DNA of 52,634 bases, filler included, from Porpidia crustulata (Eukaryota), in NCBI GenBank assembly GCA_964255105.1. It is 2 parts of 2 records of this genome, joined end to end, with 100 filler letters (N's around TTAATTAATTAA, not from the genome) between each part and the next. Parts side by side here need not be neighbours in the genome. Positions count along the whole stretch, not along the records: positions 1 to 26,389 come from CAXUWE010000037.1; 1 more part is not named here. One strand, given 5' to 3'. The position numbers and the translations under genes are program-made. The notes below the pieces were generated by a model that was given only the letters and a program-made list of their open reading frames with translations, searched no databases and was not told where the DNA came from. Shown piece by piece: positions 1 through 52,634 of the stretch (the first letter of the stretch is position 1; the number at the start of each line of letters is the position of its first letter).

Positions 1-1485
1 TACTCAGGAGCTGGGGGTTTCTTTTCTATACTTTGTCTTCTCCAATCACCCTCCGTGTGATCGCCAATACCAAACATATCCATTTTCACTATTGGCATGT
101 CTGCGCTTCTCCTCGGAAAACGCGATCCGGTACCATCGGCTTCGCGAATGTATATATCTGTTGTCATGCGAATATCGCTCAAACCCCAGCCATTCTGGTT
201 CCAAGTCTGTTCCGTTCTTGCGGCATCAATCATGGCCTGCTTTTTCGCCATGTGGAAAGATGATGTCCTTCTAGGTCGCGCAGGTGGTTTATCACATGCG
301 GCGAACCAGCCTCTGACGCTACAAGGATTTCGCCGTAATCGGGTGTACCAAGGAGGGGATGAATCAGGAAAGTGTGACGAAGGAAGAGCGAGGCTCGTAA
401 GAGGTTCTTCACCAGAGAGGCCTCGGAGGTGGCGTATGAAAGGTTTCATGTGTGGAGTGCAGGCAGCAATAATACCGATGTTAACTTCGGCTATTCTCCA
501 AAGGTAATTAGGGACGGCGACCCCTACAAAAATGTGAGTTCCCAAAATCTGGTTCAGTATCAAAGCCTCCTAGTTTTGACATACAGGTAATATCCTGATC
601 CTTAAGCTGCCACGAAAGCGAAGTCCTAGCAATACAAGTAGCCGCAGTGCTGGTTCCCAGAACGTTATTAGCTACCATGTTAGATAGTTGCCCGAAGCTG
701 GTAATACTCACATTACTCCTAGCCCCATGAGACAGCAAAGTGAGACTTTGGTTCGAGCGCTGATCTGCACATGCCAGACGATGACCACTGGCAAGGCGGC
801 AAGGATGAAATCGGTGATTATTGAGAAAACTACAAACGCTAATGAGTGGATTATCGCGATTATTTAATGTAGGAATACTTGCCCCCTTGAGATATAATGA
901 TATCCACCACTCTATTTCTCGTATAACAATCCCCGGAAGCATTTGTATCCCAATACTTATGCGCAGGTCTGCATTGGACTAAAATCAGAACGATAAAGGG
1001 CACATGTGTGATGACCAGGAATCCAATTAGCCCATAAAGGGCAGTCCGTAGTCCAGTCTTCTTAAATGTGGATAGTCGGAGGAGGAATAGGCAGATGGAG
1101 ACTTTGCTCAGTGGAAGTATTATAAAGAGCTGAGCCCAGTGAAGGTAGTCCATCCTGAGGTATGATCTGAACCCTTCCGAAGACACGTAGAACCTATGGT
1201 GCCCGAAACCGTGGTAAGTTTCTGTCACCGTGAATCCAACTCCCGTAGCATTAATTGCCTGTGAGAACGTCAGTACTACTCCGGCACCATTTAAGCATTC
1301 TTCCCTACCTGAGTCAAGACCATTGTAGCATCATCCCATCCGAAATTCCGGGTTATGTACAGACGAGTTGTCATCCTCAGAAAGACTATTATGGTCGACA
1401 AACCAAAGAACAGCGACAAAACCGCAATAACCACTGGACCGCGGTTCTGGTCTCCTCCTGGAAAAGGCATGTCCACCCCCTCCAT
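1..1485 (-). CDS. PTH11-like / fungal rhodopsin-domain integral membrane protein without CFEM; 5 exons (1485-1309, 1258-883, 829-712, 649-585, 523-<1); stop codon probably straddles the window edge
   Basis: Spliced translation gives family-typical motifs: LRMTTRLYITRNFGWDDATM, HGFGHH, LSKVSICLFLLRL, QCRPAHKYWD, FSIITDFILAALPVVIVWHVQISARTKVSLCCLMGLG, WRIAEVNIGIIAACTPHMKP. Introns are 50-62 nt with AG acceptors; one has a GC donor. Confidence 0.9.
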
Positions 1486-3899
1486 CGTTTTTATTTTGAA
1501 AGAGGAGTATCTGCTTAGAAGTGGATTGCGGCAGCGTGCCCCAAGTTAAAGACAAGGTGGGGAAGACAGCATGAGTAAGAGGATTAACGACTAGGTGGGT
1601 GTTTCAGGTTGGCCATTTGACAGAAGCAGTGTTCTGCAAGCACGGCAGGTATAGGTGTTTGGCGCACATGGAGCGGGGAACACCCAGAAGACGATCTCCC
1701 TGGAGCAGTCTCATCTGGCGGTACCTGGGAGGATTGCTGGACTCCGACTGCGACTACAAGCATGGGCCTGCCATGGTCTGCCATGGTTTGCATGTAGTGT
1801 GAGTGCAAGTTTATGGGCAGGCCGAATGACAGCGCAAGGGTTGATCCGACAGACAGATCAGAATATAGTGTGGTGGTAAGAGTAACGAGAATGCCGGGCT
1901 CAAGGTGGAGGAGCAAGGCTGATATTCCGCAGGTGGGATGTGCTCTAGCCTGAGAGTGACAAATGGCGTACAATGGCCAGACGCGCTTATGGCTTCCCGT
2001 CCCGCTCTAGCGGCTTGCGAGCAAATCAGGTCTTACAAAATCCAATTGACTGTTAGTGACCTCTCTTGTAGCCTCTTACGCCTCTGGACGATCTGCTCAT
2101 AGCACCCGGTTACGCTAATAAGACAGTCTACGAGAAACGCAAGTGCGGAACAGGATCTCGGAGTTTCCAGAATAGGCGGAAGAGACAGCTACACCGATTC
2201 TTCCAGCATGGATGAGACCGCACAAGACACGGGCGAGCAACAATGCAAGAAGTACGGAGCAAGTGGACCGTTGTTACATGATTCACGAACCTTATCAGAT
2301 TACCCAAACGATGGCGCTGTAGGGAAAAAGCTGCGAGGTTGACACGGTAAATGAAGAAGCAGTCTGGTGCTAGCCTACAGCGCATTACTGGCCGTGTGAG
2401 ATGTGCGGCAACGGGTACCAATTTTAGAGGCACGTGGTAAGTTCCTGAATATGGCTGGCGTCGCATTCAGAGATCGTGCCACAGCAAGTCTTTTGACAAT
2501 CGCGAACTTGGGCATTGGTAGTGAGAGCTCTCACTATCACAACGTAGCGCCGACAGACGGCACCAAGGGATTTGGGCGACCTCGACAACTGGACTCGCCT
2601 CATAACGCTTTCTCCGGCTTGATCTGGGTTAACACACAACTTACACATGATTTGGCAGTCATCCTAGTTTTGCACCCACACGGGGCGGCCGAGCAATTAG
2701 TTGTGTGGATCTGCGCACGTAAGCGAGGCAGGATATCTAAAAGGCCCCCATAAACTATGCAGTGGCCCCGCGATTCGGATCCACCAAGATGCACGCCAGG
2801 TCATGCTTGGCTAAGGCTTGTCGTCGGATTCATCCAAGGGTGATTTGCAGGTCAGGTTACGACGTCTCGTCAAAAAGGACAATCTCGATCGCCATTCGTA
2901 CCTCAATGCCCTAATGCGCGGGACTGTTTCATAGTCTTCCTTGGTTCTTCTGTCTGCCTTTTGCTATTTTTGTATGCTCATCCAAATTTTCATCAAGTGT
3001 CCGAGAAATGTAGAGTACGATAGATTCGAGAAATCGACTTAATTCATCTCCAGCGCTTCAAGCTACAGATCTTGTTACCTTACTTACTTTGCTGTTACGT
3101 TTACCGTTCATGGTACTTTGTGATATATACACTTGGGATCTGAGTCGATGATGTCACGTTGTGAAGAAGTTTCCTTTTGCTCAATGTATCATTATTATAG
3201 ACTGAGAATTTAACTGCGTAATAGACTTCTTACTGCAAATAACTAGGATCAACAAACTATACCGAAGAAGACTGCTTCTGGTATTAAATACTTCAGTCCA
3301 TCACAAATTAATGATTTGTCTTTCTATTCTGACTTTTCAACATAGACTGTCTCTTGATATTCTTCAGTTTCAATGTCGAAGAATTGTCTCCGAACTCGTT
3401 CACAGAACCGTTAAAGCAGACCTCACCATATACTCGAAGACTCAGTCTTCTTAAGGATTCGATTGACGCATAAACAGCGTTCTTTCGTTCCGTAATCTTA
3501 TCGAAATAACAGATGACACATTTCCTTTTCGTCTGACTTTCAATCTTCTATCGTTCCACATCTCGGCCGATTGGTATGGGATGCGTGTAGGGAATTTTGG
3601 GTTGGTTGACGAAGTTGAAGCAGTCCTTTTAACGCCGACGACGCTTTCCTCCTTATTATCCCACAAACTCCTTATACCACACGAATGAAATCTTTTGAAA
3701 GGTAAGTCTAAGCCCGATCGAGACAAACATATGCATCTCTGCCAGAATGCTATTTGCGACAGGCGCTCCATGTCAACCGTCAATTGATGCGATCTGACGT
3801 AAACCTTACAGTCACCGCATGGAGAAACCAGCACCTTCTGAGACACTAGCAGCTACGACTCCTACAGTTGAAATCGGCTTCGAAGCGCAGAAGTTGGAT

Positions 3900-5135
3900 C
3901 GATATGGTCATATTTGGTATTTGGATAACTTCTTCGTGTTTTGATTTAGTGTAATCGACACTGCTCGGTCCTTATTTGAAAACTCACCAGTTATATACAT
4001 GGCAAATACACCATTTAGGATCTCTTTTCATCCAATCTTGCTCACGACCTGCCTGTACCTTCAATCCAGCGATGGAACTTCAGTGCTCTTAGTGACATCT
4101 TAGCCGTACTCCTATTAAGTTGTCATATCACCTATAATCATCCATGCATCCCGCTTCTTATCATCGAAAATTTTCTCACCGCGATAGCGAACGACATCAT
4201 CTTCTTATCATAAAGATTGGTGTTTTTCTCGTGTAGTTCTCAGAGTCTCATGTTATGCGATACTATATCATATCAGACAATGACCCAGTGTCGAGCAAAG
4301 GTGGACGACGAAGTGCACCATTCCGAGCAATTCTCATACCGAGTCCTTTCATCCACAACCCAAACCCTTCCTATCATATATATCGCTACCGAATCTTTCC
4401 CACCTCGCAGACTAATCCACGAATAACGTTGACGATGAGGCCGCGGCAGATAGTACCGACATGAACTAATTCGATGCAAGCTTGATCCTACCAAGCTATT
4501 CGGACAAAAAGGTCAAGGGATTTCCAGATTAATAAATTTCGCAATTGCTATGAAGCGACAGGCCTACAAAGCAGCAAACCCGCTTTTGCATTCTTAACCA
4601 AGAATCTGGAATTTATCAAGGTGGAAGTCGAGTTTAGAGGTTCTTCTCATCTTCCTGGGAGCTTTTCTGCAGCAGTACATTCTTTCCGTACTGGCCGGGC
4701 TTGTTGTCCGTCGCGATGATAGTCGATATCCGTTAATTGTTACATCAGTCCTCGAATCCCATCTTTGGCTGTTCCAAGACAATCCGTCTCGGAACTTTGA
4801 GTTAAGCATTTAAAAATCCAAGCACATCCACAGACTGGTAGTTGCCATATGATGTTACTATACCACCCGGCGATCGCGATCTTCAGTTTATGATTCTGAT
4901 CGATGATATATGTTATTGTTTGCATCTGAGAAACAACGCCGTCGATGTTAGAATTCTCAGATGGATCCTGCTTCAGAAATGTGCGTCGTTGCATAACGAA
5001 TCCGCGTTGCACGAGACTCGGATCAGTCGTAGAAATGATGAGTTCGATAATAAACACATCCATAGTGAAGCAGTAGAATTGACAATTGTCGCTATGTTCT
5101 GGACTCACGCGAAGAACTAAGTTTTCGATTGTCAT
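3900..5135 (-). pseudogene. Degenerate gene remnant of unknown function
   Basis: ATG at 5135 in a CAACATG context opens a 131-codon frame. Downstream frames read protein-like with interspersed stops (e.g. EDDVVRYRGEKIFDDKKRDAWMIIGDMTT**EYG*DVTK near 4200-4090). Confidence 0.35.
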
Positions 5136-5659
5136 GTTGATTGACGTGGTTTGTTTTTAATGCGAGAAATCAATCGACGAATGAAAAAGTATAATGACGA
5201 TGTAGTACATTACGAGCCCCCGGACATGCTTTAGGGCACGGTTTAAGGGTGATGAAAGGGATGCTATTCTAAGTGCGAAGCTATGAAGCTATCCATGCCC
5301 AGGAATATGTCTGAGCAAGCAAGCGCATGTGCCCAGAAGTAGGCCCGATGGACAGGCAAGTTCATCCATCCAGAAGTAGATCCGAGCATCCACAGCCATG
5401 GAGCGTAATAGACAAAGACGTACAGGTGAGAACCAACGATGAAATCATGCTTGAGAAAGATATATAAGAAGTGTACGATAGATCAGATGCTTAGCTAAAG
5501 ATAACATCGCGATAAATCATGCTGCCGCGATCTGTTGAAAGCAACTTACTGCTATTTGTTATTAAGAACCACTCACGTCAACAACGTGTTTTGCTCATCG
5601 AGAAATACTCATTGCGGAATTACCAGAATACAGAAAATAATTATAACGTACATCATGCT

Positions 5660-7992
5660 CTAGCTTTTCGAGTCATCTTGTTCTGGACTTTCCAGTCCCG
5701 GAAAAGGTTCCCCAGAAGTTAAAACTTGGGACAGTCACTGTAGATAACCAGATGGTTCTAATAGTGAGATCTGGATCGGTGTAAAACTGACTGGCAAGGT
5801 CCGAAAAAAGTTCGATCGGCTTGGAATATAGATAATTATGTATCGTGTGAGATAATCTGTTCTAGAAGTCCTTCAGCAACGTCAACTTCTTCTAAGCATT
5901 AATAACCGCTTCGATGAAATATCCAACCCGATGTCTTTTATTAGCCATCGTCTCATCCGTAGCCAAATCATACATCTTGGGCAATGCAACATCTAATTGC
6001 GTCGTCTATTCTATCTTACTTCAGTGATAATGACTGATAATAAATCTTGAAAGAGGAGGAAATACTACTCACACCAATCAGGCATTCAAGCAAGTTGTTT
6101 TGGTATAGCTATGAGGGGATCCAGAATTCTATTGATTTAACTAACTAGAAGGTGAAGTCTAAGTGGAAGGCAGGTGGTTAAGTAATGTTTTGGCCTAGCT
6201 TCTTTGAGTCATTGCATTAACAGTTCGTCATCATCGTCCACCCCGTTGCTTCCCTTTCTCCCTCTCAAGAAGTATCTAGGATCAAGGCTAGCTAAGTCAG
6301 TCAAGTTCTCTGGAAAGACTTCAAGTGCCTCATTTTGCTCGTTGTAGAGGGCGTAAAGCTTGGCTTTAACAGGCGTGATGTGAGGGTTGACTACTCTGGC
6401 AGCTTGGTTTCTGCTTTTAAATTATCACAGCAGATTCGAGTGCATTGTAAGAATCACAAGACGCTCAGGCGTCAAAACAGAGTACCATTCCGTAGCGCTG
6501 ATCAATTCCTTGCAATGGCACGTGTGATTCATTGTTGAACGCATCGAACCCCAGCTAGATAAACGAAGAGAAAGCATCCGAACAATAAGATCTTTAAATC
6601 TGATTGTTAAGTCGGCTCTGGTTTTTTTCAAGGCCTTGGAGTCTTTAAACTCGTCATGAAAGTTTTTCATCTTGATGTCTTGTGATAGAATATAGTGTTC
6701 GACTCGAAATTCAACATCTCTGAAGCATCTCAATCAGATTGTGTCGATGTCGAGAATATTGTTCTCTCGGTATATCGGAAACACTTCTATACGAATAGCA
6801 GGATTGATGTCCGTACATCCTCGTCTGCTTGAAAGTTTTCGCAAGAACGGGACTTCATATTATTTGTTCACGTTTGAGATAGGTTATATGATTGAAGAGT
6901 ATCTAAGAAAGAAGAGTAAGAACATTCGCGAGAACGCCGCCATTTTCTTGCGACTTATTCGTGCAACTTTACCTCGCTTGACGAAAGCAACAGCGATATA
7001 GACAGCATAGAACTAAAGGTTCTCGAATATAGAGTTAGATCTTTACATATAGCAGCTGCGTATTTCCGGATAATTTGGTTTTGTGTCGGCCCTGCGGACT
7101 GCTGAGATGAGTTGATAGATACAAGACGAGAAATAACATAATCGCTGGGTTTGATGAGTAAAGGACAGAAGCCGAGATTCTTTTGGCAATGTATGAGCAG
7201 GGCCGCACGCTCCATAGAGCAGACTTCGTCTACTATTTCCTTGACTCGAGAAAGATGTATGAGGGCATGGATCATCCGCTCGGCCAACAGTATCGAGTAG
7301 TTGGTGGGATCCAACTCCACGGGATAGAGGGCGAAAGAATGGGACTGAAGAGAATCCTTCCCTTTCCAAGCTCATCCAAAACCGTTGCTTTCGGCAACGT
7401 TGTTTGTTCCGAAGACCCAACCCTCTTGCAAAGAAGCACTTCCCCCTCGCTCAATCAGCTGTCTCAGCGGCAACCATTCCGCCAGCCCAAGCGCCCCGTG
7501 GAGTTGGACCCCGCCAATTACTCGATACTGTTGGCCGAGCGGGCCCTCCACAATCGATGGCCGGCCTAATGGAATGCGGTCGGCAATTACGTACCCCTTT
7601 GCGGTAAAGTCATGGTAGTATAATTGTCCCCTTTCTTTGCCCGTAAGGCCACTATGCCACATGTGGCCTACCCAACAATCCGTCAATCTGAAGCCTATTG
7701 ACGGAGATGTTTTCTCAAAGGATTGTATCGACAAAACATCAAGTTTCAATGACGGTTTATCGTCAAAGATCGCTGAAATCGCCTGCTTTGGAAGGCTCTT
7801 GAGGAGATAAAGTCGCGCAGTATCAGACAATTTGAAATGCTTTGCTCCTGTGGTGATTGTACGAGATTTGGATCTAGTCGTACGGGACTTGGACCTGATT
7901 AGGGGTCCTGAATCTGACGCATTGCTTTCTGACAATTCCGAGGCGTAGTCAGCGATTTTCGCAGCGAAATCGATTTCTGTGAGGTCGTTCAA
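5660..7992 (-). pseudogene. Degenerate gene remnant; ORFs 7372-7992 and 6955-7320 form one frame interrupted by a single TGA, with further fragments down to ~5660
   Basis: The two ORFs are in the same frame (about 345 codons, one stop at 7372-7374: ...NGFG*AWKGKDSLQSHSFALYPVELDP...). Additional protein-like fragments occur at 6425-6733 and ~5700-6000. Confidence 0.5.
7276..7542. repeat. 48-bp inverted repeat (arms 7276-7323 and 7495-7542, 45/48 identical, 171-bp spacer)
   Basis: ccgctcggccaacagtatcgagtaGttggTgggAtccaactccacggg versus the reverse complement of arm 2, ccgctcggccaacagtatcgagtaAttggCgggGtccaactccacggg. All three differences are transitions. Confidence 0.95.
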
Positions 7993-8424
7993 TCTCTGTT
8001 CGGTTACTTAACGTACTCGGCCATCGATCTTCGTATTTTTGTCGCCGTTCCCTTGGCGATATTTGTTTCCTTGACCGAGTGTAGATTCCCCCAGATCGTC
8101 TATCAGATCTAGCGCTCCTTGTGCTATACATGCTACAGCGGGAAGCAGTCTTGGTGTGTATGGTAGAACTCATGCTCCTCATGAGAGTCTTCACGAGTAG
8201 TATATCACGGGAGCCTTTTCTCACGGTAACGAAAATTTTGATTGTGCAAGAGTAAATGAGTTGTTTGAAGAAGTGACGAGTCCGCTTTGAACGTGGAAGA
8301 TTGAAGCAAGAGCCACCCGCTTTTGCATCTCCTCGTCGATATTCTTTCATCGATAGGTGTTTGGCTTGAAATCTCGACAGTCATCTCGAACTTGATATAC
8401 TATTTGATTCAAGGATCATTGACA

Positions 8425-11030
8425 TCAACAGTGGAAGTGTTGGCCCTTTACGCTAGCCGAAGTAGTCTTCAAGAAACATAGTAAAATTTCCACCGACTTG
8501 GCCGGATCATTGAACTGCGCACACGCCGCCGTTCTCTCTTCCCGCGTGTGGACTGGTTGGATTTTCATCACTTTGAAACCAATATCGATCAGGAAGTTAA
8601 TGATTGAGATTGTTAATGAAATGTCCAATAAACTTTCAGTTTAAAGACGTCAACGCTGTCGTTTAGCCCATGCTACAAGCATAATATTGTTCGTCAAGAA
8701 CAACGAGCGACATAATTATAAGAATTTTATTGTTTCAAATGAGAATAGGACGATGTTATGCACGAAGTAGAAAGCGAAGTGACAGAAGTGTAGAAAATTA
8801 TTTCTAATGATGGGAGTCGAGTCTTGTCCGCAACACACGTCTAGGTAGCATTGATTCGCCAGGCTGAATATCAAGCTAATCAACGAACGCCGAAGGGCTT
8901 GCGTGTAGCCACGCTAGATCGTATTGGCTATCCATTGTCGTTACATCTTCTTACTAGGATGGACGGTGAAGCTTCGCAGTGCTTTTACGTCTCTTTTGTA
9001 AATGTCGAAATGGAGCCACAGCTCTATGCCGTCTCGATAGAATGCTCGTGTCCTACAGGTGGCAATGTGATAAAGATAAGCGTCCACGACTCTTGTGCAT
9101 CTCACCTACATGTAACGGGAGAGGTTCCCTTGAAATTTTGCTCTTGGTATTGAACACCAAACAACTTCTTATTGATGCTGTATTATCTCTTGTCTTGTAG
9201 GCAACCAATCCTGGCCAATTTTGAAAAGGATCCTAGGAGGTGACCCAGTTCCCATAAGCGTCCATTACCGGAGCAGAGGGTCCAGCGTGATATACCGGCT
9301 CCAACGTGGAGGCCGCCTCAGCATAGTAGGCCAGCACTTGCGGGGGGGCTGTTGCTGGAAATTGGATCCCCACTGCTGTGGTAGGATCAGGTAATCGATA
9401 TCATGAACTGAATGATTCTGCGCAAGGAGATTGTAATTCTATATAACTTATAATGCTCAGAAAAGCTTCATAAGAGAAATCTAACCACAAACGAGACAGA
9501 TCATTTCATCCAGAATCCAATATTTCCGCGACACTCTTCCTAAATCAAGCGTCAACGCAAAGTATTGCAAAGCAAGAAGCAGCATTCTGCTTCTTTCCAC
9601 AGTCTATGACGAGCTTCTCCACTAGAGTTGCGATATCGTGCGATTGATATCTTGAAAAGAACGTGTTTGTATTATTGTCGAAATCGCTTCCACGAGTTAG
9701 AGAAAACAATAGAGTAGACCTTACTTAATGTGAACGTGACTCGGCAGCAAAGTCGGCGGATTGCAACTAAAAGCTTTGAATATAGTAGATTTTTGTTTAG
9801 TGCTCCAGATATATGGTTTGTGAAAATGCTTCCTGTTTTCGATATCTTATTAGTAAAGAACTTATGATACTTGTGAAGGATGGAATCGCCGGGATTATGT
9901 CTTTCAGAAGCGTAGGTATTCCTCGGAACAAAATTTATAAGCATATAATATTTCTATATCGTATCCATTAAATTGCTCTGCCATAGACCTCTTCATTGTG
10001 CTTGTATTTCTGCCGAATAATCTCGTGTCACTAATCATTTCGTTAAGATCGCGAACTGTCCCGTCATCGATTTTGCATCTGTAATCACTGCTTCAAATTC
10101 CATATTCGGTCCACGGTATAAACTATGCCTCTGCCAAGTCCTTGGTGGTGTGCATCTCTTTTCCAGGTACTAAGAGCCCTTATTTCGAAGATTTGCAGGT
10201 GACCGTCATGTAACTGTTGTTTCCAGTTGCGATAAGCTGTAGTCCGACTATAAAACCAATCTAGAGTGCTTCTAAAAGCTCACCGGTCGAATGGTCCCTC
10301 CCCCGTGTCCTCGTCCTGCCCAACCCCTGTGAGCTTCCCCGCGAATCCCCGGTGAATCTTACGGTTTACAGGCGCCTGATGCTTACTCATGGTCAACTCA
10401 ACCGTGGTGACCTGATAGAGCGGGATTTCTGCGCCAATCTTGCACTTGTCTCGCCTCACCATGATGGAGTCCGACATGGTCCTTCGAAGCTGAATGAGCC
10501 GCAGAATCGGCGGAATTATCATCTGACAGCGTGATTGTCCATGTGCTTTTCCCCTGCAGGATTGACAAATTTGCGGAAAGTTTTGAAGTTTAGAGCATGA
10601 ATGACGCCCTCAAAGTTGCCCGCAACATTCTTTGATCCAGGATCGCGGTGACGCTTTGGTAGTCGCCCAAGTCCATGTATGGATGTAAGTCCCCCCATTC
10701 TTCCTGTTTCCAGAGTAAAGTCAGAAGTCCATCCAAATCCAATGGTCTATTCATCATGGGTGTGGCCGTCATGAGGATTAGGGTTAGGGTTAAATGTAGG
10801 GATTTTGTTTATCCAGAAGGCAGTTAATGTGATGGTTTCAATAGTTAACAGCAGGGGCGTAGATCCACTCGATTCGAGTTCCAGTCCTATCCATTTGTTG
10901 ACATGTTTTCCGAAAAGGACCATCAGATTACTCGAGGCTGACGATCTTCCACCAGGAGGAACAAAGCTATCTGATTGATGGATATGGAAAGTCCTAGACC
11001 AAAGCGTCCTTAACCCACAGGCTTTCTCGG
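8425..11030 (-). pseudogene. SNF2-family (SF2) helicase/ATPase pseudogene, fragmented
   Basis: Motif III-like LILMTATPMMNRPLDLDGLLTLLW (~10790-10710), SNF2 LRR block IIPPILRLIQLRRTMSD...IPLYQVTTVELTM (10522-10280), and HelicC-like FLIDIGFKVMKIQPVHTREERTAACAQFNDPAKSVEILL (8628-8425). Frames are broken by stops and frameshifts; no intact Walker A or DExx motif was found. Confidence 0.7.
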
Positions 11031-14000
11031 GATTTTTTGCGTCACATATTCAATAATCTTCCAGCAACGGGGCGTCCGGTAGTAGTCTGATTCGTAGGAG
11101 AAAAGAAGATGTATCATAAAGTGATCGTGTTTAAAAACTGAGAATCGCACGACGACGATGAAGCTCGACTTCATTAAGGAAATAGCCTTCGTCTTTGGAG
11201 TCATACATTTCGTTAGCCCAACCGGCGGTTCAGGATCACAATTGTAGTGTCGCTTGTCTCATACTCTAGACTGATCTCATATCTGGGGATTATCGCCGAA
11301 CTCTTCATCCCAACCCAGTCCCTGAGCATCTCTTTACGTTGACTGATATTGAAACTCGGCTGACAACGCCAAATACGGCGGGCTCGGATCCAGTATTACG
11401 GTCAAGACTTGACAGAGTTCTTTAAGTTCCGGGTACTGAATCCTCCTGTTGAGATTGCTTTCGTGGTGAGGGGGAAAGAACGTTTTAATCTTGTTGCTAA
11501 CGGATTTTCCGATGAGCTCTTCAATCATGTTAAACGGCATTTCGAGCAGATTGCAACACCGCGCAGCAACCTTTGCAGCCTTGAAGAGTAATTTCTGCAT
11601 TTTACTTCGGCATTGGCGAAGAATCTAAGTCTCATCAACCCCCCTTAAGCATTTGTGACTAAGAATTAGTCCATGTTTTTTCTATATTATTAAACTTATA
11701 ATGAATTGGGAACGAAATGAGTAGTTCTGGTCCAGCTTTAACTCTCCCTCTAGTACTCCTTAGATAAAGTTGAAGTAGTTCGCAGTAAATCTTCCAGAAC
11801 CTCATGGTAGTCTTATAAAGATCCGACACTGCTTGAAACTGTCCCACATTCTCCGAAAAGAATGGCGTCTGTAGCTGCGTTGATAATGGAGCCGTCTAAG
11901 TATGAAAATCTTATCTAAGAAAGACACGAGGGTCTTCGTATCCCGAACACATCCTATCTGAAAGTCTTTGCTGAGATAGTTTTGATCATTGATAACCGCT
12001 CATCGATTCTCAGCAATGGGTATGTTCTACTTAATTATATCGACGACGTACGGCTTTTGCTGTCGTTAACCCTTCATAGTATCAAGATCGTTTCTGAAAT
12101 AAGGAAGAAGATGTTTGGACTTGTGTCAACGGACAGGCGTATTGTGGCGATGAGAACGACATGTCGAGAATTGTAGACGTCCGAATGTCAATAAACACAT
12201 TGTAATCTTTCTGAGAATGCTTTATCTTTTGTTCGAAGCCCATGATTGAGCCATAAAGGTGTTGCAGTACCGGATCTGGTCTTTACTGTATTAAGTCGCT
12301 TTTAAAGCCAAGATTTTAATATCTTTTCATTATTGAACACTGAGATCTCGTAGCATTTTCAAGATCGCGAACTTTGAGACGTCTTGATAGAATATTGAAA
12401 CGTGCGCATCAATTTAAAGCCACAAGACGAGAACGTAAATGTAATCCACATCGGAATGCGTGAACTACCAAGTCAATGCTGACTAGACTGTCTTCTGCAG
12501 CGTTTGAGGAAGTTTTGATATTCGCTGATTGACATGGACTAGGTGCTGGGGGAAAAAGAAGTTAATCAAGTTGCTGGACATAGAGCATAATAATGGAGCT
12601 GGACACCATGTCTACAGTTGGATACCTGAACTAGTGATTGATATTTAAGGCACGATGAGCGTTTCTTATGTGGCTGGGTAAGTGCAAAACTATTGCGGAA
12701 TATTCGGCATATTAGTCAAAGTACTCAGGTTTACTATCCTGAGAGATATCCTCTACTGCTGTATGGTAGGACAAGGGTGAGCTCGATCGGGCTCGTTGGT
12801 CGTCATCTCCAATACCTGTGAGAGCAGATCTGATGAACACCAGAATAGTGCCAACTTGCTTTCACCATAGATTCCTCGCTGGCAATACCGGCAGAGCAGA
12901 CGTTTGTGTTTTCTCTGGTTTAGTCTTTCGTCTCCGCGGCTTCCATTTTTATTTCTTCGTGCGTCAGTCAGAACTTTTATGATTCTATTATCAAGTCTTT
13001 TGTAATATTTTAATGAGTCATTGAACGACTAGATAGTATTTCGAATAGCATATCACTCGAACCCCTCGAAGAGACATTTGACATCCTTGACTTTGTTCAA
13101 ATTAACAAGCCGAATGTCACTGAACGTCGCTGAAACCTTTTGCTTTCGACGTCAGCACGAAGACCCTTATATACCGTATTGACTTCGGCTTCGTGATCGT
13201 CGTGAACAGTTTTTAGTATTATCCGTTCTTGATATGCAGCGAAATTACAATCTTGACAAGTCGTGTCAGACGGTCTTAGAGACAAAATGGAGACAGCCGA
13301 CGTGGCAGGATTTTGTGATATGTGTTCAATTCTTTGCAGATATCTTCGGTATAGCCTGAGGAATCAACTTTCCTAAAGCTGACCAAGGTGCGTATAGAAT
13401 GAATGTCGAGATTTGTGGTATTTAGCTAACGAGTAGTATCAAGTATTTTACACCAAGCCGGAGAATTACTCGACGTCGCGTTCGTCAATTCTATAGTATT
13501 GAGATCCTATCACTTTGTTGAATGAAGTCTGGCGTTGACTCCTGTGCGTAAGATGACCCGTTTGAAGCCCATAAAGGTCTGGATTCTTGATAATGTAAAG
13601 CCGATAAGTTATTGCCAGCTGCCGCAACCATGAAAAACAGGCCGCAGAGAACTTAGTGGTCTCTCACTTTCAAAGGCCGAAAGAATTCGTTGAGCTGGCT
13701 CGACGTTCTCCCGCGGTCAAGAGGAAAACGAAGATCTTACCAGATATTGACCGGATAGTGTTCTCACAGGAAAGAGGGGTCTGGTGAAAGAAAGTTATGT
13801 CAAACATGATATCGGCTTCAAACCGGACCCACAACTTGGCGTGCGATCAAAAGTAGAGAAGATAAACGAAGCCGAATGTGATTATTCCGCACAAGTATGT
13901 TGAGAGACGAATATAATCCTTCTCCATTGATTCGCAAGTAATACGAAGAGATACTTTCATTCTAAGTCCTCGACTCTTTATCGTCTGATTTGCGTTGATT

Positions 14001-14519
14001 CGAAGTAGCACGTCTATGTCACCTTTCGATAATGAATCGAATTCAGTCGATTCTTTCAAGCATCCCATTCGTGTGCTTGCACTGTCTGTCAGTTATATAT
14101 AATCGATTAGTGACCTTCGACCATTTACGGGCCGATTGGCCTTATTTCGAATCGAAGCGCATTGACGATCTTTCGACAGTGAGGCGAGTTGTAAAGTTTG
14201 AAATACTGAAGACAATCCTTGCTGTGTGCTGATTTGGGGACGACAGACAGAGTCATAGTCCTTGGATCGAACGTGCTGCTATATATGAAGGATTCTCGTC
14301 TTTTGCGAGCTAATGCTGTCGCATGTCGTTCATTTGCTTATTTCTGTGGCTGGTTTATATTACTGCTGAACAGTGCTACACTGTTATCGTGTGCTGCTGT
14401 TAATGAGCCACTGTCGTCCTTTGCGTGCTAATGCCGCTTCATGTCACTCGTTCAGAGGCGTAGCGCTCCTTTAGCCAACCCGATAAGGTAGTCTGGATCC
14501 TCTTCGCATTGCACGTACT

Positions 14520-15465
14520 AGATATTAGTCAACCCATGCTTCAACGAGCTTTGCCGCGGTTGTGTTCCAATCCTTCTCTATCACGATTCTTTGCTCCACC
14601 ACAAAGTCTCATTCTTAAATCCTTGCAATTCACGATCCTCAAGTCTAAGCTACATTTGACTCTCTCGGGACCCACTCTATACTCTGGCGATCTAACGGAC
14701 ACGCGCAATCCGCCTTTCGAATTTGAATCCATCGATTGTTTCCACTTTAGAAGTATAAGATCATTAGAAAAGCAGGTCACGATGAAGGAGAATACTAACC
14801 TCGAGTAAACGCTTGGAATGGAATTTGTGAAAGCGCTGCCCTAACGATATCGTTTAAGTCTCTTTCCATGGCGCATATTTAGGATAGTCGAAATCGGCGC
14901 TCAATCCTCTATAGTAGATTTCTTCGACATTTGCAAAGTAATGGCATTGTATTGACTGAAGACAGAAAGCCCGCAGCCCAAGTACTGAGTCTCTCGACAC
15001 ACAGTGTCGCTTTTTACATCCTTCCAGGCGCTCCAAAAATTAGAGTTCTATCGACACATTGAGTTGAATAGTAGATTCCAGGTAGTTTGGGTCGATGCGA
15101 AGCGTTTGATCTTGTAGGCCTCGCGCAAGGTTATTATGTAAGACATTGTTGAACAGATCAAAATTCGCAAGATGCCATAATATCGTTACAAAACAATAAG
15201 AACTTCGTTCTTGACGAGGCAGAATCCCGAAGGCGCCACACTCCTCAATGCGAAGGCAAGTCATTCGCCGCTGACACTTGATAATGGCACAAGAGATGCA
15301 ATCGGAGTTTTTTGGCGCCTTCGGCGAATCGTTTATGGTGAAAATTGGGAAGAAGTTGACTCGCACGGTAAATAGGGTGCGAGAGGTCAAGAAGGTATGG
15401 ATCTTCTCGATCATGGGTCCTAAGAGCTTGGATCGTGGAAGGGCTTTTCTGAGCCGCACGCATCT
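14520..15465 (-). pseudogene. Intron-containing degenerate gene remnant of unknown function
   Basis: Protein-like frames (IQALRTHDREDPYLLDLSHPIYRASQLLPNFHHKRFAEGAKKLRLHLL; MERDLNDIVRAALSQIPFQAFTR) are followed by an intron-like GTTAGT...CTAAT...AAG segment (~14800-14746) and a stop-riddled continuation VETIDGFKFERRIARVR*. Confidence 0.35.
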
Positions 15466-16221
15466 TTTCTATTTCATTGTTTAAAAGAAACACTAATGAG
15501 ATACAAAGTATTGAGGGGGAAGATGAACATGTATACATATATATAAGGTAGACAAGACTTGATACTATTATGAGTCGGGTCAAAGCCCTGCTTAGACTGG
15601 GAGAAAATGCTTGTTGCAGCGTGATCATGTTGTAGAAAGGACGGAGCATTGGAAGAGGAAAGTTGCTTATATAGTGCCAGATGAAGAACGACAGACGCTA
15701 AGCAGGATGAATTCGGCTTTATGCTACTTCCCAACGACATTCATATTTGATGAATTGAAGTGGGGTAAAGAACAGTGCAAACAAGGTGAAGGTGTCTTCA
15801 ATGAGGTGGAAGAGCTCTACGGAGGTGTATGAAGAAGAGGATGCACGGATTACTCGACAATTAGGGGCTATGGCCTGCTGGTGATATCAGTGGTGCTCTG
15901 TCAACCTAAGATAGTCAGATTCAGCCAAACTCTCAGCGTCTATGATCCAGAAACATTGTCGTTAGCTAAAGAGGTAAATAACATGTGTCGAGCAGTGTGT
16001 AATTTGATGGTTTCGTATAAGGGGATCAATTGGTCCAATTGCGAGGCATCTCAATTTCTGGGCCTTTGTCTCCCATGTACAGCCTGCCTTTCTTGGTGAT
16101 CGATAGTATGCGTAGCCTGATTGTGGTTGCTAATAATATGTAATTCTTATCAAGCAGGACAGAGTCCTTGATAAACAATGGGGTATGTACAATAATTCCG
16201 GATAGGTACGGTAAAGCACAT

Positions 16222-18326
16222 TCACCTATTCCACAGTAGCCAGGTATACCAAAGTAATACAACGCTTGCCACTTGATAAAAACTCATTTTGAAAGCCTGG
16301 AAAAAGATCCATATGCGTCCTCGTCTTCTTTTCGTTCGGTCATCAGGCACAATGTCATTCGAGTTCTTCTTGCGTGCGTTCCCATCTCGAAACACGTCGT
16401 ACTTATCCTCGCTCAATGGATTCGATTGTGGCAGTGGAAGCCCATATCCAACGGAAGGACTCACGCTCCTCGTTCGCGCAGCGGATGACCTTGCCGCGAG
16501 GCCATTGTGAGAAGAAGGATCGGGAGATCGAGCAGATGCAGACCTCATCTCGTGTGGTGGTGGCGATGCTATTGGTCGTACAACAGGCAATAGGGGCGTA
16601 TCAGGTTCTTTCGAGTCGTACTTTGAGCTATACGTTAGTCTAAGAGCGCGGACAAAAAGCACGAGTCCCGTGAATCCTAAGAAGAGACCATATCGTATGA
16701 ATATGGAGAGTTGATCCGGTAATAGGCAGAGGTGGCTCTGGAGCGTTTTCCCCTTTGCTGAGCCCCCAATCCGATTACCCTCTGCGTCCAGTGGATTCCA
16801 CAGGCTTACCATCAGGAATCCTGGTTTTCGAACACCCATAGCCCAGGACATGGACTTCACAGTGATCTCCCGAATACCTCCATTCCTTGAACTAAAACCT
16901 CGATGAACAACTTCACAATAGTCATGATCATCGCCGGAGAAGACATGTTCTATATCTCCGATTTTATCAACAAGCTCGTTGGAAACAGAAGGAGTTAGAA
17001 CATTCTGGTACTGGATTCCAGCTTCTACCCTAATTGCATTTCTATCGTCCTTTTCTAATGGTTCGTACGGCGCTTTGTCGGACTTTGTAGGTGGATATCG
17101 CTCCCGCAATAGTCCACAAGGTGTTCCAGAACTCCTATAAAGCGGCACATGCGTCAGGAGAATAGATGGTATGTCTGTGCTTGAAGCCACATTGCCTATT
17201 TTCTTTGCCTGACGTAGGACAGGGTCGTCAATCTCGAGAACAGTATGGTCTAGCTCTTCGTTCATGTTCTTGCCGGCTTGCACTCGCAATTCTCGAATGA
17301 TTGCGCGCGCCTTCTCAGCTTTGGCCTGAGAGAGGAAGTCCTCAGCAGGCCCCCAGATCTGTCTAGTCAATTCATTCCCGTCAGTCGATCCCATCTGGCC
17401 GGTAGTTGGATCTGCTTGACCCTTGGCGCTGAGTGACACGGTATCCACAGAAACGACGCTGTGATTTCCAATAATATCGACGCGGTTTCCGCCTCCAAAA
17501 TATGCGTTGAATCTTTTCCTGACTGGCAGCCGGATTCCAGTTCCCAGCCCAAGATCGTGGTTTCCTGGAAGGGTAACTATCATCTTTCGAGCTGTCTTCC
17601 CTTGCCTTTTTACCCGAGTACCATGTATCCATGATTTGAAGAAAATGCGGCCAAAACGATCGTATTCTCTCAGCCAGAAATTATCCCCATAATTTTTCCA
17701 TTGCCTATCTGATATATCACCGCCGCGAGTAGCCCATTCCCGTCCACCATCGAATAAGTCACCGAGAAATATAGTTGTATCAGGATCTAGGATGTCCTGG
17801 ACGAATTGGAAAGACTTTCGAAGGTACAGGTCAGTGTACTTGACGGTCGCTGTAGACAAAGGCCATGGTCGGCTCGGGTAGGTGTGAGGATCTACAAGTT
17901 GAGGGTCGGCGAGAAGGACCACATGGTGTGGATTTGCGTCGGGGGGCTGCCAGCTATATTAACAAGGACTATCACAGCGCACAGTGACTCTGCGGGGCCT
18001 ACCCAGCTTTCCCAATTTGGCCATGCGCAGGCCTTCACGCTACCTGTGAATGCCGCTTCCTCGCCCCACCATAGTAAGAACATCCACAGTATGACAAGTC
18101 CGAGTCTAACATCCAAGAATGATCGCAAATCCCATGCCTTTCGTGCCGAATGCGACCGTCCATTCTTTGCGCCTTGTGGGAAAGCTCCACTAGATCGAGC
18201 TTGTTGGTTAGGAACGTATTTGCCAAATGCCGGCGGTAGCCCCTCGAAAATTTGGTCGCCTAGACTCTCTGATTTATGCGAATGACTGAGCGAGGGTTGG
18301 GAGCCATGGCGAAAGAACGAGGTCAT
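16222..18326 (-). CDS. CDC1: Cdc1/PGAP5-like calcineurin-type metallophosphoesterase (GPI-anchor remodelling); exons 18326-18003 and 17946-16222
   Basis: Motifs LADPQLVDPHTYP, FLGDLFDGGREW, LPGNHDLG, LLTHVPLYR, FSGDDHDYC and EITVKSMSWAMG; N-terminal TM helix followed by the C-x-W-x-x-W-E-x-W motif; GT-AG intron restores the frame. Confidence 0.95.
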
Positions 18327-18758
18327 CGTAAAGCAGTGGGTGAATGTAATCGATAGGACATTGTGCGGGCGCGTGGCAATTTAATGACCACGACACAATT
18401 ATAAGTCGCGGAAATTTGGAACCAGCAAGCAAATTTGTAATCCTCTCCGCTGCTGCGTCGTTTACCGGTAGGTTCAAGAGATCCTGTACAAGGGGCGAAG
18501 GTGTCATTTAAATAAATTAATGAAGATACAGGGTTGCGACCGGACAAGAGGTGGCCCAGACCGTGTCGTGACCACTGGTCGCCCTTTGTTTCCTCCAGAC
18601 CAAGGTGTCTACTCGCTACAAACTTCAGAATGACCGTTGTAGAAACCAGTTTTAATGTAGTTATTGCCAATAATTATGCATGATTGTCTAAATGCCAAGT
18701 GTACACAGAATGCCAGAGGTATCTATCTAATCCGGCTTCCAAGCTTCGTTTTAATTCA

Positions 18759-20682
18759 TCAATGAGAATGGTTATGTTCGTCATGAGTATCAGCCTCGAC
18801 TGAACTTGGTGCACAGCATTGATCGCCTTCGTCGCACTCATCGCCGCAGTCTAGTAGGCAGGTCTCTGGCTCACTACGCAAGCTTGTGGCTTTACTACCG
18901 TGCTTGCTTGCTTTTCTGTTATCATGGTCTGAACCTTCGTTTTCTGAAACGTGACGATGGTTGATGTCTAGACAGAACTCAGGTTGTATGGTTGAAGAAT
19001 GGATTCCATATTCGTGCATGCAACGGCGGATCGCTCGAGCAAGCTGCATATATCGTGCGGACCCTTCTCCCTTGAAGTCATATTCCAGCTGAACATGGAG
19101 GGAGGCTACGACTTTGGAATCACTCAACTGCCAGACATGTAGATGATGACAGCTAAGGATCCCAGGGAGCTCCTCAATATCTTCTTTGATATCATCAACA
19201 CTGATGCCCGGGGGGACTGCCTGGAGCAGGATTCGAGAGGCTGCCTGGCACAAAGGTATAGCAGATCCTAGGATGATAATGGTGATAATGAGTGAGATGG
19301 CGGGATCAGTGTAGAATCTCCACGAGAATTTCGTGAGCCAAATGAAAAGGGCAGAGCCTATAACACCCAAATTCCCAAGAGCATCACCCATAACGTGGAG
19401 GAATACACCACGCATGTTTAGATCACCATGCGAATGCCCTCCTTTGCCTTCTTCTTTCGGTTGATTGTGTTTGTGATCGGCGTGCCACGAGTCATGGCGG
19501 TTGTCTTTATTAATATCTTGAGAAAGGGTTTGTGCTCCGAAGTGCTTGCTAGAGCCGTTGGTCCTGTTGTGACCGAGTAATGGTGACCCTTCTGTTGGAG
19601 CATCACCATCATCCTCCATCGCTTCAGAATCCGACCCAGTCCCCGATTCTATGTCGTCCAACCTACTGGCTGCGATAATGTCGTTCCTGAAACTCGCGGG
19701 ATGAAGCGGGATATCATCAGCGCTTGCAAATCTGGACCTTGATGCGCTTGTGTGTCGTCGGTGACGTTTGGTTATGCCACCAGTGCCTGATTGTTTCGTC
19801 GACAATGGCGATGTAGAATTTGTAGCAGTAGTATCGTCTTCATCGCTCTTTGAAAACGATTGCGATCCGCTCCGCTGGCGTTGACACTCACCTTTGGACG
19901 GACGACGTGCTTTTTCTGACTTCGGCCACTTTCTATTTGGAGTTTCAGGCAGCACATCTACCATAGTGCCGCCCTGGTTATCTGCCTGGTCTGTGATTGC
20001 ATCTGCACTTGTCGGTACACCATGGCTGTGGCCTTCCTCGGCAGTTGCGAGCTTGTTTGCATCCCCATGATTATGTCCATGCCCTCCTCCGTGACTGTGA
20101 CCATGTTCGTGGAATAGAAACAGCCCTAGGACATTGGACAAGAGGCCGAAGCAACCGACAATCAGCACTAAACGTGGGTTAGAAACCTCTTGAGGCTCGA
20201 AAAATCGCTGTATTGCTTCGAGAAATATTGAAAGACACAACGCAACAAGGAAGACTCCGTTGACCAAAGCTCCCAGAGTCTCAGCGCGTTGCCACTAGAG
20301 CGCTCTATCAGCTTTAATTTCATGTAATCGCAACAGTAGAAGCTCACCCCGTAAGTGTACATTGCTGAATTTGTCCTTTGGTTGGCAACCTTAACGGCCC
20401 ACAGCCCCACGCAGAGTGAAAGGACATCGTTGAGCTGAGAGATTCAAATGTGAGTATTTATATGCCATTGGTTTAGTCAAAGTAGCACACACCATGTGAA
20501 AAGAATCCGCAACCAGCGCGAGGGAGTGAACGGCCGAACCTGCGCAACGGTCAGCGCAAAATAACGATTGGTTTGCCGTGTGATTTCATAGATTTTTACA
20601 TACCAACTACAAGTTCCAAGAGAAAGAATGAAGTGTCTATTCCGAGCAATATCATAATCCGTGTCGATTTGGAGAGCCCCAT
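18759..20682 (-). CDS. ZRC1: Cation diffusion facilitator (CDF) zinc/cadmium/cobalt transporter, Zrc1/Cot1 family; 4 exons
   Basis: MGLSKSTRIMILLGIDTSFFLLELVV start, SLALVADSFHM, YTYG, RAETLGALVNGVFLVALC, His-rich loops, LNMRGVFLHVMGDALGN, HHLHVWQLS and IHSSTIQPEFC. Confidence 0.95.
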
Positions 20683-21827
20683 AGTTGCGCCAGGATGGTC
20701 GCCAAATGGCGTGCTCCTTTGGCTTTTATAGATAGTCTTCTGTGCAGCCAAAGAATATTAACCCTACCAGACCAGGAGGCGGGAAGGAGAAGATATTATG
20801 CCACAGAGATGATCGTGATGGTATGCCGCAAAGATGGTCGATAATGGAGCAAAATGATGAGAGTAAGGTAGTGAGGCTGTTTGTTGCACGTTTCACACCT
20901 CGCCACTACGTAATTGTGCAACTTTGGTCATGCCCAAACGATATGGTCCTTCATTCAAGTATCTAGAAGGTGCCACAACAATAGTTGTCCCATTACTATT
21001 ATTGTATCTTCGCACGATGTATCGCTTTTCATGTAGACAATCTGACGGTGCCTAAGTTTAACATCAATGCATTCGATGATACTCTAGAGACCCATTACAG
21101 GAAAGACATTCAATCGATCAACACAACTCAAGAAGCGTCATTTAGACCAGTGTTTAGTCCAATCATTTGCTACCTATATTGACAGTCTTTGTAGGTGTAG
21201 ATTATATACAGCGAGGAGGAAACCAGTGCTTTTATCCACCAGCCATCATCTTTATATTCTCGTTTGAGCCCACTCCTATTACCCCTCTGGTTCTTCCTCA
21301 ATGAAGCGAAGATAGTTCACTAGAAATGTTATGATTCAATAGATATCAGTATTTTTAGGCTAACAAGGGATATCGAGATGTGTGCTTCTCTACGGTCCTC
21401 TTGAGTATGGGTCCAGAATGCCGATGATCAGAACCATCTAAGGTAATGTCCTGCCCCCGAAAATACGGCTGGCTTATTCTCTGAAAGTGTCGAAGTACCA
21501 CCAGGATTGTTCGGCCACCATACCTACATAAGATACAACACGTTAATCAACATTGCCGTGCTCCTACTTCGGATATTGAGTATACCATCATAGGCATAGA
21601 CCACAGTAGTCGACTTTTTTAGTGGCACTTCGATAGCGAGGCACATGGACTAAGGGATAGGGGCGCAAGTAGTTGTCTCCAGAAATAGTCTCCAGACATA
21701 CTTGAGGCTTAGACGTTCCAACATGACGGAGCTTCTGCTGTTGTCTCCTTAACATTCATGGTTTAGGTCGACGCGACAACAGTGATTTGCGCAATCGGCC
21801 TGTGTAGTCCAACTCAGGCAAATGTCT

Positions 21828-22729
21828 TCACTTTTTCATGACATCTACGACGAGTATGGGCAGAAATATCGCGAATGTCACCTGATGTCCAGATCAGCGA
21901 TTTGTGCGAGCAAGAACGCGGAGGAGCGTACAATGAGAGTGATGAAAGCAACCATGCTAACCTCCCATCCACCGGCATGGACTTTCCCGCGCAGTATTGC
22001 ATTTTGCTGCCGCCAAAATCGATAGCACCCCAATGATATAACCAGCATAGCCGCGACGATGCAAGTTGACGCCAGCGGAATGCCCAGCGTAAAGAACCCT
22101 AACTCCTGGTTGGGGTTCACTGTATGCTGAAGCCTGAAGAGTTGGGCGATAACGATACCTACAATAGATAAAGCCAAGGAGGTTCTCAGATATCCAAGAT
22201 ATGTACGCTCAAGGGCTGAGTGCAATCATGTTAGTTCAACATTGAAAGACTTCAAAATACGTCTAAAGATGTGTATCCTAGAGGGTCTTAGAAGTAGATC
22301 TGGTGATCTTGATGTAGTTCGAATAGCTTTGAGATACATGTCATGTGCAACGTAAGAAGACGCAAGTATATTCAGGCAATAAAGGGGTCCGCAGCAAAAG
22401 ATCAGGAAAGAATATACCATTACAGCGTCAACGTATATCCCAACGACTATAAGGATGAAACACTTACCAAAGTGGTCTCTACATGCATCATGAGAGACGG
22501 TTGCCACAACGTGGCGCTTCCAGAATAATTTGATCGGGCTTCCCCTGGACCTAGGCTGGCTAGGAAGAGAATCGACAGCACCGCCATTTATATTGGCGCC
22601 CACAGAAGTTGCAGAGGGTGATGTCGTACGAGGATGGGATCCATGCTCGTAGACACGAAGCTCGGTAGCCTCAAGCTCTTCTGAATGGTTGTTGTATGCC
22701 TCTTCAGCATCGGGATCAGTTGCAGCCAT
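21828..22729 (-). CDS. DUF202 (YidH-like) small membrane protein; 3 exons (start may be 22747)
   Basis: RDHF|ALERTYLGYLRTSLALSIVGIVIAQLFRL is the DUF202 signature, with RFWRQQNAILRGKV downstream. Introns at 22467-22216 and ~21931-21882; last exon VTFAIFLPILVVDVMKK*. Confidence 0.88.
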
Positions 22730-24103
22730 GGCGCAATAGCGTGACATCAAATCAATAATCGTAACTGGGCTGCACGCGCAGGGGGGCAATACCCTAGAGT
22801 GCCTAGCCCCGTGACCCACGTAAGGTAGCACTCCCTTGAAACTAAGTTCAATTCCTAGAAAACCCAGTCTTCCGCTCACAAAAAGAGTGATGACCATGAT
22901 GAACATCACAGTCTCACCACAATATGAACATCTTGAAGAGGTGGCTGGACCAAGATCAAGAGACCCTTATCCTCGCGCGCAGTCATGGCCAAATAAGGCA
23001 GCAAGAGCTAGAAAGAGCGGCAACAGACTTCAACGCTCACGTACCAACCCCGTAAACAAATTCCTAGACATCGCGACAACATGGATACTTACCACAAGAT
23101 GTCTACAAGGATCTTTCCAGACTACCAGAATTACTTTTTCCTTCCCTGAAACTACCTTTTTACTTTCGGAAATGACCCCTCCTCCCCTATATTCTGTGGA
23201 TAGTTACCTCTCCCGATAGGACCAGGCTTAATGCCCAAGACTCACACGTAACTCTATCCCTTCCCCGTGAAAGCCAATTCAGAGAGCTCCAGGCACTAAA
23301 CACTTGTCAATTATCCTTTGCTGCTGCCTCAGCGTTCTATTCCTCAGCCGTCTAATAAGAAGCGCTAGAACACAAGAGGCGCTCTATATTCCTGAAGACG
23401 TCTATGGTCTGCCTGAGGAATAATTGGCTAAAGTAATTATTAATAAGAACGACCTGCTCAACCCATCAGCTTTTCAGCCACATGTCGCATTCTTCGTAGC
23501 ACAGCTCCCTGTGTCGACCTTCTTTGTATGTCTTGTAATGTTCCCATAAGTACACAGTCTCTCTTTTGAAAAATGCTCTAAAAAATACGACACATCGTAC
23601 CACACTGTCTGCATGTCAATGTTCAAGCCCGGGCTACTGCAGCGTGAGGCAATGCAAGTCTGTTGTATCCTGCATAATATCTATTATGTTCTCCATCGGT
23701 TGATTGCAGCCCATCTCTGCTCCCTTTGATCTCAAGGCAGACTTACAATAGGATACCTCTGCATTGCATGAGGTGAATACCCCCTATGTGACGAGCTGAT
23801 GATGTGCCCGGCTCGGTTGCGCGCAAGCATCTCGTACCTGGAAGTGGATAATTGCCGTATCATGACGTTTCGCGGTCGTGACTACTACTTTGGATGTATG
23901 GCTACTAAAGTTTGGTGCTATAAAACACTATATTGGGTAATGTGTCTATCAGAAATTTGCAGACTCGTCGCGCTGTAATTCTTAACACTCACTTAAACCC
24001 TTAAAATTTAAATCTACTTTCCTCAATCGCCTCATCCTCATTCAACAACCATTTCCTATGAACGTCCATTCTTAATTTTCCTAACATTAACTCTAGTGCA
24101 GTC

Positions 24104-26203
24104 ATGGCAAGATATCTGCTACTCCTCCATCTTTTGGTGATGGTCTTCTCTACTGCAGAGGCTAGCGTAGCAATTACAGGCCCTCGAGGAGGCGTCAATA
24201 CTTTCACTGGCGAAAGACCCACAAGACAAGAAATCTCGATCTTCCAAAATTCCGGTCCGGCATTTGATCTTTACATTCTCTCACTTAAGCAATTTGTCCA
24301 ACAAGACCAATCAAATCTCCTATCCTACTATCTAGTTGCTGGTATTCAAATGCTTCCCTATAATTTCCTTTTTCATGCTTACGATGGGATAAGGCATCCA
24401 CGGCCATCCATTCCAATCATGGGATGGGGCTGAGGGACAGTACCAACTAGGTTACTGCACGCACAGTTCTGTCCTATTTCCTTCGTGGCACCGACCTTAT
24501 ATGGCTTTGTATGAAGTATGTCTTGCTGATAGAACTATTATCGAAGACCCGTGCTCATGGAATATAGCAAATACTATGGGAAAATGCTCAAGAAATTGCT
24601 ATGGGATATCCTGCAGACATAAGAGCGCAATATCAGGCAAAAGCCCAGACATTCCGAATTCCATATTGGGACTGGGCCAGCAATGCAGCGATGCCTGATG
24701 TGGTCAGCCAGCCCACAATCAATATCAATACGCCCCAAGGCCAGATGGATATTACAAATCCATTATACAATTACACATTTCACCCAAAGCCATCGGCCGC
24801 TGAATTTCCTCCCAACGACTTTGTAAGCCGCATCTCTGAACCTGCTACGTCCTGATAATAGACTCCTTGTGACTTCCACTCCCAGTGTATTGACTGTACG
24901 TACTGACTTGATACAGCTAGCGTCGTTTCACAGTACTGTGCGATATCCCAATTCTGCTGGACGGAGCCAGCCTGATCTATCAAATAAGCAATTGGTCGCT
25001 AACGCGCAGGCGTAGGTGTCCGAAAGGTGGGTTATGGAGATTGTGCTAATCGAAGACAGCCTGCACACCATGACCTACCAGCTCATTGCAGATCAATCAA
25101 GCTATGCACCATTCTCAAATACTGGATATACTGACGGTCGTGGTCAGCACTACAATAGCCTTGAGAATATGCACAACACCATTCATGGTCTAGTTGGTAA
25201 TGGAGGTCATATGAGTAGTATCTCGTATTCGAGCTTCGATCCAATCTTCTGGCTTCACCATGCGTAAGTGCTCGCATTTCGTATCCAAATCCAAATCCAT
25301 AACTTTACGTAAAGACAAGTCGATCGACTCTTTGCCATTTGGCAAGCAATATACTCTGAATCGTACACAACTCCTCAAGTCAATACCTTCGGCACTTATA
25401 CCGAGGCACCTGGCTATACAGAGGATATCAATACGGGTGTGTACCTGATCATCCTCTCTCACGAAGGTCGACTGATCTGTGTAGCCCTTACACCATTCCA
25501 CTCCGACAATGATAGCACCTTCTACAACTCTGATACTGCGCGCTTCACCCGTTCCTTTGGCTACACCTATCCCGAAATCATTGACTGGGACGTCAATTCC
25601 ACCCAGCTCGCATCAAACGTTCGTACCAACCTCAACAAGCTCTATAACCCCACAGGCAGCATCCCTTCGCGTTCTTTACACACAAAGCGTAATAGCACTT
25701 CCCTCGATCCTCCTGGTAAGATGCACCACCAATACTTTGTCAACATTCGCGTCGACCGCGGCTCTTCCCTCTTCATCCACTTCTTCCTCGGTGCCGTTCC
25801 GTCCTCCGCAAGATCCTGGTCGTTTGCCTCTACCCTTATTGGCTCCCACTCTGTCCTTCCACCCTCACACTCCTCCGCACTCGGGAACACCTCTCCGACA
25901 AGCTACGGTCAAATTCCGCTTACCCATGCTCTTATCCCTTTCGTCTCTTCGGGTATTCTACCCAGCCTAGAACCGGAATATGTGATTCCTCTATTGACAA
26001 AACTGCTGAGCTGGCGCGTGCAGGGTTTTAATGATCGGCCGATTGAGACTGGCGAGGTAAAAGGGCTCAGGGTACATGTGGTGGGGCAAGAAGTGAGGAA
26101 GGCGGAGAAGAATGATGAGTTCCCGGGATTCGGGGAGTTTAAGGTTTTTGGAGATGTTACTCGGGGTAGAGTTGGAGGATTAGCGAAAGGGGAGGTGGTG
26201 TGA
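24104..26203 (+). CDS. Secreted tyrosinase (type-3 copper polyphenol oxidase) with C-terminal shielding domain; 7 exons
   Basis: Signal peptide [20 protein letters not shown]; CuA GIHG...[24 protein letters not shown]; Cu[15 protein letters not shown]...[26 protein letters not shown] and FGYTYPE; C-terminal GQIPLTHAL...LSWRV. Confidence 0.95.
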
Positions 26204-26389
26204 TGCGTGCCAAAAGTTGGGTGGTGGTAAATGAGCTACATTTGCTGAGTTTAATGAATAACTGTGGGCTAGATATGTAGGTCTAGAGAAAAGTAAGGAA
26301 GTGATAATGTAAGATGAAAGATGCAAGTTACTAATTGCTCGAGTCATACCTCGAAATTCGAGCAAGCACATTGGGGTTTGGGGTGAGGG

Positions 26390-26489
26390 NNNNNNNNNNN
26401 NNNNNNNNNNNNNNNNNNNNNNNNNNNNNNNNNTTAATTAATTAANNNNNNNNNNNNNNNNNNNNNNNNNNNNNNNNNNNNNNNNNNNN
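26390..26489. other. Artificial assembly spacer: 44 N + TTAATTAATTAA (stops in all six frames) + 44 N
   Basis: Exactly 100 nt and symmetric, with the six-frame stop linker used when joining contigs. Confidence 0.97.
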
Positions 26490-27892
26490 GCCAGAGGGTG
26501 CGAGAGCAGCATAATTGCCTTTGCCGGACCGGCGGGTGCGGAAAATGTCTATGATGTTGCCTCTTCTGATCCTCTCCTTGATCTCTCTGTAGTAATGCAG
26601 GTTGTAGTTGATCAAAGGTCGAAGGGTCAGCCATCCTAGGCTAATGACCGAGTCTGCGAGCATAATGGCTAAGCTGACCCAGACAATCCAGCCCTTACTG
26701 CCAGAGGCCCAGTTATCTACTGGTCCCGGCGCCCATCCTCTGCTCTTTGCGAGCGGTGACAGAATACTCCAGCCTACGATGGCTCCGAGGAGCATGTGCA
26801 TGGTCGTTGCCGGGCCCATGATGATACCCTGGCCGACGTAGGCTGGTGATGGGTTGAGCGTCCACAGCCAGTCAGTAGCTAGAGGAAAGCCAAAAATGGG
26901 AAGATTTCGAAGTTGAGGGATAAAGTACGAGACAAGGGTCTACGCATATCAGTGCGACGACCGCGCCATGCAGACACCGTACATACGTATACTGCAGATA
27001 CACCGAAAGCAAACACCAGTAGCCGTATCTTAGCTTTCCAATCACTCCTGTGATCTATTCCCAGGCCTTGCTTATTCGATTCTCCTGTCTCGGGGAATGC
27101 CAATGGCGTAGCTTGATTCCCAACGCCAGGAGGTATTCCTTCAATACTTGAAGATCTCAGCCTATCCTGGCTTCTCCGTCTGAATGTCTCCAGTCCGCTG
27201 GCTTGGACCACGTTCCCCTTTTCATCCGTATTCCCATGCAACACACCGATCATTAGGGCCGTAGCCGTCCCGCTCGGGAACTTGAGCTTCTCTCGTATAA
27301 TGACCTCTTTACGCAATGGCACCGCAAAGACCACTCCGAAGAAGCATATCCCCACCGACCAAATTATCAGCTTGCCTATTCCCAGTTTGATTGGACCGTT
27401 TTCTTCCGGCGACAGCAAATAGTTCAACGCCGGTATCACGCCCACGAATCCGCAGCCCAAAGGCATCGTTCCAACAGCCCCCGCGACCGTTTGCACCAAG
27501 ACGTTTTCCACGGGCGTGAACGGATAGTCGATGTATCTTGATATCGACTTGAAGAAAGCGAACCCAATAAGAGCCGAAGGCATGGCCATTCCGCTGATCC
27601 ATCCGGTCTGCAAGCCGAAGTACATGTTTGAAAAGCAGATGACAACACCAATCGCCAGACCAACCAGGACACCACGGACTGTAAAGTTCTGACGCTGGTC
27701 GGCCTGCTCAGCAAGAAACTTGCGCGCATCGCTGTGACGACGAGCTCCTTGTGCATTAGGAGTATGCTCGTCGTCGTCGGATAAGGCTGGTTCGGCGAGC
27801 CGACGCTCGTCGCCTGGATCCTCGTCATTAATGGCTTGATATCTGAGGGACTGCCCGGCGTGAGGCATTGGAGAACCTCTATCAGGAGCCAT
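26490..27892 (-). CDS. OPT-superfamily oligopeptide transporter (YSL/YGL114W-like), 3' part lost in the gap
   Basis: FTVRGVLVGLAIG...NMYFGLQTGWIS, PFTPVENVLVQT, PLRKEVIIREKLKFPSGTATA, NPSPAYVGQGIIMG, GAIVGWSILSPLAK and GWIVWVSLAIM; one intron at ~26986-26940. Confidence 0.93.
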
Positions 27893-28265
27893 GACGCCGT
27901 GCTCCTCCAGCAATTAAGTGGAGGATGATCAATTTGAACGGCTTCAATCTATGGTCGAAGGTAAGGTGTTAAGCTTCGGTGTTAGGCTGATTGCGCCATC
28001 TGACCCCTGTAGGCTCCTCTACGTCATAGGATGCACGTCACAAGAGACGACTTGAAGCCCTACAGTACGTTTATAATTCTCTATCATCTGAGTAGCAGAA
28101 CGAAAAAGATTCATCAATGCTTTTCTCGAAAATTAGTCCTTTAAATATAATCAATACCTCCAAGGAGTCTCTAGTAATACAAATCAGATAAAACAGAAAT
28201 AGACTTCCAAGCCAGCAATCGGTAGCCAGATGAATTAGTCCTACAAGAGAAGCCTTTCCCATAGC

Positions 28266-31200
28266 CTAGAACCCAAAATTATCTAACAAGCTATTCACAT
28301 CGGGCTCCTCAAATACCTTTAATGGCGGAGGATGTCCCAATCTCTTGGTCTTGGCGTCGGTAGGTGACCGTGGGATAGACATGTCATCCACAACCAAGCT
28401 GCTCCTGCGCCGGAGCATTTTCCGCGGATCAGGAGGTGAATCCGGGGTTAAAGGAGGTTCCTTGGGCTGCAGGAGGAACTCCCAGTTGCGGACCAAGTCC
28501 AAAGCAAGCAGGTCACAGCCCATGCGGTCGTAGAGCCTTGCGTTTTGAATCACAAATTCCCATTCTGCGCGCGGTGATATCTTGGAGGCACCTTTCAAGG
28601 TTTGCAGAGTTTTGTCTCTTAGTTGTTTGTAGAGTACAACCAGTGCCGGATCGCTCGATAGATAGGATCTTGCTTGCAGATTTGGTGTCCCTGGTGAGTT
28701 GAGTAAAGTGTAGACTGGAGAGATTAAAACCCGGACAGCCATGTCTCGTCGTCCAAGCATCCAGAACGCCCATGTTGCAAGCCATCGATTGCCTTCAAGG
28801 GCTGCTTGAGGTAACACCTTGTCTTCGAGCAGTGTTCGAAGCACAACACTATCGTCGCCATCATGAACACGAGCAACGGCAATCGCAAGTTGCAGATCCT
28901 GCATTTGGTGAGCGCAAATGTTCACGGCGTCTTGCAAATTTCCAGCCAAGAGAAAGAAAGCTGCCGCGTATTCGAACCTTCGTTTTCCAAGGAGAGCATA
29001 GGCGTTTTTTAAAGCTGCAGTCTTCCAACGTGATTCCTTGAAGTTGTTCGATAGGAGCTTTTGCGTCGAAGACTGCTCTCTATTCCAGGATGCCATTCTC
29101 CAGAGTCCAATCAGAACATTCTTCTTTTTGAGAGCCAGGTAGTGAAGGCTACAATCAATAGGGTTTTTTTCGAATGTCTTCGTGTATTCGTTACGCGCTA
29201 TCACCTCGAATTGCGCTCTCAGCGCAGTGAGGTCAGTCATCCACATGAACATGCCGCTTTCTCTGGCATCCTCCCACAACATCCTACCCTTATATTGCTT
29301 AGAGACGAGGTCTACAAGAATATCCTGGCTACCGCTATGATATGCCCACCCAATTTCTCTCCAGGTAACGCCAACATGACCGGTAGGATTTTGTTCTTTC
29401 CTAAGCATGAGCTGTCGGAAAAACAGTAGATAGCGCATTGCGTTGGCATCCATAGACCTTCGGTACCTTTCAGCTGCCGCTACACATTCGACTATGTCAC
29501 CTAAACGAACTTGATCTTGTTGAGACAGGTATGGGACTACCACTCTCGTTAGGTTCTCGTTAAGGCTCGCTGCCAAATCTTCGGATACAAAATCCGCCAC
29601 GCCATCTTCTGCAAAGTCAGCGTACGAAAACCGCATTTCCTCCTTGGCTGTAGAGGAGTCCTGTAATTGTTAGACTATTTTCCGGAATTAGGATTGGAAG
29701 TACACACCTCCTGCTCGATATAAAACTCTTCTACAGCCAACGAGAGGAAACTATCAAGCTCATCTCCGGTAGTGAAAAACTTCAGGGCTTTGTGCAAGCT
29801 AACGATAACCTTTTGCACCAAAGTAACCTTGCCCGCCAGAATACACTGAGCAAGGAACTGGGGATGGATGACTGGTAATGGACCATTCAAGTAGCTTACA
29901 AGGTTGAAGATGTCCCACGAAGGGTGAAGTTGTGCTGGTAATATGAGTTCTCGAACCACCTCATCTGACATGGTTACATCCTTGTCATAGGTAAAGAGTT
30001 GATTTCCAGCTCCAATGACCAGATTACCACTTCCCAACCAAGTACTATCTCCAATCGGATAGGGCGTTGTTTCTCTTATGTAGACCTCTCTAACGGCAGC
30101 CCATGCAGGCCCTGCGTTCAGATAGTCGTAACGCATTTGCGAAAGTAGTACGACTTTATGTGGGAAGCCAACGGCAAGAATTGATTGCTCGTCTGGCGTG
30201 GACGACCAATCCAAATCCTGAACCACGTCCAGGCTTCCATATCGAACGTCGTACTCAAGTTCTCCACTTCTGGTATCCCATATGGTCAGCCCTATCTTGG
30301 AGGCATCTACCACAGCAGTCTTCTTGATCGAGCTTCCGCTTGCCAGAAACGGGTTGCTGATGCCAGTCTCAAGTCTTGTAGTGACTAGCCATTTTACTGA
30401 ATCGAGCTTCAAGTCCACGGTCGCAGCCCACGCACATAAGACACCGCTTTTGGTATACGATATCGCTATGTCCTTTGCAAATGTATCAAGAAAGCTTGAT
30501 GTAAAGACGGCGGAGCCCGCCGGATCTACAGGTATCACAAATGCAAGATCATCTTCGACCCCTAAATCAAAGAAGCAAAATTCTTCGATATGCAGATAGG
30601 GCGAGAGCTCTAGACTGTTCACTTTGTCTGTCCTTGGGGGTAAGCAAACTTCCCAGACAAGTCCTTTCATGCGTGAAGTGATCGTAGCCAAATGTATCCT
30701 CTGAGATGCGGAATTTGGCTCCGGAAGCTGAACAAGACATAATGGCTTTCCTTCCAAGTCAAAGTCACATGTCGCGACTTGTTGAGCGATAGACGATCTG
30801 GCATCCCACAGCGATATGCTGTGATGGTGCAAAAGAATTGCGAAATCGCCTTCGCCAAGTAGCCACGTTCTGTGAATATGCTTGTCACAACTGATCAAGC
30901 TCGAACGCAGCAGAGCCATTCCACTTCTATCATGCTTTTGCTTCCAGACCAGTCCCTCGTTATCACTAGTGCGGGAAATCAGCGCCCTGCCACTGACGCT
31001 GCGTACAATCTTCTTTATAGGACCATCGTGCCCTGTCCACATCGCTTTCATAGTAAGGCGATCTGGCCGAGGAGCAGGGTCGAGTAGCTCATCAATTCGT
31101 CCTTCAAGCCATTCGATCCTTCCATCAAAGTGATGCGCTAGTAAAGTGAACCCCGAACCTCGCTCACCGCCATAAAAGTTAATAAATCGTACAGCGGTCT

Positions 31201-32373
31201 CTGCTTCGGTGGCATTGCGCGAAAATGAGATTCTCAAGTCCTCGATGTGCGTGATATTGAAAACGTTTTTGACTTTTCTTGCTTTGCAACCAATGCTTTC
31301 TATACCCCACGCAGACATATGACCATTTCTGTCTAACACTACGCATACCTCTGAACTCTTCCTCCCGACTTCCAGCAAATGTTCTAAGGCGTGATGATCT
31401 CTTTCCGTTCTGCCGGCCCCATCCTCAACAGCTCGTTGAGTCGCAGAAGCAAAGTCCCGAGCATCAATAACGAACGCGTACCGGTCGTTTGACTGCTCAA
31501 TCGTGTCTATCTGCCTTGGTTGTATAGAATCTTGCATATCAATTTCCGCCCATAATTGGAGTACCTGTAGGCCGTGGGGATCCGTAGCAGCCCATATTCT
31601 TATTTTGCTATCGGCACATATTGAAAATAAAACCTTTCCAGATATTTGCTCATCCTCGTGAGAGCTTCGCCAATGTATTCCGGTTACAGCTGTTGGGTGA
31701 GGGAGATAGGTGAAATCAAATCGAGTATCGTCAGAACCAAAAGACTGCCTCCTCCAAAGTTTGATCAGTCGATCATAGGCGCCCGCCGAGGCGATCAGGC
31801 TGGCGTCGCTTGAGAAAATTGCGAATTGGACCGGCTTGGAGAGCTGGCGGCTCCATATTAAGGCCTCATCAGTCGCAGTCTGGAATAGTCTCAGCGAAGA
31901 GCTCCCTATCAACAGCTCTTCCTCTGATCCCCATGATAGTGTAGATACTCCGGTTTCGTCGTCTGGGATTGGTAATGTGCACTGGAGAGACCACTGAAGG
32001 TACTGTCAGGTCATCGGCTTCTGTACATGTCTGAGCTACAACTACCTTCAGAGCACCTTCTACCCTTCCATACGGCCTGTATATCAACAAGTCTGCATTG
32101 GTACATGTCGCTATTTTTCCAGAGCTTTTGTCAATGGCCACCGCATCAAGTACACCGTGACCCTCATGGTATATTGTCTGTATGAGATCGTGCGGGCCAC
32201 CTAGGATCACCAGAGCATTACCAGATACGTATACCTACAGAGGAGTAAGCTCGATGATCATGCAGAGTATTGGACGTGTCATGTTCTATTACCACCAGTC
32301 GCTGATTCTCCCATTGCGCGGTGCAGACAGCTTGCAGCTTAGCCTGTGGCCTACCGGGGAAGACCAATCGCAT
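28266..32373 (-). CDS. RAV1: RAVE complex subunit Rav1 (Rabconnectin-3A/DMXL-like WD40 protein; V-ATPase assembly); multi-exon
   Basis: Start MRLVFPGRPQAKLQAVCT; WD repeats (WTGHDGPIKKIVRS); Rav1p_C motifs LNGPLPVIHPQFLAQCIL, PIDCSLHYLALKKK and WKTAALKNAYALLGKRRFEYAAAFFLL. Confidence 0.95.
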
Positions 32374-32826
32374 GGAAGCGATTGAGTCAGAGCTGCGATT
32401 TTATCATCGAAGATCCTCATGATATTTTGTTGTCCTGTTGGAAGGATACAATGATCGATCTCAACACCTCACTGCAAAGAAAAAGCATAACCCGGCCATA
32501 ACATTCGCGCATGCCAAGCGCTTGCTCGTCATTCCGTGTACGACAAAACTAAGTCATGACTCGGCAATCAAAGAGAGACCTACGAGCTTTCTGATTACAT
32601 TGCAGCAAAAGTACATCTTATGAAGGCGAAGAGTGTACAAATCATCTCATTTCTCAATCCATCTGTATGGTTCTAAGCGGAAAAATGGTTGACTCTTCAC
32701 TATTCTTGTAACGTCATGATGGGTATCTATAAACCATGCACCTAGACTCCCCTTATGATATCCAATGCCTTGAAACCCCAGACTCAAATCGCTTGTATCA
32801 CCACAAGAGTACCATACGACTGTCCT

Positions 32827-35800
32827 TTAAAGTAGCCCTCCAAGCGTTTTGGGTGGCTCGTCCTCCATAATTGCCCCAAAGATACTACTTCCCAAAGCAG
32901 CCCCTGTTGTACTTCTCCCAAACGCCACTCGTTTTCTCGTGCTGGTTTCTGTCTTCGGCTGGGCAATCTCCGGTGGTCCTAGTCGACGTCCGAATGGCGT
33001 TCCGATCGGTGTAGTCGAAGCCCTCGCGAGGGCCCTGGCTCTAGCTGCCCTTTTCGATGGTGTGCTGAGGTAACCAGGCAAAGGCGCGGTACTGCCTTGT
33101 ACCTCCAACGCAGGGATCCATTCGCCCAAATCAAGCGCCGTCCATTCCTCCGCACGAGTTGTGGCCCCCTCATCTCCTGCGTCGGCCTCAGCTTGCAATA
33201 CAAGACGCTTTGCTTTTGATGAAGTGGCGGTCCGGTCTGGAGTTGGCTGGAAAGTGCGTCTTGCAGCAGTCTTCTCATGCCATTGCCGTATGTGGCGACG
33301 TATATGGCGCTTATCGTAGGTTCGCTTGAAAGATTCCGCTTTTGAAGCAATGGCTTTGAATTCTATCATGCGGAGACGGCATTTATGGAGGCAGCTGGAA
33401 GCGATGGAAGAGAGGTGTGGTTCGAAGAATAAGCGGGCAAGTTCTTCGGAGTCTACTTGAGCTTGAAGTGATTGGCGCCAGAGGTGAAGGTGGCGTGAGG
33501 TCAGGCCCAGCGCATAATTATCTTCAGCTTGATAGGTCCAGTCGGAGTAATGGATAACACGAGTGCGCCACTCGTCGAACAGACTGGTCCCATACTGGAA
33601 TAGGCGATCTCGATTTATCTGTTGCGCTGTTTCTTGCATTGCCAGCGATCGGGCCGTGCGGCCTCGCCAGCAGGCCAGATATTTTGTGGCAAGGTGCATC
33701 TTGGACTTTCGTCGGATCTGGATATAAGCATCCCGACGTTTCAGACGTTTTGACTCGGTTGCAGCAAATTGCCAGCGCTTTAGCGTTCTCGAAGTAATAA
33801 AGTAGAAGTCAGCATCTTTTGACCAACCATTCAGCCTTTGTAAATGACCAATTTTGAAGATCCACTTCTTCAAGCTCTCTTGTGCAGCGCGAGGGGCGCT
33901 GAAGTGAAACGCAATCTCATTATCCTGACTAGACAATGCTAGCCGCTGGCGCCAGCGGACCATTGTCAACTGCAGGCATCTCCTATCTGTCCCGTGATCA
34001 AATGCCCGAAGAACATTATTGCGCTGCGCTTGTATGTTGTACGAGCAATTCACCAACTTCGCCAGATTTCTGAGCTTGAGCCGCTCTTCGTACAACCTTT
34101 GTAATAGGGCGTATCGTTCCGCGAGGACCCATCTGTAAAGAGCCTCAACCACGACACGGCTGTCGATTTGCTGAGACAACGTCTGCCAGCGCAGGCGGTC
34201 GTTCCATTGGGTCCAGGCGTTCCTCATCAATCTTAGTCGATTAATCTCTTCCGCTTGCCGTTCAACCCTGTAGCGAGAAACAAAGATGGCAAATGTCGAA
34301 CCTGCCACCCTCCAATCTACCATGTTCGATACTTGCCGGGCCAAGGGCGCACGGTAGGTTTTTAATCTCCATTTCCATAATAGGTGCGCCTTCGTCTTTT
34401 GATGATTCGACTCAGTCGCCTCGAGTGACTGAGAGAGAAAGACACGAGCCTTCGCACACCATTCCTCGAGAATCCGCCTGGTGACCTTCTCATTGAAATT
34501 TGTCCTGACCTGATAGTTCCTTTGCGAAATGTCCCTTGATACACATACCCACTTCGAGAAGTACCTGTTCCTCAGTCTAGCTGCCCTCCACTGCGGGGCA
34601 CGTTTTCCACAGAAAGTCCAAAACCAGCACCAATATCCAAGCCTGTGAAGATTGCCTTGGTATACTAAAGCTGCTGTTGTTTCATTCGTTACTACTCTGG
34701 TGTAACCCTGCTGCCAAATTGTGAAGAACTTCTTCAAACATAAACGTCGAGCTTTGAGCGCATTTACAGCCGTGATTTCAACCCAGGCATTGAAGAACTT
34801 CAGCCTCAGTAAATGCCTTCGAGCAGTAGATGTGTTGATTGCTACTTCGTAGGCACACTCCGCCCAATGCGTGAAAGCCTTGGATAGTAGATACAAATCT
34901 CGAGCCTTGCCTGCTCTTAGCTCCAGGCGACTGAAAAATCCTTCGGTTTCGATGGTATGTCTCTTCAAACGTAGTATTTGTTGCCAATGTTCTACAGACT
35001 CGCGCAGCAAACGATCCGCGTCATGAGACAAAGCCTGTTGCACAAGCAAGTTGCGGTGTTGGATAATTTGAACTGCGTCAACGAGCCATTTTCGAGCGAC
35101 AGAACGAATTCGGTAGTGTTCAAAGGTATCTGCGTCTCGGAGTAATTGAGTCCTCGACGGACGATTCAAAACCTCCAATTGAGCGACATTGCTTGACAGC
35201 TTGGTATCCTGGGTAGGACTAGATCCCTGTGCGTTATTGCCAGGATTGGCCTCTGTCAGCGATAGGTCGTCCGAGGCGGCTGTCTGGGGCTTCGCTGTCC
35301 GGCTGCCGGATATATGATTGGAAAATGCTTGTTCTTTGGCGGCATAGTCTATACTGCTTGAGGGAGAAGCACGTCTTTTTGGATAAGACTGAATCTTACC
35401 ACCAGCTTCTTGGGCCGTCAGCCTGCTTCCAAGTTGCTGAATGGCATTGGATTGTGCCTGTAGAGGCTGGAACGGGACCCGTTCGGTTGGTCGCGGCTTG
35501 ACTCGCCATGATGAACGGGGTTTATTCTGTAATCTTTTGGTATCCCAGAAACGCGAAGTAGATGCGCGCGACACCGGTCGTGACTGGCTAGCTCCGAGAC
35601 TCCCATCCTCAACATCATACATCGAATTAAACGATGCGCGTCTGGATGCTTTGCGGGAGCCATCCCACTGTCCAAATATTGCAGCATTCTCGATTTCAGC
35701 TTGGGTATCAGCATTAAGGTCTCTAGTGATGTCCTGGATTCCCTCTTCTTCCGAATCAAATTCGATCTGGATTCCCAGCTCCCCGAGAAGCAACTCGAAG

Positions 35801-36120
35801 CTTTCATACAAAACGAGCCCAGGATCCTTTTTATTGCCCAGTCTGAGCAAGAAGCGCAGGTACAATTGATCGCGATCTGGGTCCAATCCGTTTTGCGCAA
35901 GGATTGTGTCGTATGCCGCGAAGATGGCGCGAAACGGTTTCTTCTCAACTTCCGGATGTTGCTCGGCGCTGGTAATGATTTGGTGGAGGATTGCGACATC
36001 TATAAAGGTTTAGCTATTCCAGTCTAAGTCACTGTCAAAACTGATCCCACCTTCGTTGGAGAGTTCTGGGTAGTCTTCAACGCTATTGTTTTCGTTAGAG
36101 ATTGGGGACGCTCGAGGCAT
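32827..36120 (-). CDS. SFI1: Spindle pole body half-bridge protein Sfi1 (centrin-binding repeats); exons 36120-36051 and 35999-32827
   Basis: N-terminus PFRAIFAAYDTILAQNGLDPDRDQLYLRFLLRLG, many Trp-anchored Sfi1 repeats (LLSKAFTHW, KFFNAW, FFTIW, AWTQW) and C-terminal PGYLSTPSKRAARARAL. Confidence 0.9.
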
Positions 36121-36515
36121 CGACAGATCCGGCGCCTACCACGCGTCGTTTTTTGAGGCATGAATATGTGTCGCAATGGGCAAATAAAGCTATGAGATGC
36201 AAGTAAACAGCAATACAAAGCATGATACTATGTTTTTCCGGTGGTAAGATGCGACTGGCATGCTGGGGAAAAGGTTTGTTGTTGCCAGTCAAGCGAATAT
36301 ACAGCGCGCCCTCACCTATCCGCGTCCACTTCGAGCTTCCACAACACTTATCTAAATCAGGCCTAGTTGATCACGCATAATATTGACGTCGAATCATAAA
36401 CTCGAGAGAGCATCATCCAACATCAAGACTACATCCCCATGGAAAGGCGGAATTTATAGTAGTGGGAATGAAGACCGTTCTCGAGGAGCCAGCCAGGAAA
36501 AATAAGCGCTCCAGC

Positions 36516-36800
36516 ATGCCCAGCAGGACCCGACCCGTCGAAAAGCTCGCCGAAGCTGTGGCGAAGTGCTCCGTCGAGGTTAAATCATGTAACACTTTGG
36601 AGGAAATCGACTTTGTTAATCGTTTCGCAGGCCTCTGCGTATGGAAGGTGTATCGTGGCGGACTACAACGCTGTATATAAAGATAAATGCCTTACGGAGT
36701 TCATGAGGTTGAAAGATTGCTACGTGGTGAGTAGTTTATGGGAATTAATTGAAATACTTCTGATCTGATTTGGGCCCAGGCAGCTTCCAAACGCAAGTGA
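36516..36800 (+). CDS. Small twin-CX9C protein, NDUFAF8-like complex I assembly factor; 3 exons (~59 aa)
   Basis: Spliced product MPSRTRPVEKLAEAVAKCSVEASAYGRCIVADYNAVYKDKCLTEFMRLKDCYVAASKRK* has two CX9C motifs; GT-AG introns at 36579-36630 and ~36727-36779. Confidence 0.85.
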
Positions 36801-36995
36801 TGGGTTGATGTTTTGATGCGAGTATTTATTGGAGTTTCGTCGTAAACGACGATTGCATGGAATAGACGCTGCTGACCATTTGTGGGGCACCGGCCTAAAT
36901 TTACATATCTGGAACTACAATTCTTTTCCTCGATCTATCGTGGTCGTCTGTCTACAAAACTCTGCATTTCATCGTGTCTCATTGGTTGGAACCAT

Positions 36996-39900
36996 CTATA
37001 GCTTCACCAAGCGAAGCAGGAATGTCGCTTTCTGCACTTCCTGCTCTTCTTCGGCAATGATGGCATCGCCATTGCCAGCAGGGATTAGCCCTCCGAAAGT
37101 GGTCACCTCGTGTTTATCCAACGGCCGTCGTAACGCTTTCTCGAACGTCTTGCCATGGCTCGAGAACACCTCCTCGAGTCCAATATTCTCCGGATCGCCG
37201 AGGACCTTGTACTCCATCTTCACGTCGTCCGTTGGGACAAGTTTTGCCTTTTTCCTGAGTTGCTGCACTCTGTTAACAATCTCGCGAGCTACCCCTTCTT
37301 TTTGGAGCTCAGGATATAACGCGGCATCTAGGATAATAAGAACGTCGTCATCTGTATTAGTCTCCAAATTTTTGGAAGACTCATTGTCTGCCAAGCCTCT
37401 CTTTATGATTAGATCGTCGATGCCAAGCTCAATCCCGTCAACGGTGACTTTCTTTTCGAGCAGAAAACGGCGAACTTCATCGCTCGTAAGGCTAGGCAAT
37501 GCTTTCCTCACCTTCTGAGCAGCAGCTCTCAGCTTCTTTCCCAGTGTCGGCCAGTCAGCCTCTACGCTATACTGGACATTGTATTTTGCTTCATCAGATG
37601 ATAAGACGAGTTCGTGGATATTGAGCTCCTCGCATACCACTCCTTCTAATGACCGCACATCCTCAAGATACGTCTGATCTGGGTGAACGACCACCAGGGT
37701 TTTCAAGGGTAGCTTGAGACCGATAGTCCTCCGTTCTCGGGAAACACGTCCAAGCTCAATGACCCTTTGCATTCGTCCCACTTGTCTCTCTACAGTTTGA
37801 TCAAATAACTCCTCCCTAATTTCTGGATACGCGAGAAAATGTACACTTCTAGGATCGTCAGCCTGCAATGATTTAGGAATATTAGGTAACAAGCGTTGGT
37901 AGATATTATCGGTGAGAAACGGTGTGAATGGTGCGAGTCCACGCGTCAATGTGTAGAGAACCTCAAATAGGGTATTTAGAGCATGCTGTGTGTCTTCGAC
38001 GCCGAATTCACCCTTCAGACGACGTCGATTAAACCGAATATACCAATTTGAGGTATTGTCAAGTAACCCGAGCAGTTTTGGCACGACGGTGTACAATCGG
38101 TACGCCGCCATCTCTTCGTTCACAAATTTAAGCAAACTTTGACAGCTTGCTAAAATCCAGCGATCCATCACGTTCTCATTCCTGGATCCAGCTTTAGGAT
38201 CGAACATGAAGTCGATGTCTTCCACTTTCTTTAGCAATGTTACCTGATCTCGGAAAAACTTATAGCAATTCCAAAATGGTAACAGAACCTTCGTCACAAT
38301 CTCCTTTACACCGGATTCTTTAAATCGAAGAGTTTCGGCGCGCACCACAGGGGAATTGATCAGATACAATCGGAGAGCATCTGAACCATATTTATCAATG
38401 ACTAACGAAGGATCCGGGTAGTTCTTTAAGCGCTTTGACATCTTTTTCCCGTCCTCTGCAAGTACGATGCCGTTGACAATACAATTTTTGAACGGCAAGC
38501 GTCCGAAAAGATGCGTTCCTAAAACCGTGAGGGTATAAAACCATCCACGCGTCTGATCTAGACCTTCCGCGATGAAGTCTGCAGGAAACGTTGACCTGAA
38601 ATCCATTTCATGTTCGAAGGGATAATGTGCTGAAGCATATGGCATGCTTCCAGACTCGAACCAACAGTCAAAAACCTCCTCAATTCGCCGCAGATCACCC
38701 TTGCCTTGCTTGCTAGGGATTGTAATACTGTCGACCCTATCTCGATGAATGTCGGAAAGATCGCCTTCAAAACCACTGAGCTTTTTGAGCTCCTCTATGC
38801 TGCCAACACAGACGACTTCCTTGTAATCGTCACTGACCCACAAAGGCATAGGGGTGCCCCAGTATCGGTTTCTCGAAACGTTCCAATCTCTCGCATTCGC
38901 AATCCACGTTGCAAATCGTTTCTCTTTAACAAAGTTCGGCACCCAATGAGACGTTTCGATACCACTTAACATATCTGGAATGATCGGAGGAATCTTCACA
39001 AACCAGGCGGGTACGGCTTTGTATATCAATGGTGTGTCAGAACGCCAACAAAACGGATAACTATGAGTAATTTGACCATCTACGATTAGGCGGCCAATTC
39101 CTTTCAAGTGTTTGATGATAGCTTTATCGGCAGACTTGACATGTTGACCTGCGAAATCCGTAACTTCGGACGTGAAAAAGCCGCTTTCATCCACTGGATT
39201 TGGTGGCAGACGTTTATCACTGATGACCCCTGCCTCGAAAGCGACTTTGTAATCTTCTTCACCAAATGCAGGAGATTGATGCACTATGCCAACACCACTA
39301 TCTGCTGTCACATAATGGGCATTAAGTACTCTGAAGCCCACATCTTTGAATTCTTCGTAGAAGTACTTAAATAGAGGCTCATAGCGCCAGCCAAGCATGT
39401 CCCTGCCCTTGATACGATCCACCACTTTATATTTTGCCTTTTTAGGATCTTTATAAAGCGTTTTCATCAAAGCTTCTAACAAGATATAATTCCTTCCAGA
39501 GAGCTCATCATGTATCTTCACATACTCAAAATCTGGATGTGCTGCCAATCCTGTGTGAGAGGGTAATGTCCATGGCGTGGTAGTCCAAGCAAGAAGGCAT
39601 GTCTGAGGGTCACTAAGTAGTGGAAATGAAACCACCACAGCTGGGTCTTGGACGTCTTTATAATTCTGTTGAGCTTCAAAATTGCTTAGCGGAGTATTAA
39701 GGGCAGTCGAATAAGGCATGACCCGATAGCCTCTGTAAACAACATCTTTCTCGAACAATTGCTTGAAGACCCACCAGACAGACTCCATGAATGTGGCGTT
39801 CATGGTCTGCAACGTGCCAGGGTTAGAATCAATCTTACATTTAGGCTCAGGGCTTCCTTGCCTTGTAGTCGTTATCGAAATCAATCCAACGGCCTAAACG

Positions 39901-40290
39901 CTCAATAGTCTGTCTCCATTCCGTGGCAAATCGCATCACAATTGCCCTGCACTCGCTATTATAATTGGCTATTCCCATCTTTGCGACAGCATCTTTGCCC
40001 GAAAGACCCTGCTTCTTGTCTATTTCGTATTCGATCGGAAGCCCATGCGTGTCCCAGCCAAATCGTCTTTCGACATAGTAGCCCCTCATAGACCAGTATC
40101 GAGGTATGATGTCTTTGATTGTGGACGAAAGCAAATGGCCATAGTGCGGCAGGCCTGTTGCAAATGGCGGACCATCGTAGAAGGTATAGCGTTCTCGATT
40201 CTTTGAGAGCTCGACCTGACGCTCAAACGCCCCAATTTCTTTCCACCGTTTCAGTACCGCCTCCTCTTCTTTAGGAAAGTCGATCGACAT
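36996..40290 (-). CDS. ILS1: Cytosolic isoleucyl-tRNA synthetase; exons 40290-39862 and 39806-36996
   Basis: FYDGPPFATGLPHYGH (HIGH motif), GWDTHGLP, AWTTTPWTLPS editing domain, DWNVSRNRYWGTP, EGLDQTRGWFY and KMSKR. Confidence 0.98.
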
Positions 40291-40381
40291 GATGCGCAGT
40301 TGAGGCTGTTGTTCAATAGATTTCCAGCCGTGGGCTTAAGGTCAGTTTCACTGGTCATGAAATTGAATATATAAGCGAGAC

Positions 40382-40399
40382 ATGACTCAAAAGAGTCAT
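40382..40399. promoter_or_regulatory. Paired Gcn4/CpcA (cross-pathway control) elements upstream of ILS1
   Basis: ATGACTC-AAAA-GAGTCAT contains a perfect TGACTCA and an inverted TGACTC, 92-109 bp upstream of the ILS1 ATG and next to a TATATA at ~40368-40373. Confidence 0.6.
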
Positions 40400-40633
40400 A
40401 GATATTTATGTTCTACCAGATCATATCTAATCTATCTACTCAGACAAGCTGGTTTACAGATGTACTTTAACCAATCTACGTTGATAACTCTCAAAGTGTA
40501 AAATTGCGGCAGTCTGGATTGAACTTGTTATCTAGAGGCAATCATAGTATTGACTGTTCTGCATGAATCCTACACCTTTGCCGACTGGGTATCAGACAGA
40601 TGAGATGGAGCTGATCAAAATAAACTCGCAAAG

Positions 40634-43600
40634 CTAATCCACATCTTCATCGCCGTCGATCTGGCCCTCCGCATCCGATACTTCTTCACCAAGTGTTCGT
40701 AATCGTTTCTATGTAACATCAGTAAACAATGCTGGCAATGCGAGAAAACAAGACCGTTACCTTGTCCCTAGACCTTTTCTCTTCAAGGTCCTCGAGAACC
40801 ATGAACAAGTCATCAAGCTCTGTCTGCACCGCCTTCCGTGCCTCTTCCTTAATCTCCAAGTCGCCTTGCATACGGTTCGCCCTATCCTCGGTGTCTCGCG
40901 CCTTTTCCTCTGCGCGCCGTAATCGAGATCCCAAGTCTGATACCTTACTCAAATATTCTTCATGAGCAATCTGAAGATCTTGAATATGGTCTTTGCTGGA
41001 CTTTTGTAGCTCCTGTTCCAATTTGTATATGGTATTCTTGAGGTCAGCAATTTCTGCATCAGTCCGTGCACGTGTTCGTGTGGCGATAGCTTCATTTTCA
41101 TCTTTAAGTTTCTTCGTTTCGTCCTTGAATGCCTGCAGACTTGCCTCGTGCACTTTTCTACTCTCTAATTGCACAGATCTGTGCTCCCTCATGGTTCTCT
41201 GCAATTCTCCTTCGTGGTTTCGCTGCAATCCCTCATTGATGGACTTGATCCGGCTCAACTCAATCACAGACGATTCTTTGGCTTTCCTATGGTCCGCTTG
41301 CTCTTGTCCTAGCTTACGCTCTACGGTCACTACTTCCGATTCTAGCTGCTGGATCGTCTGAACCCGATCATCTAGTTGGGCCTTCAGAGAATCCACCAAT
41401 TCTCGGGAAATCCCTTTCTGGATCCCATTTGCAACGACAGGCACTTCGATACCAGGATCGCGATCTATGGCTCGTATGACGCGGCTGAAGTTGTCCTTCA
41501 AGAAATCCACAAATGTTCGATCGAAGTAAACTTCAGGAAGACCACCGGACTGCGTCGATCCAAGACTCTGAGGCAAGACCTCGAAATCTCTCACTACACT
41601 ATGTTCTCGAAGCTTGGTGATCTTATCTGCGTATTGTTCACGACCTAAACGCGTCGTTAAGATTTGATGTAGCGTAGTGCGAGGGATAGGGGAGTCTTTT
41701 GTTGAGAATTCGTAGACAATACCCAGAAGAAAAGCACAAAGGCCTGATACAAGAGTTCTGGGTTGACCGCCTTGACTCATAAGTTGAATTATGCTCTGCA
41801 CGTTACTCCCTTCGCCTAGGAAGTCGTTCACTGCATCATGATCTTCGTACAGCCATCCACACAAGACCATCAAATATCCTATCGATACTCTCTCATCATC
41901 GCCCTTCTGTTCGCCGGAAATCAGATTCCCTGAAAGCGCTTGTATACATGTGACCACTTCTTCCCCGTTGTCGGCGTCTCCTTCTGCAACCTTCATAGCG
42001 ATATTCTTTGCATCAAAATTATCATAGACAAGATGGAAAAGTAATACAGCAGCCATCCATGGACGGTACGGATCAACTCCGCGTCCAGACTCCGGGTCTG
42101 AGATAAGAATTGTAAGTATATTGTCCGGCTCTACTCCTTCAGAGGTGTGACCTTCGATGGCTCTCCGCAAGAAATGCAAACGTATAGGAACATGACTAGA
42201 TAGATATGCCTTGATGCATTCGCAAGCACACATTCGAAAGTCGAAAGCATTCAACGATGCTAGTGTCAGTGTGGCATCGAGAAGACCAGAAATCACGTTG
42301 GTCATAGTTGGAGTGCCATTGCTCTCAGCATGACCATTGATCTGTTGTGCTGAGGTACCGATGCGTGAAATAGGGACTTCGAGCTGCGCGAAACTCTCCT
42401 GAAGACCGCTATTGCCACGGATTAAGTCTGCTGACGTCGCCAAAGCCTTGCGTGTTTCTATTAGCACAAATCTATGCCGTTCATTGATGTCCAACTCACT
42501 TCAGCCCTGATGGTCATATCTGTCAAATCATGGAATGCTATGTCAAGGACTTGCGTTAATACACCACTCTGCCAGAATGCTACTTGGTTTGCTTGTGTTC
42601 CCACACTTCCTTTAACCAAGAAAAGACGTATAACAGCAAGTAATCCCCATACATTCTTGTCACGCTGAGACCTTGCCCAATCAGCAATACCATCTGGTGC
42701 GTTTGCTTCTCGGAGAGTCTGATTCAATATATCTGCCAGCTTTCTTACCCATCCTGTCTCACGAAAGTAGGATTGGTTTGAGCTATTGAGTCTAAGAAGA
42801 TTGGCCAGTAAAGATAGGCAGTCCTGCACGACGATTCCACCATGCGTGAGGGATCCCTCTACATTGATGATACCGAATATACGGTCAAAGGCGTTTTCGA
42901 AAGCTACAAGCTTTTGAAGATCTGCCGAGGATGGTGTGAGAGCCGTGAGGAGAAGTAGGCCTTCTATAATAACCAGGACCATTAAATAGAGTCATGCTCT
43001 AGAGGGAAAGCATTACCGTACCACTACGCACAGCTTCCCTCTTATCATCTAGGACGGCAACCAGTCTTGATACACCGAGGGGAGCTGTATAAACACACTC
43101 CTGCGTCCTCTCTGGCCGAGCATCCGAAATTGCGGATATCAATTGCAAGGAGTAGAGCCGAGAAAAGAAGTCATGTGTATCGAGTAGATCCAGGAGGACT
43201 GTAATGTTCTCTTGACGCTACTCCGTCAACTCAGCAAGCGAGGAAGCCCACCCATTTGTCGAGCACTCACTTGGGTGAACTCGTCAGCTAGCCACAATGC
43301 TATATCATCAGAAGCTTCAGGCTATTAATTATTAGCAGGCATAAAATATAGTGCTCAGAGCCACTTACACTTGATTCGTCGGGATTGAAAAGCATTAACA
43401 AGGTCTCAAGTATGACCTTAGTAGTATCCACGTCTTCGACATCTTTGTTGAGACAGCTAATGAGGCTTCTGAGAGCCCCAGATGCGACGGAGGCTGGATA
43501 AATTTTGGCGAAGCTCCTCAACCCTAGGATGGCGGCACGACGATCCTCCAACAAAGTAGCACTCTGCAAACGTCCACTGAGAGTGGCAATCGTAGTTGTC

Positions 43601-43644
43601 GCGCTTTGTTTTGCTGGAGCCTGAGATTCGAGCATGCGAAACAT
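40634..43644 (-). CDS. USO1: Uso1/p115 ER-Golgi vesicle tether; multi-exon
   Basis: LSGRLQSATLLEDRRAAILGLRSF, QKLVAFENAFDRIF, GGIVVQDCLSLLANLLRLNSSNQSYFRE (armadillo head), C-terminal coiled coil ELDDLFMVLEDLEEK and acidic tail LGEEVSDAEGQIDGDEDVD*. Confidence 0.96.
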
Positions 43645-44257
43645 GTTTAGGCTGTCGATATGCTCCTTCGCATCTGAGGCAATCGAGATATTATTCTCCG
43701 ATACATTCTATATTTGCCAGATAGTCTCCGCTGGTGAAGGGGCTCAGAGTCTTTCTTCGATTAGCAGGCACCAAATTTGTACCCAATATAGTTGCTGCTC
43801 TGGAACACATAAATATATCTAGATACCTGGTCGGGAAGCCTAGTAAGCAGGTATTTTTTAGCGTAATTTGAGATCTTAGTCGCGAATATATTACAAGGCT
43901 CATACCTACTAAACACCCATGTACATGAGATCCAGACCGTGAAACTATCAGTAGATACTTCTTTTCTAGAATATGCATTTGGTGCTCTGTCTACACTTGA
44001 TCACTAGCATATAAGCTTTACGTTGCCAGTCAACGACTATCGTGTAAACGATAGCAGAAAAGCTCAGCTAATTATTGATATTGGCTCCTATTGAAGGCCC
44101 GCCCTCCATCGCCGCCTTTGTCGCAAACATCACTCTTCGTCGTCCTTATAAGCCTTTGTTCAAGATACTGACTTATTGTGCGAGAACTTTATTGCTTTCA
44201 TCTCTAGGGCCTTTCTTATATCATCGAGTTCGTTTGGCAAGCTTCCAATACGCCGCG

Positions 44258-47200
44258 ATGGGTGTTCCAGCTCTTTTCCGATGGCTATCCCAAAAGTATC
44301 CAAAAATTGTTTCGCCAGTTGTTGAAGAGCAGCCCGCAGATGTAGACGGTCAAAAAATACCTGTGAACATAAGCGGTCCAAATCCTAATGGAGAAGAATT
44401 TGATAATTTATACTTGGTGAGTACCTCTGTGAACTTTAAAAGGTTACAAGAACTGAAGTGTTTTGTTAGGATATGAATGGTATTGTGCACCCGTGCTCAC
44501 ATCCCGAGGATCGGCCTGCTCCAGATACTGAAGAAGAGATGATGTTGGCTATATTCGAATATACAGACCGAGTTGTGAACATGGTTCGGCCTCGCAAACT
44601 CTTGTTGATTGCCGTCGGTATGTCAAGTACCTTCGAGCTCCGTGGCCTCATCTGTGTTGGCATCCCCTGCGAACGGCTACATTATCTACTGAGATTCTGA
44701 GGTCGCCAAGGGGGGTACATCTCTACACTCAGATTTTCTTGTGCGATTAGAAAACAGCTAACTGTGTGCTATAGATGGGGTTGCGCCACGGGCAAAGATG
44801 AATCAACAACGGTCTCGGCGATTTAGATCAGCCCAGGAAGTTAAGGAGAAAGATGAGGATAAGGAAGAATTCCTAAAATTACTAAAACCCAAGAATGGCG
44901 CGGTGGGTCATGAGGGCATTGAGGCTATGGCAAAGAAGAAAACATGGGATCATAACGTGATTACCCCCGGTACACCTTTCATGGATATCCTCGCAATGTC
45001 CTTGAGATATTGGTGCGCATACAAAGTTAATACAGATCCGGCTTGGGAAAAGGTAAACCTACGTTAGCTATCCGGCACGGCAAAGTACTGACATTACGTA
45101 GATCAAAGTCGTCATTTCGGACGCAACCGTTCCCGGCGAAGGAGAACATAAGATCATGGAATTCATTAGATCACAGCGATCATCTCCAGAGCACGACCCT
45201 AATACACGCCATGTAATATACGGATTGGTGGGTCACACTATACCAGTATGTCCTTCACTAAGAATGATACTGATAATACATCAAGGACGCCGATCTAATT
45301 ATGCTCGGGCTTGCTACGCATGAGCCGCATTTCCGAGTCCTCCGTGAAGATGTCTTTTTCCAAGAGTCTAAAGCGCGCACATGTCGAATATGCGGCCAAA
45401 AGGGTCACATAGCCGACGCATGTAAAGGCGAATCGAAGCAGAAAGATGGTGAATATGACGAGAAAGACAAAGCCGCGGCGTTGAAACCCTTCATATGGCT
45501 TCATGTCTCTGTCTTACGCGAGTACCTTGAGGCGGAACTCTACGTTGCTCAACAACCATTTCGTTTCGACCTCGAACGGGCTTTGGACGACTGGGTTTTT
45601 ATGTGCTTTTTCGTGGGCAATGACTTTTTACCACATCTACCTAGTCTTGACATCCGAGAAAATGGTATCGACACGCTTATCGCAATCTGGCGTGATAACA
45701 TTCCAGCGATGGGTGGTTACTTGACAAAGGATGGCCATGTTGATTTGGAGCGAGCTCAGTATATCTTGAATGGATTGGCCAAACAGGAAGACGCAATTTT
45801 CCGCCGTCGCCGCCAGACAGAAGAGCGTAAAGATGCAAATGCCAAGCGAAGAAAGCTCGATGAACAAAATCGTAACAGTAACCATTATTCTAGTGGCGGT
45901 AATCTTGCTGGGCCTGATGGACGTCGCAAGTCTCCAGACTACACCACATCAACCAACAACAGCTCTAACCGCAGCAAACCAAAAAATCCCACAGTTGCTC
46001 CTCCGGGTCTTCCTCTTTTTGTTCCTGGTAAAGGTAATTTATCAAAAGAAGAAAAAATCACAAACCATGAGGCGGTCATCAATCGTGGGGCAGTGTACAA
46101 AGCCAACCTTGCGAACAAGAGTGCTGCTGCAGTGCTCAAAAGTAAATTGCTTGGCGGCGATCAGGACGACAGTACGATCACCTCCCCGAATACGTCGACC
46201 TTTGGCAATAACGACAACCTCGTTGACCAGAGCAAGACGTTCGATATCGCCGAAATGCCACAAACACCGGTGTCCGCTTTAGGTAAGAGAAAAGCTGAGC
46301 TGATAGAAGACGACGGGGCTAGTACTCCTGGAGGCGACAGTACTACGGGTAGCCCGAGACGAAATGAAGCAGATCCCGATGAACCGCCGGTTGATAATGT
46401 TCGCCTGTGGGAAGAAGGATACGCAGATAGATATTATGAACAAAAATTTGGTGTCGACCCTAGGGACATCGCCTTCCGTAACAATGTCGCAAATGCTTAT
46501 GTTGAGGGACTGGCATGGGTATTGCTTTACTATTTTCAAGGCTGTCCTTCTTGGACATGGTTTTATCCGTATCATTATGCCCCTTTTGCTGCAGACTTTG
46601 TTGAACTCGATCAGATAAACATCAAATTCGAAAAGGGTAGAATTTTCAAGCCATTCGAACAGTTGATGGGTGTGCTGCCTGCAGCGTCAAACCACGCTAT
46701 TCCAGAGGTCTTTCACCCCCTTATGACGGATGAAGATAGTGAGATTTTAGATTTCTACCCATCGGAATTTCCAATAGATCTCAACGGTAAAAAATTTGCA
46801 TGGCAAGGAGTTGCCTTGCTACCTTTTATCGACGAGAAGAGACTTTTGGATGCAATGGCGAAGAAGTATCCGCTTCTGTCTGCCCAAGAGGTTGCTAGAA
46901 ACGAATTGGGTAAAGATGTACTCATATTGTCTGACCGTCATCCATTGTACGAGGAAATAGCGACCAATTTCTATTCAAAACGTCAGGGCTCTACCAAATA
47001 CAAGATCAGCGCTAGATTGAGCGAAGGCCTCTCGGGCACAGTCGAAAAGAACGAGGAATATTTACCCGGGAGCTCCCTTGACTTTCCATTGTCGCAAGGG
47101 GATATGCCGAGTCTAGAAGAAGATCACAGTATCAGGTAAGTCTATTTGTATGTCTCGGAAGCGCTACGTAGACTAATACCATGATCAGTGTCCATTATGA

Positions 47201-47729
47201 GATGCCCAAATCGACCTATACGCACAAATCAATGTTGCTTCGGGGTATCATTTTTGGTAAACCAGCTCTGGATCGTGCGGATATTGAAGCAACCAAAGGC
47301 CGTGCCAATCATTCGGGCCGATCTCATGGCGGTGCGCCCTTACGAGGTGGGCGCGGTCGAGGTGGCCAGATGAACTACTCCGACTCAAGACCTAATCCTT
47401 TCGCCGCTCACATCAACCCTGGATACCCACCTCCAGGCGCACTAGGTACTTCTCGAGGAGGTCCAGTTCCACCTCCAATGCTAGGGTGGGTCCCACCACC
47501 TAAGGGACAAGAGGCCTTTTCGAGAGGCCCTCCGCCACCTCCAGGACATGGCTATAACTATGGGCCTCCACAACCACCACAAGCCGACTATTATGGTGGC
47601 CAGTCTCAGCAGCCTCAACATGGTTATTACATGAGCGGCTACGGGAATCACGCACCAGATAACAACTACTACCGGCCGCCACCACCCGGGGATCGTTACG
47701 GTGGGTCCAGTAACAGAAATGGGAGATGA
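44258..47729 (+). CDS. RAT1: Nuclear 5'-3' exoribonuclease Rat1/Xrn2 (Dhp1); 6 exons
   Basis: [85 protein letters not shown] knuckle [23 protein letters not shown] and [10 protein letters not shown]. Confidence 0.98.
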
Positions 47730-48200
47730 GGATTCTTTAAAGCGGACTTGTATCAATAAGTGTGGTATTATGTATCCAGTCTATGGAGGACTCAACTACA
47801 TTACAAGATGTTAAACGGGCCAGAATTTAAGATACCTATGATCATACGATCCTGTCTTAAGTACTCGTCTTGAGATGTAGATCCGTGCTGTAGTCAATCT
47901 AATGAAAGTAAACTTTGCCCCCTAATTTACGGCCTATTGTGAGCCACGGAGTCAAAGATTAGATAACGTTCGGGCTCCCAAGCGTCCGCTGCGCCCCGGC
48001 CAAACAAAAAGGGCCTCGGGGTGTCAGCACCAGATTCTGTGGTTCAGAAGTACCCTTTCATCGTCTTTCAACTCTATTATGACTGCACATAGACTATTAT
48101 CATTGATTGTTCCTGTAGGAGAGTCTCTGGTGAGATGGCTTTCACTGGTTAATATGACTGGCAAGTATTAATGTGGAATTCTTTTCTTACAATCGAGTGA

Positions 48201-52634
<4,434 letters not shown>

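Follow-up and report, generated by a model that had tools for sequence, protein, structure and literature searches.

In the 52,634-nucleotide stretch of Porpidia crustulata DNA analysed here (the window), a gene-poor island of ~11 kb (positions 2950 to 14410) is probably non-genic or decayed sequence that has been incompletely struck by a lineage-specific C-to-T hypermutation favouring CpC>TpC, seen as GG>GA when the opposite strand is read. This preference is shown for the lineage, where it can be followed directly in alignments of the nearest relatives, and is supported in the present genome by composition. The island is marked by a patchy loss of GG, a weaker loss of CC, and a gain of GA and TC.

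The most tangible sign is a set of ten GG-free tracts of at least 150 bp on the + strand. Shuffles that preserve composition, run 500 times each in blocks of 100 bp, of 300 bp or of the whole island, produced on average 1.5, 1.4 and 1.0 such tracts, respectively, and not one of the 500 reached ten in any of the three designs; mononucleotide composition, named beforehand as a possible explanation, thus yields 1.0-1.5 tracts and not ten. A first-order Markov model set to the dinucleotide frequencies of the island predicts 2.8 (ten being reached in 0/500 simulations), and because the excess goes beyond that model the GG depletion is patchy. Inside the island lie the longest, second and third longest GG-free tracts anywhere in the 52.6-kb window: 9427 to 9743 (317 bp), 13839 to 14129 (291 bp) and 12939 to 13187 (249 bp). 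In the longest, 54 G's within 315 bp would predict ~9 GG and none is seen; the inferred changes would have hit the minus-strand C of CpC. Further tracts occupy 5426 to 5616 (191 bp), 9926-10108, 3281-3455, 12279-12453 and 2944-3112. CC-free tracts of at least 100 bp number 17, against 10.4, 9.2 and 8.3 in the shuffles (p 0.008, 0.006 and 0), and those of at least 150 bp number four, against 1.4-1.6 (p 0.04-0.06). The longest of these (6635 to 6811, 177 bp, + strand) overlaps a GG-free tract at 6639-6769, both dinucleotides being missing in the overlap; others on the same strand are found at 8669 to 8828 (160 bp), 5061-5217, 6329-6485 and 14261-14408. The same shuffle test revealed no tract excess in the remaining 38 kb of the window, in keeping with the earlier impression that the flanking housekeeping genes have no obvious tracts of this kind.

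The preliminary description of this DNA had singled out four tracts without GG, four without CC, one without either and a patch rich in both, and all of them survive counting: the first four contain 0 GG and 5-10 CC each, the second four 0 CC and 2-10 GG each, the segment at 6641-6768 has neither, and the patch at 9210-9400 holds 22 GG and 18 CC in 191 bp. The sharp edges that it reported were also recovered, with borders at 2944 and 9426/9427. It had claimed depletion of both dinucleotides; here the picture is less symmetrical, as the loss of GG on the + strand dominates and CC is just 6% low overall (z -1.6).

Of the 16 dinucleotides, none is more strongly depleted in an island-specific way than GG (417 observed against 541 expected, 23% low, z -7.0, with ~541 also obtained in the shuffle test), GA is 26% high (857 against 678, z +9.3), TC is 22% high (883 against 726, z +7.4), and CC stands at 499 against 531. 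The persistence of CA, TG and CG noticed earlier, alongside the enrichment of TC and GA, is borne out by observed/expected ratios of 1.02, 1.06 and 1.06, the CG ratio being 0.90 outside the island. TA and AC are low throughout the window. RIP is the textbook genome defence of fungi, and it is detected by CpA>TpA indices and by a fall in G+C. The TpA/ApT ratio is ~0.75 both within and outside the island (0.56-0.82 per kb within it), and the substrate index, (CpA+TpG)/(ApC+GpT), ranges from 0.98 to 1.37 per kb in the island; a TpA/ApT of 0.75 together with low GG and high GA and TC means that this is not classical RIP. An index better suited to the signature, (CC+GG)/(TC+GA) calculated per window, has a median of 0.50 in 44 island windows versus 0.75 in the 159 windows beyond it (Mann-Whitney p 1e-11), and falls below 0.5 in 19 of the former versus 4 of the latter. 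Three patches appear to have been spared: 7001 to 7750, with normal CC and GG (index 0.79-1.30), which matches the position of the conserved portion of P0003; 9001 to 9400, rich in GG and CC, by the sharp edge at 9426/9427; and 10001 to 10900 (index 0.82-0.95). In tracts oriented so as to be CC-free, the TC ratio reaches 1.46 versus 1.11 for CT, indicating that the 5' C of the CC pair is the one lost. In the same tracts C falls 250 below G, yet T does not exceed A (1572 versus 1580), so that the tracts must in part reflect the selection of C-poor stretches and not C>T conversion.

Searches for coding content in the island gave little. No Pfam family was found in its six whole read-through frames, where no reverse transcriptase or integrase remnant was detected either, and there was no tRNA or Rfam match. 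Transposon protein remnants were sought in 76 ORFs of at least 60 amino acids and in the six read-through frames, and no family rose above noise. A motif-like string had suggested an SNF2-helicase pseudogene at ~10590-11100 on the minus strand; this candidate was dropped when Pfam returned nothing at E values up to 1 and the read-through frame, searched by words against proteins, was equally without a match. P0003, a predicted protein of 206 amino acids encoded on the minus strand (7372 to 7992), carries a conserved domain, DFTxKGY...VQLHGxEG, which has no Pfam family and is common to ten weak homologues. An exhaustive search with the 350-amino-acid read-through of 6958-8007 returned 11 proteins, namely the window's own and the ten weak, unnamed ones; a "longer" search with this query found no relatives, nor did a metagenome scan with P0003. 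Past the P0003 stop, the frame remains open for 138 further codons (6958 to 7371, minus strand) and, as the homologues span 119-409 amino acids, a formerly longer reading frame is possible. The TGA at 7372-7374, previously read as a mutated TGG, lies on the minus strand and is the type of stop that the proposed process yields, but it is also P0003's own stop; a TGG>TGA origin is possible.

In the contigs of one sequencing run, no second copy of the island turned up at 80% identity or above. Internal duplication was looked for by self-BLAST, by a purine/pyrimidine-recoded self-comparison (with five shuffled controls) and by TRF, and nothing emerged from these except a 48-nt inverted repeat, 94% complementary, with its left arm at 7276 to 7323 and its right arm, part of the P0003 coding sequence, at 7495 to 7542. 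A scrap at 11319 to 11415 (97 bp) recurs on a different contig of that run, with 15 differences and 3 gaps, and similar scraps are located at 12742-12842 and 13220-13255. These three paralogous scraps (36-100 bp, ~230 bp in total) show 9 transitions among 11 differences, distributed as CpC 1, CpG 4, CpT 3 and CpA 1. As the island has no alignable copy, the evidence in this genome is compositional.

Direct evidence comes from the relatives. A metallophosphoesterase gene flanking the island (16222 to 17958, minus strand) served as anchor for retrieving a syntenic, orthologous locus from the relatives (L001-L011), which are 74% identical in amino acids and 71% in nucleotides and belong to a different species or genus; homology to the window ends at ~15614. 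The relatives are lichen-fungus-like, and the window's fungus is probably lichen-forming. Within their locus lies a strain-variable block of 1.6 kb, whose core (columns 120-1700 of a three-strain alignment) contains 101 transitions versus 4 transversions. In this core 73 of 126 CpC sites are changed (58%), compared with 6/178 for CpA, 9/177 for CpG and 13/206 for CpT, that is, 3-6% outside CpC. All four NCC contexts are struck at rates of 0.50-0.66, with no preference at the +2 base. The flank (columns 1700-3000) has 21 transitions versus 6 transversions and a CpC rate of 10/186 (0.05), the flanks of the block differing by ~1-2% between the same strains; pairwise comparison of control genes gives 37 transitions versus 22 transversions, 9 of them at CpC. 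Of 108 transitions, 83 have a C as their 3' neighbour and 18 have one on the 5' side. Mutations are arranged in strand runs, 67 falling into 16 runs (as few in 0 of 20000 shuffles) and 22 into 4 runs (p 0.006), and both polarities occur inside 1.5 kb of one lineage. The mutated haplotype is common to three assemblies, and a search across all 36 strain pairs for additional recently affected blocks passed this one alone, in 6 bins. At the protein level the replacements are of the kind to be expected (E>K 10, P>S 7, G>E 4 and W>stop 2). CpC>TpC preference and strand-wise processivity, both proposed from the island's sequence, are therefore borne out by alignment in the nearest relatives, while the island itself retains a weaker, compositional signature of them.

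The block is a gene-sized unit within an 8.5-kb insertion, present in some strains only, that also carries a Tc1/mariner transposase gene and a DUF7924 gene. This setting would suit the idea that duplication triggers the process, though it is no proof; the island itself is single copy and free of hidden duplication. Two other alignments in the relatives proved unsuitable as test cases. A 153-bp tandem array is too old and saturated, with CpC slightly ahead (14/16 columns versus 0.40-0.64 in other contexts, and 34 columns with transversions); in the alignment of L008 1-1378 with L001 827-1900, homology ends after the first ~250 bp (237 transitions versus 251 transversions). Part of the relatives' GG-free DNA is a 12-bp minisatellite and owes nothing to mutation. 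One relative also has a block of 17% G+C in which the cytosine contexts left are CpA (57) and CpT (27), with CpC and CpG both at 0, the inverse of classical RIP; its TpA/ApT is 0.72 and its substrate index 1.97.

The island's tracts could also be viewed as ordinary compositional heterogeneity, neutral non-coding DNA simply exposing genome-wide biases that coding constraint does not oppose, with the long tracts as the tail of a distribution. The rest of the window does lean the same way (GG z -5.2, GA +8.5, TC +10.3), the oriented tracts have no surplus of T over A, and the island has no aligned copy that displays the mutations. We nonetheless judge this explanation unlikely. The tract excess survives the Markov model built on the island's own dinucleotides; GG falls below a z of -2 in 10 of 113 island windows of 200 bp versus none of 101 in other stretches without a long ORF; and in the relatives the signature is seen arising by mutation. 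It is, moreover, restricted to this lineage: with a threshold set after the distribution was seen (index <0.30 at G+C of at least 0.35), low-index windows amount to 34/644 in the relatives and 2/104 on this contig, both in the island, versus 0/49 in L010, 0/103 on the window's other contig and 0/2968 in 69 other fungal loci. Three further fungi of this data set have AT-rich blocks of the classical type (TpA/ApT 1.09-1.54).

In retroviral cDNA, the base of CC that APOBEC3G deaminates is the 3' C. One could envision an APOBEC-like single-strand cytidine deaminase acting on DNA exposed during transcription, replication or retroelement cDNA synthesis, with no repeat-triggered RIP involved. A CC target struck in strand-coordinated runs, an island whose losses lie mostly on one strand, and an island that is single copy at 80% identity or above, with no hidden duplication, all suit such an enzyme. 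We find it improbable all the same: it is the 5' C of CC that changes, opposite to the APOBEC3G pattern, the island harbours no reverse transcriptase or integrase remnant, and editing of cDNA does not suit the relatives' block, which is allelic at a fixed chromosomal place and has both polarities inside 1.5 kb of a single lineage. Slow deamination of 5-methylcytosine, in which a CpC-preferring DNA methyltransferase would mark silenced DNA and methyl-C would become T over evolutionary time with no active mutagenic step, would give local, C>T-only changes following the methylase context, and RID and DIM-2 homologues are reported for the lichen fungus Cladonia rangiformis (PMC12542154), but it is very unlikely given a block with 58% of CpC changed between flanks that differ by so little, and changes in long single-strand runs, which look like bursts and not site-by-site decay.

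In the relatives, the hypermutation aimed at CpC yields almost exclusively transitions, strikes a gene-sized block while sparing its flanks, follows a single strand across hundreds of bases and then changes over to the other, and alters over half of the CpC sites. Its saturation endpoint there is DNA of ~40% G+C devoid of CC and GG, with CpG and CpA intact and TC and GA in excess. The GG-free and CC-free tracts of the island may then represent domains where such events ran with opposite polarity, the minus strand being struck in most cases, and the spared patches sequence that was untargeted or is under selection. The agent might be a RIP-type machinery, built on a RID/DIM-2-like cytosine methyltransferase homologue with a shifted dinucleotide preference, and the trigger would be duplicated DNA. 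Whether a whole clade of probably lichen-forming ascomycetes possesses such a re-targeted RIP, invisible to standard screens and with CpC far ahead of CpT and CpG and with CpA last, the inverse of every described RIP, is a question on which we find the balance even.

If this is true, a process with the hallmarks of RIP would escape both CpA>TpA indices and G+C screens: since CpA and CpG are spared and the process stalls near 40% G+C, standard indices would score such genomes as RIP-free or miss most of the affected DNA. Kingdom-wide surveys would then underestimate how widespread RIP-like defence is, and estimates of which fungi protect their genomes in this way would change. Fast-evolving, domain-less islands such as 2950-14410 would be explained, and the footprint on proteins would be Pro>Ser, Gly>Glu/Asp and Glu>Lys, with Trp>TGA as nearly the sole new stop. 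The enzyme would offer a natural specificity variant of the RID type for mapping the choice of target dinucleotide.

The process resembles APOBEC3G action in its CC target and its strand-coordinated runs of G>A or C>T. It departs from it in the base that changes, the 5' C, both in the relatives and, to judge by the TC and CT ratios, in the island's tracts, a comparison made with the general APOBEC3G rule; and it mutates the chromosome in place, with both polarities in one block. Lichens live exposed to the sun, and ultraviolet light leaves a dipyrimidine signature in which CC pairs undergo C>T. The change is alike, but such damage should be genome-wide, whereas the relatives have one 1.6-kb block with 58% of CpC sites struck between flanks at ~5%.

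RIP in Neurospora crassa and other Pezizomycotina depends on RID and DIM-2, targets duplications that exceed certain limits of length and identity, and acts before meiosis. The relatives' block shares with it the almost exclusive C>T and G>A changes at many sites at once (101 transitions versus 4 transversions, against 37 versus 22 in control genes), the single-strand runs, the sharp borders (CpC rates of 0.58 in the core versus 0.05 in the flank), and the stop codons and missense changes in the struck gene. It differs from the Neurospora type in preferring CpC and striking CpA least (0.58 versus 0.03), in a TpA/ApT of ~0.5-0.75, in a fall of G+C that halts at ~40%, and in the retention of CpG. 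The CpA>TpA hallmark is missing from the island (TpA/ApT 0.56-0.82) as it is from the relatives (CpA 6/178). We found no report of a CpC-dominant form of RIP in the literature searched. Passages of a survey that covered 1,239 fungal genomes in 2025 state that RIP-like defences share a preference for CpA, and CpC does not appear in them (PMC12543289); RIPCAL names CpC>TpC solely as one of four formal possibilities. Variants of context are described for Aspergillus nidulans MATE (CpG plus CpA), Microbotryum Ty1 (TpCpG) and Sclerotinia (CpA plus CpT) (PMC2621366, PMC5381539). CpC is the main target in none of these three; what they have in common with the process described here is that the dinucleotide preference of RIP-like processes varies by lineage.

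Every GG-free or CC-free tract that the preliminary description had listed in the gene-poor island (2950-14410) matched its description on recount, and no GG-free tract elsewhere in the window is as long as the island's three longest. That composition alone accounts for this signal is unlikely: with bases shuffled inside blocks of 100 bp, 300 bp or the whole island (500 rounds per block size), 1.5, 1.4 and 1.0 GG-free tracts of at least 150 bp were expected, and none of the 500 shuffles (0/500) reached the 10 observed. CC-free tracts of at least 100 bp were also in excess (17 observed vs 10.4, 9.2 and 8.3 expected, p 0.008 or less); no tract excess over shuffles was found in the remaining 38 kb of the window. 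A first-order Markov model with the island's own dinucleotide frequencies predicted 2.8 of the longer GG-free tracts and likewise never reached 10 (0/500 simulations), so GG loss is patchy rather than a uniform bias. When all 16 dinucleotides were compared, the island-specific shifts were in GG (417 vs 541 expected, z -7.0), GA (857 vs 678, z +9.3) and TC (883 vs 726, z +7.4), an effect mainly on one strand, CC being depleted by just 6% (z -1.6); TA and AC are depleted across the whole window. Classical RIP, of the CpA>TpA type, does not fit a TpA/ApT ratio near 0.75 and a CpG O/E of 1.06, as had been suspected from the sequence. In tracts oriented to be CC-free, TC (O/E 1.46) exceeds CT (1.11), an indication that it is the 5' C of CC that was lost. 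These tracts hold 250 fewer C than G without a surplus of T over A (1572 vs 1580), so that the set partly reflects the selection of C-poor stretches.

Neither Pfam families (in 76 ORFs and six read-through frames) nor tRNA or Rfam matches nor tandem repeats were found in the island, and a candidate SNF2 pseudogene was not borne out. The one real gene inside it encodes P0003, a protein of 206 aa (7372-7992, minus strand), and is located in a patch with normal CC/GG content. Its small-family domain of about 100 aa (S.L...ER...DF..KGY...R.P.GR...Y....VQLHG.EG) is conserved and common to 10 weak homologues; it has no Pfam model and no name in any source. The stop flagged in the preliminary description is the TGA of this gene. 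Since 138 more in-frame codons are open beyond it and homologue lengths span 119-409 aa, the TGA could possibly derive from a former TGG. Internal duplication was not detected, purine/pyrimidine recoding included, except for one 48-nt inverted repeat (7276-7323 / 7495-7542, 94% complementary, arms 171 nt apart). One arm encodes PLGQQYRVIGGVQLHG, a conserved stretch of P0003, and the second falls shortly after the P0003 stop, in the open in-frame extension. Among contigs of the one sequencing run containing it, the island is single-copy at 80% identity or more. Scraps of it (11319-11415, 12742-12842 and 13220-13255) recur on other contigs of that run, with 9 transitions among 11 listed differences, 1 of the 9 being at CpC, numbers too few to weigh and not supportive.

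The fungal genes of the window include those for the pentafunctional AROM protein, Sfi1, Rav1, Uso1, Xrn, a tyrosinase and an OPT transporter. The left contig measures 26,389 bp; the linker that follows (26390-26489) is artificial, with two 44-N runs around TTAATTAATTAA, a six-frame stop, and gene adjacency across it is therefore not real. In the left flank, a gene with a fungal rhodopsin domain (PF20684; ~700-1270, minus strand) spans two frames and so probably contains an intron; no counterpart was found in the relatives described below within 10 kb of the metallophosphoesterase gene that adjoins the island (16222-17958, minus strand). The best named relatives of this latter gene are from lichen-forming Lecanoromycetes (protein identity 56% in Letharia lupina, 55% in Lecanora helva, 50-52% in Xylographa, Lambiella and others); further matches reach 69-78%. 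The source of the window is therefore probably an ascomycete that forms lichens.

A metagenome scan with the metallophosphoesterase as query yielded 80 fungal loci, 10 of which (L001-L009 and L011) correspond to this locus in strains of a single relative, with 74% protein and ~71% DNA identity to the window. Synteny with the window holds on the side of the anchor gene that faces away from the island, and homology stops at ~15614. The relatives' island-side 10 kb (3' of the metallophosphoesterase; 11780-20400 in L001) contains no Pfam family and, between L001 and the other strains, shows 8-10% divergence with many indels vs 1-3% in genes, CpC changing at only ~1.6-2 times the rate of other contexts. 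The GG/CC-loss signature is much stronger in these loci than in the island: L008 1-3000 has O/E values of 0.37-0.48 for GG, 0.54-0.74 for CC, 1.52-1.59 for GA and 1.0-1.39 for CG, and at ~43% G+C its runs without GG or without CC reach 544-693 bp. Some strains carry an 8.5-kb insertion flanked by TA(TA) (L001 946-9446), missing from L003, L005 and the window, whose cargo comprises a DUF7924 ORF, an ankyrin-repeat gene and a Tc1/mariner DDE_3 transposase; as its two ends are not mutual inverted repeats, it is probably compound. A 153-bp tandem array (L003 17124-17956, with counterparts in L001, L004-L009 and L011) varies from 1 to 5.5 copies among strains, its units being 70-90% alike.

Mutations could be read directly in a strain-variable block aligned for L001, L008 and L009, after removal of the misaligned columns below 120 and of those whose trinucleotide contained a gap. 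The core (columns 120-1700) holds 101 transitions and 4 transversions, the former striking CpC at 73/126, CpA at 6/178, CpG at 9/177 and CpT at 13/206, so that the CpC preference proposed for the island stands for this lineage. In the flank (columns 1700-3000) there are 21 transitions and 6 transversions (CpC 10/186, CpA 4/167, CpG 2/152, CpT 5/153). The four NCC trinucleotides are struck at similar rates (0.50-0.66); no effect of the base following CC was found. Pairwise, L001 and L008 differ in the block by 108 transitions vs 8 transversions, with 83 changes at CpC, and in genes by 37 vs 22, with 9 at CpC. Action on one strand at a time, also proposed for the island, is likewise upheld in the lineage: the 67 changes of the L008/L009 branch fall into 16 single-strand runs (0/20000 shuffles gave as few) and the 22 of L001 into 4 (p 0.006), 12 transitions of other patterns being included in the context counts and excluded from the runs test. 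The mutated haplotype is common to L007, L008 and L009, which are separate assemblies, and the block is thus not an assembly artefact. We infer that the changes ran from C/G to T/A, the T/A-bearing haplotype being CC/GG-depleted relative to the genomic norm. The block is part of the 8.5-kb insertion and matches an ORF with DUF7924, and its amino-acid changes are of the kinds expected from CpC>TpC (E>K 10, P>S 7, G>E 4, G>D 2, W>stop 2).

The distribution of the signature was surveyed in 500-bp windows with a (CC+GG)/(TC+GA) index below 0.30 and G+C of at least 0.35, a cut-off that is the first percentile of 3868 windows and was set after the distribution was seen. Such windows number 34/644 in the ten relative loci, 5 of the 34 being a 12-bp minisatellite rather than mutation, and 2/104 in the island-bearing contig (at 3001 and 6501, both inside the island). 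There are none in the other contig of the window (0/103), in L010 (0/49) or in 69 loci of other fungi (0/2968). Dense 12-, 24- and 36-bp minisatellites with a G-poor strand occupy L009 1-1600 and imitate GG-free tracts without a mutation process. The data establish that the mutations are transitions only, in CpC context with the 5' C struck, in single-strand runs, local and restricted to the lineage. A 491-bp segment of 17% G+C (L001 20560-21050) is built of TTAATCAAT-like words; its remaining C/G contexts are CpA (57) and CpT (27), with CpC and CpG at 0, and its TpA/ApT of 0.72 and substrate index of 1.97 are the inverse of classical RIP. This suggests, on the basis of a single block, one machinery that prefers CpC, then CpT and CpG, then CpA.

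The island tracts are probably relics of CpC>TpC mutation events; the mutating agent may be a RID/DIM-2-type enzyme, with duplication as a possible trigger. Less likely rival accounts are composition alone, a single-strand deaminase as the agent and slow 5mC decay as the source of the changes. The preliminary interpretation as a whole is partly supported.

Classical, CpA-type signatures do occur in the AT-rich windows of three other fungi (L012, L013 and L016; ~52% identity to the anchor protein), where TpA/ApT is 1.09-1.54 and the substrate index 0.41-0.62; both kinds of signature thus occur among fungi of one metagenome collection. Our literature search, which covered main texts in part, found no report of a CpC-dominant form. 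The accessible text of a 2025 survey covering 1,239 genomes concludes that a preference for CpA is common to RIP-like defences, and "CpC" does not occur in it (PMC12543289). The portion consulted on Cladonia rangiformis describes strong, G+C-poor RIP with RID and DIM-2 homologues and contains no context analysis (PMC12542154), and that on Sclerotinia gives CpA and CpT contexts (PMC5381539). RIPCAL, in the sections available, lists CpA, CpG and CpT as dominant forms and treats CpC>TpC as no more than a formal possibility (PMC2621366).
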